From: Candidatus Latescibacterota bacterium
GTDB lineage: Bacteria > Latescibacterota > CBDEFO01
Reading direction: 5' to 3'
DNA length: 64,000 nucleotides
Assembly (NCBI GenBank): GCA_965248755.1
Contig: OZ252149.1
Location: 3,296,001-3,360,000 of the forward strand
The position numbers and the translations under genes are program-made. The notes below the pieces were generated by a model, which ran no database searches, had not been told where the DNA came from, and saw nothing but the letters and a program-made list of their open reading frames with translations. This document shows positions 1-64,000 of the stretch, piece by piece; the stretch's first letter is position 1; each line of letters begins with the position of its first letter.

Positions 1-664
1 GCATTTTCCCGACTGCAAAGGCATCCAGCACGGTAGAACCGACGACGACCACATCGCGACAGATAGCAGGCGGTGAAGTGACAGCGTAGAGCGCCCTTTC
101 GACCGGCCGGCGCAAACCCTGGGTCAGATCGATTCTGCCATCCTCACCAAATTCTGGTATTGGCTTCCCCGTCTTTGCGTTGAGGGCGATCAAATACGCA
201 TCACCCGTGCCGTAGATGATTCGCTGATCATCACCATCCTCCCAGTAGGAGACCCCGCGATGCACGAAACCCACGTTGGCTGGGGATCCGTCCACGTAGG
301 TTTGCGGATCATAAACCCAGATCGTCCGCCCTGTAACAGCGTCAATGGCGGCTACCAGACCTAGCGAGGTGCTCGTGTAAATGACCCCATCGATCATAAG
401 CGGGGTCGCTTCGTTTACCATAGTCCATAGTTCAGGGTTGGCTCGGAGGATTTCATTGTCAACGGAGCTCCAACGCCACGCAATGCGGAGATTCACCGCA
501 CTGTCCACCTTGATTTGATCGAGCGGGATGTATTTGGAACTGGCTTTGTCCGAACCGTACGACCTCCATTCTCCAATCTCGTCGGCCTTCACTGCAGAGA
601 CAATCATACCCACCATGCAAAGAGTCGAGATCATATACGACAGAAAATTCCATGCCTTAGTCAT
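1..664 (-). CDS. PQQ-dependent quinoprotein glucose dehydrogenase-like protein, N-terminal part (runs off the window edge)
   Basis: Not in the ORF track; manual translation from ATG at 664 with a G-rich RBS gives MTKAWNFLSYMISTLCMVGMIVSAVKADEIGEWRSYGSDKASSKYIPLDQI...EATPLMIDGVIYTST...HRGVSYW...LIALNAKTGKPIPEFGEDGRIDL...VTSPPAICRDVVVVGS, which has a signal peptide and PQQ beta-propeller motifs. Confidence 0.88.
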   Translation of the reverse strand, partial: MTKAWNFLSYMISTLCMVGMIVSAVKADEIGEWRSYGSDKASSKYIPLDQIKVDSAVNLRIAWRWSSVDNEILRANPELWTMVNEATPLMIDGVIYTSTSLGLVAAIDAVTGRTIWVYDPQTYVDGSPANVGFVHRGVSYWEDGDDQRIIYGTGDAYLIALNAKTGKPIPEFGEDGRIDLTQGLRRPVERALYAVTSPPAICRDVVVVGSTVLDAFAVGKM

Positions 665-675
665 GATGGTCCCCC

Positions 676-2148
676 CTACTTGACCAGCACCATTTTGCGC
701 GTCTGCACGAAGTCAGCGATGCGAATCCGGTAGACGTAAATGCCGGACCCGACCGTTCGTTCATTCTCGTCGGTGCCATCCCAGACGACTGTGTGTTGCC
801 CTGCTGATCTTGGTCCTTCGGTGAGTATCCGTACCCGACGGCCGAGAAGGTCGAAGACGCTGAGTTCGACCGAACCGCGCGCTGCCACCGTGAATGAAAT
901 CGTGGTCGAGGGATTGAACGGATTGGGGTAGTTCTGGTATAGCGCGTCGGCCTGGGGCAGCTCGCTCTCTACCGATAGAACGGCGGTCGGCATCTCACCC
1001 GGCAGGAGTTCCAAGAGGTAGATCGGCCCATCGAATCCCACGATGTAAACCTCCCCGCTCTCGTCTTCGCCGAAGCTAGTGATGTTCGACGGACAGGTGG
1101 CGATCAGGTTGTTGGAGCGCACCTCACCCTCTTCGTAGCGCAGACCCCAGATTTTCTTGGTTATGAAATCGCCGTAGATGTACACACCATATAGCCCGCC
1201 GAGACGGGCGGCGCGGTAGACGTAGCCGCCGGTGAGGGAGGCTCCCACGCTGTGATCGTACTCGAACAAAGGCAGGGCAAGGCCGACGGTGTCGCAGTTG
1301 GTTTGAGGAGAGAAGCAGTGAAATCCCTCCATCCTATTCCAGCCGTAGTTGGCTCCCTTTTCGATGAGATCGATCTCTTCCCACCTATTCTGCCCGACGT
1401 CTCCCGTCCACAGCTGACCGCCTTTCCTGTCGAAGCTGAAGCGCCAGGGGTTGCGCAGGCCGTATGCCCAGATCTCTTCACGCCAATCTTGACTGTTGCC
1501 GACAAACGGATTGTCAGGCGGGATACCGTACTCGAGGCCTGCCGTGCGAGCATCAACGTCGATGCGCAGAATCGCCGCCAACCAGGTAGTGGGATCCTGA
1601 CCGTTCCGGAATGTGTCCCCTCCTCCTCCTCCGTCTCCAAGACCGACATAGAGCATTCCATCCGGCCCGAAGGCGAGCTGACCTCCGTTGTGATTCGTCG
1701 CCGGCTGTGACACCTCCCACAGGACGCGTTCGCTTTCTACATCAGCGACATTAGTATCGCCAGACACGCGGAATTCGGATACTCGCGAAAAGAAATTGCC
1801 GCGAGTGTAATAGACGTAGAATAAGCCGTTGGTGCCGTGCTCCGGATGAAAGGTCACGCTGAGAAGCCCCCCCTCGCTGACCGGGTTCACCTGATCTCGG
1901 ATGTCCAGGAAATCCGTAGCGACGGCGTCGTCGACATTTGGCATGACCTTAATACGGCCCGGCTTCTCGACTACGAAGATGCGGTCGCTCCCGTCTCCGG
2001 CGTGTGTCAGAAACAGCGGTTGGACGAAGTCGTTCGCCGCAAAGACCTGTCGCAACTCGCGCCCTGGCAACTCTTGGGCGTCGGAGATTGAAGCCGAGAT
2101 CCCCAGAAGTGCACAGCAGAGACTAACGTAGCAAATTATCCGTGCCAT
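676..2148 (-). CDS. Secreted PQQ-dependent sugar dehydrogenase (GSDH/soluble aldose dehydrogenase family) with C-terminal FlgD-Ig/T9SS-like domain
   Basis: Signal peptide; NHNGGQLAFGPDGMLY, AYGLRNPWRFSFD and GANYGW motifs; C-terminal QNYPNPFNPSTTI...SGIYVYR...KMVLVK. Confidence 0.9.
   Translation of the reverse strand: MARIICYVSLCCALLGISASISDAQELPGRELRQVFAANDFVQPLFLTHAGDGSDRIFVVEKPGRIKVMPNVDDAVATDFLDIRDQVNPVSEGGLLSVTFHPEHGTNGLFYVYYTRGNFFSRVSEFRVSGDTNVADVESERVLWEVSQPATNHNGGQLAFGPDGMLYVGLGDGGGGGDTFRNGQDPTTWLAAILRIDVDARTAGLEYGIPPDNPFVGNSQDWREEIWAYGLRNPWRFSFDRKGGQLWTGDVGQNRWEEIDLIEKGANYGWNRMEGFHCFSPQTNCDTVGLALPLFEYDHSVGASLTGGYVYRAARLGGLYGVYIYGDFITKKIWGLRYEEGEVRSNNLIATCPSNITSFGEDESGEVYIVGFDGPIYLLELLPGEMPTAVLSVESELPQADALYQNYPNPFNPSTTISFTVAARGSVELSVFDLLGRRVRILTEGPRSAGQHTVVWDGTDENERTVGSGIYVYRIRIADFVQTRKMVLVK
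999..2122. repeat. 1124-bp near-identical duplication, copy 1 (GSDH catalytic domain)
   Basis: Colinear with 3323..4446 and the same length; long identical stretches are visible directly. Confidence 0.95.
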
Positions 2149-2378
2149 CTTAGCCTACCTTCTTTTTTAGAGTTAGTGAAACCTTTCCACACCACTGTTA
2201 CAGGAAGATACAAAAAAAATAGTGGCTCTCAATAAAATTTATCAGTCCAAAACTGTTGCAGACTACCTATTTTGCCTAAAGTGGGCACTCCTGTAAATGA
2301 CCCAAAAGAAAGCCCTCCATTGATATTTGCCGGCTTTGTATTCTATTCTGAGACCTTTTGTGAGAAAGGTTAATGAGC

Positions 2379-4463
2379 CTATCTCATCAATATCAGCTTC
2401 CTCGTCTGAACAAATACATCTGTCTCCATCCGATAGAGATAGATTCCGCTGGCGAGACTCTCTCCATTATCATCTCTGCTATCCCAGACTACTGAGTGCC
2501 TTCCCGCATCCATCTCCTCATCTACAAGTGTCGCAACCTTCTGCCCCATCATATTGAAGATAGATATTTCTACGTGATCTCTGATGGGGAAATCATAATG
2601 AATTACCGTCTCTGGGTTGAATGGATTGGGATAGTTTTGGAAAAGAGCGTAAGCTTCGGGAACTACATCAAGCGATAGCTCTACCTGCTCGATTATAGCA
2701 GGAATTAACCCCTCATTGAGCTGAACATCTGAAACCTTTAACAGGTCATCCTCCAATCCATTGCTCACACTGGGGATGATCTCAAACTCGATGTAGGCTA
2801 TGTCTCCCCCACCTTCCACTGGATATGCAGAGGCAAAGGCTAACTTAACCTCGTTGTCCAGGATGTTGCTCTGGAACATAAACGGGGATAGTATATCCGC
2901 AGGTGATACGCCGACCGCCTTCAACTTCGATGCATCGTAGCTTATGGATATACCCGCTCCGAGAACTCCCGTCATATCGTCTATGGAAACAGGTATCTTT
3001 ACGGTATTTCCGGACAGTTGGATGCCATCAGATATGCCTACCATGCGAGGTGCAGCATCTGCCACCACCTTGGCAGAACCAACGTTCCCAACGAAGGGAA
3101 GTCCGGGGATAATCTCAGCCACAAATTGAAGTATCCGAACAGCGTCAAAAGATGTCACCTCCCCGTTTCTGGTCACATCAGAGATCGCAAGGAATAATGC
3201 TTCGTCTCCACCGAAATACTCGACTATTACGTCACTGACTCCAACTGAATGCTTCAAAGCTAAACCGGCGTCGAAAGCTCTAACCTCTCCGTTCCTGCTT
3301 ATGTCTCCTACAAGATCTACGACCGGCAGGAGCTCGAAGACGTAGATCGGACCTTCGAATCCCACGATGTAAACCTCCCCGCTCTCGTCTTCGCCGAAGC
3401 TGGAGATGCTCGACGGACAGGTGGCGATCAGGTTGTTGGAGCGCACCTCACCCTCTTCGTAGCGCAGACCCCAGATTTTCTTGGTTATGAAATCGCCGTA
3501 GATGTACACACCATATAGCCCGCCCAGACGGGCGGCGCGGTAGACGTAGCCTCCGGTGATGGAGTGCCCCACGTCGTGACCGTACTCGGCGACCGGCAGA
3601 GTCAAGCCCTCGCTGCTGCAATCTTCGGGAGGATCAAAGCAGTGAAATCCCTCCATCCTTTTCCAGCCGTAGTTGGCGCCCTTTTCGATGAGATCGATCT
3701 CCTCCCAGAGATTCTGACCCACGTCTCCTGCCCACAGCTGACCGCCTTTCCTGTCGAAGCTGAAGCGCCAGGGGTTGCGCAGGCCATATGCCCAGATCTC
3801 TTCACGCCAATCTTGACTGTTGCCGACAAATGGATTGTCAGGCGGGATACTGTACTCGAGGCCTGCCGTGCGAGCATCAACGTCGATGCGCAGAATCGCC
3901 GCCAACCAGGTAGTGGGATCCTGACCGTTCCGGAATGTGTCCCCTCCTCCTCCTCCGTCTCCAAGACCGACATAGAGCATTCCATCCGGCCCGAAGGCGA
4001 GCTGACCTCCGTTGTGATTCGTCGCCGGCTGTGACACCTCCCACAGAACGCGCTCGCTGTCTACATCAGCGACATTAGGATCGTCAGACACGCGGAATTC
4101 GGATACCCGCGAAAAGAAATTGCCGCGAGTGTAATAGACGTAGAATAAGCCGTTGGTGCCGTGCTCCGGATGAAAGGCCACGCTGAGAAGCCCCCCCTCG
4201 CTGACCGGGTTCACCTGATCTCGGATGTCCAGGAAATCCGTAGCGACGGCGGCGTCGATATTGGGCATGACCTTAATACGACCCGGCTTCTCGACCACGA
4301 AGATGCGGTCGCTCCCGTCTCCGGCGTGTGTCAGAAAGAGAGGTTGGTCAAAGTCGTTCGCCGCAAAGACTTGCCGCAACTCGCGCCCTGGCAACTCTTG
4401 GGCGTGGGAGATTGAAGCCGAGATCCCCAGAAGTGCACAGCAGAGAGTAAGATAGTATTTCAT
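2379..4463 (-). CDS. Paralogous secreted GSDH-family dehydrogenase with dockerin-like, cohesin-like and FlgD-Ig/T9SS-like C-terminal domains
   Basis: Same catalytic domain as 676..2148, followed by a duplicated Ca-loop motif (GDISRNGEVRAFDA / SDVTRNGEVTSFDA), a cohesin-like segment (VKIPVSIDD...ISISYDASKL...GGGDIAYIEF) and an NYPNPFNP tail. Start moved to ATG 4463 (MKYYLTLCC), which has an AGGGAG RBS and matches the paralog's signal peptide. Confidence 0.87.
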   Translation of the reverse strand: MKYYLTLCCALLGISASISHAQELPGRELRQVFAANDFDQPLFLTHAGDGSDRIFVVEKPGRIKVMPNIDAAVATDFLDIRDQVNPVSEGGLLSVAFHPEHGTNGLFYVYYTRGNFFSRVSEFRVSDDPNVADVDSERVLWEVSQPATNHNGGQLAFGPDGMLYVGLGDGGGGGDTFRNGQDPTTWLAAILRIDVDARTAGLEYSIPPDNPFVGNSQDWREEIWAYGLRNPWRFSFDRKGGQLWAGDVGQNLWEEIDLIEKGANYGWKRMEGFHCFDPPEDCSSEGLTLPVAEYGHDVGHSITGGYVYRAARLGGLYGVYIYGDFITKKIWGLRYEEGEVRSNNLIATCPSSISSFGEDESGEVYIVGFEGPIYVFELLPVVDLVGDISRNGEVRAFDAGLALKHSVGVSDVIVEYFGGDEALFLAISDVTRNGEVTSFDAVRILQFVAEIIPGLPFVGNVGSAKVVADAAPRMVGISDGIQLSGNTVKIPVSIDDMTGVLGAGISISYDASKLKAVGVSPADILSPFMFQSNILDNEVKLAFASAYPVEGGGDIAYIEFEIIPSVSNGLEDDLLKVSDVQLNEGLIPAIIEQVELSLDVVPEAYALFQNYPNPFNPETVIHYDFPIRDHVEISIFNMMGQKVATLVDEEMDAGRHSVVWDSRDDNGESLASGIYLYRMETDVFVQTRKLILMR
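3323..4446. repeat. 1124-bp near-identical duplication, copy 2
   Basis: Colinear with 999..2122. Confidence 0.95.
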
Positions 4464-4534
4464 AGTCAACTCCCTTTCAGATATTCCCACAGTTCGTGGA
4501 ATCCCATCTACATCGGTGTGATTTCTTTCTGGAA

Positions 4535-4660
4535 TAGCCGCATTCTGGTATTTGGAATCGTAGAACTCAGGCTGCAACTGGTCCACCCGCAGCAACCCCT
4601 TCCGGGTCAGCTCTGCCCCCTACTCGACCAGCCTCAGCATGCCCTCTATCTGCCACGTCC
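4535..4660 (-). pseudogene. Gene remnant resembling the C-terminus of a HemN/HemW-like radical SAM protein
   Basis: Translation EGMLRLVE*GAELTRKGLLRVDQLQPEFYDSKYQNA contains an internal TAG; resemblance to HemN_C (LTxxGLLRVD) is from recall only. Confidence 0.35.
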
Positions 4661-4904
4661 CGACAGACAATCTCCTCCGTATTTTGCCGCTGTCCAGCAC
4701 CCAATTGAGCACCCTCCCGGGTTGTTCATCACCTAACTTTCTGGGCGAACCACATAAACCCCGCCATTTACAGCACCTTCTCATGTAGTGGGAAATACTA
4801 GGCTGAGAAATATTCAGGTGCTTGGCCAGTTCGTTGAAACTGACTGTCTTTCCCTTGTGAGACTGCATCAATTCCTTCAGGATCTGAAGCCGCTTTCTAG
4901 TCAC
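4620..4904 (-). pseudogene. Truncated winged-helix (ArsR-like) HTH regulator remnant
   Basis: TRKRLQILKELMQSHKGKTVSFNELAKHLNISQPSISHYMR is a clear HTH; the sequence after it reads as unrelated. Confidence 0.5.
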
Positions 4905-5826
4905 AGTACCAGCAGGCGATGTTGGTCAGCCGATGCCAGGTTTCCCGTGGAATCTGGATATCATCAGCACCTGCGGCTTCACGGATTCGTTCCGGGTTAG
5001 TCGTCCCGACGACGGGCAAAATCCCTGCCGGATGCCGCATAAGCCAGGCAAGAACGAGCTGTGAGCGAGTGCAGCCGAGATCATTAGCTGCCGTATCGAA
5101 CACTCGAATGACGGTGTTCACAGCCTCGCGTCGCGGGTGGTCGTTCGGCGGTGCTGCGCCGGTTCCTAAGATCCCTCCTGCCATCGGGCTCCATGCCTGA
5201 GGGGTGATGCCGAGGAGCTGACACTGCTCGAGGGTACCGTCGTAGAAGCGCTCCATAAGGAGGGGATGAATCTGCACCTGATTTAACACAATCGGTACCG
5301 AGAGTCCCTCTTGGAGAAGGCGCACCTGATCCGGGAAGAAATTACTGACCCCGAAAAAACGTACCTTGCCCTCTGTGTGCAGTCTCTCGAAGGCGCGTGC
5401 GACCTCTGCCGGTTCCATCAGAGTATCGGGCTTATGCAGGAGGAAGACGTCAATCGCCTCGATACCAATTCGCTTCAATTCCGCTTCGGCTGAGGAAATA
5501 ATGTAATCCGCCGATAATTCGTACCACTCTTGGGACCCCGTCTCGGACGACGGGTCGAGCACTCGAATTCCGCACTTGGTGGTGATAACGATCTGCTCTC
5601 GAAGGCCAGGTCGTTCTTTCAGTGCTTTGCCCAGCAGTTCGCTGCATCGCACGCCGCTGTTGCCGTAGATATCGGCCGAATCGAAGTGGGTGAGCCCGGC
5701 ATCGAAGGCAGTATGAATGCGCGAGATTGCTTCTGCATCGCCGCCAGTCGTGTGGATTCTCAGAATGCCATAGACCAATCTACTTGCCATCAAACCTGTT
5801 TCTCGTCCTATCTCGTGTGGTATCAT
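4897..5826 (-). CDS. Aldo/keto reductase (YdhF-like)
   Basis: FDSADIYG, ITTKCGI, IDVFLLHKPD, GKVRFFGVSNF and QAWSPMAGG motifs. Confidence 0.92.
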   Translation of the reverse strand: MIPHEIGRETGLMASRLVYGILRIHTTGGDAEAISRIHTAFDAGLTHFDSADIYGNSGVRCSELLGKALKERPGLREQIVITTKCGIRVLDPSSETGSQEWYELSADYIISSAEAELKRIGIEAIDVFLLHKPDTLMEPAEVARAFERLHTEGKVRFFGVSNFFPDQVRLLQEGLSVPIVLNQVQIHPLLMERFYDGTLEQCQLLGITPQAWSPMAGGILGTGAAPPNDHPRREAVNTVIRVFDTAANDLGCTRSQLVLAWLMRHPAGILPVVGTTNPERIREAAGADDIQIPRETWHRLTNIACWYCD

Positions 5827-6014
5827 AATTACCTCCGGTGCTGATAAGTGTGATAATCAGGATCATCTTCTCTGGGAGGCAACGAGGTCATAATCATGCG
5901 GCTTCCACTCTCCTAGTTGAAACCGTTGATCCGCATACACTCGTACTATTGTTCTGGATTCCGGTCCACCTTAGAGAAGGTCGGCGACTCACTTCGGGTG
6001 TCTACAACTACGTC

Positions 6015-7223
6015 CTATTCCGGGGGCTCAAACTTCAGCCGCAGGATCTTGTCATCGTTTGGACGCAATTCAGCTCGTCCATCAGTGTTGCTGGTCAAAA
6101 CGTAGAGATGGCCGTCCGGTCCAACGGTCACGTCACGTAGGCGTCCGTAGATTCCGTTTTTCAGGTCGCGAGCAAACCAACGTTCGATATTCGTTACCTT
6201 ATAGTCTTCGTTATCGTCTTCAAACTGGATACGAATAAGTGCTTGACTGCGCAACGTGGCAATGAAGAGGTTACCGCGGTAAAAGGTCATTCCGGCGGGA
6301 GGGACAGAGGCTTTTTTCCACATCGCGATGGGATCCCGGTATTTAGCGATCCGAGGCGCGCCTACGACATTGGGCCAGCCGTAGTTGGCTCCTTTCTCAA
6401 CGATGTTGATCTCGTCGCGGTGTAGGACGCCCGGCCATTCACCAGACGGTCCGTGTTCTGAGTTAAACATTACATCGGTCTCGGGATCCCAGGTCAAGCC
6501 CTGCACAACACGGTGCCCATAGGAAAAGATCGGGGAGCCTGGGAAAGGGTTATCTTCCGGAATCTGGCCTTCCGGCGTGATGCGAAGAATCTTTCCTGCC
6601 CATGAGTGGAGATCCTGGGAGAGCGGCTGATTCCAGAGATCGCCGGTCCCAACGTAAAGCATCCCATCCGGACCAAAACCAATCCTGCCGCCAATATGAA
6701 TACTGGAACCGGGTATGTTGTCCAAAACGACACGGTCGAAAACACCGGTATCACCATGATGGCGCAGGCGAATGACACGAGTGAACAGTTGGTCAAGAAT
6801 TTGATAACTATGCATGGCGTAGACAAAGGGGTGCTGTGTAAATTGGGGATGCAGGGCCAGTCCCATGAGTCCGGCATCGGCTACGTGGGCCACTTCATCG
6901 ATCTTGATGTAAAGCTGAGGCTGGTTCTGCCCACGGGGAATACGTTGAATTCGACCGCGTCGTTCCGAAAGAAGGGCATCACCATTTGGCAGGAAAACCA
7001 GAGACCAGGGGATCTGAAGACTGTCCACCCAGGTCTCGACGCTGACCCCTTCCACTTCTGGAAGAAAAACGTCGGCGACAGTCTGCGGCACTTCCCCGCG
7101 GATGGGATCACCGTTAACGCTGCAGGGAAGGAAAAGCGCAACTATGATCGCCAAAACGTGCTGGAGCAAGTATGGACTGTGGAAGGATGTCTTTCGCATT
7201 TCGAAGCTCCTTGATTTAGTCAT
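6015..7223 (-). CDS. PQQ-dependent soluble aldose sugar dehydrogenase (YliI/Asd-like)
   Basis: IPWSLVFLPNG, HIGGRIGFGPDGMLYVGTGD, GKILRI, SYGHRVVQGL, GANYGWP and GRLRDVTVGPDG motifs; N-terminal hydrophobic signal. Exact start uncertain. Confidence 0.9.
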   Translation of the reverse strand: MTKSRSFEMRKTSFHSPYLLQHVLAIIVALFLPCSVNGDPIRGEVPQTVADVFLPEVEGVSVETWVDSLQIPWSLVFLPNGDALLSERRGRIQRIPRGQNQPQLYIKIDEVAHVADAGLMGLALHPQFTQHPFVYAMHSYQILDQLFTRVIRLRHHGDTGVFDRVVLDNIPGSSIHIGGRIGFGPDGMLYVGTGDLWNQPLSQDLHSWAGKILRITPEGQIPEDNPFPGSPIFSYGHRVVQGLTWDPETDVMFNSEHGPSGEWPGVLHRDEINIVEKGANYGWPNVVGAPRIAKYRDPIAMWKKASVPPAGMTFYRGNLFIATLRSQALIRIQFEDDNEDYKVTNIERWFARDLKNGIYGRLRDVTVGPDGHLYVLTSNTDGRAELRPNDDKILRLKFEPPE

Positions 7224-7286
7224 AGTTTGACCTCCTTTATCATGAGATGTTTTGAGATATTCTCTACAGCTTCATCCCCGATAGAT

Positions 7287-9392
7287 TCAGTCGGACATCA
7301 TCATTCGAAATCCTGCATGGAAACGTACCGGTGCACCGATCGTTACCAGACCACCGCCTGTCTTGCCGACGGCGTAGGAGCGATCGAAAAGATTTTCGAC
7401 CTGAAAGAAAATCTCCCTTCCCAATTGGATCGGTCGCGACAAGAAGAGATCTACCACGCCGAAATCCCCAAGCTCAAGCGAATTGATATCGTCTTCATAT
7501 TGATTGCCCACATACCGTCCCTGAACGGTGGCGACCAGTAGAGGCGGGTTGGAATAACTTATTTTCAGGATTAGATGATGCTCTGGCACCTGAGGAAGGC
7601 GCCTGCCTTCGAGCTCCGGCTGAGCCGGTGCGCTCACGATTCTGCTTTCGTTGAAGAGATAGCTTATGGAGCCAGTCCAAAATGAATGGCTCTGATAGGT
7701 CAACTCGGCTTCGATCCCTCTAATTCGTGTCCTGTCCAAATTATGCCGCTGACGGCAGAGACCACCCTTGGGAACGAACCCGCATGGGTCAACCTGCCCC
7801 GGTCCGCTTCCGATTGTCAGGTTGACGACAGATCCCTTCACCTCGTTCCAGTAGCCTGTCAGGCGACCGGTCAGGGAGGAGGTGACATAGTCGATTCCAA
7901 CCTCTCCACCGTGCAGTCGCTCCGGATTCAAGTTTTCGTTGGCCGCGGTAATATCGTTTCGCACCCGAAAGGGTCTGAAGAGTTCGTTCAACGTCGGTGC
8001 GCGAAAGGTCCGATAAAGGGAACTTCGAAAGGAGCAGCGGTCGGTAGCATTATAGCGTAATCCTACCTTGGGGTTGAAGACCCAGCGGGTTCGATCGGCG
8101 AATGTATCCTCTCGTAGGACATCATCCGTCTCCAGATTCCGCTCAAGGCGAGAACCATCAAAACTGCGCCAGAAATCGACCCTGCTGCCATACGTGATCT
8201 GCCAGCGGTGCTGGGGAATAAAGATGTCCTGGAGGTAAATTCCCATCACCTGCTGGTCTCCACCTGCCCTGCGCCGCCGGACAAACCGGTTGGACTTGAA
8301 GAAAAACTCCTCGTTGGTCTCTCCCGAAAGCCATCGAAGGTCCGATCCTGCCGTGAGCAGATGCTCTGCGCTTATCGGCTTGAGCCACTCCAGGGTTATC
8401 CCTACTGCCTGCGAAGGGACATCAAACTGATCGAGGGCCGGACCTTCCGAATTCCGGTCCGAAGCCTGGGAGGAGAAAAAGCTCTTGAACCGCTGGAGGT
8501 GTGAAAAGCCTGTGAGGGTCCACTTGCTTCCATTCGACCTCAGCAGTGTGGTACTTATCCCAATATATCCCGCGTCTGTGCTGTTGTGGGTGAGGGGCGT
8601 GCCGTTGTCACGTTCTTCACTGAATAGGCCGCCTTGTAGATACAGGTTAGCTGTCGGCGAGAAATTCTGCGTCAGCTTTACCCTGACGGTCTTGTTTTCC
8701 GAATCGGCGTTAACGTCTATCTCTCCCCGCTGATCCGCTCGAACAATCGGATACCCCCGGGTATTGAAATAGCTTCCTTCAAGCGCCAGACCCATTGATC
8801 CAAAGCGATCGCTGGCAGAAAAGTCCACGGTCGCGGTTCTCCGATTTCCTACCTTGCCGGAGAGCGTTACCGTCTTCTTCTGAGGTCGCGCCGTTATGAT
8901 GTGAATAACTCCGCCCAGGGCGTAGTTGCCCCAGATATGAGATCCTCCACCTCGGAGTACTTCGATACGGTCAACGCTCTCCATCCGGACCTTGCTCCAC
9001 TGCACCCAGCCCCCAAATGGATCGTTTAAGGGCATCCCATCAAGAAGAATCAGGGTACGGCTGGATCCGCTGGCCCCGATTCCGCGCAGGGACACGCCCT
9101 GTGTGGTGGGGTGGGCCACGACGCTGCTTGAGCGTCGAAAGAGACTGAAGCCCGGTACCTTCCGCAAGAGATCGTCCAGAGTCTGAGCCGCCGATCGCTG
9201 GATTTCCGCCCTGTCAAGAATCGTCACGTTGGCGGGAATATTTGTGAGCGTCTGATCCGTCCGGGTGGCAGTCACAACCACCTCCTTCAGGACTATGACC
9301 TTCTCCGGATCTTCGGCTGCCGATTGGGTCTCTTCAGCGTATATGTCTACTGAAGCCAGCATGAAAAAGAGCACGAGGCTTAGGAGCCGAAT
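7287..9392 (-). CDS. TonB-dependent outer membrane receptor
   Basis: TonB box EVVVTATR, plug motifs (VSLRGIG, RTLILLDG, RIEVLRGG, ALGGVIHIIT), FRAPTLNEL and VENLFD. Start proposed at ATT 9392; the ORF track uses GTG 9374. Confidence 0.92.
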   Translation of the reverse strand: MRLLSLVLFFMLASVDIYAEETQSAAEDPEKVIVLKEVVVTATRTDQTLTNIPANVTILDRAEIQRSAAQTLDDLLRKVPGFSLFRRSSSVVAHPTTQGVSLRGIGASGSSRTLILLDGMPLNDPFGGWVQWSKVRMESVDRIEVLRGGGSHIWGNYALGGVIHIITARPQKKTVTLSGKVGNRRTATVDFSASDRFGSMGLALEGSYFNTRGYPIVRADQRGEIDVNADSENKTVRVKLTQNFSPTANLYLQGGLFSEERDNGTPLTHNSTDAGYIGISTTLLRSNGSKWTLTGFSHLQRFKSFFSSQASDRNSEGPALDQFDVPSQAVGITLEWLKPISAEHLLTAGSDLRWLSGETNEEFFFKSNRFVRRRRAGGDQQVMGIYLQDIFIPQHRWQITYGSRVDFWRSFDGSRLERNLETDDVLREDTFADRTRWVFNPKVGLRYNATDRCSFRSSLYRTFRAPTLNELFRPFRVRNDITAANENLNPERLHGGEVGIDYVTSSLTGRLTGYWNEVKGSVVNLTIGSGPGQVDPCGFVPKGGLCRQRHNLDRTRIRGIEAELTYQSHSFWTGSISYLFNESRIVSAPAQPELEGRRLPQVPEHHLILKISYSNPPLLVATVQGRYVGNQYEDDINSLELGDFGVVDLFLSRPIQLGREIFFQVENLFDRSYAVGKTGGGLVTIGAPVRFHAGFRMMMSD

Positions 9393-9505
9393 AGTAGCTT
9401 CCTCCCGCTTTGTAAATGATGTATTTCTTTACCCCTTATGATTCAATCCGCTGCGAGAGGTCAGGCCTGAACAGGTTCCTCTGATCCACAGCATAGTGAC
9501 CCAGT

Positions 9506-9534
9506 ATGTTAAACCACTTGCTCCGAGTTGTCAA
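9506..9534 (-). promoter_or_regulatory. Sigma70-type promoter for the TonB receptor/PQQ dehydrogenase cluster
   Basis: TTGACA-N17-TAACAT on the minus strand. Confidence 0.65.
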
Positions 9535-9721
9535 GTAAATATGAGAAATTCCTTATGTGGCAAATTAAGTGTTCACTACTCTCTGACTTAAGAGAGTTCC
9601 TACATAACTCCCTACTCCTATTTCTGCGCCAATCAGATGAGACGTCACAGGGTAAACCTGGAAGGAGGGTTCAAGAATATTCAGAAGGAAACCGGACAAC
9701 AGGAATTGAACTACAGGCATC

Positions 9722-9750
9722 TTGACAAAACTTATCGGATATATTAAATT
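9722..9750 (+). promoter_or_regulatory. Sigma70-type promoter
   Basis: TTGACA-N17-TAAATT about 70 nt upstream of ATG 9819. Confidence 0.65.
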
Positions 9751-9818
9751 TATGCTGAATCCTTGCGAGGGGGTGTGCACTAAAGCAAGTAGGCGGTAGA
9801 CAATAGATAAGGAAACAA

Positions 9819-11108
9819 ATGGAGAGAAGAGATTTCCTTAAAACTGCCCTTGCCGGATCGGCCGGCATCGGACTTGGCAATTATGCAGAGAGCTTTGCCA
9901 AAAGTTACTATACTTTAGGAGACGATATGGACAAGAAAAAGATAGCCGCTATCATCACCACTTACTTTGGGAACTCCCACGCGGATGTGATCGTCACCAA
10001 GTTCATGAAGGGATTCCCAACCGATGAGGGTTTGAAAGAACCTAAATTGGAATTGGCCTCGATATATCTGGATCAGATCCACGAAAAAGATGTAGGACAG
10101 AAGCTGGCAGCAGAGCACAATGTCCCTATCTATCAGAGCATTCGGGACGCGCTTACGTTGGGAGGGGATAAGCTGGCAGTAGACGGCGTGCTCTTAATCG
10201 GAGAGCACGGTGATTATCCTTCCAATGAGAAGGGTCAGCACATGTTTCCCAGGCGCTACTTTTTCGAGCAGATCTGCGGAGTCTTTGCCTCCAGCGGAAA
10301 ATCGGTGCCTGTGTTCAACGACAAGCATCTATCCTACAACTGGGATGACGCCCTATGGATGTATGAGAGAGCGCAGGAGTTGGATGTCCCACTGATGGCT
10401 GGATCGTCTGTTCCCCTGGCCTGGAGAAATCCTCAACTGGAATTTGAGTTAGGTACACCCGTACAGGAAGCGTTAGTAATCTCATACTCAGGGGTTGAGA
10501 TATACGGCATTCACGCCCTTGAGAACCTTCAGTGTATGGTGGAGCGTAGAAGTGGGGGGGAGACGGGAATAGCGGCGGTTCAGTGCCTTGAGGGGGAGGA
10601 TGTCTGGAGTGCCCGCAGTGAGGGTCTCTGGTCGCGGAAGCTGGAGGAGGCCGCCTCTTCTGCGATAGTTGACAAACCCCCGGGGGATATGCGGGAACAC
10701 TGTCCAAATCCGGCGGCTTTTATGATCGAATATAGAGATGGCCTCAAAGCTACAATACTGATGCTTTTGGGCTATATCTATGATTTTTCGTTTGCGGGGC
10801 TCTCTGATGGAGAGGTACTGGCAACGGAATTTTATATTCAAAACCAGCCGCCCCATGGAAACTTCAGCTATCTGTCTTTAAACATACAGGAGATGTTTTT
10901 GACGGGAAAGCCCCAGTATCGGGTAGAAAGGACACTTTTGACGACGGGGGCGATAGATTCCGTGATGAACTCGAGGTATCAGGGCTACAGCAGAGTGGAG
11001 ACGCCTCATCTGGACGTGGTGTATGGCCCTTCAGAGAAGCAGATCATAAGACCGACCGGGACTCGCCCGTCAGGGGCGACACTGGATCCGTGGCCCCCTG
11101 AAGGATAG
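9819..11108 (+). CDS. Conserved hypothetical oxidoreductase-like protein with twin-arginine (Tat) signal
   Basis: N-terminal RRDFLK plus hydrophobic stretch; Gfo/Idh/MocA-like remote features (VDGVLLIGEHGDYP, VFNDKHLS, MAGSSVP, YGIHALE). A second ATG at 9927 has its own AGGAG RBS. Confidence 0.75.
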   Translation: MERRDFLKTALAGSAGIGLGNYAESFAKSYYTLGDDMDKKKIAAIITTYFGNSHADVIVTKFMKGFPTDEGLKEPKLELASIYLDQIHEKDVGQKLAAEHNVPIYQSIRDALTLGGDKLAVDGVLLIGEHGDYPSNEKGQHMFPRRYFFEQICGVFASSGKSVPVFNDKHLSYNWDDALWMYERAQELDVPLMAGSSVPLAWRNPQLEFELGTPVQEALVISYSGVEIYGIHALENLQCMVERRSGGETGIAAVQCLEGEDVWSARSEGLWSRKLEEAASSAIVDKPPGDMREHCPNPAAFMIEYRDGLKATILMLLGYIYDFSFAGLSDGEVLATEFYIQNQPPHGNFSYLSLNIQEMFLTGKPQYRVERTLLTTGAIDSVMNSRYQGYSRVETPHLDVVYGPSEKQIIRPTGTRPSGATLDPWPPEG

Positions 11109-11117
11109 ATACCTCCT

Positions 11118-11500
11118 ATTCATATAGACTGCTACGGCCCCGACAGGCGAACCCGCACCTCTTCTGATCTTGAGAGGAAAAGCGATAAATCTGAATCTGC
11201 CCACGCCCAGAACTTTATCAAAATTCACAAGGTTCTCATAGTGTGTAAAGACCATCTGTCCGCAGAATCTATGGACATCCTCGTTGGATACGCCCGGAAT
11301 GCCCGGCCCTGGCGAATCTACTGCAAAGGCAGTAATCTTCTTATGTCCGAACCCCCGGGCCGCGTCGGCCGATATCCCCGCCCAGTCGGTGGTGAAAGCA
11401 GGCGTACATCCTTCTGTGGTGACCTGTGTGGAGCAACATCGCATCTCTTTCCCTCACATCGAGGGGGTCCTGATGCAGAGCCTGCTCGATGTCGGGCACT
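11118..11500 (-). pseudogene. Degraded cyclase-family (kynurenine formamidase-like) gene, 3' fragment
   Basis: AVDSPGPG...HYENLVNFDKVLGVGRFRFIAFPLKIRRGAGSPVGAVAV is the cyclase C-terminal signature; the 5' part is scrambled or missing. Confidence 0.65.
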
Positions 11501-11595
11501 TCGATAAGTCCCTTAGACGCTAAATAAGTATAGATACGGACATGTGCTATCAGTGCAAAATATGGAAAGATCCATTTATCGCAACATATGTATAC

Positions 11596-11768
11596 GTTGG
11601 GGTGAGGTCGACTCGACCCAAGGGCCCGAACACCTCTTGCAGTTAATTCAAGTTGCTTATTGAGGCCTCATAGAGGCGAACCCATGTGTCCCCCATGCCT
11701 GGAGGGCAGAAACGCGTCCCCCCCGATAGATTCAATCGAGGGTAGAAGCATTCGGGGACTGCCCCTAT
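11596..11768 (+). repeat. Composite REP-like repeat containing nested palindromic micro-elements
   Basis: GGGGTGAGGTCGACTCGACCC, then TAGAGGCGAACCCATGTGT...GGGCAGAAACGC[nested CCCCGATAGATTCAATCGAGG / TAGAAGCATTCGGGGAC]TGCCCCTATA; same layout as 35545..35716. Confidence 0.7.
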
Positions 11769-11862
11769 AGATGTTCCGTGTGAGATAGATTCTTGAAAAG
11801 TGCGATCTTTCCAAGTCACAAAATGATCCTGATATTTTGTGACCAAGATGAGTATTTTCCTG

Positions 11863-11892
11863 TTGACATGCCCCACACAGATAAAGTACCTT
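11863..11892 (+). promoter_or_regulatory. Possible sigma70 promoter for the catabolic cluster
   Basis: TTGACA-N18-TACCTT. Confidence 0.45.
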
Positions 11893-12061
11893 ATACCTGT
11901 CAGCGTCTTGTCTTACTGTTGAAGTACGGGACAGTGTATGGATTCTATTTTGGTTTGCAACGATGCTCCAGTAAAACGATCAGAAGTGTCCCGAATACAA
12001 CAGCAACTCAGCTGCAATTACCTTAGCCTTGATCCGATACCGGGTTCAAGAGTCGAGTTAA

Positions 12062-12103
12062 TCCCCGATTGAACCCCCGATTGACTCTATCGGGGGGCGG
12101 GGA
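12062..12103 (-). repeat. Self-nested palindromic micro-element (two copies, one inside the other)
   Basis: TCCCCGATTGAA[CCCCCGATTGACTCTATCGGGGG]GCGGGGA. Confidence 0.8.
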
Positions 12104-12149
12104 ATCGCCTAAGCCCGTCAGGTACGGGAATGAGAAAGGAAGGAAACTA

Positions 12150-13052
12150 ATGTGCGCTACACCCAAACTGGCCTGTGGAATACTTCCGGCACTCTGTACC
12201 CCCTTCGATGACAGCGGCCAGCACCTGGCCCTAGACCGAGTTCCTCCTCTGCTACGCGCACTGCTGGACGCAGGCTCCACTGGCTTCTTCGTCTGCGGCA
12301 GTACGGGAGAGGGCGGGGACATGAGCGTGGCAGAGCGGAAGCAGATGGCCGAAGTCGTGGTCAGAGAGGTGGCCGGAGATGTGCCGATTATCCTCCAGGT
12401 GGGAGCGACCAGCTTGGAGAACGCCGTGGAACTTGCCAAGCACGGGGCTGAGATCGGAGCGGATGCTGTCGCCTCCGTGGCCCCCATCGACACGCCCAAC
12501 GATCTACCGGCAGCAATTGAGCACTACAGCGCTATTGGCGCTGCCACCGATCTGCCCTTCTATGTCTACTGGCTAGCCCGCACCGCGGACAGTTCCGTCA
12601 CGGTCCCGCAGTTCCTGGAGGCCATGAATTCCGTGCCCAACTTCACGGGGATCAAGTTCACCGATAATGACTTGTACCTGTTTCAGCAGTTGGTGGACCT
12701 TTCGGAAGGTCGGATCAACGCCATCTCCGGACCGGACCAGATGTGTCTGGCCGCTATGGTCATGGGCAGCGATGGAGCCATCGGCTCGACCTATAACATC
12801 ATGCCGCGCCTCTTCGTCCAGATGCACAAGAGCTTCGAGGCCGGTGACATCCGCCAGGCCATGCTGGCCCAGACGAAGGCCAATAGGGTCATTGCCCCGA
12901 TCTTTGAAGCAGGCGCAATGGCCGCTATCAAGGCCATGCTTGGATGGCGCGGTACCCCGGTGGGTCCACCCCGCAATTTCCCACCGCTCTCACCTGCTGG
13001 AGAGTCCCAACTGCGCCGTTCCCTCGATGCCCTGGATTTTGAAGTGGTATGA
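12150..13052 (+). CDS. DapA/NanA family lyase (N-acetylneuraminate lyase-like)
   Basis: GSTGE, YVY, GIKFT (Schiff-base Lys) and GAIGSTYN motifs; ATG 12150 preceded by AAGGAAGGA. Confidence 0.85.
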   Translation: MCATPKLACGILPALCTPFDDSGQHLALDRVPPLLRALLDAGSTGFFVCGSTGEGGDMSVAERKQMAEVVVREVAGDVPIILQVGATSLENAVELAKHGAEIGADAVASVAPIDTPNDLPAAIEHYSAIGAATDLPFYVYWLARTADSSVTVPQFLEAMNSVPNFTGIKFTDNDLYLFQQLVDLSEGRINAISGPDQMCLAAMVMGSDGAIGSTYNIMPRLFVQMHKSFEAGDIRQAMLAQTKANRVIAPIFEAGAMAAIKAMLGWRGTPVGPPRNFPPLSPAGESQLRRSLDALDFEVV

Positions 13053-13479
13053 GTATCCTGATGGACGTTACATACCACTTAGCTCTGTTATTCCGGTTGT
13101 GTGTATCGTGCCATTAAACACCTGTACATCGCTCACTTTACCTAAATTTGTATCTGCAGATGAATAATTTTGGGATTGCATTGGAGAAAAAACATTTATA
13201 TTTTATATCGGTTCGAAAGGATTATGCGGTTCAAAAACCCTCTCCAGTGCCCAGAAGTCGATCAGGTAAAATGGACGAAATCCACCGCCGCCTTCAGTTT
13301 AACCCGAGCAGCTTCGAGCATCCTGGGGTGTTCGTCTCGTCTGGTACCGCAAGCCGAGCGTCGGCAGCGTGCAGAACTCAACAAGGGACTGGATCATCCC
13401 AGTACAGTTTCCGTAGAATTCGGTGGAATTCTCCGCTGCAGGGGTCAAAGTGCATCTGATATAGGCCAAGGAGGAGCAT

Positions 13480-14571
13480 TTGCCAATTAAAAAGTATAGA
13501 GTTGCTGTCGTAGGCGGTGCGGGAACCTGGGGACGCAACTTTCTGCGTGCCTACGCCAACCATCCGGACTGTGAGATCGTGGCCTTAGTGGATCGCTCCC
13601 GGAACCGCCGACAGGACTTTGCCAACCACTACGGTATCCAGATGGTCTACGACACTGTGGATGAGCTATTGGCCAGAGATATTCCTGATATCGTCTCCCT
13701 TATTCTGCCGGTGTCTCAGACTTATAGCGCGGTGATCGCCTGCGCGGAGGCTGGAATAAAGGTGGTCTCGTGCGAGAAGCCTATAGCCGCAGAGCTTGCC
13801 CGTGCCGATGAAATTGTGCGCATATGCCGCGAACGCGGAACCGCTTTAGGCTGCGGGGACGCCCACTGGTTTGTTCCATATCTGCCGCAGGTCGTCGACT
13901 GGATCCGGGCCGGAAACATCGGCCGGCTCACCGCCGCGGCTATTCCAGGTGGACTGCCGCGCGAGGTATCGGGAGGTGGATGCCATCTGCTTACTATGAT
14001 GCGTTTCGTCACTGGAATGGAAGTGGAATGGGTCGAGGGCTGGACGCTGCCACCTGAGCCGGGATTCCGCGCAGAGGAAGCGGCGGACAGAGAGGTTGAC
14101 TGTCCCGCTTATGGCCGCCTGGGACTGTCCACCGGGATTATCTGTGAGATCCCTCAGCCACGTCCTGAACAACCAGTGCCCTGCGAGGTCGCGGTCACCG
14201 GTGAGAACGGTCAGGTGTGGATCACCCCACCCAGGCCAGTTCTTATTCAGGGGGACGGAGCTCTTTCGACCCCGGTCTATCCTGAGTTTTTTGACGCTCC
14301 CTGGTTTGACGACCCCTTTATACCTGTTATCGAGCGGCTCATGCGGGCTTTTGACACGGGCCAGGAGGTTGAGTGCAGCGGACACGACTACCGCCACGCA
14401 CTGGAAATCGCCATTGCCCTGAACCTTTCATCGCAGCGCGGTCACCGGCGTATTGCTCTGCCTTTGGAAGACCGCTCTCTTAAGATCTTCCCCCATCCAT
14501 ACCGTCTGAAAGGCGGTGATGTGGCTGGCTGGGAGAGCATCGGCTATACAGGCCCGCCGCAGATTCCGTAG
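13480..14571 (+). CDS. Gfo/Idh/MocA family oxidoreductase
   Basis: RVAVVGGAGTWG Rossmann motif and CEKPIA; TTG start with AGGAGGAG RBS. Confidence 0.88.
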   Translation: MPIKKYRVAVVGGAGTWGRNFLRAYANHPDCEIVALVDRSRNRRQDFANHYGIQMVYDTVDELLARDIPDIVSLILPVSQTYSAVIACAEAGIKVVSCEKPIAAELARADEIVRICRERGTALGCGDAHWFVPYLPQVVDWIRAGNIGRLTAAAIPGGLPREVSGGGCHLLTMMRFVTGMEVEWVEGWTLPPEPGFRAEEAADREVDCPAYGRLGLSTGIICEIPQPRPEQPVPCEVAVTGENGQVWITPPRPVLIQGDGALSTPVYPEFFDAPWFDDPFIPVIERLMRAFDTGQEVECSGHDYRHALEIAIALNLSSQRGHRRIALPLEDRSLKIFPHPYRLKGGDVAGWESIGYTGPPQIP

Positions 14572-14708
14572 GCTTTTTATGTCCTGATTTCCCCGTTACG
14601 AGACCCGTACGGGAGAGATACAAGATAGAGCGTTATCTGCAGTTGGCCTCGGATATTGTCTTGACGTATGTGGAACTGGTCATCAAGGACTAAAAGAGGG
14701 AGAAAGTT

Positions 14709-15782
14709 ATGAGCCAGATCAAACACCGGGTGGCTATTATAGGCTGCGGTCGCCTGGGACAGGTATATGCCGAGGCCTATACGACATATCCGGACTGTGA
14801 GATCGTCGCCATCGCAGAGTACAACCCAGAGCGCCGCAAGACTGTGGGTGAGCGCTTCGCTGTGTCCGCCCTCTATGCGGACGCCTCCGCCCTGCTCAGG
14901 GATATTGTCCCGGACATCGCGGCGGTGGTGACGCCTACAAAGCATATGAAGGAGGCAGTGATCGCCTGTGCCGAGGCCGGCGTGAAAGGTGTGTCCACGG
15001 ACAAGCCGATCGCGGCTATGCTTTCGGATGCGGACGAGATGGTGGAGACCTGTGAAGACCGCGGTGTGGTATTCTCCGGGGGGAACCTACAGCGAGCCAT
15101 GCACGAAGTGCAGGCGGCCGGACGTAGCCTCCGTTCCGGGGAGTTCGGGGAGTTGTCAGGTGCAAGTGTGCATGGGTTCGGCGGCGAGATATCCGGAAGT
15201 TGTTGCCATCACATCTCGGTGCTGAGACTCTTTACGGATGCTGAGGTAGACGAGGTAACGGCCTGGGGGACGCCGCCGGAGGCTCTGGAAAAAGACGACG
15301 AAGGTGGTTTGATTATTCACGGCCTGTTTCACCTTACATCAGGCATCGAATGTGCAGTCTTTGGCTCTAGCACTTCCTCCCGGGGTGTGGACGTCTGGAA
15401 TGAAGAGGCGCTGGTTCGCTGGGACTGGGCGCCGCCGGAGATATTTCAGGGCTATGATGCCAACGGCGCCCGCATCCGCATCGATCCTGGATATGAGCCA
15501 TACGACTGGAGCGAGTTCTCTTATCTGACCGGATCCATCCGATCTTTCCTGGCGGCTGTGGAGACCGGGAGCGAGCTGTGGATATCGGGGCATGATCTCA
15601 GGCAGGCATTGGAGGTGGCTATCGCTGCTAAACTCTCAGCCCAATTAGGAAATGTCCCCGTAAAGCTGCCCCTGAAAGATCGTTCCCTGGTTCTGTATCC
15701 GCGCCCTTATCGATGGGCCGGGGGTGACGCAGTCGGAAGCCCGCAGTCAGTTGAAGAGGCAGCAGGTCTCACTAACCAATAG
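14709..15782 (+). CDS. Gfo/Idh/MocA family oxidoreductase (paralog of the upstream gene)
   Basis: RVAIIGCGRLG and TDKPIA; shared C-terminal LPLxDRSL...PYR motif. Confidence 0.88.
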   Translation: MSQIKHRVAIIGCGRLGQVYAEAYTTYPDCEIVAIAEYNPERRKTVGERFAVSALYADASALLRDIVPDIAAVVTPTKHMKEAVIACAEAGVKGVSTDKPIAAMLSDADEMVETCEDRGVVFSGGNLQRAMHEVQAAGRSLRSGEFGELSGASVHGFGGEISGSCCHHISVLRLFTDAEVDEVTAWGTPPEALEKDDEGGLIIHGLFHLTSGIECAVFGSSTSSRGVDVWNEEALVRWDWAPPEIFQGYDANGARIRIDPGYEPYDWSEFSYLTGSIRSFLAAVETGSELWISGHDLRQALEVAIAAKLSAQLGNVPVKLPLKDRSLVLYPRPYRWAGGDAVGSPQSVEEAAGLTNQ

Positions 15783-15797
15783 AGGAGGGAGAGGACT

Positions 15798-17414
15798 ATG
15801 AGCCGCGAAAAGGAGGTTGTCTTCTACACCGATGGCAGGCATACATCGGTCTATATCTACGAACCGCCGATGGATGAGCGTATCTACACCGCACCTATCG
15901 ATGAGCTGGTAGATCTGGGGATTGACACCATCACCTACGCTGTGGGGGACTGCCGGGTTCTGCTCTACGACACCAAGGCCGGCGAGCGCTGGGGCCACAA
16001 TGTCAAGAAGACCAACCAAATCATCTTTTACCGCGCAGGCCTGAATCTGGAGCAGTTCATCGCAGATGGCCGTGATCCGCTCAGGGTGGTCTGCCAGCGG
16101 GCCCACGATCTGGGATTCAGCTTTATGCCCAGCCTTCTGTTGGCGATGCAGCACCAGGAACCCGCCGAGGTGACGGACTGCCGCTGCTCAGATTTCTGCT
16201 TTGAGCATCCCGAGTACCAGGTGGGACGCGAGCCGGATTTTCCCGAGGCGCGCTGGGATGATCCCGCCCGCTTCTCCTACGCCATCCCCGAAGTCCGCCA
16301 GAATCGCCTGGCTGTGATCGAAGAACTGGTATCGGCCTATGACACGGACGGCATCGAGCTGAATGTTTTGGATTATGCCCCTTTCCTGGCGCGCCGGGAG
16401 ATCGAGGAGCACACTGATACCTTCACTCAGTTTGTTGGAGAGGTCCGGAGCTTATGCGATAAGGCGGCTGAACAACAGGGCAGGGAGAAGCGTCTTTTGG
16501 TCCGCGCCGCCGCCAGCATGGAGGGAAGCAAGGCCCTGGGGATCGATCTGGAGACAATGATCCGGGAGCAGATCGTGGATACAGTGCTGGCGATGCCACC
16601 TCACAAATTGGGGTTAATGGAGCAGCATCCCGCCGGCATCGCTGAACTGATAGAGGCAGCCCGCGGCAGAGATGTCAAGATCATACAGGGTATTTCCAAC
16701 ATTATCCGCCACGATGCCTTTCAAAATGCCACACGTGAAATGCAGGCAGCCCAGGCAAGCAATGGCTATCGCGAGGGCGCCCATGGTGTCTTCTTCTCTA
16801 CTTACTATCCATCCGGATATCCCTATTCAGATGCGGACTTTGAGACCGTCCGCTATATGGGACATCCCGAACTACTGGCGCACAAGGACAAGCATTTTGC
16901 TGCGCGACAGGGTCCAAATGGGCCTGAGGATACGGCTGGAGACTATCTATCACCAAATCCGCTTCCCGTCGAACTGAAGGTAGGAGAACAGGGTGCGCCG
17001 CAGACTCTCTATGTCAGCGATGATCTGTCTGCAAAGAAGGAACTGGGCGAGCTGTCCAGGTGCGAACTGCGGGTCCGCATCCTCTCGCTGATACATAGCG
17101 ACACCTTTGATCTATGGCTGAATGACGAGCAGATCCCTCGCCAGCATCAGGAATGGCTCGACTGGACTTACTCCGTACGGCCCGTACCCGGCAACATCCG
17201 GCTCATTGATACCTACTGGATAACCGTTGATTTGCTGAGATTGGTCCCGCTGCCGTCACCAGGAGATAATACCATCCGGGTCGATCTGAAGAGCCGCGAC
17301 CCGCGCTGTGTACCACCTGTTCTGCTGCACGATGTGGAACTCGTAGTGGAGTACCGACATCATCGGCACGCGCCGCGCCGGGACGAATGGTGGCAGGATT
17401 CACGACAGAGATAG
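15798..17414 (+). CDS. Hypothetical glycoside-hydrolase-like TIM-barrel protein (GHL10-like) with C-terminal beta domain
   Basis: GRDPLRVVCQRAHDLG, FCFEHPEY, FSYAIPEVRQNRLAVIEELVSAYDTDGIEL; no signal peptide. Confidence 0.6.
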   Translation: MSREKEVVFYTDGRHTSVYIYEPPMDERIYTAPIDELVDLGIDTITYAVGDCRVLLYDTKAGERWGHNVKKTNQIIFYRAGLNLEQFIADGRDPLRVVCQRAHDLGFSFMPSLLLAMQHQEPAEVTDCRCSDFCFEHPEYQVGREPDFPEARWDDPARFSYAIPEVRQNRLAVIEELVSAYDTDGIELNVLDYAPFLARREIEEHTDTFTQFVGEVRSLCDKAAEQQGREKRLLVRAAASMEGSKALGIDLETMIREQIVDTVLAMPPHKLGLMEQHPAGIAELIEAARGRDVKIIQGISNIIRHDAFQNATREMQAAQASNGYREGAHGVFFSTYYPSGYPYSDADFETVRYMGHPELLAHKDKHFAARQGPNGPEDTAGDYLSPNPLPVELKVGEQGAPQTLYVSDDLSAKKELGELSRCELRVRILSLIHSDTFDLWLNDEQIPRQHQEWLDWTYSVRPVPGNIRLIDTYWITVDLLRLVPLPSPGDNTIRVDLKSRDPRCVPPVLLHDVELVVEYRHHRHAPRRDEWWQDSRQR

Positions 17415-17467
17415 AAACCGCAGCCAGAAGACTATTACCAACAAAAAATATCGATAGGGGGACTCTC

Positions 17468-18727
17468 ATGAGAATCACCGAAATTGAGCCTATTTCCCTG
17501 CATGTGCCCTACGAGGCACGCATTCGCAGGAAGTTTTACCATTTCGCTATGACTGAAGAGGTGACGGTCTACAAATTTCATACCGATTCGGGTCTTATCG
17601 GCCTGGGCGAAAACATAGGTGCCCCTTACGGGCAGAATCAGCTAAACGCATATCTCGGCACTGATCCGTTTGATCATGTAATGGGCCAGGGGCTTTTCAA
17701 CCTCGACATGGCCTGCTATGATCTGATGGGCAAGCACCTGGACCTTCCGGCCTGGAAACTGATGGGCCAGCAGGTGCGGCAATGGGTGGCCATGGGTTGG
17801 TGGATGCCATGTATGTCCCCTGAAGACAGTGCCGCCGAAGTTCAGGTGGCTGCAGAACGCGGGTACCGCGGGCTCAAATGCAAGGCCAGGGCATTCTACG
17901 ATGTAGTCGAGCAATCAGAGGCTATTCAGGAGATTGCACCGCCTGACTTTCGTGTGGAGTACGATTTCAACGGCTCGTTAATAAATGTGGAGAAGGCCCT
18001 GCCTATCCTGCGGAAATTGGAGAAGTTTCCGGTGGTCAAGGGCCTGGAAGAACCGATCTTCGCCCACGATGTCGAGGGTTGGCGCCGCCTCCACCGGGAG
18101 ATACGGATCCCATTCTACCTGCACGGTGTCCATGTCATCAGGCAGGGTGCGGATCGCGCCCCTTCGGGACCCTGGATCGGGCTCCGCGCGGGCGACTTCG
18201 AGGGGGCACTCTGTAGCCACGATTCGATCAAGGGCGCCCTTTCGGCCGGCTGGGTATTTACTGCGGCGAACACCCCTATTCTGCTGCAATATGTGGGCAC
18301 CGGAATTACCACGGCATTTGCCTGCAATCTGGGAGCCGTGATGCCCACGGCCACCCTGCCGGCGGTGACGGCCAGCCACACCTATGAAGATGACCTGATC
18401 GTGGAGGCTCATACGGTGCAGCGGGGATTCATGAAGGTCCCTGAGGGGCCGGGACTGGGAGTGGAGTTAGATGAGGATGCGGTGAAGCGGTATTCGCAGA
18501 CTTCCGCACCCGAATGGCCCCGGCATATCTCCGTGGTTACCCTGACCGGAGGGCTAAAACACTACTACCGGAATTTGGGGCAGGCCGAAAATCTCATGAA
18601 GCTGGGGGTGGACGAATCCTACGCACCAGGTGTCAGACTGGGCGAATGGGAGGATGACGGCAGCGATAAATTTGACAGCCTCTGGAAGCGCCTGCAAGAG
18701 AGCGATTGGCCCGTATGGGAGGAGTAG
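17468..18727 (+). CDS. Mandelate racemase/muconate lactonizing enzyme (enolase superfamily) protein
   Basis: MRITEIE start, GLIGLGE, DMACYDLMGK, KxK (KCK), DFN, EEPI and VPEGPGLGVELD. Confidence 0.88.
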   Translation: MRITEIEPISLHVPYEARIRRKFYHFAMTEEVTVYKFHTDSGLIGLGENIGAPYGQNQLNAYLGTDPFDHVMGQGLFNLDMACYDLMGKHLDLPAWKLMGQQVRQWVAMGWWMPCMSPEDSAAEVQVAAERGYRGLKCKARAFYDVVEQSEAIQEIAPPDFRVEYDFNGSLINVEKALPILRKLEKFPVVKGLEEPIFAHDVEGWRRLHREIRIPFYLHGVHVIRQGADRAPSGPWIGLRAGDFEGALCSHDSIKGALSAGWVFTAANTPILLQYVGTGITTAFACNLGAVMPTATLPAVTASHTYEDDLIVEAHTVQRGFMKVPEGPGLGVELDEDAVKRYSQTSAPEWPRHISVVTLTGGLKHYYRNLGQAENLMKLGVDESYAPGVRLGEWEDDGSDKFDSLWKRLQESDWPVWEE

Positions 18728-19003
18728 AGAGTGGAGAATGCAGAGCGTCTGTATCTTTCCAGATGACATTGGGGTCGTTCTGCACCATCCTAACCCTGAG
18801 GATGTGACCGATGTTTACTGGGTAGTGGGTCGAGGCCCAAATATGAGGAGTTATATACGTTGTATGTCTACGTAATTACCCGACATCGAAATAACGCTAC
18901 GACTAACCGGAGCAACATTAAGTTTCGGTGACCTCAGACTGTATCAAGTAAAGTATAACTGCTTCGGTATATTGTTGAAGCATCAAAGACAAAGGAGAGG
19001 ATA

Positions 19004-19981
19004 ATGAATGTTCCGCCCACGGACGGAATTCAAGTTCCCGTAGAGGATCTCCGCAAGCAGGTGGCGTCCATTTACCGGGAAGTACCCGTTCCCGAGGATC
19101 ACGCCCAACTGATCGCCGATCTCCTGATCGACACGGAGCTGCGCGGCGTTGTCAGTCACGGGGTCGTGCAGGTCGAACGCTATGTGCGCGCCTTCCAGAA
19201 GGGTAAAGCCAACACGCACCCCAACGTTCGGGTTCTGAAGGAAGGCCCTGTGACAGCGGCCCTCGATGGGGACGGTGGTCTCGGGATGATCGTCGCCACG
19301 AAGGCCATGCAGATGGCAATAGCTAAAGCCAAGAAGATGGGGATCGGAGTCACGACAAGTACCTACCACGATCACCTTGGGAGTTCGGGAAAGTATATCC
19401 GGATGGCCCTGCGCGATGACCTGATCGGGATTAGCTTCTCGGGTAGGAACGCATCGCCGAGCTACGACTACAACAGCACCATTCAAGGTTCGATACAGGG
19501 GAGTCCGCCGCTCGCCTTCGGCATGCCCTCCGGGCCAGATCAGCCCTACTTCATGCTGGACCTGGCTAGTCACATGGTGTGGGATGAGGAGTGCTTCAAG
19601 AAGATGCCTCAGGTCTTCTTCAAATGCATCGGGCTCTCACACGTGGCCAACATCATGAGCGGCACCCTGGGAGGTCAGATGCTTCCGGAGTTCAACCGCA
19701 AGAACGTCAAGTACACCGGCGCCGACCAATCCGGGTTCTTCATGGCCCTTGATATCGAGTGTTTCGTCCCGCTCCAGGCCTTCAAGGACGATATGGACTT
19801 TCTGATGGAAGAGACAAGCAAGATGAAGCCCTTTCCGGGCTATTCCGAATCTACCCTCCCCGGTAGACGCGCGTGGAAGAAGGAGAAAGAATATTTGCAG
19901 GATGGCATTCCCATCTCCGAGACCGCAGTTAAATCGTTGGAGAAATTGGCTCTTGAATTTGGCCTTCCTATTCCCTGGTAG
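19004..19981 (+). CDS. Ldh_2 family (malate/L-lactate/sulfolactate dehydrogenase-like) oxidoreductase
   Basis: ELRGVVSHGV, LDGDGGLG, AIAKAKKMGIG and DHLG motifs. Confidence 0.87.
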   Translation: MNVPPTDGIQVPVEDLRKQVASIYREVPVPEDHAQLIADLLIDTELRGVVSHGVVQVERYVRAFQKGKANTHPNVRVLKEGPVTAALDGDGGLGMIVATKAMQMAIAKAKKMGIGVTTSTYHDHLGSSGKYIRMALRDDLIGISFSGRNASPSYDYNSTIQGSIQGSPPLAFGMPSGPDQPYFMLDLASHMVWDEECFKKMPQVFFKCIGLSHVANIMSGTLGGQMLPEFNRKNVKYTGADQSGFFMALDIECFVPLQAFKDDMDFLMEETSKMKPFPGYSESTLPGRRAWKKEKEYLQDGIPISETAVKSLEKLALEFGLPIPW

Positions 19982-20375
19982 AGGGGCAGAAGCGCAGTAA
20001 CTCCGCTTATACTATGAGACGACAGTACGTGCGGTAGGTGTGCACGGATCGTGATCCCCGTTACACTCAATCGAGGAAGAAGTATGTCTTCCGATTCAAG
20101 TAGGCGGGACCTCGATCCGCAATCCCATTTTCACTGTGGAGAACGCAGGCACTAAGTTTTAAAGGCGAATTCGGATTCTGGAAAGAGCAACCAGAGCAAA
20201 TATGTTCCTCTCTTTTGTTCCTCAGATTTTGATATAGACAGCTGGAAGTAGCGATTCTGGCGCTGCACCTGGCCTCTATTCGTTGCGCTTCATAGGGAGG
20301 CGAGCTTAGTCATCAGGTGCGTCGAACAAACGGTACCAATTTCAAAGGTTGAAACGATAAGATCTGGAGAAATCT

Positions 20376-21470
20376 ATGCTCCAAGAAGCAATCTATCCGA
20401 ATGATCAGAAAGCCTTGAAGGTTTCTGCAGAGAGATCGGAGGTGTTACTCAAGTCGGATGAGATCTTGAACTTCCCCCGCATTATTGAACTTGCAGGGGA
20501 CAGTTTGGCCCTCCCTTATGGTCGGGGAAGGCATCTGGGGGATGAGACGCGCCCCGTCGCCATCTCCCATGATTTTGGGGTGACATGGGTGGACCTACCT
20601 CCCGACCACCCTATCGCTGATAACGTGGAAACCTCGGGAATTCTGGGTTACTTGAAGGACGACACCATCGCCTACATAGATGTATATCCGCTGAATTTAG
20701 AGCGTTCCCGTGCTGATGAACCATATCATCGGGGGAAGGTGAAAGATCCGGTATTCAGGCTCCGCCGATTCTCCACGAAGGCGGAGTTGCTCGAAGATTC
20801 TACTTTCAAAGTATTGAATCTTCCCTGGGAGACGGCCGCATACCAACTCTACGGTACCCTCTTGGAACTGGAGAACGGCGATCTTTTGACCGCATTTCTA
20901 GGCATGCCATCTGAAACGCGCTACAACTCCACGAACTTTATCGCCCGGTCCACCGACGGCGGTAAGACCTTTGAACACGTATGCACCCTTAACACCGAGA
21001 TAGATGGCAAACCGGTAGGTGAGGGAGGGCTTTCCGAGCCGGACATGGAAGTGCTGGCTAACGGTGAGATCCTGTGCATCATGCGCACCGGTTCGGGGTC
21101 ACCCATGTACCAGTGCAGATCCACGGACGGCGGCTGGACGTGGAGCGAGCCGGTGTCTGTAGGATGGCCGGGTGTAAAACCTCACCTGCGGCTTCTGGCC
21201 AATGGAATCCTCGCGTGCACTTCCGGACGCGGGGTATACGGACATCCACAGGTTACCTTTGCCATGTTCAGCTTAGATGGTACGGGAGAAGTGTGGGAGC
21301 ACCCCTTTGTTTTCCATACCGGGCCAGGCTGTTCGTATACGTCCAACATGGAGCGTGACGGCAAGTTCTACGTTGTCTATTCCCACTCCTCGTTTACAGA
21401 GCCAGCCGACACATACGGACTCCCGTATCACGCCATCAAATGGGTTGTCCTTAACTTGGAAATTCACTAA
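20376..21470 (+). CDS. BNR/Asp-box sialidase-like protein (no signal peptide)
   Basis: Asp boxes SHDFGVTW, STDGGKTF and STDGGWTW; FPR, SEPD and CSYTS motifs. Confidence 0.8.
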   Translation: MLQEAIYPNDQKALKVSAERSEVLLKSDEILNFPRIIELAGDSLALPYGRGRHLGDETRPVAISHDFGVTWVDLPPDHPIADNVETSGILGYLKDDTIAYIDVYPLNLERSRADEPYHRGKVKDPVFRLRRFSTKAELLEDSTFKVLNLPWETAAYQLYGTLLELENGDLLTAFLGMPSETRYNSTNFIARSTDGGKTFEHVCTLNTEIDGKPVGEGGLSEPDMEVLANGEILCIMRTGSGSPMYQCRSTDGGWTWSEPVSVGWPGVKPHLRLLANGILACTSGRGVYGHPQVTFAMFSLDGTGEVWEHPFVFHTGPGCSYTSNMERDGKFYVVYSHSSFTEPADTYGLPYHAIKWVVLNLEIH

Positions 21471-21529
21471 ACGTCAGTGGTATTCTTTCCGGAGGATGGA
21501 CTTATTCTCGTATATTTACCCCTGATCCG

Positions 21530-21551
21530 CCCCGATAGATTCAATTGGGGG
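21530..21551 (+). repeat. Palindromic micro-element copy
   Basis: CCCCGATAGATTCAATTGGGGG, directly abutting a -35 hexamer. Confidence 0.8.
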
Positions 21552-21581
21552 TTGACATTGACTTATCTCCTGCGTTATCTT
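21552..21581 (+). promoter_or_regulatory. Sigma70 promoter upstream of the aldolase
   Basis: TTGACA-N18-TATCTT. Confidence 0.5.
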
Positions 21582-21655
21582 ATTTCATGAGCTTAGGACT
21601 GATCCAGGTCAGCCTTTTAGATGTCGAACGCCACTTAGAGAATGTGGGACATAAT

Positions 21656-21740
21656 AAGCGAAGGCGCTGAAAGCGGAGGCGCTCAAAGCTGAGGTGCTCA
21701 AAGCTGAGGTGCTCAAAGCTGAGGTGCTCAAAGCTGAGGA
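21656..21740 (+). repeat. 15-bp tandem repeat (AAAGCTGAGGTGCTC), about 5.7 units
   Basis: Three perfect units at 21685-21729, two degenerate units upstream and a partial unit ending just before ATG 21749. Confidence 0.95.
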
Positions 21741-21748
21741 TAACAAGT

Positions 21749-22507
21749 ATGAGGACTAATCGCATCAAAGAAAAATTTAGAAATGGACAGGCCGTAGTGG
21801 GCATAGAAATAGGTATACCGAATCCTATACTTGTGAACGCCCTCTCCAAGGTGGGCTTTGATTTTATGATGCTGGATATGGAGCACACATCCATAGATAG
21901 GGCTGTTCTGCCCTCTTTGATTATAGCCCTGGAAGCGTCAGAGACAGAGGCGATCGTACGAGTTCCGTGGAACGATTTTGTGATAGTAAAGCAGGTTCTG
22001 GACTCCGGAGTTTATAACGTGATCTTCCCTATGATAAACTCGGCCGAGGAGGCTCGTCAGGCAGTTGCAGCAACCAGATATCCGCCCGATGGGATAAGGG
22101 GCAGCGGACCCTGGCTCTCATCGGGATATTATGCCTATCCCGCCGAATATATGAAAAGAGCCAACGATGAAGTCGGGGTTTTCGTCCAGATAGAGCATCA
22201 GAAGGCTGTGGACAACATGGAGGAGATTCTGTCCGTGGAGGGAGTTGATGGGACGTTCTGCGGGCCTTCCGATCTGAGTTTTTCGCTGGGCAAATTCCCG
22301 GGGGAGGCAGTTGAAGAGGTCAGAGAGAGATTCGAAAGGGTCCTGGAGGTGTGCCAGAAGCATAACGTAGCCTTCGGCTTGGCTTCTGGAGATCCTGATA
22401 ACGCTAACTTCTGGCTTGAAAGAGGGGCTAAGCTAGTGACCCTCGGAGGGGACATGGGATTTGCGCTGGACGGCGCAAGGAAGGCGTTAGAGGCTGTAGC
22501 GAGCTAA
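21749..22507 (+). CDS. HpcH/HpaI family class II pyruvate aldolase
   Basis: GFDFMMLDMEH, AIVRVPWND, TRYPPDGIRG, VQIEH and CGPSDLS motifs. Confidence 0.92.
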   Translation: MRTNRIKEKFRNGQAVVGIEIGIPNPILVNALSKVGFDFMMLDMEHTSIDRAVLPSLIIALEASETEAIVRVPWNDFVIVKQVLDSGVYNVIFPMINSAEEARQAVAATRYPPDGIRGSGPWLSSGYYAYPAEYMKRANDEVGVFVQIEHQKAVDNMEEILSVEGVDGTFCGPSDLSFSLGKFPGEAVEEVRERFERVLEVCQKHNVAFGLASGDPDNANFWLERGAKLVTLGGDMGFALDGARKALEAVAS

Positions 22508-22616
22508 ATTACAGCGGGGAAAACGCCTCGATAGTGGCTGAAAACTCTGCTTTGAAACGCATGTAACAGACTACACGGGCGCGGTGGGCGCTCTGTTGGG
22601 GAGGAGGCGACAGCAT

Positions 22617-23525
22617 ATGAAGTGGATCCATATCACCGACATGCAATTCGGTCAGGTACCAAACGCTGAAGAACAGAACAGACTCAATGAGGAACTTATC
22701 GCAAGGGTGCGGAATCAAAAACCCGACTTTGTGGTCAACTCGGGCGACCTCGTGAGTCATATGGAAGGTTTCCAGCCCGGTGTTCGCGATGAAGACAAGT
22801 TTGTCGCACAGTGCTGGCGGGATTATCATCGAGTGATTGACCCACTTGCTGGAGAATGCCCCGTCTTATGTTGTCCAGGAAATCACGACCAGACGCGCCC
22901 GGGCCGGTCGTTAGAGAACTACTGCAAAAACGTCGGACGCACGGGCCAACCGCCCTACTTCGCCAAGACGTTCGGCGATATTCACGTGGTGATGCTGGAC
23001 CAGGTGCTGCGCACAGGAGAGCACGATTGGGAGGACAACGTTACAACCCGCCTCAGTCATATGGGAGGCTTCCTGCCTGGCTCCGCGCAGGACCGTTGGC
23101 TGCACCGCCACCTGTCGAAGGCGCGCCGCGCACGGGTGAAGATTGCCGTGGGACACTGGCCTATCTTTGCCCCCCGCACTGTGTATCACGACACCGACTC
23201 CTCGCTGCGCTACGACGAGATGACGAAGCATCCGGGGGTGCTGCTGCCGCAGTTGATCGAAGCGAGGTTCGATCTGTATCTGTGCGGGCATCACCACGTC
23301 TACGAGCGCAGCCGCCACCCTAAACTGATGCAAGTGAAGACAGGGGCCAATGGGATCGCGTTTCCGGGGGTTATGCGTAAGCCTAACCAATATTTTGAGA
23401 AGCACGATTATCGTCAGGGCTACACGCGCTTTGTGTATGACTTTTCGGCTAACAAGATCCACGGGGAGGCCGTTGCCCTGGACGGTGACATTATGGACGC
23501 CTGGTCGCAGAGCGTGAAAGGCTGA
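22617..23525 (+). CDS. Calcineurin-like metallophosphoesterase
   Basis: DMQFG, SGDLV, PGNHD, GHWP and CGHHHVYER motifs; ATG 22617 with GGAGGAGG RBS. Confidence 0.88.
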   Translation: MKWIHITDMQFGQVPNAEEQNRLNEELIARVRNQKPDFVVNSGDLVSHMEGFQPGVRDEDKFVAQCWRDYHRVIDPLAGECPVLCCPGNHDQTRPGRSLENYCKNVGRTGQPPYFAKTFGDIHVVMLDQVLRTGEHDWEDNVTTRLSHMGGFLPGSAQDRWLHRHLSKARRARVKIAVGHWPIFAPRTVYHDTDSSLRYDEMTKHPGVLLPQLIEARFDLYLCGHHHVYERSRHPKLMQVKTGANGIAFPGVMRKPNQYFEKHDYRQGYTRFVYDFSANKIHGEAVALDGDIMDAWSQSVKG

Positions 23526-23589
23526 CCGGATATTCGAGATGAAGCTGAAGCGATTCTATTACTAAGGAACCTAATAGAAAGGCAGATTG

Positions 23590-24477
23590 ATGAAGATTCA
23601 GATCGGTTCTGCTCCAGATTCATGGGGTGTCTGGTTTCCCGATGATCCCAAGCAAACCCCATGGTATAGATTCCTGGATGAAGTGGTCGAAGCTGGGTAC
23701 GAATGGATAGAGTTGGGTCCCTACGGGTATCTGCCACAAGATCCATCCACACTCCGCGGTGAACTCGAAGAGCGCGGCCTGAAGGCCTGCGCATGTGTCG
23801 TGGAGGGCAATCTTGAAGAACCGTCAGCGTGGGCTGGCGTTGAAAGGCAGGTCCTGGGAGGAGGCGAGCTGGCAGCCGCGTTGGATGGGAAGGTTTTAGT
23901 GTTGATCGACGACGCGTACGAGGATCTTCACACGGGCCAGCCGACCGGGCCCACGCGTCTGGATGAGGGTGCCTGGGGGCGCTTAATCGACACCACGCAG
24001 AAGATTGCAGAAATTGCACGCGATCGCTTTTGTCTCAAGCTGGCGTTTCACCCTAACCCAGGGACACACGTCGAGTACGAAGGCCAAATCGAAAAGTTGC
24101 TGGAGGAGACCGATCCAGACCTGGTGTCGCTCTGTCTGGATATCGGCCACCACGCCTACCGCGGTGGTGATCCTGTCGCCTTCATACGCCGCTATCACCG
24201 GCGCATCTGTCATCTCCATATCAAGAATATCAAAATGGAGATCCTGAAGAAAGTCCAGTCCGAAGGGATCCACTTCGCAAAGGCAGTGGCGATGGGAATA
24301 TTCTGCGGGCCAAACGAGGGTATAGTGGATTTTCTGGCTGTGCGTGATGTCCTTCGGGAAATCGACTACAACGGCTTTGGGATTGTCGAACAGGACATGT
24401 ATCCGGCACCATTCGACAAGCCGCTGCCCATTGCCAAACGCAGTCGTGCTTATCTGCGTGAAACAGGAATCGGATGA
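23590..24477 (+). CDS. iolE: Myo-inosose-2 dehydratase-like TIM barrel (IolE / AP endonuclease 2 family)
   Basis: SAPDSWGVWF, ELGPYGYLP, FHP, LCLDIGH, HLHIK and IVEQDMYP motifs. Confidence 0.72.
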   Translation: MKIQIGSAPDSWGVWFPDDPKQTPWYRFLDEVVEAGYEWIELGPYGYLPQDPSTLRGELEERGLKACACVVEGNLEEPSAWAGVERQVLGGGELAAALDGKVLVLIDDAYEDLHTGQPTGPTRLDEGAWGRLIDTTQKIAEIARDRFCLKLAFHPNPGTHVEYEGQIEKLLEETDPDLVSLCLDIGHHAYRGGDPVAFIRRYHRRICHLHIKNIKMEILKKVQSEGIHFAKAVAMGIFCGPNEGIVDFLAVRDVLREIDYNGFGIVEQDMYPAPFDKPLPIAKRSRAYLRETGIG

Positions 24478-24514
24478 TTGTTGTTTTGAGCGCCTGTTTT
24501 AGGTTTGTCCCTGA

Positions 24515-24566
24515 TCCCCGATAGATTCATTCGGGGACAATTGGGGATTCAATCGGGGATCGGGGA
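24515..24566 (+). repeat. Palindromic micro-element followed by three extra right arms
   Basis: TCCCCGATAGATTCATTCGGGGA-CAATTGGGGA-TTCAATCGGGGA-TCGGGGA. Confidence 0.85.
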
Positions 24567-24621
24567 AAGGGAAATGAGCAAGCTTAGTTATCTGATAACA
24601 TAGAAAAGAGGAGGTGACACT

Positions 24622-26091
24622 ATGACTCCCCCGGTGGTACCTATCCTGGTTGGCGACAAGTGGTCCCAACCTAAAGTGACACAATTAGACAAGGTCTACA
24701 ATCCCTCCACAGGCGAAGTCATCGCCCAGATCCCGATGTGCGGGGCCAGGGAAGTAGATATAGCTGTAGAGGCAGCCCGCAAAGCCTTTATCTCCTGGGC
24801 CAAGACACCAGCTCTTTCAAGAGCGCGTGTTCTGTTCCGCTACCGGGAACTGTTAGAAGCGAACTTTTCTGAACTCATCCTGATCATATGCAGGGAAAAC
24901 GGGAAGACCCTTGAAGAAGCCAAGGGTGACATGCGCCGAGGCCTGGAAGTAGTCGAATTCGCCTGCAATATTGCCCACCTGACCAAAGGCGAGAATTTGC
25001 CCCAGGTGGCCGAGGGAATAGATGGACAGACTATGCGAGAGCCCATCGGGGTATGCGCCGGCATAACGCCCTTTAACTTCCCCGCCATGGTGCCCATGTG
25101 GATGTTTCCAATGGCTATTGCCTGCGGCAACACCTTTATTCTCAAGCCCAGCGAAAAGGTGCCCCTGACGGCCAACAGGCTGGCGGAAATCTTCATTGAG
25201 GCCGGGCTTCCGGAAGGTGTGTTCAATATTGTGCACGGCGGTGTGGACGTAGTGGACGCGATCTGCACCCATCCGGGTATATCCGCCATCAGTTTTGTAG
25301 GTTCGTCGCCCGTTGCCCAGCACGTCTACGAGCTGGGTTGTAAACATGGCAAACGGGTGCAGTCAGCAGGCGGCGCGAAAAACGTACTCCTGGTCATGCC
25401 GGATGCCGATCCGGATCCAACCGTGCAGGCCATAATGGGGTCTGCCTTTGGGTGTGCCGGGCAACGATGTATGGCGGGGTCGCTACTAATGGGCGTCGGT
25501 AAGGCAGGAAAGCCACTTCTGGAGCAGGTTGTCGCCGCGATGGACAACATTAAGGTGGACGATACGGTCGCTAACCCAGAGGCCCAGATGGGGCCGGTGA
25601 TAAATGGTCGGGCCCGGGATCGAATCTTCTCCTACATCGACGGGGCTGCGGACCAGGGAATAGGGGTAGTGGGGGATGGCCGGAATCGCATCCCCGACAG
25701 GGGCTTTTTCGTAAGTCCTACTCTGTTCGACGAGGTTACTCCGCAGCAACCAGTCTTCTACGAAGAAATTTTCGGACCGGTTTTGTCCATGATGCATCCC
25801 TCTTCCCTCGGCGAAGCGATTGAGTGGTTCAACCGCATTCCTTATGGCAACGCTGCCACCATCTTTACGAGCAGCGGGAGCGCAGCAAGGCAGTTTGCTA
25901 TGGGGGTAAAATGCGGGATGATCGGCGTCAATCTGGGCGTCCCTGCTCCTGTGGCCTTGTTTTCATTCTCAGGCTGGGACCAGTCTTTTTACGGCGATCT
26001 GCACTGCCAGGGCACGGAAGGCGTAATGTTTTATACCCGGCAGAAGATCGTGCTGTCGCGCTGGCAAGCAAGTGATGAGTTCTTTTTTTGA
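24622..26091 (+). CDS. mmsA: CoA-acylating (methyl)malonate-semialdehyde dehydrogenase
   Basis: GITPFNFPAMVPMWM, KPSEKVP, ISFVGSSPVA, GGAKN, FGCAGQRCMA and EEIFGPVL; IolA-like context next to iolE. Confidence 0.9.
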   Translation: MTPPVVPILVGDKWSQPKVTQLDKVYNPSTGEVIAQIPMCGAREVDIAVEAARKAFISWAKTPALSRARVLFRYRELLEANFSELILIICRENGKTLEEAKGDMRRGLEVVEFACNIAHLTKGENLPQVAEGIDGQTMREPIGVCAGITPFNFPAMVPMWMFPMAIACGNTFILKPSEKVPLTANRLAEIFIEAGLPEGVFNIVHGGVDVVDAICTHPGISAISFVGSSPVAQHVYELGCKHGKRVQSAGGAKNVLLVMPDADPDPTVQAIMGSAFGCAGQRCMAGSLLMGVGKAGKPLLEQVVAAMDNIKVDDTVANPEAQMGPVINGRARDRIFSYIDGAADQGIGVVGDGRNRIPDRGFFVSPTLFDEVTPQQPVFYEEIFGPVLSMMHPSSLGEAIEWFNRIPYGNAATIFTSSGSAARQFAMGVKCGMIGVNLGVPAPVALFSFSGWDQSFYGDLHCQGTEGVMFYTRQKIVLSRWQASDEFFF

Positions 26092-26156
26092 ACTTAGTAA
26101 TGAAGAAAGCCGAAGCCCGTCAAACCAAGCTTGGGCTTTTATATCGCCCAATGAAT

Positions 26157-26286
26157 GTAGGGGCAAACCCTGGGGTAGTGGACAGAGGGATATGGCAATA
26201 AACCGCGAAGTGGTTCGCCCGATTTATCCGCATTTTCAGGGGCAGACACACGTCCCCGATAGAAGCAATCGGGGACTGTCCCTACA
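26157..26286 (+). repeat. Composite GTAG-type REP-like element with two inserted modules
   Basis: TGTAGGGGCAAACCC...[GGCAATAAACCGCGAAGT]GGTTCGCCC...GGGCAGACACAC[GTCCCCGATAGAAGCAATCGGGGAC]TGTCCCTAC. Confidence 0.8.
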
Positions 26287-26300
26287 GATGGTAGTAAAGT

Positions 26301-26618
26301 CTACCTCATCAAGACCAGTTTCCTTGTCTGCACAAATCTCTTCGAGCCATCCATCGCTATCCGATAGAAATAAACTCCGCTGGCAAGTCTGTTTCCATTA
26401 TTATCTTTTCCATCCCAGACTATAGAGTGGCTACCTGCATCCATCTCCTTATTCACCAGTGTCGCAACCTTCTGACCTACTATATTGAAGAGAGATATAG
26501 TAACGTGGCTTTGGATAGGAAGATCGTAGTGAATCAGCGTCGGGGGGTTGAACGGATTGAGATAATTCTGGGAGAGGGCGTAAGTTTCGGGAATGGAGGA
26601 TTCAGCCAGTTCCCTTAA
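26301..26618 (-). pseudogene. Orphan FlgD-Ig/T9SS-like C-terminal domain with no start codon
   Basis: Manual translation: IPETYALSQNYLNPFNPPTLIHYDLPIQSHVTISLFNIVGQKVATLVNKEMDAGSHSIVWDGKDNNGNRLASGVYFYRIAMDGSKRFVQTRKLVLMR*; closely similar to the tail of 2379..4463. Confidence 0.85.
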
Positions 26619-26626
26619 ATATACTT

Positions 26627-26655
26627 TTGACTTTAGTGGGTTTTTTGTTTATTTT
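26627..26655 (+). promoter_or_regulatory. Sigma70 promoter
   Basis: TTGACT-N17-TATTTT upstream of the SRPBCC gene. Confidence 0.55.
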
Positions 26656-26704
26656 TGTATTTGGAACTTATACGAGACTGACGGGGGATAGTCGAAAGTG
26701 AAGA

Positions 26705-27280
26705 TTGGTAAGCAAGATGTCTAAAACGCTAATCTTAATCTCCCTATTCTTGACCGCTGCCTTAGAGGCATCGGACTTTGAGCCAAACGCTGATGTAAAA
26801 ATAGAAAAGTATGAGGGCATATACTACGTAGAGGGCAGGTTTCAGATACCCGCTCCCGATCGGATAGTGTGGGAGGTGATAACGGACTATGATAACCTGG
26901 AGACCTTTGTGCCGGATGTGGTCAGCAGTGACTCCCTGGGATTTGACAGCGATGGGAGTATCCTTCTGGATCAAGTGGGAATAGCAAAGTTTTTCTTCTT
27001 CAGCCGTAAGATTCATGGACTCCTTGTGGTGAAGGAAGATTTTTTGCTCGGTATAACTTTTCGGCAGAAAGAGGGAGATTTCAAGCTCTATGAGGGCAGC
27101 TGGGGATTGGAAAGAGCGGATAAGGGTTCGGTTTTAACCTATTCTCTTAAAGCCAGACCAGATTTTTTCGTTCCCGGATTTCTGTTGAAGGGTCTATTGA
27201 AGAAAAAAGTTGTCGACTCTCTCAAATCTATAGCTCTTGAAACATACAGGCGTTTAAGTGTTCAAGAAGGATCGAATTAG
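26705..27280 (+). CDS. SRPBCC/polyketide cyclase (START-like) protein with signal peptide
   Basis: VWEVITDYDNLETFVPDV and GDFKLYEGSW motifs; the start may be ATG 26717. Confidence 0.8.
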   Translation: MVSKMSKTLILISLFLTAALEASDFEPNADVKIEKYEGIYYVEGRFQIPAPDRIVWEVITDYDNLETFVPDVVSSDSLGFDSDGSILLDQVGIAKFFFFSRKIHGLLVVKEDFLLGITFRQKEGDFKLYEGSWGLERADKGSVLTYSLKARPDFFVPGFLLKGLLKKKVVDSLKSIALETYRRLSVQEGSN

Positions 27281-27443
27281 TTGGAAAAGATACGAGAATT
27301 CAGGTTCTAAGCAAGAGTATCCAATAACATGTATTTCCCTTGACAAAGTCTGGAATATTTAGCTTAATATTTGTAATCGGAATCAACCAATATGCCTGGA
27401 CCGATGGAATCTATGAACCGGAAGACATAGGATAGAATAGATC

Positions 27444-29237
27444 ATGGCTTACAGGATTCCTGACGAATTGGTAGAGAGGATCAAAGATTCGGTTGATATT
27501 GTAGAAGTGGTGTCCGATTATGTCTCCCTGCAAAAGAAAGGGCGTAATTTCTCCGCTCTTTGTCCCTTCCACGCTGAAAAGACCCCTTCCTTCAGCGTAA
27601 GTCTGGAAAAACAGATGTACTATTGTTTCGGCTGCGGCTCTGGAGGAAACGTCTTTTCGTTCCTAATGGAGCTTGAGAAGGTGAGCTTTTTTGAGGCGCT
27701 AAGGTCTCTATCAGAAAGGACTGGGATTAGCCTGCCATCTGTCGGAAGGGGTGAGAAGGCTTCCAATGACGATCTATATAGAGCCAATCAACTGGCAAAG
27801 GACTATTTCTGCCATCTTCTATGTAAGGACAAACGTAGCGAGGGTGCGCGTGCCTATCTGAGGGAGAGGGGATTGTCCGAAGAGACAGTTCAAAGATTCT
27901 CTTTGGGCTATTCTCTTCCAGATTGGGACGATCTTCTGAAACAAGCGCAAAAGCGAGGGCTTTCAAGAGAGATCCTGGCAAGAGCGGGATTGGCAATTGC
28001 GAGGAAGGACGGCGGCTTTTACGACAGATTCAGAGAAAGGATTACGTTTCCCATCGTGGGGATAAGCGGAAAAGTTACAGGCTTCGGCGCGAGGACTTTG
28101 GACGACGATCAGGAGCCCAAGTATCTCAACTCTCCCGATACGGAAATATATCACAAGGGATCAGTCCTGTACGGCCTCCATCAGGCCAAGGATTCCATAA
28201 GGAAAGAGGGGTCTGCGATAGTTGTGGAGGGATATATGGACCTCATAAGGCTCGTTCAGGAGGGGATAGATAACGCAGTTGCGTCTTCGGGGACCGCTTT
28301 TACTTACGAACAGGCCAGATTGCTATCGCGCTATACAGACAGAGTAATCATAGTTTATGACTCTGATGCCGCCGGCTCTTCGGCGTCTTTGAGGGGGATG
28401 GATGTCCTGCTGGGATCTGACCTTACCCCTGAGATAGTTTCCCTACCGATGGGATATGACCCTGACAGTTTCATAAAGGATAGAGGAAAAGATAGCTTTT
28501 ATGATCACCTGAATAATGCGAGCTATTTTCTGGACTACAAGATAGATCTTATGAAAAAAGAGGGGTTGCTCTCACATGTGGAGGGGAAAACCAAGGCCTT
28601 GAATTCTCTATCTGAGAGCGTGTCCAAGGTTAAGGACGAGATAAAGAGGAATCTCTTGATAAAGGGGATAGCTGACGAGTTCAGCGTGGATGAAAAGACT
28701 CTGTACAGGGCCGTCGGGAGGATAATTGACAAATCGAAAAGGAGGACAGCCAAAAAGACAGAATCAGATGAAATAGAAGATGTGACCGTCTCAGAACCCA
28801 AATGGGAAAGAGAACTTTTGAAGATAATGATAAACTGCAAGCATGCCGTCAGAGAGGCAAAGGATCTGATAGCTCCGGAGGATTTTACGGAGAAATCGCA
28901 CAGACAGATAGCAAGTCTGATATTTAAAGCGTCAGAAAGGGGTGTAGACGTCGGCGTAGTGACTGTGGGCGAGGATTCAAGAGACTCAAAACTTGCAAAG
29001 CTGATCTCAAAGATATCTTTGGAGGACTTCGATGAATCTCAGATAGAACAGTCTTTAGATGACCATATACGAAGACTTCAGCGAAAGTCTATAGAAAAGA
29101 GGATAGAAGAGCTCGAAGCAAAGATTAAAGAGGCTGAAAATGAAGGAAACGATAAGAAAGTAACAGAGCTCCTTCGAGAGCATGTCGCTTTGGACAGGAG
29201 AAAACGCTCTCTTATCGATATTAAAAAAACATCTTGA
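27444..29237 (+). CDS. dnaG: DNA primase
   Basis: CPFH...CFGC zinc finger, PKYLNSPDT, VVEGYMD and YDSDAAG TOPRIM motifs. Confidence 0.98.
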   Translation: MAYRIPDELVERIKDSVDIVEVVSDYVSLQKKGRNFSALCPFHAEKTPSFSVSLEKQMYYCFGCGSGGNVFSFLMELEKVSFFEALRSLSERTGISLPSVGRGEKASNDDLYRANQLAKDYFCHLLCKDKRSEGARAYLRERGLSEETVQRFSLGYSLPDWDDLLKQAQKRGLSREILARAGLAIARKDGGFYDRFRERITFPIVGISGKVTGFGARTLDDDQEPKYLNSPDTEIYHKGSVLYGLHQAKDSIRKEGSAIVVEGYMDLIRLVQEGIDNAVASSGTAFTYEQARLLSRYTDRVIIVYDSDAAGSSASLRGMDVLLGSDLTPEIVSLPMGYDPDSFIKDRGKDSFYDHLNNASYFLDYKIDLMKKEGLLSHVEGKTKALNSLSESVSKVKDEIKRNLLIKGIADEFSVDEKTLYRAVGRIIDKSKRRTAKKTESDEIEDVTVSEPKWERELLKIMINCKHAVREAKDLIAPEDFTEKSHRQIASLIFKASERGVDVGVVTVGEDSRDSKLAKLISKISLEDFDESQIEQSLDDHIRRLQRKSIEKRIEELEAKIKEAENEGNDKKVTELLREHVALDRRKRSLIDIKKTS

Positions 29238-29262
29238 AATTTTGATCGGGATTTGTTAAATT
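29234..29262 (+). promoter_or_regulatory. Promoter for the tRNA pair
   Basis: TTGAAA-N17-TAAATT with an extended TGn, about 10 nt before the tRNA. Confidence 0.6.
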
Positions 29263-29271
29263 ATAAAGTGT

Positions 29272-29348
29272 GGGTCCATAGCTCAGTCGGTTAGAGCAAC
29301 TGACTCATAATCAGTAGGTCCTAGGTTCGAGTCCTAGTGGACCCACCA
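29272..29348 (+). tRNA. tRNA with CAT anticodon, most likely tRNA-Ile2 (lysidine type)
   Basis: Cloverleaf with GGGTCCA/TGGACCC acceptor stem, CTGAC-TCATA-ATCAG anticodon arm, GTTCGAG T loop and encoded CCA; not initiator-like. Confidence 0.92.
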
Positions 29349-29404
29349 AAATATATACTTCAAGGAGAAGGTCATATAGAATGTTTTTTAAACGTGGCTG
29401 GCAG

Positions 29405-29481
29405 GGGCGGTTAGCTCAGCTGGTCAGAGCGCTGGTTTCACATACCAGAGGTCACTGGTTCGAGTCCAGTACCGCCCACCA
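29405..29481 (+). tRNA. tRNA-Val (CAC)
   Basis: GGGCGGT/ACCGCCC acceptor stem, CTGGT-TTCACAT-ACCAG anticodon arm and encoded CCA. Confidence 0.95.
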
Positions 29482-29572
29482 TCTATATGAAAAGATAAGA
29501 CCGGGAGTCTGGCGAGGCGGTCTTTACAACGGCTATAAAGTCGGATTAATAAACATAAGTCGAGGGTTATAC

Positions 29573-29602
29573 AAAAGCGCACTTAGAGGGTGCGCTTTTT
29601 TT
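29573..29602 (+). terminator. Rho-independent terminator
   Basis: AAAAGCGCACT-loop-GGTGCGCTTTTTTT. Confidence 0.8.
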
Positions 29603-29635
29603 ATGCTATCTTATGTAAATTTAAGGGGGTAGAGT

Positions 29636-30355
29636 ATGAAAGAAAATCTTACGAAGCTTTTAGAACTTCAAGAGATAGACAACGCTATCGACGATCTTAA
29701 GAAGTCAAGAGAGGAGTATCCCAAGGAAATAGAACGTTTGGGGCAGGAGTTAAAGGAAGCGAAGGAGGCCTTGTGCCAAGAGGAAGAAGATGCTCAGGAG
29801 CTTGAAAAGAACAGGCGCCACTTTGAGCGGGAGTTGGAGGTCGCCAACGGGGAGTTGAAGGAGCACCAGGATCGACTCTACCAGCATAATATAAAGACAA
29901 ACAGAGAATATGACGCGCTGCAGGGGGAGATCCAGACCTATCAGAAGAAGATCGACCTTAGCGAATCTGAGATCTTGGCAACAATGGAGGGAATTGAAGA
30001 GCTGAAGACTAAAATGGAGGTTGAGTCTGGAGCCCTGGCAAAAATGGATGCCGAAAAATCGAGCAAGATCTCCGAATTGTCCGAAAAGTTACGGTCTTTA
30101 GACGGAGATATAGACGCTTTGGATGGCAAAGGAAAGATCGTTCAGGATGGGGTAGATAGGAGGGCTTTGTCAGTTTACAAGAGGGTTCGGCGTGGTAAAA
30201 GTATTGCTGTGGTTCCAGTAATGAAAGGAGCTTGCGGAGGATGCTTCAGACAACTCCCGCCTCAGAAGGCCAGCGAAATAAGAAGAAACGACAGAGTGAT
30301 TGCGTGTGAAAGTTGTGGGAGGATACTGGTCTGGAAAGAGGATAAGATGAACTGA
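29636..30355 (+). CDS. Coiled-coil protein with C4 zinc ribbon (DUF164 / CT398-like)
   Basis: LLELQEID start, long coiled coil, REYDALQGEI, CGGC...CESCGRIL. Confidence 0.92.
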   Translation: MKENLTKLLELQEIDNAIDDLKKSREEYPKEIERLGQELKEAKEALCQEEEDAQELEKNRRHFERELEVANGELKEHQDRLYQHNIKTNREYDALQGEIQTYQKKIDLSESEILATMEGIEELKTKMEVESGALAKMDAEKSSKISELSEKLRSLDGDIDALDGKGKIVQDGVDRRALSVYKRVRRGKSIAVVPVMKGACGGCFRQLPPQKASEIRRNDRVIACESCGRILVWKEDKMN

Positions 30356-30377
30356 TGACGACTCTCGCCGTTAAATA

Positions 30378-30585
30378 AAGGGGTTTATCAGGTTGCGCTC
30401 GACCCAACAGTCAGCGTTAGCACGTGAAAGCCGCGCTCAGCCTGTGAATTCTCTCGAAGCTGGCGCTTAACGGCTATTGTCAGACACGGGCTCGCAAGAT
30501 TCTGTTTCAGAACCTCCGAACCTGGTCTACTGCTAAAGAGCAGGTCGCCCTTAGCGGCAGGCCCGGCACTCTCAGCCTTATGAGA
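30378..30585 (-). ncRNA. Putative structured non-coding RNA of unknown family
   Basis: GC-rich intergenic segment with several nested stems found by hand and an AT-rich promoter-like region just upstream; no credible ORF. Confidence 0.45.
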
Positions 30586-30889
30586 AATATAAAAATACAA
30601 AAAAAGGAAATGTTTTGTCCGTTGGGAAACTAAACTTTCTGGGGGCACTAGCAGCATTCATCTCCCAGTTAAATCCGGGAGTCCTCTGCCGTGCTTTTCT
30701 ATAGCTAATATGTGGACACACTGCATAATAAGAAATGTATCTTGAAAAGTAATAGTTAGACAAGAGCTTGGGAGAGATTTTGAAATTAGTCTAATGTTCT
30801 GCTTTAAACTGTTGCTTCCTTTTGGCTTATAAGAACTTCCTCTACTATTACGAATTACGTTTTACATAGATTAGGACTGAGGACTGAAA

Positions 30890-31259
30890 AAGAGTCGAAG
30901 TTAACCGGGCGATCGCGCTTTTTAAAAGTGAGGAAAGTCCGAGCTTCAGAGGGCACGATGCTGGGTAACTCCCAGGCGGGGTAACCCGATGGAAAGTGGC
31001 ACAGAAAACACACGGCCGATGGCCCTTCTTGGGCACAGGCAAAGGTGAAAAGGCGAGGTAAGAGCTCACCGCGCTTCTGGCGACAGGAGTGGCAGGCTAA
31101 ACCCCATCGGAAGCAAGGTCAAATAGAGAGGGAGGGGCTGCCCGTCCCGTTGGACCTCTGGGTAGACCGCATTGAGGTGTCGAGAAATCGGCATCCCAGA
31201 CAGATGATCGCCCTCCTTTATGGAGACAGAACTCGGCTTATAGGTTGGCTTCGGCTCTT
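30890..31259 (+). ncRNA. rnpB: RNase P RNA (type A)
   Basis: GAGGAAAGTCC, GGAAAGTGGCACAGAAA, GGTAAGAGCTCACC, AAACCCC and ACAGAACTCGGCTTA; terminal P1 stem AAGAGTCGAAGTTAACC/GGTTGGCTTCGGCTCTT. Confidence 0.97.
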
Positions 31260-31307
31260 CCAATTTCTAATAGGATACCAAAATATTTCATCATTAAATG
31301 AGGAGCT

Positions 31308-31604
31308 ATGAAAGAACTAAATAAGAGGAGCATCGTTAAGACCATCAGTTGGAGGGCACTTGCTACATTCACGACGATGGTCATAGTCTATATCTTCACT
31401 AATCAGTTGATGTTATCGTTGGGCATAGGATTCTTCGAACTCCTGTCGAAAATGCTGTTGTATTATGGACACGAACGGGTCTGGGCAGGAATATCCTGGG
31501 GCAGACCTGATCATCCTTTATCCAAACTGCCGGTCAATAAAGAATTAGCGCCTGAGGATGTAGAGACTGTTAGGAAGTTGCTGAAAGATCTTGGGTATTT
31601 GTAG
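31308..31604 (+). CDS. DUF2061 domain membrane protein
   Basis: RSIVKTISWR...KMLLYYGHERVW signature. Confidence 0.85.
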   Translation: MKELNKRSIVKTISWRALATFTTMVIVYIFTNQLMLSLGIGFFELLSKMLLYYGHERVWAGISWGRPDHPLSKLPVNKELAPEDVETVRKLLKDLGYL

Positions 31605-31646
31605 AATAGTTAATGCATTACGCGTGCGCTTTCTTGTGTTCGCTCG

Positions 31647-32165
31647 CTATATCCCCAAGCTAGTCTTTGTAAAGAGGGAATCCAGTGTGTATCCCGCCTC
31701 TTGAGCGTTCTGTTTTGCTCCTTCTTCCCTGTCTATAACACATATTATTTTTACGATTTTATTGCCTATCCGTGTCAGATGGTTGGCTGCAGCGATAGCT
31801 TGACTTCCCGTAGTTGCCACGTCCTCTATCAATATTAGTGATTCTCCTATCTTTATGCCTCCTTCCACCTGTGCGCTTGTGCCGTATCCCTTTGCCTCCT
31901 TTCGGACTATGACAAATGGTATGCCTGTCTGGATAGAAAGAGCCGCCGCTAAAGGCACCGCTCCGAGTTCCGGGCCGGCTATTCTGTCCACTTTGTCGGG
32001 GATCATTTGGGCTATATGTGTCGCTATGGCTTTCAATATCTCCGGCTGCCCCAGAAAGAGATACTTGTCCAAGTAATAATTGCTCCTCTTACCCGAACTC
32101 AGCACAAAATCCCCTTCTAAATAGGCCACGTCCACTATCCTTTTCCCTAACATCTTGAGTGTCAT
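31647..32165 (-). CDS. pyrE: Orotate phosphoribosyltransferase
   Basis: GDFVLSSGKRSNYYLDK, VRKEAKGYGT and IEDVATTG PRPP motifs. Confidence 0.95.
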   Translation of the reverse strand: MTLKMLGKRIVDVAYLEGDFVLSSGKRSNYYLDKYLFLGQPEILKAIATHIAQMIPDKVDRIAGPELGAVPLAAALSIQTGIPFVIVRKEAKGYGTSAQVEGGIKIGESLILIEDVATTGSQAIAAANHLTRIGNKIVKIICVIDREEGAKQNAQEAGYTLDSLFTKTSLGI

Positions 32166-32235
32166 TGCTCTCCTCTATCAATAACAGTCAGACGAGCGGC
32201 GCTAGGGCCTTTTCAAAGACTGAATACAGGTTTAA

Positions 32236-32264
32236 AATATACGAATAATCACGCTCCAAGTCCA
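32236..32264 (-). promoter_or_regulatory. Sigma70 promoter for pyrE
   Basis: TGGACT-N17-TATATT. Confidence 0.5.
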
Positions 32265-32329
32265 GCAGTCTTTACAAGGTTTTTTGTGATTCGGCAAAGT
32301 GTAGCATTTTTGCAGGAGTTTCTCCGCAT

Positions 32330-32447
32330 GGGACCTCTTCCTGGCTGGTTGCCACACTTCCCTGCCCAGTTACACATGGGTTAGCACCTGTGGGCCCTGA
32401 AATAAGCAACCTAAACTGAATGTATGGCGGGGTTAGCCCGCCTCTAC
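32330..32447 (-). repeat. Degenerate composite REP-like element
   Basis: Minus strand CAGGTGCTAACCCATGTGT...GGCAACCAGCCAGGAAGA, plus the palindrome GTATGGCGGGGTTAGCCCGCCTCTAC (32422-32447). Confidence 0.6.
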
Positions 32448-32611
32448 TAATACATACGTTGGGGCAAATCATTATCTCTCTGCAAAACTTAAACTTTGTC
32501 TTTCCGAATGAGATTAGAAGGTTTTGTAAAGCTTCTCGTGTTGTACAAAGAAAAAGAGCGACCATTGTATCTGATGATCGCTCTTGTGCTGTATATATCA
32601 CGTGCAGTTTA

Positions 32612-33178
32612 TCATTCCACTACGATTACCCTAGCGAGATCCTTCCCTGTCACAAGCGTATCACCGTGATATGGACAAAAGTTGAATTCCGAGTCGACGA
32701 ACCTCTTTTGATCCACCGGGCAATATCTTATACTTTCATCGTGGTGAAAGACTACCTGCCTGACGTCCTTGAGGGACAGGGAAAACTTGCCCAACTTTGT
32801 CTCACCTGAAAGCGTCTTACTCACTCTAAATCTGATAGAGCCGCTCGTGTTGGGCGTATTCGTATCTGCAAATATGGCTCCACTCAGTACTTTGCCATCC
32901 CTAAGTGTTACCACTATCGATTTCTTCTCATCTGCGCTATGCCCCTGAAGCTCTACTTTTCTTATCTGATTAAACTTAATCCTGTATCTCTGCTTTCCCG
33001 CTGTAAAGACCAGATCGTTACGCCCCCCTAAAAGAAGATTTGATACCTCAAACCTGTTGCCCTTCCGATCCAGGACAATCGCTCTGGAATCTTGCTGTGA
33101 CGCCGATCCAGCTTTCGGAGTAAATGCAACAGATAGCAGGATCAATAAAGGCACAGTCTTTCTTCGAAATTTGTTCAT
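32612..33178 (-). CDS. Secreted hypothetical protein with C-terminal zinc-ribbon-like motif
   Basis: Signal peptide MNKFRRKTVPLLILLSVAFTPKAGSA; CPVD...FNFCPYHG near the C-terminus; GAGGA RBS. Confidence 0.7.
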   Translation of the reverse strand: MNKFRRKTVPLLILLSVAFTPKAGSASQQDSRAIVLDRKGNRFEVSNLLLGGRNDLVFTAGKQRYRIKFNQIRKVELQGHSADEKKSIVVTLRDGKVLSGAIFADTNTPNTSGSIRFRVSKTLSGETKLGKFSLSLKDVRQVVFHHDESIRYCPVDQKRFVDSEFNFCPYHGDTLVTGKDLARVIVVE

Positions 33179-33200
33179 TATCCTCACCCTTTTTGAGGGC

Positions 33201-33857
33201 TCACCTCAGCACCTTTTCGGGGACCAGAGCATAGACCTTGTCAGTCAAGGGAGGGATCTCATCTTTGAACTTCCTGAGTTTACGCTGAAGCCGGAGTCTG
33301 CTTCTGTTTGCTCTCGATTTAATAGTCCCTACCGGGCATTCAGTTATCCTTGAAATCTCCTCGTAAGATAATCCCTGGACGTCCCTCATCAGGATGGCCT
33401 GACGGTATTTAGGAGGCAGTGAACGTATGGCGTCGTGCACAATATCGTCCAGTATTCTCGACTCAACCAGGTTGTCAGGCCTTTGTGAGTCATCGGCGAC
33501 CTCTACCCGAACTTGTGTTTCATGATCGCCTGCATCTATAGATATAGATCTCCACCTTTTTCTGCGTCTGAGTTCTGTCTTGGCCAAGTTGCTCGCAATC
33601 GTAAATATCCATGTTGAAAAGTTCATTATGTCGGCGTTCGAACTTCTCTTTTTGAAGACCCTCAGAAACGTCTCTTGGACTATATCCTCGGCTGTCTCGC
33701 GATCCCCTACGAACCGGAAAAGGAAGTTTATCAATCTATCCCTGTATCTTTCGACAATCCCTGTAAAGCAGGACATATCTCCGTCTGACAACCCTGCCAT
33801 AAGTTCCTCGTCCTTCATTTTTGAAGTGTCCAAATTCCGAGTCTGGATAACTGGCAT
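33201..33857 (-). CDS. ECF RNA polymerase sigma factor (RpoE/SigW-like)
   Basis: AEDIVQETFLRV, FSTWIFTIASN, LPPKYRQAILMRDVQGLSYEEIS and GTIKSR motifs. Confidence 0.93.
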   Translation of the reverse strand: MPVIQTRNLDTSKMKDEELMAGLSDGDMSCFTGIVERYRDRLINFLFRFVGDRETAEDIVQETFLRVFKKRSSNADIMNFSTWIFTIASNLAKTELRRRKRWRSISIDAGDHETQVRVEVADDSQRPDNLVESRILDDIVHDAIRSLPPKYRQAILMRDVQGLSYEEISRITECPVGTIKSRANRSRLRLQRKLRKFKDEIPPLTDKVYALVPEKVLR

Positions 33858-33901
33858 TCTTCTCTCCTCAATTCTCCGCCCTTTTAGGGAATATCACCAT
33901 T

Positions 33902-33975
33902 ATTCTCGGCAGACCTAAGAGGGTATCTGTGCTGAGGGGGGTAAGAGCACTTGCCCTTGACAGTCTGCCGAGAAT
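33902..33975 (-). promoter_or_regulatory. Long hairpin in the 5' UTR of the ECF sigma gene
   Basis: Perfect 13-bp inverted repeat ATTCTCGGCAGAC / GTCTGCCGAGAAT with further internal pairings. Confidence 0.6.
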
Positions 33976-34003
33976 CTTTAGGTGTGTTTTCTATAAGTAG
34001 TAC

Positions 34004-34019
34004 TGCAAAAGACGTGCCA
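34004..34019 (-). promoter_or_regulatory. Sigma54 (-24/-12) promoter
   Basis: TGGCAC-GTCTT-TTGCA, an exact match to TGGCAC-N5-TTGCA, oriented toward the ECF sigma gene. Confidence 0.75.
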
Positions 34020-34126
34020 GAGACGAAAAGGCTTGAGGAGACGGCCATAAACGTTGTAGTTGCTAACAGATATTCAGGACTTTGACTATCACTAAGCTTG
34101 TCCCTATCGAATATCAGTACTTACAT

Positions 34127-34153
34127 CGGACATTTTTGTCGGACATTTTTGTC
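34127..34153. promoter_or_regulatory. Candidate enhancer-binding protein site (tandem GACA-N4-TGTC)
   Basis: Two copies of CGGACATTTTTGT, about 110-135 bp upstream of the sigma54 promoter. Confidence 0.5.
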
Positions 34154-34313
34154 AGATTAGGGTCTTGTCCACTCCGGAGCAGGGAGTTGAGAGGACCCGT
34201 GTGTTCGCCCAGCAGGCAGCTAACAGTGAGGGGAGGAGATGCGCCTATGATACGAAGAGATTCCGAAGCCAACCTAAAGTAGATTGCATTTTGGTCTGAA
34301 ACGGATTTTTCCC

Positions 34314-34343
34314 TTGCACTCTGTTCAACTAAATTCGTATATT
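34314..34343 (+). promoter_or_regulatory. Sigma70 promoter for kdgK
   Basis: TTGCAC-N18-TATATT. Confidence 0.45.
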
Positions 34344-34404
34344 TGCAAGCAAGAACAGCTTGAAGCCAAGAGTGTCTTTTCTTTGCAATTTGGAGGGATG
34401 AAAA

Positions 34405-35511
34405 ATGGCAGAATTGACGATCAGGTCTGATGAACAGTGCGACTACGATGCGGTCTCGCTCGGTGAAGTGATGTTGAGATTGGATCCGGGGGATGTTCCA
34501 ACGCGAAAGTCCAGAACTTTCAAGGCATGGCACGGGGGCGGTGAGCTGAACGTCGCTGAAGGATTGAGCTACTGTTTCGGCATGAGAACATCTGTGGTCA
34601 CCGCTCTGGTGGACGACGGCGTAGGGCGAAATATTGAAGCTCAGCTGAGGGAAGCGGGCGTAGATACAAGCCACATCGTCTGGTTGAATTTCGACGGTAT
34701 CGGAAGGGTGTGCAACGGCATAAACTTCACCTGGAGCGGTAAGGGACTGCTGCCGTCGGTGACCGAGTACTACAGGGCGCACACCTCAGCCCGCCAGTTG
34801 AAAGGGGGAGACGTAGATTGGAGTGGACTCTTCTCCGAGAGGGGCGTCCGGTGGTTCCATACAGGCGGGATATATACCCTAATATCCGATACGGCCCCCG
34901 AGGTGGTAAAGGAGGCTGTAATGGCGGCAAGGGAGGCAGGTACATTTGTATCTTTTGATCTGAACTACAGATCGAGTCTCCAGCCCGATCAGAAGAAGGC
35001 ACAAAGTATCAATAGGGAACTTGTGCAGTACGTAGATTTTCTCGTCGGAAATGAGGAGGATTTCCAGGCGGCGTTGGGCTACGAGATAGAGGAGGTGGGC
35101 GAGGACTTCACCAGCCTGAACATAGAAGCCTACGAAAAGATGGTGGTAAGGGTCGCCGAGGATTTCCCCAATCTCAAGTTAATCGGAACCACGCTTCGTG
35201 AGGCCATCTCTGCAGATGCGATTAACTGGGGCGCCATTTTGTATTCCGTATCGGGACGGAAGTTGTATCAAGCAACACAGCGGGATGGCGTCCAGATCAA
35301 AGACCGGACGGGCGGAGGCGATTCCTTCGTCTCCGGGACTGCTGCCGCCCTGCTTGGGGGAAAGGGTCTGAAGGAGACGGTCGAGTGGGGCGCGGCACAC
35401 GGTGCTCTGGTGCAACTAACCCCTGGGGACACGACGATGGTGACACAGACAGAGATCGAAAAAGAAATCGCCCGCGCTCAGAAAGGAGGAGGAGTAAGAG
35501 CCAGGCGATAA
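34405..35511 (+). CDS. kdgK: 2-keto-3-deoxygluconate kinase (PfkB family)
   Basis: SLGEVMLRLDP, GGGELNVA, WFHTGGI, SFDLNYR, GNEEDF and DRTGGGDSF motifs. Confidence 0.88.
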   Translation: MAELTIRSDEQCDYDAVSLGEVMLRLDPGDVPTRKSRTFKAWHGGGELNVAEGLSYCFGMRTSVVTALVDDGVGRNIEAQLREAGVDTSHIVWLNFDGIGRVCNGINFTWSGKGLLPSVTEYYRAHTSARQLKGGDVDWSGLFSERGVRWFHTGGIYTLISDTAPEVVKEAVMAAREAGTFVSFDLNYRSSLQPDQKKAQSINRELVQYVDFLVGNEEDFQAALGYEIEEVGEDFTSLNIEAYEKMVVRVAEDFPNLKLIGTTLREAISADAINWGAILYSVSGRKLYQATQRDGVQIKDRTGGGDSFVSGTAAALLGGKGLKETVEWGAAHGALVQLTPGDTTMVTQTEIEKEIARAQKGGGVRARR

Positions 35512-35544
35512 AGTGGGGCTTGGAAACGATTTGTCCAAACGTGA

Positions 35545-35716
35545 TGTGGGGGCGAGGTCCACTCGCCCGAAGGGGGATAAGCCCGTCCCTTTATTTACCG
35601 ACAGCGTCTTAATTTATCGGGATACCTAATGTGTGGTGGAAGGAGAGGTTTGGCAAGAAGCCACGAAGTAGTTCGCCTGATATTTTCAGGTGCAGACACA
35701 TGGGTCTGCACCTACA
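35545..35716 (+). repeat. Composite REP-like element; empty-site counterpart of 26157..26286
   Basis: GGGGCGAGGTCCACTCGCCC ... GGCAAGAAGCCACGAAGTAGTTCGCC ... ATTTTCAGGTGCAGACACATGGGTCTGCACCTACAGATG. Confidence 0.75.
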
Positions 35717-35728
35717 GATGTTGAAGGT

Positions 35729-36553
35729 CTATTCCTCTAAAGATTTTACTATCTCTCTTGAGTTTTTCGCTTTTTTTCTAATCTCTCTTGGGGTCCCCTT
35801 TGCCAGATAGCTCATACCTGCTGCTATGACGTAGGGGACCTTAAGCCAGGGCACCATGTTGTCCTTATCCAGTCCGCCTGTCAGTACGACTCTTAAGTTG
35901 TCGAACGGAGTCACCGCCTTGAACGTCTCGGCAAGTTCAGCTGGCGTGTATCTCTGAGTCGGATACAACTTCTGGTAGTTCGCACCGCGCATCTTCACGG
36001 CTTTCAGCCCGTCCGGAGCATGGCTCGAAGCAGGTATGATAATGCCCCCGCGCGTGCTGACGTACATTATCGGGTCCATCATCAGAGCGTAAGCGTCAAC
36101 TTCTCCCAATTCCTCTTTGTAGAGCCCTTTGATCTCCTCCTCGTGATTCTGAATGAACGTCTCCAGATCGGTTAGATGAGATCTCCTTTCGGGAGGTACG
36201 GCGGCGCGATTTGAATATGGCATAAGTTCGTGGGCAGCTACAATCACTTCTGCTCCGCTTTGCATCGCCTGGTGGGCCGAAAAAATATCCGTGTTTGTCC
36301 CGACAGCGACTATTACGTCAGGATTTTTTGTATCCTTATAGTGTTGAAGGGCTTCTAAGTGATTCAACCACGTTGCGGCTCTGCAGGTGATCTCAGAAGT
36401 TGAAACGCCCCCCTCATAGAGTCCGTCGGCGATCCCTGCGACCTGATCTGTTATATTGCCTGTAGTGCCGATAACCGCAAAGAGTCTTTCCGTATCGATT
36501 CTTCTTTCTATTTCTCTTTTTCTCTCTTGGCTAACAACTCTTAACCGGCTCAT
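35729..36553 (-). CDS. eda: Divergent KDPG/KHG aldolase with internal insertion
   Basis: EITCR, VAVGT, GAEVIV, QKLYP (Schiff-base Lys) and LTGG motifs; convergent with kdgK; ATG 36553 with GGAGG RBS. Confidence 0.72.
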   Translation of the reverse strand: MSRLRVVSQERKREIERRIDTERLFAVIGTTGNITDQVAGIADGLYEGGVSTSEITCRAATWLNHLEALQHYKDTKNPDVIVAVGTNTDIFSAHQAMQSGAEVIVAAHELMPYSNRAAVPPERRSHLTDLETFIQNHEEEIKGLYKEELGEVDAYALMMDPIMYVSTRGGIIIPASSHAPDGLKAVKMRGANYQKLYPTQRYTPAELAETFKAVTPFDNLRVVLTGGLDKDNMVPWLKVPYVIAAGMSYLAKGTPREIRKKAKNSREIVKSLEE

Positions 36554-36611
36554 CTTAGTTCCTCCAGAGCAAGTAGATAGCATACGCGAATGAGAGAGGA
36601 TACTCTGTCTA

Positions 36612-37403
36612 CTATTTTATTATTCCTCTTTCGCTGCTTTCTATAAACTCTATAAGAGCCTTTACCTCTTCTGTTTGTTCGATCTCTGCTTTCACTGTCT
36701 CTGTAGCCTGCGACGTGTTCATATCAGATCTGAAGATGATCTTGTATGCTTTCTTCAAAATCTCTACAGCTTCCTTCGAAATACCGTGCTTTTCCAATCC
36801 CACAGGACCGGTCTGTCCCTTGCCGACGTTGAGTCCGACGGGACTTGGCGGCTCTCCGGCTGCTTTTATGAACGGCGGCACATCCTTAGTTATACGGCAC
36901 CCCCCGGATACGAAGCTATGTTGTCCTATCCTGCTGAATTGTTGAATCAGCACGCATCCCGACAGCCTAACATAGTCTTCCACAGTCACGTGACCTGCCA
37001 TCTGCGTGCAGTTAGAAATGACCACGTTGTCTTTGATGATGCAGTCGTGAGCCACGTGGACGTAAGCCATTAGGAGGCAATCACTCCCAATTCTGGTCTT
37101 CATCCGGTGCGACGTCCCGCGGTTTAGTGTGGCGTATTCTCTTATAACCGTTCTGTCTCCTATTTCCAGCGTCGTCTCTTCGCCGTGAAATTTCAAATCC
37201 TGGGGTACAGAACCTATTACAGCGCCGTGATGGATGGAACAATCCCGGCCTAATACGGAGCCTTTGGCTATCAGAACATTGGAGCCTATATTAGTCCCTG
37301 AGCCTATGGTTACTCCCGCTTCGATCAGGGAGAAGGGACCTATAGAGACATCCTGGTCCAACTGGGCTTGGGGGCTTAATTGGGCAAACTTGTGTATTTC
37401 CAA
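36612..37403 (-). CDS. lpxA: UDP-N-acetylglucosamine acyltransferase
   Basis: Hexapeptide repeats, PQDLKF, IREYATLNRGT and HVAHDC. Confidence 0.97.
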   Translation of the reverse strand: MEIHKFAQLSPQAQLDQDVSIGPFSLIEAGVTIGSGTNIGSNVLIAKGSVLGRDCSIHHGAVIGSVPQDLKFHGEETTLEIGDRTVIREYATLNRGTSHRMKTRIGSDCLLMAYVHVAHDCIIKDNVVISNCTQMAGHVTVEDYVRLSGCVLIQQFSRIGQHSFVSGGCRITKDVPPFIKAAGEPPSPVGLNVGKGQTGPVGLEKHGISKEAVEILKKAYKIIFRSDMNTSQATETVKAEIEQTEEVKALIEFIESSERGIIK

Positions 37404-37430
37404 TTCTCGCCTCTGGTGATGAATCGAGTG

Positions 37431-37453
37431 GAGGGCGGGGTTACCCCGCCCTC
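37431..37453. repeat. REP-like perfect palindrome
   Basis: GAGGGCGGGG-TTA-CCCCGCCCTC. Confidence 0.75.
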
Positions 37454-37491
37454 ACGATAAGCGGTAGGATGAATCAGGGATATAGGGAGGT

Positions 37492-38901
37492 TCAGTGAGG
37501 AGGATTTTCCTTATCCACGAGCATTGCTGTAAGCTCGGCTTCAGCTACTAAATCTCCGTCCACATAGGCTTTGCCCTGCATCTTGCAGGTTGTGCGCCGA
37601 AGCCTGATCATGTCCAACTCAAAGCGAATTTGATCTCCCGGAACTACTGGCTTTCTAAACTTAGCCTTATCGACTCCCAAGAAATAGACCAGTTTCTCTT
37701 TGGGATCGTCCACTGTGCTCAGGAATAATATGCCCCCCACTTGAGCCATAGCCTCTATCTGAAGGACAGCGGGCATAACAGGATCGGTCGGGAAGTGTCC
37801 TGTGAAGAACTGTTCGTTGATCGTGACGTTCTTTATACCCACCACCTTTTCCCCTGGAAGCATATATATTATTCGGTCGATCATGAGGAAGGGATAGCGA
37901 TGAGGCATAATCTTTCGGATGGCTCTTATGTCGAAGAGGAATTTATCGCTCTTGGCGTGGTCGTATTCTTTGGTTATCTTTCTTTTCTCATAGGTTTTTC
38001 TGATCATTGTAGCAAATTCTATGTTCGACCTGTGCCCTGAGCTGACCGCCATGACGTGCCCCCGGATAGGAGCACCCAAAAGAAAGAGGTCTCCCGTAAG
38101 GTCGAGGACTTTGTGGCGACAGAATTCGTTGGGGAAGCGAAGTTCCACTTCGTTGATGAGACCGTTCTGGCCCACCGTTACTTGTTCGGTAATTCCAAAA
38201 AGATCCTTGAGTTCGTCGAGTTCCTCATCACTAATAGTGACATCCGCGATGACAAGGGCGTTAGAGAGGCTACCTCCCCTGATGAGGTTTTGCTCTCTTA
38301 GGGTCTTAAGTTCACTCAATAGACAAAAGGTGCGCGCCGGTGCGTAGTCCACAATGAACTCGTCCTCCAGTGAGAACATACCTGTATATTGGGCTTCTAC
38401 AGCCGGCGTGTCAGGAGCGCTCATAAAGGTGACCTTGAAATCGTCTGAGGGTAAAACCACCAATTCGGGACCGCCATCGGGCTCGGAGTATCTGATCATC
38501 TCCTCTATGATGATGTAGTCTTTAGGAGAGTCCTGCTCCACAAATCCTGCCTTCTGCAGGGACTCAACAAAAATCATCGCGCTGCCGTCGCCGACCGGGG
38601 GCTCGCTGGAACTTATCTCTACTGTGACGTTGTCTATTCCCAATCCCGCCAGAGCGGCCAGGAGGTGCTCTACTGTGTGGACTTTAGCGTTGTCAATTCC
38701 TATGGTTGTTCCCCTTGATGTATCTACTACGTGGTCTATATCCGCTGGAATCTCTGGATTCATAGGAAGATCTGTGCGCACAAACGTCACACCTGTATTG
38801 GTTCCTGACGGTTTAAACGTAGCCTTGACTTCCGCGCCGGTGTGCAGACCCGTGCCAGAGCACGATACCTCTTTTGCTATAGTGCGCTGATTCTTGAGCA
38901 T
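37492..38901 (-). CDS. lpxC: Bifunctional LpxC deacetylase / FabZ dehydratase
   Basis: GTGLHTG, TVEHLLAAL and RHKVLDL (LpxC); PHRYPFLMIDR and FFTGHFP (FabZ). Confidence 0.97.
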   Translation of the reverse strand: MLKNQRTIAKEVSCSGTGLHTGAEVKATFKPSGTNTGVTFVRTDLPMNPEIPADIDHVVDTSRGTTIGIDNAKVHTVEHLLAALAGLGIDNVTVEISSSEPPVGDGSAMIFVESLQKAGFVEQDSPKDYIIIEEMIRYSEPDGGPELVVLPSDDFKVTFMSAPDTPAVEAQYTGMFSLEDEFIVDYAPARTFCLLSELKTLREQNLIRGGSLSNALVIADVTISDEELDELKDLFGITEQVTVGQNGLINEVELRFPNEFCRHKVLDLTGDLFLLGAPIRGHVMAVSSGHRSNIEFATMIRKTYEKRKITKEYDHAKSDKFLFDIRAIRKIMPHRYPFLMIDRIIYMLPGEKVVGIKNVTINEQFFTGHFPTDPVMPAVLQIEAMAQVGGILFLSTVDDPKEKLVYFLGVDKAKFRKPVVPGDQIRFELDMIRLRRTTCKMQGKAYVDGDLVAEAELTAMLVDKENPPH

Positions 38902-38902
38902 C

Positions 38903-39985
38903 TTATCTGTGCCTCAACTCCTCTTTGAGTTCTTCTATCTGTTTTTCCAACTGCTTGACTCTCTTTAAAAGGTCGGGGATCTTGCTCTGATAGGCCTCTG
39001 TCTTTCTGACTATCTCTATTGATCTTGCGGGACTGCCGGTTATGAACGACTTTTCGGGGAACGATTTGGCTATTCCCGATTGCGCACCTACTATCGATTC
39101 GTCTCCCAATTCTATATGACCTACGAAGCCAACTTGGCCACCAATCTGGCACTTTCTCCCGATCTTTGTGCTCCCAGAAACCCCTGCCTGGGCGGCAATA
39201 ACGGTGTCCGGACCTATCTCCACGTTGTGGGCTATCTGTACTAGGTTGTCGATCTTGGTTCCTTTTCCTATCCGTGTAACGCCCATAGTTGCACGATCTA
39301 TCGTGGTATTAGCTCCTATCTCAACGTCATCTTCGATGATCACAGTACCTACCTGCGGTACCTTGTGATATTTGCCATTATCCGGGGCAAACCCGAAACC
39401 GTCGCTCCCTATCACAGCTCCGGAGTGTATTATCACGTTCTTTCCGATCTGTATTTCCTTGTAGGTCGTCACGTTTGGATATATCAGAGTCCCCTGGCCT
39501 ATTTTGCAGTTTTTTCCTATGATGGAATTTGCACAGATTCTAACTCCATCTTCGATCTTTGCTCCCTCTTCCACACAGACGTAAGGACCTATATATATAC
39601 CAGAGCTAATCTGGGCGCTCTTGGCCACTTGAGCAGTGAGGTGTATCTCCTTGGGATATTCATCCACCTGTGTGTGGAAGAGTCGCATAACCTGTGCGAA
39701 GCAGTAATAGGGGTTTTCAGAAAGGATAACGGGGATAGAAATGGAATCTTCATCTTTATGGGGGCTATCCCCGATAGATTCAATCGGGGAAGAAGATGTG
39801 GACGGGAGGATCAAGGCAGAGGCCTTTGTGGATTTGAGATAACGGCGATATTTGGGATTGGAAAGGAAGGTAATATCGCCATGTTCGGCGTCATCTATGC
39901 CGGCGACTCCCGATATTAGTGTGCGTCCATCTCCGAGGATCTCTCCCCCGACCAGGCTGACGATTTGGTCTAATCTCATTTGCAT
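38903..39985 (-). CDS. lpxD: UDP-3-O-acylglucosamine N-acyltransferase, containing an in-frame palindromic element
   Basis: [26 protein letters not shown] and [11 protein letters not shown]; extra segment [16 protein letters not shown]. Confidence 0.97.
39768..39790 (+). repeat. Perfect palindromic micro-element copy inside the lpxD coding sequence
   Basis: TCCCCGATAGATTCAATCGGGGA; read on the minus strand it encodes SPIESIGD. Confidence 0.9.
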
Positions 39986-40007
39986 GGGCTAAGACGACCT
40001 TTTAATC

Positions 40008-40577
40008 CTATTTTGATTTGGACTCCTTGGATGTGGGGGGCTCCTTATCCAGTTCCTCTAATATCCGGTCGGTTATGTCATATTGCGGTTTTGCGAAGAG
40101 CAGGCCCGGTGAGTCGAAGATAAAGTCGTAGTCCTCCTCTTCCCCTATATTCTTTATTAAGGAGTTTATCTCATCGTAGATCGGCTTGGAGAGCTCTATG
40201 TTCTTTTGAGCATACTTCCCCCCTGGGGAGAGGAACTCATCCACGAACTTCTGAAGGGCCTGGGCCTTAGCCTCCCCATCCCTTTCGAGCTCGTTTCTCT
40301 TCTCCTCGCTCATAAGCAACCGCTGTACCTCATATTCCTCCTTGAGACGTTCTAATTCCCTCTGTTTCTTTTCGGCCTCTTTCTCCCACTGATCCTTGTA
40401 TCTGTCCAGTTCTTGCTGAACTTCAGCAAGGGCTTTATACTCTGAGAGTATGCGCTCCGAGTTGATGTAGGCTACCTTCAGATCAGCAGCATGGGAGAAA
40501 ACAGCCCAAAACAGAACAACGGTAGACGCCACAGCGGTGGTAAAGATAGACCTTTTTAAAAGAACTTTGGAACGCAT
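40008..40577 (-). CDS. skp: OmpH/Skp periplasmic chaperone
   Basis: LKVAYINSERIL, coiled coil and YDFIFD...DITDRILEEL; located between bamA and lpxD. Confidence 0.93.
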   Translation of the reverse strand: MRSKVLLKRSIFTTAVASTVVLFWAVFSHAADLKVAYINSERILSEYKALAEVQQELDRYKDQWEKEAEKKQRELERLKEEYEVQRLLMSEEKRNELERDGEAKAQALQKFVDEFLSPGGKYAQKNIELSKPIYDEINSLIKNIGEEEDYDFIFDSPGLLFAKPQYDITDRILEELDKEPPTSKESKSK

Positions 40578-40654
40578 AGCGATTCTCTCCTTGAGGGGGC
40601 CCCCAAAAGTATTGAGGAATTGTCTTTCGAAAAGGGTGTGTTATGTCGTCAGAT

Positions 40655-40700
40655 CACTTCGTGGCTTCTTGCCGCCACTTCATCCATCCATCCCGCACAC
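40655..40700 (-). repeat. Stand-alone copy of the GGCAAGAAGCCACGAAGT module
   Basis: Minus strand GTGTGCGGGATGGATGGATGAAGTGGCGGCAAGAAGCCACGAAGTG; the 18-mer is identical to 35652..35669. Confidence 0.7.
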
Positions 40701-40709
40701 CACTAATTT

Positions 40710-43016
40710 CTAATACTGTAGTTGTGGCCCAAACTGGAAGTGTGTCTTCCACTCGGGCGGCGCACCGTCCACTTCTTCCCTGTCGAAACCGTAGGCAAAA
40801 TCGAATCCGATCAAGCCTATTATGGGGGCCATGAACCTTATGCCGAAGCCTGCGGAACGTTTGAGGCTTCCAATGTCCATATCAGAAGGATGCTTCCAGG
40901 CGTTTCCAGCGTCGGCGAAGAATATCCCGTACATCTGCTGATCGACTACGGGGAACCGATATTCTATGTTGAAGATCAACATCGAATTACCTCCCTGTCT
41001 AAATCCGTCCTCTCTTGGTCCCACAGATCTGTCGGAGTAGCCCCTGATCATGCCATCTACTATGTCAATTCCGCCCGGTGTAAACTTCTCGGTAAACGGG
41101 ATGTTATCTATGTCGTCCGCGAATGTCTTGACGAACCCGACCCTTGTTCTGACGTTTAGGACAAACTTCCAGAGTGTGCCAAAGAAGAAATTGCTATCTA
41201 AAAAATGCTTGTAGTAATCGGCGTCGCCACCGAGGAACTTCCCTCCAAACTCCGGAGTGTACGAGATTATAGAGCCCTTTGTGGGAAAGAGGGGAAGATC
41301 GCGGCTGTCCCTGATGTAAGTTGCGCTCAAGGTAGCCGTTTTGGTAGGTTTTCTATCTTTAAAGGTCCCTGTGTATTCCGCTGAGAAATTATCGAACCTT
41401 TCCTCCTCGAACCTGTATCTTATGACACCCCTTGAGAAGCTGTCGGGCCATCCGAGTCTCCTGCCCATCGACACCGAGATACCCTGTCGCTTCAGATCAA
41501 ATTCATCTATACCCCTGCTGAAGAACTGCCTTTTGCTCTTGAATATGTTAAACGATCCTGAGGTAGGCGTGTCGAAGAGCCACGGCTCTGTAAAGCCTAT
41601 CCTTAGAAGTTCTCTTCTGGTTCCGAAATCCCAGTTGAAGTCCAGCTTTTGACCGTTGCCCAGAAAGTTGGGTACCGAAAGACCTATGGTTCCTACAAGT
41701 CTGTCTCTTTCGCTGAATCCCGCGCCCATAGACGCCGTTCCTGTGTGCCTTTCCTCCACGTCAAACTCTATATTAACGTCCCCATTTTCCAATACTTCGT
41801 GCTTGGGCTCCACGTTTTTGAAGTAACCGAGGATATAGATGTCCCGTACGCTCCTCTCCAGTTCTGAACGTCTAAAGACCTGTCCTGGCGTGACGGAGAG
41901 TTCTCTTCGTATTACCTTTTCTTTCGTCTTGGTATTCCCTGCAATCTTGACGATTTTAACCCTTGAAGGATTGCCCTCCAGGATTTTAAAGTGTATGTTT
42001 ACCTTTCCTTCCAGATCTACAATTTCGGGGACAACTCTGACGTTGAGATAGCCTGCTTCCTGATACGCTGAGGATATGTTCTGGCGCGTCATCAGGTATT
42101 TAAACTCCTCATAAGACTGTCCTCTTTTTGCGACCACCTGCTTTGAGATCTCATCGTCGCTGATAAACGTATTCCCCTCCCACGTGACCTCTCCAAAGCG
42201 GTATAGTGTCCCCTCCTGGACGTAAATATCTATGTACAGGCCCTCCCTAGTCCCATCATAGTAGAGGCTGTCACGCAGTATCTCAGCGTCCCTGTAGCCA
42301 TTGCTCTTGTAAAAGATCTCTATCTTCTTGAGGTCTTCTCTGTAGACATCTCTTTTGAAGTCGCCTCCCCTCCACCATCTGTCCTCTTTAGTCTCCATCT
42401 TCTTTGTAATGTCAGAATCGTTAATTTTCTCATTCCCAAATATCCCTATTCTTTTGACCTGCACCTTCACCCCTTCGCGGATATTGAAGCCGAGTATAAT
42501 CTCTCCGAGTTCGCCCGACTTGAATAGATTATGATCTACTTCTGCCAGGAGGTATCCCTTATCCTCATACATTGATCTTATCTTTATTTCGGCGTCCTTT
42601 AAATCCTTGGGGCTTATAACCTGTTCCTTTATAAACCCTACGGTCTTTTCTAGGTCCTTATCATTTATCTTATCGTTCCCCTCGAACCTGAGCTCCTTGA
42701 GCGCTGGATATTCTTTTACTACTAACGTCAGCACCGTTTCTCCGTTTTCATCTTCCTCTTTAAGGACCTTTATATCGTGGAAGAGACCCAAAGCGTAGAG
42801 ATCCCGTATCGCGACCCGGATATCCTCGCGCGTAACATACTCCCCCTGCTGCAGTCCCGATGCGCTCTTAATTAAAGATTCGTTTGAGCGGACGTTGCCC
42901 TCAACGCCGATCTTAGAGATTCTTGTAGACCCTAACTGAGATAGAGACAGGGAAGGAAAAAACATCTCTGTGATCAAGATCATTGATATAGTAAATATAA
43001 GTATCCGGACCTTCAT
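40710..43016 (-). CDS. bamA: Outer membrane protein assembly factor BamA
   Basis: POTRA repeats (GNTKTKEKVIRREL), IRGY and FADAGNAW motifs, C-terminal barrel. Confidence 0.96.
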   Translation of the reverse strand: MKVRILIFTISMILITEMFFPSLSLSQLGSTRISKIGVEGNVRSNESLIKSASGLQQGEYVTREDIRVAIRDLYALGLFHDIKVLKEEDENGETVLTLVVKEYPALKELRFEGNDKINDKDLEKTVGFIKEQVISPKDLKDAEIKIRSMYEDKGYLLAEVDHNLFKSGELGEIILGFNIREGVKVQVKRIGIFGNEKINDSDITKKMETKEDRWWRGGDFKRDVYREDLKKIEIFYKSNGYRDAEILRDSLYYDGTREGLYIDIYVQEGTLYRFGEVTWEGNTFISDDEISKQVVAKRGQSYEEFKYLMTRQNISSAYQEAGYLNVRVVPEIVDLEGKVNIHFKILEGNPSRVKIVKIAGNTKTKEKVIRRELSVTPGQVFRRSELERSVRDIYILGYFKNVEPKHEVLENGDVNIEFDVEERHTGTASMGAGFSERDRLVGTIGLSVPNFLGNGQKLDFNWDFGTRRELLRIGFTEPWLFDTPTSGSFNIFKSKRQFFSRGIDEFDLKRQGISVSMGRRLGWPDSFSRGVIRYRFEEERFDNFSAEYTGTFKDRKPTKTATLSATYIRDSRDLPLFPTKGSIISYTPEFGGKFLGGDADYYKHFLDSNFFFGTLWKFVLNVRTRVGFVKTFADDIDNIPFTEKFTPGGIDIVDGMIRGYSDRSVGPREDGFRQGGNSMLIFNIEYRFPVVDQQMYGIFFADAGNAWKHPSDMDIGSLKRSAGFGIRFMAPIIGLIGFDFAYGFDREEVDGAPPEWKTHFQFGPQLQY

Positions 43017-43076
43017 AAAAGCCTCGCTTTCGCATACTCCGTCTTTGAAATAGGGGGCAAAACAAACTGAAAATGC

Positions 43077-46000
43077 CTAAAAATCGAACTCGTGCCTTAT
43101 ATTTAGCCGTCTGTCGTTTTCCCGGACAATATCGTCGTAGTAATATTTAAGCTCTAATCTGGTTCTGGTCTTTATCAGATATTCTAAACCTAAGCTGTGC
43201 TTGATGCCTAAAGCGTCTCTTTGCAGACTATTGGCGCCTGTATCCAGTAATCCCGTGTAGGACAGGAACCAGCGGTCTCCCAGGTATTCTCCCACTGTGA
43301 GTCTGCTCCCTCGGAGGAACCTCCACGTCCCCACATTCTGCGCTCCTTTAAAGATTCCTTCTTCTTGCCCGAACAGATTTGATGCCAAAAGGGGTCTTAT
43401 TCTTAACACATCTATTCCCAGCGACGACCTTAAGCCCCTTTCTACTGGATGGGCTATGTGTCTCCTGAAGATGGTGTCGCTCATCATCGCCATAGCGTCT
43501 ATCGCCTTTTTGTCGTAATTTCCGCTGACGTATCCTAATTTGGCCAATATCTTCTCCTGGGAGTCATCAGCAGGGTCTAATGATGTGAGCTTGAAGCGGA
43601 AATCTTCCCAATGAGCCTTATCCAGTTCTGTCCTGGTGTATTGGTCCAAGGCGTAGAGTTCCAAATATATCTGGGTAGGGACACCTGTCGAGTCGTCATA
43701 GACAGTGGTTGAAGCCTTACCGTAGAACCGTGCATACTCACCGTATTTAGTATCCACTTCTGCCCCTGTTTCTTCTGAGAGATTAAACTCGGTATCTAAA
43801 ACGCTGATGGTTCCTTTGACCGAACTTACCTTCCCTGTCACATAGAACGAACCGTCTTGGTCGATCCCTTGAAAATCCAGGTAGCTTCCCTCCTGTATAC
43901 GGGCCCTTGCCCGCCCTGCTTGGACTCCGCGGACGAGGGATGGAATTTCTCTGAAATATTCGACCCCGTTTTTGGCTACTGCCAGCATGTCCCAGTTTAC
44001 GATTTCGACGAAATCGAAAATGGGACTTTCGGATTCAGGTTCGAGGAAGGGATACGTAAACTCTCCATTTTTCCCCTCCAGCCTTCCCCTGACCAGAGGA
44101 GATTCTTTGGGGCCGCCAACGTAAAAGTGCTCCCCTGCGGCCCTTGGGAGGAAGAAGAACTTCCCCTTTCCTTGATCCATCATAGGCGGGATGTTAATCT
44201 CTATGCCGTCTTTAGAGGTCTCTACTATTAGAACGCCCAGGCTGAGATCCCCCAGGCTTTTTATCACAAAATGAGGGATATTTTGCCCTTCGGCAAGAGC
44301 AGCTTGTATGTTCTTTACGAATATCATATCGGAACCCACTCTGCCTGATATGCCTTGCATATTGAGGAAGTTTGAGCCGGGTTCGACCACGAGACGTCCC
44401 TTCAAGTCATCCACCTGTCTTACAAATATAGAAGGCTTCAACTGACCTCCGGAAAAGCTAATTTCCGCCTGCTCTATATATGGTTCCTTCCATTGGCCTC
44501 CGATTCTAAAGGACGCGCTGGCATTTCCAGACGCCTGTTCTATAAATTCTGACCTGGACAAAAAAGACAAAAGATCGCCCTCGGCTTCCACATTTACGTT
44601 CAACAGCTTGTCTTGGTCCTCTTTGGCTCTTATGAAGGGCAGTTCGCCTGCGATTGACACTCTATATTTTTCGTCCTTTTCTATTTTGAAATCATCTATC
44701 TCAAGCCTTGCAAAATCTCCTTTCAAAAGTGCAGACATCCTGTCGAAGTGTGTTCCGAAAATGCGGCCATCTTCTCCAGAAAATTCCACCTTTGCGGCTG
44801 ATCTATCCTCTCTACTTATAAAGTTAGCATCCATTTTGACCGCACCTGAAGCCTCTACTTTGCTGGCTCCTAAGAGTGACAGCAGAGTAGAAAGGTCCAT
44901 CTCTTCTGACTTGGCCCTCAGGTCAAAGTTCCTTGCGTTCCTCCAGTTTCCTCCTCCACCGAGTATCATCTTTTCGTTCTGGAAGAGGAAATAATTATGA
45001 ATATTCAAAACGTTATTGTCCCAATCCACGTCGACCACAGCTTTAATAGAATCGGCGTTGTTGATGCGTCCATTGGACATCTCTACAGCGCCCATAACCT
45101 GAAGGCTATCAATTCTTCCTGAAATTAATGCCCTCCCATCGATCTGGCCTTCTAAAGGTGCATCTTCAAATCCGAGGAAGCCCAAAAGGTCGCTTGCGGG
45201 GAAATCTCCTATCGAAAGTTCTCCGGTGATACTCTCCCCTTTGCGCCGATCCACAGATCCCACAAAAAGCACCTTCTTATCTCTGGTCCCAATGTCCAGT
45301 TGAATCTTATCTGTATCCCCAGATACCTGGCAAGTTAAATCTATCTTCCGGTCGTAAATCCTCAGTCCAGCTGCGGCGACTTTGGCTTCCATCCTCCTTG
45401 TGTCTTTAAAAAGGTCGTCGAATCTCCCCTGGACGTATAACCTCCCGTCGTTCCTGTGACCTGTCCAGAGATTGAGTTGTCCACGTGCCTCGATAGAGGA
45501 AAGTGCTCCCTTCAGCTTTATTTCTCCTTCTACATTTTCCCCTCCTATCTCCTTGAGACGGGTCAAAAGTTCGTCTATCTCAAGGTCTGCGTCCAGCCGC
45601 GGTGTTTGTCCAAACGGGTCGGACAGGACGCCAACGATTTTCCAAGCCTTGCCTGAAGATTCAAAGTGAATATCTTTTCCGTCGTAGTCAACATTGTTCG
45701 TCTGAGCGGGAAGGTCTATCCCACCTATAGTCAGTACTTGGGGAACATACCGCAGGGACCACCTGGGGTTACTGATGTCGCCGGATAGTTCAAAGTTCAA
45801 ACTCCCTTTTCCCTTTACATGCTCCCATCCGAAGAAGCTAATTCCGTCTTCTGCGTTGAAATCATCGGACTTCAGAGCAATACTAATCTGTCCTTTCTCA
45901 TCATCTTTCAAAGCTATAGAGCCAAAACCCCCAAGTCTACTTTTCCCCAAGGATGTCTTTATGTCATCTATAACTATTGACTGCTCCTTTACTCTGAAAT

Positions 46001-47159
46001 CGATATTCAGGTCATAAATCTCGATATCTGTTTTTAGGTAGGCGCTTTCGGCTTTGAACTTTCCCATCACTCTGGAGTCTTTAAGTGGCCCGTCCACTCT
46101 GATCAGACTGGTACCTCTTCCGAAGATGATCTTTTCTTCTTGCGGGGCTAGAAGAGCGACCATTTTTTCTAAATCAACATCGGCAGACCGAAATTCCATA
46201 TCGGTTTCTTGATCACCCGAAAGCTTCAAATTTCCCGATGCATTAAATCTTGTGTTCCACAAGAGACCTTCAGCCTCCTTGATGACGAGCGAATCACCCA
46301 CAACTTTCCACGAGATGTTCAACGAGTCTATTCTCTGTCGTATCGGTTTTACCATGGCTGATAGGTTGCTAATCTGGCCTTCCCCATACAAAAACGGCTT
46401 TCCCCCTGCCTCGGCACTGCGGGAAAGCCTGCACTGAAACCCTATTTGACCAGCTTGATCGTAAATATCCTCTGTAAAAGCCTCAACCCACTTGCCGGAT
46501 ATATCGGATGAATCGACCGATGCCTGAAGCTCATATCCCTTTCCCATAAGGTCGATCCAACCGTCTAAGCTTGCACCTCCTCCATTCGGGGTCATTCCTT
46601 CAAGGTCTATAGTTGCCCTGGCATTACTATCAATATCTACTGTCCCTTTGATTTCCTTGAGAGGAGAGGAGAGGACTGCATTTGAAGGGCCCACAAGGGC
46701 CAAGCTTCCCTGAACGATCTTGACCTTAAAGCCTAAATCCGGGCTGCCTACTGACGATATATCTTCACTTTGCACCTGGGATTCATCGGCTGCAAGCTGG
46801 AGAGTCAAATTTGGGCGGTTAAGAACGATCTCCCTCAAGCCCTCCTCAAAATTGAAGGAGTGCAGCATAGCGTGGATCAGATCGTACTTGACCACTACTT
46901 TTTCGATTTGAAGGCTTGATTTGAAGTTGTCCAATTCGGCCTTTATATCGTAAAGGACTATAGATCCTAGTCCCAGCCTGGAACTTTTCACATACAGCGT
47001 TCCGCCCACCAAAGGGGAGACTCTTTCCACTATAAAGCTGTTGACTTTTTCTTCCAGATTAATGAAGCCCCACCCGTAGTATAAAAAGGAAACGAAGAAG
47101 ATCACAAAGAGGCACAGAACGGAGAGCCCCCAAATCAGGGTTTTCTTCTTGATCTTCAT
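43077..47159 (-). CDS. Large AsmA-like/TamB-like beta-rich envelope protein
   Basis: N-terminal TM anchor, 1360 aa of amphipathic beta repeats, C-terminal LTVGEYL...YTG...LEY...FDF, adjacent to bamA. Confidence 0.7.
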   Translation of the reverse strand: MKIKKKTLIWGLSVLCLFVIFFVSFLYYGWGFINLEEKVNSFIVERVSPLVGGTLYVKSSRLGLGSIVLYDIKAELDNFKSSLQIEKVVVKYDLIHAMLHSFNFEEGLREIVLNRPNLTLQLAADESQVQSEDISSVGSPDLGFKVKIVQGSLALVGPSNAVLSSPLKEIKGTVDIDSNARATIDLEGMTPNGGGASLDGWIDLMGKGYELQASVDSSDISGKWVEAFTEDIYDQAGQIGFQCRLSRSAEAGGKPFLYGEGQISNLSAMVKPIRQRIDSLNISWKVVGDSLVIKEAEGLLWNTRFNASGNLKLSGDQETDMEFRSADVDLEKMVALLAPQEEKIIFGRGTSLIRVDGPLKDSRVMGKFKAESAYLKTDIEIYDLNIDFRVKEQSIVIDDIKTSLGKSRLGGFGSIALKDDEKGQISIALKSDDFNAEDGISFFGWEHVKGKGSLNFELSGDISNPRWSLRYVPQVLTIGGIDLPAQTNNVDYDGKDIHFESSGKAWKIVGVLSDPFGQTPRLDADLEIDELLTRLKEIGGENVEGEIKLKGALSSIEARGQLNLWTGHRNDGRLYVQGRFDDLFKDTRRMEAKVAAAGLRIYDRKIDLTCQVSGDTDKIQLDIGTRDKKVLFVGSVDRRKGESITGELSIGDFPASDLLGFLGFEDAPLEGQIDGRALISGRIDSLQVMGAVEMSNGRINNADSIKAVVDVDWDNNVLNIHNYFLFQNEKMILGGGGNWRNARNFDLRAKSEEMDLSTLLSLLGASKVEASGAVKMDANFISREDRSAAKVEFSGEDGRIFGTHFDRMSALLKGDFARLEIDDFKIEKDEKYRVSIAGELPFIRAKEDQDKLLNVNVEAEGDLLSFLSRSEFIEQASGNASASFRIGGQWKEPYIEQAEISFSGGQLKPSIFVRQVDDLKGRLVVEPGSNFLNMQGISGRVGSDMIFVKNIQAALAEGQNIPHFVIKSLGDLSLGVLIVETSKDGIEINIPPMMDQGKGKFFFLPRAAGEHFYVGGPKESPLVRGRLEGKNGEFTYPFLEPESESPIFDFVEIVNWDMLAVAKNGVEYFREIPSLVRGVQAGRARARIQEGSYLDFQGIDQDGSFYVTGKVSSVKGTISVLDTEFNLSEETGAEVDTKYGEYARFYGKASTTVYDDSTGVPTQIYLELYALDQYTRTELDKAHWEDFRFKLTSLDPADDSQEKILAKLGYVSGNYDKKAIDAMAMMSDTIFRRHIAHPVERGLRSSLGIDVLRIRPLLASNLFGQEEGIFKGAQNVGTWRFLRGSRLTVGEYLGDRWFLSYTGLLDTGANSLQRDALGIKHSLGLEYLIKTRTRLELKYYYDDIVRENDRRLNIRHEFDF

Positions 47160-47181
47160 CTGATCCCTTTCAGAGCCTCCG

Positions 47182-49659
47182 TCAGTTGCTCTCCACAGTT
47201 TCTTTGTCCTCTACTTCCTTGTCCAGGTTATCCTCCTGAACCTCAGAAAAGACTAGTTCGTCCCCTTTCTTGGAGATCTTGATCCTGCTTCCCGGGCTGA
47301 ACTTTCCCAGAAGCATTTTCTCTGCCAGGGGATCTTCGATCATCTTTTGGATCGTTCTTTTTAAATGGCGCGCTCCGAAGGTAGGATCGAATCCTTTCTT
47401 AGCTAACAGATTCTTTGCTCCCTGGGTCAGGACTACTGAAATGTCCTTTTCGGATGTCCTCTCGATGATCTCTTTCATCATAATGTCAATAATCTGGAGG
47501 ATCTCTTTCTTTCCGAGCTCCTGGAAAATTATTGTCTCATCCAGACGATTTAGAAACTCAGGGTTGAAGGTCTTCTTGACTTCCTCTTTAACTTTATCTT
47601 CTAATTGTTCTCTGGCTGATTTGGATCCTGCCTTGTGGAATCCAATAGTCGTCCCTTTGCCAATTCGCCTGGTCCCGAGGTTTGACGTCAGGATCACGAT
47701 TGTGTTTTTGAAATCTACTTTCCTTCCGAAGCTGTCGGTCATGTGTCCTTCGTCAAGGACCTGCAAAAGGATGTTGAAGACATCGGGATGGGCTTTTTCT
47801 ATCTCGTCCAAAAGGACGACGGAGTAGGGTTTGCGCCTCACCTTTTCGGTGAGCTGTCCACCCTCATCGTAGCCCACGTATCCGGGAGGGGCGCCGACGA
47901 GCCTTGAGACGGAAAACTTCTCCATATACTCGGACATATCGACTCTTATAAGGCTATCTTCGTCCTCGAAGAGATACTTGGCTAGGGTTTTGGCAAGATG
48001 TGTCTTGCCGCATCCAGTAGGCCCGAGGAACACAAATGAACCTATCGGTCTGTTCGGGTCTTTCAGCCCTGATCTTGTTCTCCTTACAGCCTTAGATATA
48101 GCGGTAACAGCTTCATCCTGGCCCACGACTTCCTTTTTGAGCTCTTTCTCCATTCCTATGAGCTTCTCAGATTCAGATTTGGCCAGACGGAAGATCGGTA
48201 TCCCTGTCATGTGTGAGATGACATCGGCCATATCGTCCTCTGTGACCGTTGTCATCTCATCTTTTATTCTTTCCTCCCATTCTTCCCTTTCTTTTTCGAG
48301 TCTATCCTCCAGAGTCATCTGTTCGTCTCTCAGGTTTGCCGCTTGCTCATAGTCCTGTGCTTGCACCACGTCGTCCTTCTTTTTTCTTATCTCTTCGATC
48401 TTCAGTTCCAGGTCTCTTATATGTTGAGGAGGATTCATTTTGGCTAAATGGGCTCGGGATCCGGCTTCGTCAATGACATCTATCGCTTTATCGGGAAGGT
48501 AGCGGCCGCTTATATATCTGTCGGATAGAACTGCCGCTGCTCTTACTGCCTTGTCGCTGTACTTGACCTTGTGATGAGATTCGTAGGATTCCTTTAATCC
48601 TTTAACGATATCGACTGTGTCCTCCACCGAGGGCGGATCGACCATAATCGTCTGGAAACGTCGTTCTAAGGCTCCATCCTTCTCTATATATTTTCTATAT
48701 TCGTCGAGCGTCGTAGCGCCTATGCACTGTATTTCGCCCCTTGAAAGTGCAGGCTTGAACATATTCGAGGCATCCAGCGTGCCCTCAGCGCTGCCTGCTC
48801 CGACTATGGTATGGAGCTCATCTATGAAGATAATCACTTCGTCGCTCTGCTGGATCTCGTTCATGATCGCCTTCATTCGTTCCTCGAACATCCCTCTGTA
48901 TTTGGTTCCGGCAACCAGACTTCCCATATCCATGGTTACGACCCTTTTATCTACAAGGATCTGGGGAACCCTTTTGGACACTATCTTCTGTGCCAGACCC
49001 TCGACAATTGCCGTCTTGCCGACTCCAGGCTCTCCTATCAGAGCGGGGTTATTCTTCTTCCTTCTGCTTAGGACCTGAGACAGACGTTGGATCTCATTTT
49101 CTCTCCCGATTATGGGGTCTAGTTTTCCCTCTTTGGCAAGCTGAGTCAGGTCCCTGCCGAAGTGGTCTAGAAACGGAGTCTTGCTCTTTTTCCTCTCTTT
49201 CCTGCCGGCGGATTTTCCGGAGACGACAGCGAGGACTTCCTCTTTAGCCGTTTTGTAGTCCACACCGTGGCTCTGGAGGATCTGAGACCCAATACTACTT
49301 TTGTCGCCTATGAGTCCTAAGAGTAGGTGTTCCGTACCCGCTTTTGAGACCTTCATCTCCTTGGCTTCATTGGAGGCCGCCTCGTAACTGGCTATGGCGC
49401 GCGGCGTGAACGGTATTTCTTGACCCACTACGGCCTGTCCCCCAGACGGAGGTGCAGATTCCTCTATGGCCTGCTTTGCCTTTTCCAGATCGACCCCTAA
49501 ATTGATAAGGGCAGTAACCCCCTTACCTTTGCCCTCCTTGATCATGCCCAAAAGGATATGTTCTGTGCCGACGTAGTGATGCCCTAATCGAGCGGACTCC
49601 GACCGTGCGTATTGCATTACCTTTATTGCTCTATCTGAAAAGATTTCCCTGTAATTCAT
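47182..49659 (-). CDS. clpC: ATP-dependent Clp protease ATPase ClpC
   Basis: Clp-N repeats, two AAA+ modules ([16 protein letters not shown]), UVR middle domain and IGF loop. Confidence 0.97.
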
Positions 49660-49716
49660 CTGGACGCTCCCGGAAGAAATTACATCGATTGCGATTTTAT
49701 TGTATTTCTTTTTTAA

Positions 49717-50796
49717 TCATGAGGATTTATTGCGTCCCCTTACCAGTCTTTCGCGGACTATTTTGGCCCTTAAAATATCCCTTTCTGAAGGCTCCATACA
49801 CTTTCCTGTTACCTTATGAAGATGTGAGGGCTGTGTTGTCACCATTAGCTCGTTTAATAGCCGAACAATGAATCTACTGTTACGCTTGGATAGGATGTCC
49901 ATGCTGCATCCCAACCTCACGGCTGATGCCATGTTCATAAACTCCTGCGTTGTCAGCACCCTGGCGTTTTGCAGTATAGTATAAGCCCTCCAGATTTTGT
50001 CCTCTATTTGATGTTTGGCTTCTTTAAGCAATGTCTCCCTTGAGAGATGCTCGTACTCAACGACCTGACTGCAGACTGTCTCCAGATCATCTAATATCTC
50101 CTTTTCTGAGATCCCTAATGTAACTTGATTTGACACCTGGACCAGATTTCCCATAACCTCTGTACCTTCCCCGTAGAAGCCCCTGGCCGTAAATCCCAAC
50201 TGTGTGATTCCTCTTACAACTTTATCCATATCCTGCGTCAGGACGAGTCCGGGGAGGTGTATGAGCATGGATGCCCTGAGTCCCGTTCCCAGGTTCGTCG
50301 GGCATGCTGTGTGGTACCCCAATTTTCTTGAGAACGAATAGTCCAGAGATTGGGAGAGTTCCGCGTCAGCCCTGTCACAAAGTTCCCATGCCCTCTGGGG
50401 TTGGAATCCCGATACGATAACCTGGATTCTGAGGTGGTCCTCCTCGTTTATCATAACGCTTAGCGACTCATCCACCCCGACCAGAACACCCCACTGTCCT
50501 CTCTGCTCAGCCAAGGCGGGACTTATGAGGTGCCGCTCGACCAGAATCTGCCTGTCCAGGTCCGAAAGTTCACCCGTGTTGTAGAACGAGGCATCGGCAA
50601 GACAGTCTGTCTTAGCGTTGGCGTCAAGTACTTTGTCTATTACCAAGCGCTGTTGGGAATCTGTAGCGCGATGGGCAAAAGGAATTGATTTGATATTGCG
50701 GGCAAGCCTCACTCTGCTGGAGACGACTATATCGGATTTCTCTCCCGAACAGTCGAGCCAGAGAGCCATATTTTTCACTAGATCTTGGAGTGTCAT
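49717..50796 (-). CDS. mcsB: Protein arginine kinase
   Basis: SSRVRLARN, LVERHLIS, NEEDHLRIQ and TACPTNLGTGLRAS motifs. Confidence 0.95.
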   Translation of the reverse strand: MTLQDLVKNMALWLDCSGEKSDIVVSSRVRLARNIKSIPFAHRATDSQQRLVIDKVLDANAKTDCLADASFYNTGELSDLDRQILVERHLISPALAEQRGQWGVLVGVDESLSVMINEEDHLRIQVIVSGFQPQRAWELCDRADAELSQSLDYSFSRKLGYHTACPTNLGTGLRASMLIHLPGLVLTQDMDKVVRGITQLGFTARGFYGEGTEVMGNLVQVSNQVTLGISEKEILDDLETVCSQVVEYEHLSRETLLKEAKHQIEDKIWRAYTILQNARVLTTQEFMNMASAVRLGCSMDILSKRNSRFIVRLLNELMVTTQPSHLHKVTGKCMEPSERDILRAKIVRERLVRGRNKSS

Positions 50797-51332
50797 TTTT
50801 CTTTTTTCAATTTAGCTATCGTATCCCTTAAGAGGGCGGCTTTTTCGAACTCTTGTGTTTCGACAGCTTCTTTGAGCTGGTCCTGCAGTCTTAAGATGTG
50901 CTGTTCTATCTGTGAGTATAAAAGTTCATCTGATCTGGAGGAGAGTCCACTGCTCTCTTTCGGCTTTTCAGGGATCTTTCCTTTGTGCTTTACTGCCCTT
51001 TGGATGTTATCTATCAACTTTTCCAACTGGGATGAAAAGGCAGAGTAACAGTTCCCACATCCGACGCGCCCAGACTTTTTGAACTCTCCGTATGTAAAAT
51101 CGCACTCAGGACACTTAAGGTCTTTGTCCTTATCCTCTTTTTGCCTTTGAATAAGTCCTGAAAGGATCTCTTCTGCCGAGAGCTTGCTGGATTCCTTTTT
51201 TAGAACGGACAACCCATATTTCTGTGCACACTTAGAGCAGATATGGGAGAGAGCTTTCTGCCGCAGCTCCTCCATGCTCACCTCTTGGTATAGAACTGTA
51301 GCTTCGTTCTGACCGCAGCTTTCACATTTCAT
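50793..51332 (-). CDS. mcsA: McsA activator (four CxxC motifs plus UVR domain)
   Basis: CESC, CSKC, CPEC, GRVGCGNCY, HKGKIP and QEFEKAALLRD. Confidence 0.93.
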   Translation of the reverse strand: MKCESCGQNEATVLYQEVSMEELRQKALSHICSKCAQKYGLSVLKKESSKLSAEEILSGLIQRQKEDKDKDLKCPECDFTYGEFKKSGRVGCGNCYSAFSSQLEKLIDNIQRAVKHKGKIPEKPKESSGLSSRSDELLYSQIEQHILRLQDQLKEAVETQEFEKAALLRDTIAKLKKEK

Positions 51333-52026
51333 CTAATATCCCATGAGTTTTACAAGTGATTCTTCCATCTGCCAGGCTTATCTTCCTATCGGCCCTATCG
51401 GCTAATTCCAGATCGTGAGTTACGATCACAAAAGATTGATTAAGCGATTTTGATAGTTCCCACATCAGATCGTGAAGCGCCTGGCTGTTTTCCTGATCCA
51501 GATTTCCCGAAGGCTCATCGGCAAATACCACCAAGGGTCTATTCACAAGAGCTCGGGCTACTGCCGTCCTCTGAAGCTCTCCGCCCGAAAGTTCAGACGG
51601 TTTGTGCGTTAGCCTGTTTTCAAGTCCTACTCTTTTCAAAAGTTCTCCTGCGGTCTTCTGGGCGCTATCGAAGCTTGCACCATAGATTAAAAGCGGCATC
51701 ATCACGTTTTCCAGTGCTGTAAACTCTGGCAAGAGATGATGAAACTGAAAGACAAATCCCGAACTCTTGTTTCTAAAGTCTGCAAGCTGATCGTCCGAAA
51801 GCGAGAATACATCTTGGGCATCTATCTCGACGCTTCCACTTGTAGGTCTGTCCAAAGCTCCCAATATATGGAGCAAAGTACTCTTACCGACGCCTGAAGG
51901 TCCTGTTACCGCTAGGACTTCTCCTTTTCTAATCTCTATGCTTATCCCCTTGAGGACCTCTAAAGTGCTGTTACCTGTCCAATAGGTCTTTTTAAGGTCG
52001 AAAGCTTTTAGTATTATGTCCCCCAT
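51322..52026 (-). CDS. lolD: Lipoprotein-releasing ABC transporter ATPase
   Basis: GPSGVGKST, GFVFQFHHLLPEF and LSGGE motifs. Confidence 0.93.
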   Translation of the reverse strand: MGDIILKAFDLKKTYWTGNSTLEVLKGISIEIRKGEVLAVTGPSGVGKSTLLHILGALDRPTSGSVEIDAQDVFSLSDDQLADFRNKSSGFVFQFHHLLPEFTALENVMMPLLIYGASFDSAQKTAGELLKRVGLENRLTHKPSELSGGELQRTAVARALVNRPLVVFADEPSGNLDQENSQALHDLMWELSKSLNQSFVIVTHDLELADRADRKISLADGRITCKTHGILDEM

Positions 52027-52058
52027 TATAGCGCGCTCTGGCTAACGATCTTTATTTA

Positions 52059-53300
52059 TCACTCGTATCTTATAGCCTCTACAGGGTCCAGAGACGATGC
52101 CTTAAATGCCGGGTAGACAGAGGCCATTAGGCAGATGATCAAAGCCGCTGTGGATATTAAGACGAAATCCATCAATCGCACATCGACCGGAACAGCGCTT
52201 ATAATATAAATATCGGCAGGGAGCGACACAATCTTAAACTTTTCCTGAGCCCAACAGAGCGTATATCCTATTATATTGCCTATAAAAATTCCCAGTGTTC
52301 CGACGGATAATCCATTGAACACAAATATCTTCTTTATGCTCCAGGAAGTAGCTCCCATAGATTTCAAAATTCCAATCTCCTTGGTCTTTTCAAGGACAAT
52401 CATAACCAGAGTGCTCGTTATACTGAAGGCCGCCACTACGATTATAAGGCTTAAGACTACAAATGACGCCCTCTTTTCTATCTCCATCCAATTGTATAGT
52501 GTCCTGTTGAGTTGATTCCAGGTTATGACGTTGTAGGGATAGCTCAGCTTTTCTCTTATCTTGTTCGCCACATCGTCGGTCAGGTCCATATCATCCAGCT
52601 TGACCTCAACGCCCGTTACGCCATCTTTAAGTTCAAATATCCGTTGAGCCGATTCTATGGAAATGATAACCCAGGATGAGTCTAAATCGTAAATTCCGGT
52701 TTCAAAGAACCCGCTTATTCTAAATGCATAATACTTAGGCGTTCCAAACGAAGCACCCGCTCCCAGACCCTGAGGGATGAAGATGAAGACAGTATCCTCA
52801 ATTCCCACCTTTAGCCTGTTTGCAAGCGCATATCCTATTGTGATGCCATATATATTGGACTTGTCTAACTTGCCGAGATCAAGATCTCCATCAATTATAT
52901 TTTGCTCTATATTCGATGTCCTTTTTATGCCTTCTTCGGCCACACCCTTTACGTGTACTCCGTCGGAGATATGGGGTTTCCCCTTTCTTAGGATTACTGC
53001 CTTCCCATAGACGTAAGGGGAGACTCCCATAACATCATCTGTCTTTTCGATCTCCTTTTCTATCCCTTCATAATCTTCGATCGCCCCCGCATAGTATGCT
53101 ACAACCCTCAAATGGGCGTCCCAGCCTATAAACCTATTTCTGATCTCCGAAGAAAACCCGTTCATTATGGATAAGGTTATGATCAGAGCGGCCACGCCCA
53201 CTGCCACACCACCCACAGATATGTATGCTATAGCCGATACAAAACCCGTCTTGCGTTTGGACTTGAGGTATCTTTTGGCTATGAAGAATTCATAGGACAT
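52059..53300 (-). CDS. lolE: Lipoprotein-releasing ABC transporter permease LolC/E
   Basis: FIAKRYL, SIMNGF, EKTKEIGILKSMGA and DPVEAIRYE motifs. Confidence 0.92.
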   Translation of the reverse strand: MSYEFFIAKRYLKSKRKTGFVSAIAYISVGGVAVGVAALIITLSIMNGFSSEIRNRFIGWDAHLRVVAYYAGAIEDYEGIEKEIEKTDDVMGVSPYVYGKAVILRKGKPHISDGVHVKGVAEEGIKRTSNIEQNIIDGDLDLGKLDKSNIYGITIGYALANRLKVGIEDTVFIFIPQGLGAGASFGTPKYYAFRISGFFETGIYDLDSSWVIISIESAQRIFELKDGVTGVEVKLDDMDLTDDVANKIREKLSYPYNVITWNQLNRTLYNWMEIEKRASFVVLSLIIVVAAFSITSTLVMIVLEKTKEIGILKSMGATSWSIKKIFVFNGLSVGTLGIFIGNIIGYTLCWAQEKFKIVSLPADIYIISAVPVDVRLMDFVLISTAALIICLMASVYPAFKASSLDPVEAIRYE

Positions 53301-53338
53301 CTAAGTAAGTAGGCAGTAGGCAGTAGACAGTAGACAGT
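53301..53338. repeat. Heptamer tandem repeat (GTAGGCA/GTAGACA)
   Basis: GTAAGTAGGCAGTAGGCAGTAGACAGTAGACAGT; a degenerate complementary tract (TACTATCTAACTGACTACTATCTAC) lies at about 53893-53917. Confidence 0.8.
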
Positions 53339-53372
53339 GCACCGCCTCCCATCCCTGTATGCCATCTACTAT

Positions 53373-53411
53373 TTCGGTTTCCATAGTCTTGTCAAGACTA
53401 TGGAAACCGAA
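53373..53411. other. Perfect 18-bp inverted repeat
   Basis: TTCGGTTTCCATAGTCTT-GTC-AAGACTATGGAAACCGAA. Confidence 0.85.
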
Positions 53412-53441
53412 CTCATATTCGTTCAAGGGTGTAAAAAGGCG

Positions 53442-53829
53442 TTATTCCATCTCATCAACATCCCTTATAAATCCCTCGGCCCTTGAAAACTCATTTTCAA
53501 TCTCCGAAGGGACAAGATCTCCATCGTAGAAGGCTTTCTGATGCAGGAAGTAGTCTCTTGCCATAAATCTGTCAAAGAGAGCCTTTTCTTTGATAAGCTC
53601 GTTTTTCCTTTCTAAGTCCCGTATCCTTATTCTTCTATCCCTGCGGCTCCTGGGAAGGGGCGTAACGTCCATCTTTTGTAAGAAAGCGTTTACAGCTTGA
53701 ACAATCGCCCCCCCACGCCTTCTCACAGGCATCTCGCATCAGAATATAATTATGGGCTCTTTTGCTTTCCTCAAATTCCTTTTCTGCCTTATGCCAGGCA
53801 TCGTTTAATATTTCGTCCGCGGCGCCCAT
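53442..53829 (-). pseudogene. PaREP1/HEPN-like helical protein split by a one-base frameshift in a G7 run
   Basis: ORFs 53635..53829 and 53442..53732 join as ...RDACEKAWGAIVQAVNAFL...RDYFLHQKAFYDG if one G is removed at 53708-53714. Confidence 0.7.
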
Positions 53830-53848
53830 ATGAGGTGCTCTTATCTAC

Positions 53849-53869
53849 TGGGCGAGGTAATCTCGCCCA
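53849..53869. repeat. REP-like palindrome
   Basis: TGGGCGAG-GTAAT-CTCGCCCA. Confidence 0.6.
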
Positions 53870-53921
53870 TACTGTCTTTGCCTTTCCCTGTTTACTATCT
53901 AACTGACTACTATCTACTTGT

Positions 53922-55418
53922 TTACCCTTCGGGCCTCATCTGAGGAAATAAGATAACGTCTCTTATAGATGGAGAGTCTGTGAGCAACATCACCAATCTA
54001 TCTATGCTTATTCCCAATCCTCCAGTGGGAGGCATCCCGTACTCCATCGCCTTCATATAGTCCTCGTCCAGGACTTGAGCCTCCTCATCGCCCTGCTCTT
54101 TCAGCCTCATCTGCTCTTCGAACCTCTTTTTTTGGTCTATCGGGTCATTCAGTTCCGAAAAGGCGTTTCCTATCTCCATTCCACAGACAAAAGGCTCGAA
54201 CCGCTCTGCTAAGAGGGGATCATCTCTGTGCCTTTTGGCAAGGGGCGCCGTCTCCAGAGGATAGTCCGTAATAAACGTGGGCTGTACGAGGTGATCTTTG
54301 ACGTACTGGTCGAAGATCTTATCTATCATTTTACCGATTCCCATGCTCGAATCTACCTCCACATTCAGGTCCTTACAAATACTCTTCAAGTCCCCCTCTG
54401 AAGTGCCAAATAGATCGAGTCCCGTATGTTCCCTGATCGCGTCAGACATCTTGACTCTGTTCCAGGGAGGCGAAAAATCTATCTTTTGTCCCTGGTATTC
54501 GACCTGCATGGAGCCAACAACCTTCTCCGCAGTCTGGGAGATCATCTCCTCAGCTATCTCCATGATATCGTAGTAGTCCGCATAAGCCAGATATAGTTCC
54601 AAAAGTGTGAATTCTGGATTATGCTCCCGATCCATTCCCTCGTTTCGGAAATCCTGGCAAAACTCGTAGACCTTACCGTAGCCCCCCACAATGAGACGTT
54701 TGAGATAGAGTTCGTCGGAGATTCGAAGGTAGAGCGTAAGACCAAGGGCGTTGTGATAGGTGGTAAAGGGTCTTGCCGATGCTCCACCGTAGAGCGGCTG
54801 AAGTATCGGTGTTTCCATCCTTACAAACCCCTTTTCGCGGAGATACTTTTCCAACTCCCAGATGATCCGATCCCGCTTTAAGAAGACCTCCCGAACGTCG
54901 GGGTTTAGTATCACATCCAGGTAGCGTTGACGGTATCTTTGCTCCTTGTCGGAGAATTCGTCATAGACTATTCTGCTTCCATCCTGGATCTTATCCTTGG
55001 GAACGGGCAGAGGACGGATAGATTTGCAGAGAAGCTCCACTTCCTGAGCCGATAAGGTTATCTCTCCCGTGCGGGTTTTAAAGACCTTTCCTCTTATGCC
55101 TACAATATCGCCTATGTCAAAGAGCTCATACAGACCGAACTGATCGTCGCCCAGGGTGTCCTTGCGGAAGTATATCTGAATCTTCCCGTCTTCGTCCTGA
55201 ATGTGTCCAAACCCGGTCTTGCCGTGGCTTCTGATAGACATCAACCTTCCGGCTACTGCCACTACTGATTTTGACGTCTCCAGGTTTTCTGAGTTCCTAA
55301 TAACTTCAGAGGATAAGTGTGTTACTTCAAATCTGTACGGATAAGGATTTACTCCTTTCTCCTTAATCTTCAATAACTTTTCGAGCCTCTGTTTTATCAG
55401 GTGCCTCTCTTCGTTCAA
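53922..55418 (-). CDS. lysS: Lysine--tRNA ligase (class II)
   Basis: RYRQRYLD, ETPILQ, FRNEG, HNPEFT and YGMPPTGGLGI motifs. Confidence 0.98.
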   Translation of the reverse strand: MNEERHLIKQRLEKLLKIKEKGVNPYPYRFEVTHLSSEVIRNSENLETSKSVVAVAGRLMSIRSHGKTGFGHIQDEDGKIQIYFRKDTLGDDQFGLYELFDIGDIVGIRGKVFKTRTGEITLSAQEVELLCKSIRPLPVPKDKIQDGSRIVYDEFSDKEQRYRQRYLDVILNPDVREVFLKRDRIIWELEKYLREKGFVRMETPILQPLYGGASARPFTTYHNALGLTLYLRISDELYLKRLIVGGYGKVYEFCQDFRNEGMDREHNPEFTLLELYLAYADYYDIMEIAEEMISQTAEKVVGSMQVEYQGQKIDFSPPWNRVKMSDAIREHTGLDLFGTSEGDLKSICKDLNVEVDSSMGIGKMIDKIFDQYVKDHLVQPTFITDYPLETAPLAKRHRDDPLLAERFEPFVCGMEIGNAFSELNDPIDQKKRFEEQMRLKEQGDEEAQVLDEDYMKAMEYGMPPTGGLGISIDRLVMLLTDSPSIRDVILFPQMRPEG

Positions 55419-55523
55419 TCCAGTCTCCTGTCAAAATCTTCGTTTTGCGCCCAAAAGTTCTTCGATACACCCATGCGGATGGATCAGAATGGTGCAAGTA
55501 CTGGGGACTCTTAAAGCCCATAA

Positions 55524-55552
55524 AATATAAGAAAACCTTGACACAAAGTCAA
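55524..55552 (-). promoter_or_regulatory. Sigma70 promoter for lysS, overlapped by the palindrome CCTTGAC-N5-GTCAAGG
   Basis: TTGACT-N17-TATATT. Confidence 0.65.
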
Positions 55553-55598
55553 GGATTCGTTTAGAAAATCTATATTGTGAAAGGTATGGAGTACCAGT

Positions 55599-56685
55599 TT
55601 ACGCATTTGGGTACCGAATAAGATATTCCCTTATAAACTCGTCTATTTCTCCGTCCATGACAGATTGAGTATTGCTCGTCTCGACCCCTGTTCGGTGATC
55701 CTTGACCATATTGTAGGGATGGAAAACGTAAGATCTTATCTGACTTCCCCACTCTATGCTCTTTTTTTGGCTTTCTATCTTCTCCATCTTCTTTTTTTCC
55801 TCTTCCTTATAGTGCTGATAGAGCCTCGACATAAGTACCTTCATCGCCGTGCTTTTGTTCCTGTGCTGAGACCTTTCCGCCTGACACTGAACTGTAATGT
55901 TAGTCGGAAGATGAGTTATCCTAATTGCAGAGTCAGTTTTGTTGACGTGCTGGCCCCCTGCTCCGCTTGAGCGAAAGGTATCTATCTTAAGATCTTTGTC
56001 GTTTATGTCTATCTCGATTTCGCTGTCGGCTTCAGGATAGACAAAGACAGAGGCAAAAGAGGTATGTCTCCTGCTCTTGGCGTCGAAGGGAGAGATCCTT
56101 ACGAGCCGATGCACGCCCGCTTCGGCCTTAAGATAGCCGTAGGCGTGTTCCCCTTTAACTTCGATAGTGGCGTTTTTGATGCCTGCCTCGTCCCCGGGCT
56201 GAATATCTAAAATGCTGCTTTTAAAGCCGTGATTCTCAATCCATTTGAGGTACATCCTCATCAGCATATTGGCCCAGTCGGAAGATTCGGTACCTCCCGC
56301 GCCAGGATGGATCGTAAGTATGGCGTCCCTTGGGTCGTCCTGACCGCCCAGCATCCTTTGGAGCTCTAACTCCTCTATGCCATTTTCTAACTTACCGAGT
56401 TCCGCCTCCACTTCGTCCTTTTCAACGTCAAGCTGATAGAGCACCTCCAGGTCTTCGTACTCAGAGTTTAAGGTCCGCCACTTCAAAACGGGCTTCTTAA
56501 GGACGTTGAAGCGGTCTATCGTCTTTCGAGCTGCCTCTCTGTCGTTCCAGAAGTTCGGCTCCGACATTTTGGATTCTAACCGGGATATTTCCTCCTCCTT
56601 AGAACCTAAGTCAAAGATAACTCCTTAGATTGTCCAGTTTCTTCCTGCAATCTCCGAGTTTACTTTCCAGCAGTTCGTCTCCCAT
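55599..56685 (-). CDS. prfB: Peptide chain release factor 2, with +1 programmed frameshift
   Basis: ATG 56685, 24 codons, then AGGAG-TTAT-CTT TGA C (56610-56616); SPF and GGQ motifs downstream. Confidence 0.97.
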
Positions 56686-56703
56686 TTTGCCTCCTTACGG
56701 TCT

Positions 56704-57300
56704 TTAGGTTTTTTTCTGGGCTTCTTCTTTTTCCAGAATCTCTTTTATCTCCTCCTCTCGCCATTTAGCTCTGTCGAATTTAAGATGCTCAGCTGTAACG
56801 TTTCGGGGAATTTCAAATACGATCTGTCCAGTTATCGCCTCGTCCCTTTCCAAGTAAAACTCTCCAAACTCGCCGCCCCGCTCTATAAACATAGGTGAAT
56901 TGGACAGAGGAAAGTGCTCCTTTCCGTCTGAGTCCACAAGTAAAAAGCATTCTCTCAGGGTCGGATAGGCAAGTTTGAAGCGACATTCCATCTCTAAAAA
57001 GAGCACAACGAACTGCTTGTCCTTGCGTGGAATAACGCCCTGATACCTCGGTACGGTCACCACCTTGTCCACAGTCACGATCATAGGTTTCCTCACCCTT
57101 GATGCTAAATCGGGCAGCATTTCAAAGGGAGAAAGTGATGAGTCTTTGAACTGTATGTAGAGCATAACGGGTATTGTTAAAATAGCCAGTCCCAAGACCA
57201 ATCTGTGAACAAGAAGGATTTTTTGCTTGCTCCTCTTTAAGAGGGACTCTCTAGATCGGGAGTATTTACTTTGGCGGCTGTATTTATCTTTCACTACCAT
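56704..57300 (-). CDS. Membrane-anchored Ig-like protein (DUF4352-like)
   Basis: One TM helix; VTVDKV, FLLVDSDGKEH and ITGQIVFEIP. Confidence 0.6.
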   Translation of the reverse strand: MVVKDKYSRQSKYSRSRESLLKRSKQKILLVHRLVLGLAILTIPVMLYIQFKDSSLSPFEMLPDLASRVRKPMIVTVDKVVTVPRYQGVIPRKDKQFVVLFLEMECRFKLAYPTLRECFLLVDSDGKEHFPLSNSPMFIERGGEFGEFYLERDEAITGQIVFEIPRNVTAEHLKFDRAKWREEEIKEILEKEEAQKKT

Positions 57301-57318
57301 AGGAAACCATTGTGCTGT

Positions 57319-57798
57319 CTATTTAAATTTCTCTCTCAATCTTCGATAGGTTTCCTCCAGTCCCTCAGAGATCACCTTGGTATCCCCAATTATGGGCATA
57401 AAATTCGTATCCCCTTTCCATCTGGGAACGATGTGCAGATGAACGTGCTCTTCTATGCCCGCTCCGGCGACGCGGCCTATGTTCATTCCCAAGTTGAAGC
57501 CCTGGGGATTCAAGGCTTCCTGGAGAGTAGACAGGGACATCTCCATTAACTTGAACATCTCCAGCTTCTCGTCGTCCGACAGATCACCGATATGTGAGGT
57601 ATGTCTCTTAGGAACGATCATCAGATGGCCGTTGTTGTAAGGGAATAGGTTCATAATAACATATACCACTTTTCCCCTTTTGAGGATCAGATTCTCCTTA
57701 TCTTTGTTCTCCTCCCACTTGTCGCAGAATATGCAACCTTGGGAGTCGTCAACACTCTCTATGTATTTGATCCTCCAGGGCGCCCAGAGATTTTCCAT
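57319..57798 (-). CDS. HIT family hydrolase (Ap4A phosphorylase-like)
   Basis: LWAPWR, CIFC, NLFPYNNGHLM and HVHLHIVPRW motifs. Confidence 0.93.
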   Translation of the reverse strand: MENLWAPWRIKYIESVDDSQGCIFCDKWEENKDKENLILKRGKVVYVIMNLFPYNNGHLMIVPKRHTSHIGDLSDDEKLEMFKLMEMSLSTLQEALNPQGFNLGMNIGRVAGAGIEEHVHLHIVPRWKGDTNFMPIIGDTKVISEGLEETYRRLREKFK

Positions 57799-57806
57799 AG
57801 TGTGTC

Positions 57807-59687
57807 CTATCTTTTTATGGCTATTTTCCCAGTCTTTTCAAAGTCTTTAGCCTGGATGAGATAGTAATAAATACCGCTTGACACATCTTCGCCTGAGGCA
57901 TTCTGCCCGTTCCAGAATGGGACTCTGCTCCCTTTAGTGTAGTCTCCGGCCTGAAGGAAGCTGTTGAAGGCAATAATACTCCTCACCAGTTCGCCAGAGG
58001 ATGAGAATATGCTCAAATACACCGCAGAGTCTTGCGCTAAACTGATGGGGAAGAATATACTGGCGCTTGAAGGATTGGGAAAGGGAGATTCGACCACTGT
58101 CTGGCCCGAAGGGGCGCTGGGATCAAATATCGGATCTCGATCTTCTCCGTTTACCAGAGTATTCAGCGTATCTGCCGCCGCTAATCTTGCGGCGGCGTGG
58201 GCGTCCACTAATCCCCAACCGTAGAGCGTATCGGGTCCGGAGGGCCCCAGGTCTTTTGCTGTCTCCTTGAGGCTCCCTATTATCTGGGCAGGGCCCCACG
58301 AAGGATTGATCTGTAGAAGGAGAACGCATGCTCCTGCTACCAAAGGAGCCGAAAAAGACGTGCCGTTGCGAGATTCATAGGAGTTAGGATCATTTGACGA
58401 AGCTACGACGACGTTGATTCCCCTTGCCACGACGTCCGGCTTTATCCGATTGTCGGCTGTCGGACCGAGGGAACTGAAGGTCGCCAGTCCATTCCCTGCG
58501 TCAATAGCTCCCACTGTTATAACGCTTTCGGCGTCAGCGGGAACGGTTATCTTCTGCCAGGGAGTGTTCCCCTGGTTCCCGGCGGAGACTACGACCGTAA
58601 TCCCCTTTAAGACCGCTATCTGGGCCGCTATAGTAGTCTTGGCAGTCTTTCCGTCCAGATCCTTGAGAGTGTAACTTTCCCCCGTCCCTTCATCCCAGAT
58701 ATTATATCCCAGGGAACTGCTGACCACATCTGCGCCGAGGCTGTCGGCCCACTCTATTCCGGCGACCCAGAAGTCCTCCTCTATAGGCGTCTCGCTCGAT
58801 ACATCTTCGGTCTTGGCCAGAGCAAACTCGGAGCCGAAAGCGGCCCCCACAAAATTTCCGGGATCGTAGCCTCCTATCGTCGAAAGGACCCAGGTTCCGT
58901 GAGATTCCTGCGGCCTCCCATGTTCATCCCGGCCGTCCTGTCCCGGCTCGTCACGGACGACGTCGTCTTTGTTTATGAAATCCCTTTGAGCTACTATGTT
59001 TATCCCAGAAAGAGCATTATGATTTATCTCGTAGCCGGTATCCAGAAGGCATATTCTGACCCCTTCGCCGTGGTACCCCATGTCGTGGACACCTATTACT
59101 CCTATATGATTCAGTTGGCCAAACGACAGCCCGTAGTCAATTGTGGTGGAAGTACTTTCCTCTTTATTGCGAAGAATTTTAGGAGAAATGTCCGAGGGAG
59201 ACGGCTCAAAGCGTCTGTAGTGTTTTACAGATTCCACGAGTTTAACGTATGAAAGCTCTTTTATCCCTTCGATCTGTTCTGCATTAGCCGAGACACTGAC
59301 TCCGTTGAGCCAGCGGGAGACGACTCTGATATTGGCTCCTGTCTTTTTTACCCCCTCTATGTATTCCTCATACACGGGCATATCCCGAAAGTCCACCAAC
59401 TCCTCTTGGGGCAAAACTTTTGCCCTCCTTTTTAAAGAGCGTTCGGATATTTGCCGGAAAGCCTTTTTATTCAGTTGGGACGAGCCGATGTCTCCCTTAT
59501 CTTTAAACATCGCCCAGACGTTGTAGGTTTCATTTTCATCCCTACGGGATATCTTATCTCTAAGTTCCGCACTTATCTTGAAAGAGGGAAAAATACCTGC
59601 ATAGCAGTATAAGGGAGCAATAAGAGAAATTATAATTGCGATTCCCACGATGCGGTTTTTGAACAGCCCCTTTATCCTATCTTTCAT
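57807..59687 (-). CDS. Secreted S8 subtilisin-like serine protease with FlgD-Ig/T9SS-like tail
   Basis: LDTG, HGT, SAGN and GTSFSAP catalytic motifs; PFPNP...WNGQN...SSGIYYY tail. Confidence 0.92.
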   Translation of the reverse strand: MKDRIKGLFKNRIVGIAIIISLIAPLYCYAGIFPSFKISAELRDKISRRDENETYNVWAMFKDKGDIGSSQLNKKAFRQISERSLKRRAKVLPQEELVDFRDMPVYEEYIEGVKKTGANIRVVSRWLNGVSVSANAEQIEGIKELSYVKLVESVKHYRRFEPSPSDISPKILRNKEESTSTTIDYGLSFGQLNHIGVIGVHDMGYHGEGVRICLLDTGYEINHNALSGINIVAQRDFINKDDVVRDEPGQDGRDEHGRPQESHGTWVLSTIGGYDPGNFVGAAFGSEFALAKTEDVSSETPIEEDFWVAGIEWADSLGADVVSSSLGYNIWDEGTGESYTLKDLDGKTAKTTIAAQIAVLKGITVVVSAGNQGNTPWQKITVPADAESVITVGAIDAGNGLATFSSLGPTADNRIKPDVVARGINVVVASSNDPNSYESRNGTSFSAPLVAGACVLLLQINPSWGPAQIIGSLKETAKDLGPSGPDTLYGWGLVDAHAAARLAAADTLNTLVNGEDRDPIFDPSAPSGQTVVESPFPNPSSASIFFPISLAQDSAVYLSIFSSSGELVRSIIAFNSFLQAGDYTKGSRVPFWNGQNASGEDVSSGIYYYLIQAKDFEKTGKIAIKR

Positions 59688-59691
59688 CTTT

Positions 59692-60408
59692 CTATCTTGT
59701 GTCTATCACCTCCACGCCTTGGGGAGGGCTAAATTGAAAGATGGAATCTTCCAGATCGGAATCTGTCACCACGCTGGACAGTACATAGGTAGTTACATCC
59801 TCGTTTATATCCATCTGTTTCACCTTCAAGGTCACCCACTCTTTTTTATCTATCCATACTTTCATCCTGGTGATATAAGCATCCTTGCTGTTGGAGGTAA
59901 GCTCCAGGATGTGACATTTCTTCCCAGCCATCTTATCCTCACCCAAATAGAGCGGATCGTAGTTTTGTGTGTACTCGAACAGTATCTTTTCTGGGCTGTC
60001 GGGATTACCCTGTGGATCGTATCTGGATATGAGGACCTGATTGTTGTCGGGAGTATAGTTCCAGAGGTCTTTTCCATCCGTCACCAATGTCTGTTGATCG
60101 GTCTGAAGCCTGAATTTATCGGGCTTTCTGATGTATAACTTGCCCTTGAACTTCTGAGTCTGTTCGGCCAAAGACCAGTAGAAAGTCTTCTTAAAATCCG
60201 CCGAGAAGTCCTTCATATTCGCGAACTTCTCCCTGACCTTTTTAAGAACCTCCTCCCCTTCAAGGGCGTAAGATGGGGAGTAAAAGGAAAGGATGCAGAT
60301 TACTAAAGCAAGTATAATCCTGAAATTAGAAATCAGACAAAACTTACAACGTGTGTTCATTTTGAAGGGATCTTGTCGTGGGCTCTGTTTCATCAGTTGG
60401 CATCCCAA
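59692..60408 (-). CDS. lolA: Outer-membrane lipoprotein carrier protein LolA
   Basis: FSADF, GKLYIRKPDKFR, VTDGKDLWNY and FQFSPPQGVEVID; start uncertain. Confidence 0.88.
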   Translation of the reverse strand: MGCQLMKQSPRQDPFKMNTRCKFCLISNFRIILALVICILSFYSPSYALEGEEVLKKVREKFANMKDFSADFKKTFYWSLAEQTQKFKGKLYIRKPDKFRLQTDQQTLVTDGKDLWNYTPDNNQVLISRYDPQGNPDSPEKILFEYTQNYDPLYLGEDKMAGKKCHILELTSNSKDAYITRMKVWIDKKEWVTLKVKQMDINEDVTTYVLSSVVTDSDLEDSIFQFSPPQGVEVIDTR

Positions 60409-62661
60409 CTATTCATCATCTACCATTTCCAATTCTTCAAGATAGCTATCGTCCACAAGGACTTCTCTTGCCTTGCTCCCGTCGGCAGGACCCACTATTC
60501 CCGCAGCTTCAAGCTCGTCCATGATCCTTCCTGCTCTGGAGAATCCAACCTTTAGCCTGCGCTGGAGGAAGGAAGTTGATCCCTGCTGGTGCAGGATAAT
60601 CAGCCTTGCTGCGTCTTTGAACAACTCGTCTCTATCGCCGCGTACACCGCCTGTTATAGCCTCGCCCTGCTCATCGAATATCTCGACCTCCTCAGCCTTT
60701 ATCTTCTGAACTTTTATCGCCTCCGCTACGCGATCTACTTCCTCAGTGGAAATATAAGCGCCGTGAATCCTTACCAGTTCGTGCTGGCCCGGAGGGATGA
60801 AGAGCATATCTCCGCTTCCTAATAGGCTCTCTGCGCCGTTGCTGTCTAAAATCGTTCTGGAGTCCACCTTAGAGGCGACCTGAAAGGCTATTCTGGCGGG
60901 GAAATTGGCCTTTATCACCCCTGTGATGATATTTACAGAGGGGCGCTGTGTCGCCAGGATCAGGTGTATGCCAATCGCCCTTGCCATCTGCGCCAGCCGC
61001 GCTATCGAATCCTCAATGTCCCTCGATGCAGTCAACATCAGATCTGCAAGCTCATCTATAATGATCACTATATAGGGCATGCGGGGCGGCACATCGTCGT
61101 CCTCTCTCGATTCTGCCGGCGGCAGTAGACGTTCTACCTTGCGGTTGTAATCATCTATATTTCTGACGCCTAATTTTGACATGTTGTGGTAGCGGGTTTC
61201 CATTTCTGCCACAGCCCACTTTAGAGCTTCAGATGCCCTTTGAGGATCTGTAACGACAGGCGTTAAAAGATGAGGAATATCGTTATAGACCGAAAGTTCA
61301 AGCACCTTGGGATCTACCAGGATCAGTCTGATCTCCTCTGAGGTAGCCCTGAAGAGCAGACTGTTGATCAGGACATTTATGCACATGCTCTTACCGCTGC
61401 CCGTTGCTCCGGCTATCAAAAGATGCGGCATCTTTACCAGGTCAACGCAGTACGGTTCTCCCCATGTGGTCTTGCCGAGGGCAAAGAGCGTCTTGGACGT
61501 AGATTCCCTGAATTCGTCCGATTCCACTATCTCCTTGAGATAGACCACAGAAGGCTCCTGATTCGGAACTTCGATTCCGACGGCGGCTTTCCCCGGTATG
61601 GGGGCCTGTATCCTGATCCTCTTGGCTTTCATGACTAATGCCAAGTCATCGGCAAGAGAGACTATCCTGTTGACTTTGACCCCCGGCGCCGGCTCCACCT
61701 CATAGCGCGTTATCACAGGACCCGGGGTTACCTGTACGACCTTGCCGTCTATTCCGAAGTTGAAGAGGCCCTTTTCCACGACCGCGGCGCTTTTCATAAG
61801 CTCCTCTCTTTTGGGGCTGCCCTTCTCTTCAGGCGGATCCTCCAAAAGCAAGGAGGGAGGATATTCGTATATTATCTCCTCATCCTCATATCCTTCGGGG
61901 TCAGGGATCTCTGCTCGTGGCGGACGTTCTTCACTATCATCCAAAGGATCCACTATCTCTGGCTCGTGATACTCTATCACCTGGGGAGACGCCACGCTCT
62001 TCCGTTTAACCTTAACTGTAGGACTACCTTTGGCGTTATTGCTTTCTTTGTTAGGCTCTGTAGAACGTCCACTTCGATTGGATTTAGATTTTCCATCCTT
62101 CTGTTTTGACCTTCTGTTTTTGATTCTGGTTCCGAACACCTCTCCTTTAGCTGTGATCTTGTCGGACAAGGACGCTATAATCTTGGATAGGCTGATTCTG
62201 GTAGCTGCGACAACAGTGACGAGGAAGAAAGCCGCTATCAGCACGTACGAACCGCCCTTCCCTAAATAGGGCAGCAGCACTTTAGTGGAGAGATTAAGTC
62301 CTAACCATCCTCCCAGTACAGCGCCTACATCCTCATTTGCTCCGGACGCCAATCCCGCCGCTCCGCAGTAGAGGGTTATAATAAGCAAGAGCGCAAGAGT
62401 CTTTATCAGGGATTCGGCGGCATCTGTTCTGCGGAGCCTGTCCCATCCCCAGATTAAGAAGAACAGAGGGAGTGCAAAGGCTGCATATCCGACCCCTCGA
62501 AGCGCCAGGGACGATATGTATTCCCCGGCTTTGCCCGCCCAATTTCCATCTGTCACATCGTGAGGGATAAGGCTTATGGCTATCAATATGGATATAGCTA
62601 TCAGAACGACGCCCAATATCTCAGATATCTTTCCATCGGACGCATTTGCATTATCTATCAC
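60409..62661 (-). CDS. ftsK: DNA translocase FtsK
   Basis: Four-TM N-terminus, PHLLIAGATGSGKS, IDELADLM, ATQRPS and gamma domain. Confidence 0.97.
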   Translation of the reverse strand: MIDNANASDGKISEILGVVLIAISILIAISLIPHDVTDGNWAGKAGEYISSLALRGVGYAAFALPLFFLIWGWDRLRRTDAAESLIKTLALLLIITLYCGAAGLASGANEDVGAVLGGWLGLNLSTKVLLPYLGKGGSYVLIAAFFLVTVVAATRISLSKIIASLSDKITAKGEVFGTRIKNRRSKQKDGKSKSNRSGRSTEPNKESNNAKGSPTVKVKRKSVASPQVIEYHEPEIVDPLDDSEERPPRAEIPDPEGYEDEEIIYEYPPSLLLEDPPEEKGSPKREELMKSAAVVEKGLFNFGIDGKVVQVTPGPVITRYEVEPAPGVKVNRIVSLADDLALVMKAKRIRIQAPIPGKAAVGIEVPNQEPSVVYLKEIVESDEFRESTSKTLFALGKTTWGEPYCVDLVKMPHLLIAGATGSGKSMCINVLINSLLFRATSEEIRLILVDPKVLELSVYNDIPHLLTPVVTDPQRASEALKWAVAEMETRYHNMSKLGVRNIDDYNRKVERLLPPAESREDDDVPPRMPYIVIIIDELADLMLTASRDIEDSIARLAQMARAIGIHLILATQRPSVNIITGVIKANFPARIAFQVASKVDSRTILDSNGAESLLGSGDMLFIPPGQHELVRIHGAYISTEEVDRVAEAIKVQKIKAEEVEIFDEQGEAITGGVRGDRDELFKDAARLIILHQQGSTSFLQRRLKVGFSRAGRIMDELEAAGIVGPADGSKAREVLVDDSYLEELEMVDDE

Positions 62662-62686
62662 TCTTTCTCCCCCTTGTTTTGGATCT

Positions 62687-62911
62687 TTAAAAAGGGAATA
62701 CCTTATCTATATTCGCTTTTAGGGCCTCTTCTTCCCTTATCTTCTCTATATCCTCTTTGGACCGATAGACAAACAGAGTTCCGCATCGCTTGCAGACGCC
62801 GTAGAGCTTATCGTCCCCCGGGTGTCTTTCGATCGGGATGTTCGCAACTTCTCCCCTGCAGACATGAACCACATAATCAGAGTCACTTACAAAGACAACG
62901 TCTTTACCCAT
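62687..62911 (-). CDS. Small hypothetical protein with HxC...CxxC motif
   Basis: 74-aa ORF filling the glnD-ftsK gap on the operon strand (VHVC...GVCKRCG). Confidence 0.6.
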   Translation of the reverse strand: MGKDVVFVSDSDYVVHVCRGEVANIPIERHPGDDKLYGVCKRCGTLFVYRSKEDIEKIREEEALKANIDKVFPF

Positions 62912-62938
62912 AAGCAATCTCTTTTCTCGTCTTTGACT

Positions 62939-64000
62939 TCAACTAATCCTATCTAAAAGTGTATCTGCTATTATCTCCTGCTCATCTGGATGGGTGATCC
63001 TGCTCCCGTCTACTTTGGTTATGTAGAAGGCATCCACAGCCTGATCGACTTCTGTTGTGATCTTGGCAGTGTGTATATCCAGCCCAAGATCCGAAAGCGT
63101 CCGCGTGATCTTGTAGAGGAGGCCGACGGTGTCCTGTGCGAATACGTCTATTACTGTGTATATATCAGACACACCGGCTTCGAAGACGACCTTTGTCGGG
63201 CGCACAGATTTGGGAGGCTCTTTTCTTTTTGACCACCGTCTTTCGTGTTGGCGGAATAGGAGTTCGGTGCTTTGGTGTCCCCCGAAGATATCCTGAAGCT
63301 GCTTTTCTACCTCCGCCCAGCTTCCCGCGCGGACAGGACCGTGCGTCTCTGTGTCTGTAACCCGGAAGGTATCCAATGCCGTGTGGTCCGCTCTGGTGTA
63401 TATCTCAGCGCTGAATATATTGATGTCGTTGACTGCAAGGATCGCACAGATTTGGGAGAGCAGATAGGGTCTATCCTTTGCGGCAAAATGGACGGATGTA
63501 AACTGGCTTTCTGGATGTGGAGAAAGTGCAATAGGTTGTGTGTCCAGGGAATCCACAAGTTTTATATGTGTCCTTATATGTTCTGCATCGTTTGACAGGA
63601 CGTATCTGGGGGGGAGGCTCCGTATATGGTTTCGGATTTTGTCTTCGGGAAATTCGTTCTGAAGCTGAGTTAGGATCTTCTTGAGAGCATCTTCGGCTTT
63701 TTGTTTTTCCTCCTCTTCCTTTGCCCCTGAGGTAATTCTTTCTGAGGTTTTGTAGTAAAGGTCAGTAAGGAGAGTCTCTTTCCAGTCTGTGAGTGCTTCC
63801 TTTGTAAGCGCAGACAGGTCTGCATAATTAAGCAGATATAGCATCTTTAACGTTTCAAGGTCGGGGAATTTTTCTGCGAAGGTCTCTTTGAACTTGGGAT
63901 CGTTAAAGTCCCTCCTTTGCGAGTTCTGGGACATTATCAGGTGATTGGCGACGAGGAACTCTACAGTGTCCCTTTCCTTGTCGCAGAAATTCCAGCGCGA
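62939..64000 (-). CDS. glnD: PII uridylyltransferase, C-terminal part (runs off the window edge)
   Basis: HD region (NHLIMSQNSQRRD, LYLLNYAD, WKETLL) and two ACT domains (DRPYLLS, DTVGLLYKIT...AVDAFY). Confidence 0.93.
   Translation of the reverse strand, partial: SRWNFCDKERDTVEFLVANHLIMSQNSQRRDFNDPKFKETFAEKFPDLETLKMLYLLNYADLSALTKEALTDWKETLLTDLYYKTSERITSGAKEEEEKQKAEDALKKILTQLQNEFPEDKIRNHIRSLPPRYVLSNDAEHIRTHIKLVDSLDTQPIALSPHPESQFTSVHFAAKDRPYLLSQICAILAVNDINIFSAEIYTRADHTALDTFRVTDTETHGPVRAGSWAEVEKQLQDIFGGHQSTELLFRQHERRWSKRKEPPKSVRPTKVVFEAGVSDIYTVIDVFAQDTVGLLYKITRTLSDLGLDIHTAKITTEVDQAVDAFYITKVDGSRITHPDEQEIIADTLLDRIS

Follow-up and report, generated by a model that had tools for sequence, protein, structure and literature searches.

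The non-coding stretch on the minus strand between a zinc-ribbon gene and rnpB is very probably a decayed, gene-less element of the IS200/IS605 type (PATE-like) that carries an omega-RNA, a reading drawn from sequence comparison with its relatives. Throughout, the window means the whole 64,000-nt stretch of DNA that was analysed, G000 is the genome holding it and G001 is the only other genome of the genus. The element measures 346 bp (30355..30700, minus strand), as delimited by comparison with the tnpB elements L105, L106 and L123-L130 and with the gene-less loci L103, L134 and L149, and kinship with solo-tnpB elements of the IS1341 type is the best explanation of its origin. The copy in the window, probably an inert relic, matters little in itself; the family of elements sharing its 5' module matters more.

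Boundaries and left end of the element

The slot is delimited by a CT398-like coiled-coil/C4 zinc-ribbon gene (29636..30355, plus strand; Pfam PF24481 and PF02591), whose stop codon touches the right end of the element, and by rnpB, encoding the RNase P RNA (30897..31256, plus strand; Rfam RF00010, 300.6 bits). A covariance model built from the G000 and G001 copies was searched against 151 genomes of the phylum and found three places in genome G063 (E 2e-12, 7e-4 and 0.01), all intergenic and in unrelated contexts. Each of these homologues ends with a hairpin followed by a short conserved tail, and this shared ending led us to extend the element to the zinc-ribbon stop codon; the feature drawn at 30378-30625 in the first-pass annotation is thus real but larger. 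Overall, homologues are dispersed over unrelated intergenic sites, with five places in G063. BLAST searches of 61 and 168 genomes gave a single real match, in G001, which carries the element at the same site, and a weak match in G135 was rejected, being inside a gene. Nothing credible matching the element was seen in plasmids or phages, five viral pattern scans returned one match, inside a gene, and a genome pattern scan gave 4, three of which are places already known and one of which looks like chance.

The left end (30652..30700, minus strand) consists of a 15-nt linker, a DNA guide AGGA (30685-30682), a subterminal hairpin (30681-30662) and an outer stem, in the same layout as the tnpB element L106, whose left end also recurs in the gene-less L103 and L149. 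The linker fits the 15-16 nt given for such left ends in PMC3597680, and the outer stem shows compensatory change relative to L106, with a DNA fold of -8.9 kcal/mol in the G000 copy against -19.5 in L106. Just outside this end lies a candidate target-adjacent motif (TAM), CTAT (30701..30704, minus strand), a position taken in the relatives by CCAT (L103, L106 and L134) or CTAT (L149). The DNA guide tracks the TAM, being AGGA with CTAT here and GGGA with CCAT in relatives; L149 fits this rule poorly, its guide being offset by one, and no left-end hairpin was seen in L101 and L102. Between AGGA and CTAT there is presumably also a third guide-TAM pair. The other two pairs are as stated in the available part of PMC5934647.

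In silico, removal of exactly these 346 bp keeps the zinc-ribbon stop codon intact. No empty-site allele was seen at the locus: the element is present in G001 as well, and less closely related genomes mostly carry rnhA, the gene for RNase HI. In 21 of the 30 loci fetched, rnhA fills the slot between the zinc-ribbon gene and rnpB; comparison with L023-L050 places this usual gene as absent from window positions 30356-30896, and it was not found elsewhere in G000 with the queries used. Separate from the element, an AT-rich repeat of about 145 bp lies just upstream of rnpB (window 30722-30868) and has three further intergenic copies in G000, with 76-81% identity.

There is no protein gene inside the element: Pfam matches nothing in an 89-aa ORF on the minus strand, whose frame is shifted in G001, and translation in all six frames yields no credible hit in Pfam or PHROGs. 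The first-pass annotation had called the feature non-coding and distinct from SRP RNA, tmRNA and rnpB, and both statements held, the latter when the element was tested as a decayed copy of each and showed no similarity. The Rfam search that it had proposed gave no credible match on the element, nor on the better-preserved homologous loci.

The right end carries a TnpB omega-RNA core

The last part of the element (30355..30444, minus strand) comprises a TnpB omega-RNA core and a right end with the terminal tetranucleotide TCAT (30358-30355). A profile HMM of 10 tnpB 3' ends matched 30432-30356 with an E value of 7e-10 in a five-sequence test and of 3.7e-6 genome-wide, and in each of the five gene-less copies tested it matched the final ~80-100 nt and nothing further upstream. 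The tail of the G063 homologues is also found at the end of two G063 tnpB genes (E 1.5e-16 and 6e-15). The terminal sequence of the right end is conserved in the G000 copy, and the hairpin, intact in the G063 copies, is degenerate there. Likewise, the 4-nt pseudoknot partner, located at -83/-84 in 7/7 tnpB ends and also present in three G063 copies, is represented in G000 by only a displaced 3-nt match. By analogy with the position described in the available text of PMC10097598, the predicted 16-nt guide would lie outside the element (30339..30354, minus strand), antisense to the last zinc-ribbon codons; no TAM-plus-guide target was found elsewhere in G000.

The enzymes of such systems were not found in either genome of the genus. 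Matches to PF07282 (TnpB) and to PF01797 (TnpA, the Y1 transposase) number 0 in both G000 and G001, and tblastn with 9 TnpBs of G063 was empty at E<0.05, against 9 TnpB and 5 Y1-transposase (PF01797) matches in G063 itself. A second and more decayed relic of a TnpB right end and omega-RNA was observed in G000 (G000:C1:2399908-2400003, minus strand).

A promoter and a covarying 5' domain stand in the place of tnpB

The middle of the element, where tnpB would be, is occupied by a promoter and a 5' RNA domain. Positional homology with the G063 copies identifies a decayed sigma-70-type promoter, CGGACA-18-TATTTT (30592..30621, minus strand), with a predicted start near 30585. This promoter-like string had been pointed out before (30621-30616 and 30597-30592); its position is borne out, the distance from the -10 to the RNA start being that of the canonical -10 of the G063 copies, and a consensus scan did not call it. 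The G063 copies themselves have TTGACT-17-TATATT/TATACT and TTGATT-17-TATCTT, and the -35 of the G000 copy is poor. The minus-strand orientation stands as originally given, with the three G063 homologues following canonical promoters on that strand.

The 5' domain (~140 nt; 30443..30583, minus strand) comprises a short 5' hairpin, a second hairpin, a boxA-like motif and a long two-helix arm, and it is decayed in G000. A model of these first 140 nt (R3) matched 21 places in 16/151 genomes of the phylum, from which we dropped 7 coding-region matches lacking the core motif (L138, L140, L142, L144, L145, L146 and L148) and kept 14, in 10/151 genomes. The domain is followed by a TnpB-type end in 11 of these 14 members; a contig end truncates one, and those in G054 and G145 have no clear right end. 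More than one TnpB lineage contributes the right ends joined to it, and L151 continues into the L112/L113 type. The arm helices are fully paired in 10/14 and 9/14 members.

Among the homologues the 5' domain covaries. In the 14 members, which are related and whose alignment (A9) was fitted to the structure, 20 of the 31 pairs change on both sides, a value reached in 0/500 shuffles; an unfitted MAFFT alignment of 5 sequences gives 9/31. Similarity to tnpB coding DNA is limited to the first hairpin and is weak there, and the domain may be either new or a far-diverged coding relic. The 5' half is dispensable for cleavage in ISDra2, according to the available part of PMC10097598, so the conservation of the 5' domain here needs another reason.

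R3 matched 0/151 genomes of another phylum, in a search run without a positive control there. The module of promoter, boxA and arm has no Rfam match and was not found in the literature searched, whose figures or supplements may already depict it. Gene-less elements with omega-RNAs are already published; what is apparently undescribed is a front end that brings its own promoter together with a probable signal for read-through. At L143 (G145:C1:2671515-2671663) the 5' domain and promoter immediately precede a gene that probably encodes an HD-domain protein; no right end was seen, and there the domain may act as a leader.

A boxA-like motif within the 5' domain

The 12-nt boxA-like sequence (30531..30542, minus strand) is 11/12 identical to the E. 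coli consensus given in the available text of PMC13753749 and is a candidate loading site for NusB/S10. It is 9/12 identical to a boxA-like site in the rRNA spacer of G000, whose rRNA leader and spacer contain similar sites, and the NusB gene is present in this genome. The motif is the most conserved part of the 5' domain, with 11 of 12 positions in 8 members, 10 in 5 and 9 in 1 (n=14), a conservation that is partly circular, the motif having been part of the model and an anchor. It is absent from the last 400 nt of 7/7 tnpB-bearing ends. Pairing of the motif with a segment downstream of it (helix 3) is also possible, and could account for its conservation without NusB. On these comparisons, that the motif acts in antitermination is a hypothesis to which we give slightly less than even weight. 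Elsewhere in G000, boxA-like sequences occur shortly upstream of two probable protein-gene starts (G000:C1:1839793 and 4272071, both minus strand), with no CRISPR array within 1.5 kb of either.

The copy in G000 is probably an inert relic

The strings from which the first-pass annotation had composed its fold, that is, a 9-bp stem, two hairpins, the halves of a long arm and the promoter-like string, are all present on the minus strand, and the particular fold made of them is not the one that the homologues support. One of its hairpins shares positions with the boxA-like motif, one acquires a mismatch in G001, and its long arm is made of segments that belong to separate helices in the homologues. 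"Highly structured" was likewise an overstatement for this copy, with z = -1.61 for the 248 nt (10/200 shuffles as good) and z = -1.44 for the 199-nt core. For the 5' domain, z is -1.35 in G000 and -0.74 in G001 versus -2.5 to -4.7 in three G063 copies, and the two arm helices retain 4/7 and 5/7 of their pairs in G000. Two RNA runs contained contigs of a close relative's rnpB (depth 4-7) and none over the element; these data, contigs only, are too shallow to count for or against expression. We regard the G000 copy as probably inert; an independent sRNA, as had been proposed, is unlikely for it because the copy is decayed and lacks a partner protein.

Alternative readings

The element might derive from a transposon and yet have been domesticated as a working host sRNA, for example one antisense to the 3' end of the zinc-ribbon mRNA. 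The same site is kept in two species, a run-through transcript would overlap the last zinc-ribbon codons, and some of the changes in G001 restore pairs. We nevertheless consider domestication improbable: 12/191 positions of the element differ between G000 and G001 compared with 13/360 in rnpB, on neither strand do these 12 differences preserve the structure better than changes placed at random, so that no structural constraint is detected, helices intact in homologues are broken in both genomes, and the -35 is decayed. Still less credit is due to an orphan bridge or seek RNA of the IS110/IS1111 type, as the first-pass annotation had guessed; we hold it to be next to impossible. That guess was right in seeing an RNA-bearing IS remnant left without its enzyme, of about the size of such regions (PMC11187229, available part) and with internal loops, and wrong about the family, both ends matching IS200/IS605 tnpB elements. 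Moreover, the loops are conserved in sequence and not target-variable, the transposase C-terminal domain PF02371 is absent from G000, no transposase-like ORF was seen among the ORFs listed around L101-L103, and no homologue was seen beside an IS110-family recombinase gene.

A divergent 6S RNA would be of similar length, and it would fill a gap, there being no Rfam 6S or 6S-Flavo match in the 98% complete G000, in which SRP RNA and tmRNA are found; in addition, a 6S-like gene of family f5 lies on the opposite strand close to the same dnaG-tRNA cluster. This reading is very improbable, given that the element is not among the 47 matches of a 6S model built from the phylum and run with filters off, that it has no rod fold (6 and 11 axis pairs versus 44-66 in three controls) and that its homologues occur at scattered sites with transposon ends; a 6S RNA read from the plus strand was rejected on the same model and rod test. 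Equally remote is a structure arisen by chance or a degraded protein gene such as rnhA, in spite of the weak folding z-scores and of the frequency of rnhA in this slot, as the homologues covary, the six frames hold nothing credible, and rnhA protein and DNA profiles that detect decayed rnhA in L023 and L048 find nothing at the element. Resemblances to riboswitches and ribozymes had no Rfam support. A decayed IS200/IS605-type element remains the preferred reading.

Some observations concern 6S RNA in the phylum at large. Families f5, f9 and f3 have RNAs resembling 6S below the Rfam cut-off (L051-L058); these lie in three different places, that of f5 being convergent with dnaG and tRNA(CAU), and the model built from the phylum's 6S-like genes found a further one in f3. 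The zapA-rny spacer often holds 6S. Comparison of L060:1766-2320 and L069-L098 shows this spacer to contain a short hairpin only in most relatives; the G000 spacer exceeds that length, carrying repeat insertions and a weak rod of ~115 nt (z about 0), which may be a reduced 6S remnant.

Proposed mechanism and comparison with known systems

We propose that the element inserted behind CTAT, directly after the zinc-ribbon stop codon, in an ancestor of G000 and G001. In intact members, the internal sigma-70 promoter would drive an RNA of ~230 nt running through the right end into the flank, and the last ~90-110 nt would be the omega-RNA scaffold, loaded, as the family literature suggests, by a TnpB made elsewhere in the genome. 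With the flank as guide, TnpB would cut the empty site and so favour retention of the element, and a TnpA made elsewhere in the genome would move it, trans-mobilisation being likewise taken from the family literature. The 5' ~140 nt, in place of tnpB, would load the host NusB/S10 complex at boxA, allowing the untranslated RNA to escape Rho before the guide is reached.

In its boldest form, this proposal makes promoter, boxA and two-helix arm a dedicated, swappable cassette that replaces tnpB, recruits the Nus machinery in the manner of CRISPR leaders and has become attached to the right ends of several TnpB lineages, an idea that we put forward tentatively and that may well prove wrong. If true, the cassette would create a stand-alone single-guide unit, a step from omega-RNAs that overlap genes towards CRISPR-like leaders. 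The family offers a hint of how a guide RNA that is usually made as the tail of a translated gene can still be expressed after that gene is lost; the relic in G000 illustrates that a structured RNA next to a housekeeping gene and without an Rfam match can be what remains of a transposon guide RNA.

The IS-derived seekRNAs of IS110/IS1111 (PMC11187229), non-coding RNAs of 80-150 nt according to the available text, resemble the present RNA in origin and differ in their ends and enzyme, no such transposase having been found in G000. The boxA sites of rRNA, suhB and CRISPR leaders (PMC13753749) share, as far as the available part describes them, the 12-nt motif, a hairpin before it and a place early in an untranslated RNA, whereas the candidate boxA here lies inside a transposon and is followed by a conserved two-helix arm. 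The omega-RNA/reRNA of ISDra2 TnpB (PMC10097598) is alike, in the available text, in having a scaffold made of the tnpB 3' end and the right end, a pseudoknot with the terminal bases, its partner being degenerate in the G000 copy, a guide from the flank and a similar total length, ~230 nt; its 5' half overlaps coding sequence, whereas here the 5' half is non-coding and covaries.

The closest precedents are gene-less. In G. stearothermophilus, protein-less IS200/IS605 (PATE-like) elements have an omega-RNA acted on in trans (bioRxiv 10.1101/2023.03.14.532601). As described in the available text of that report, they share with the present element ends common to tnpB elements, the lack of a protein gene, an omega-RNA that would need TnpB in trans and a TAM outside the left end; they differ in that this text mentions neither an internal promoter nor a boxA nor an additional conserved 5' domain, and in that neither tnpA nor tnpB was found in G000. 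Finally, the standalone omega-RNAs of OMEGA systems, whose role is called unknown in the available part of PMC10691335, are likewise mobilised guide-RNA units without effector or transposase that occur beside effector-bearing loci, as in G063; compared with what is described there, the elements reported here differ in that one 5' module is joined to the right ends of different TnpB lineages.
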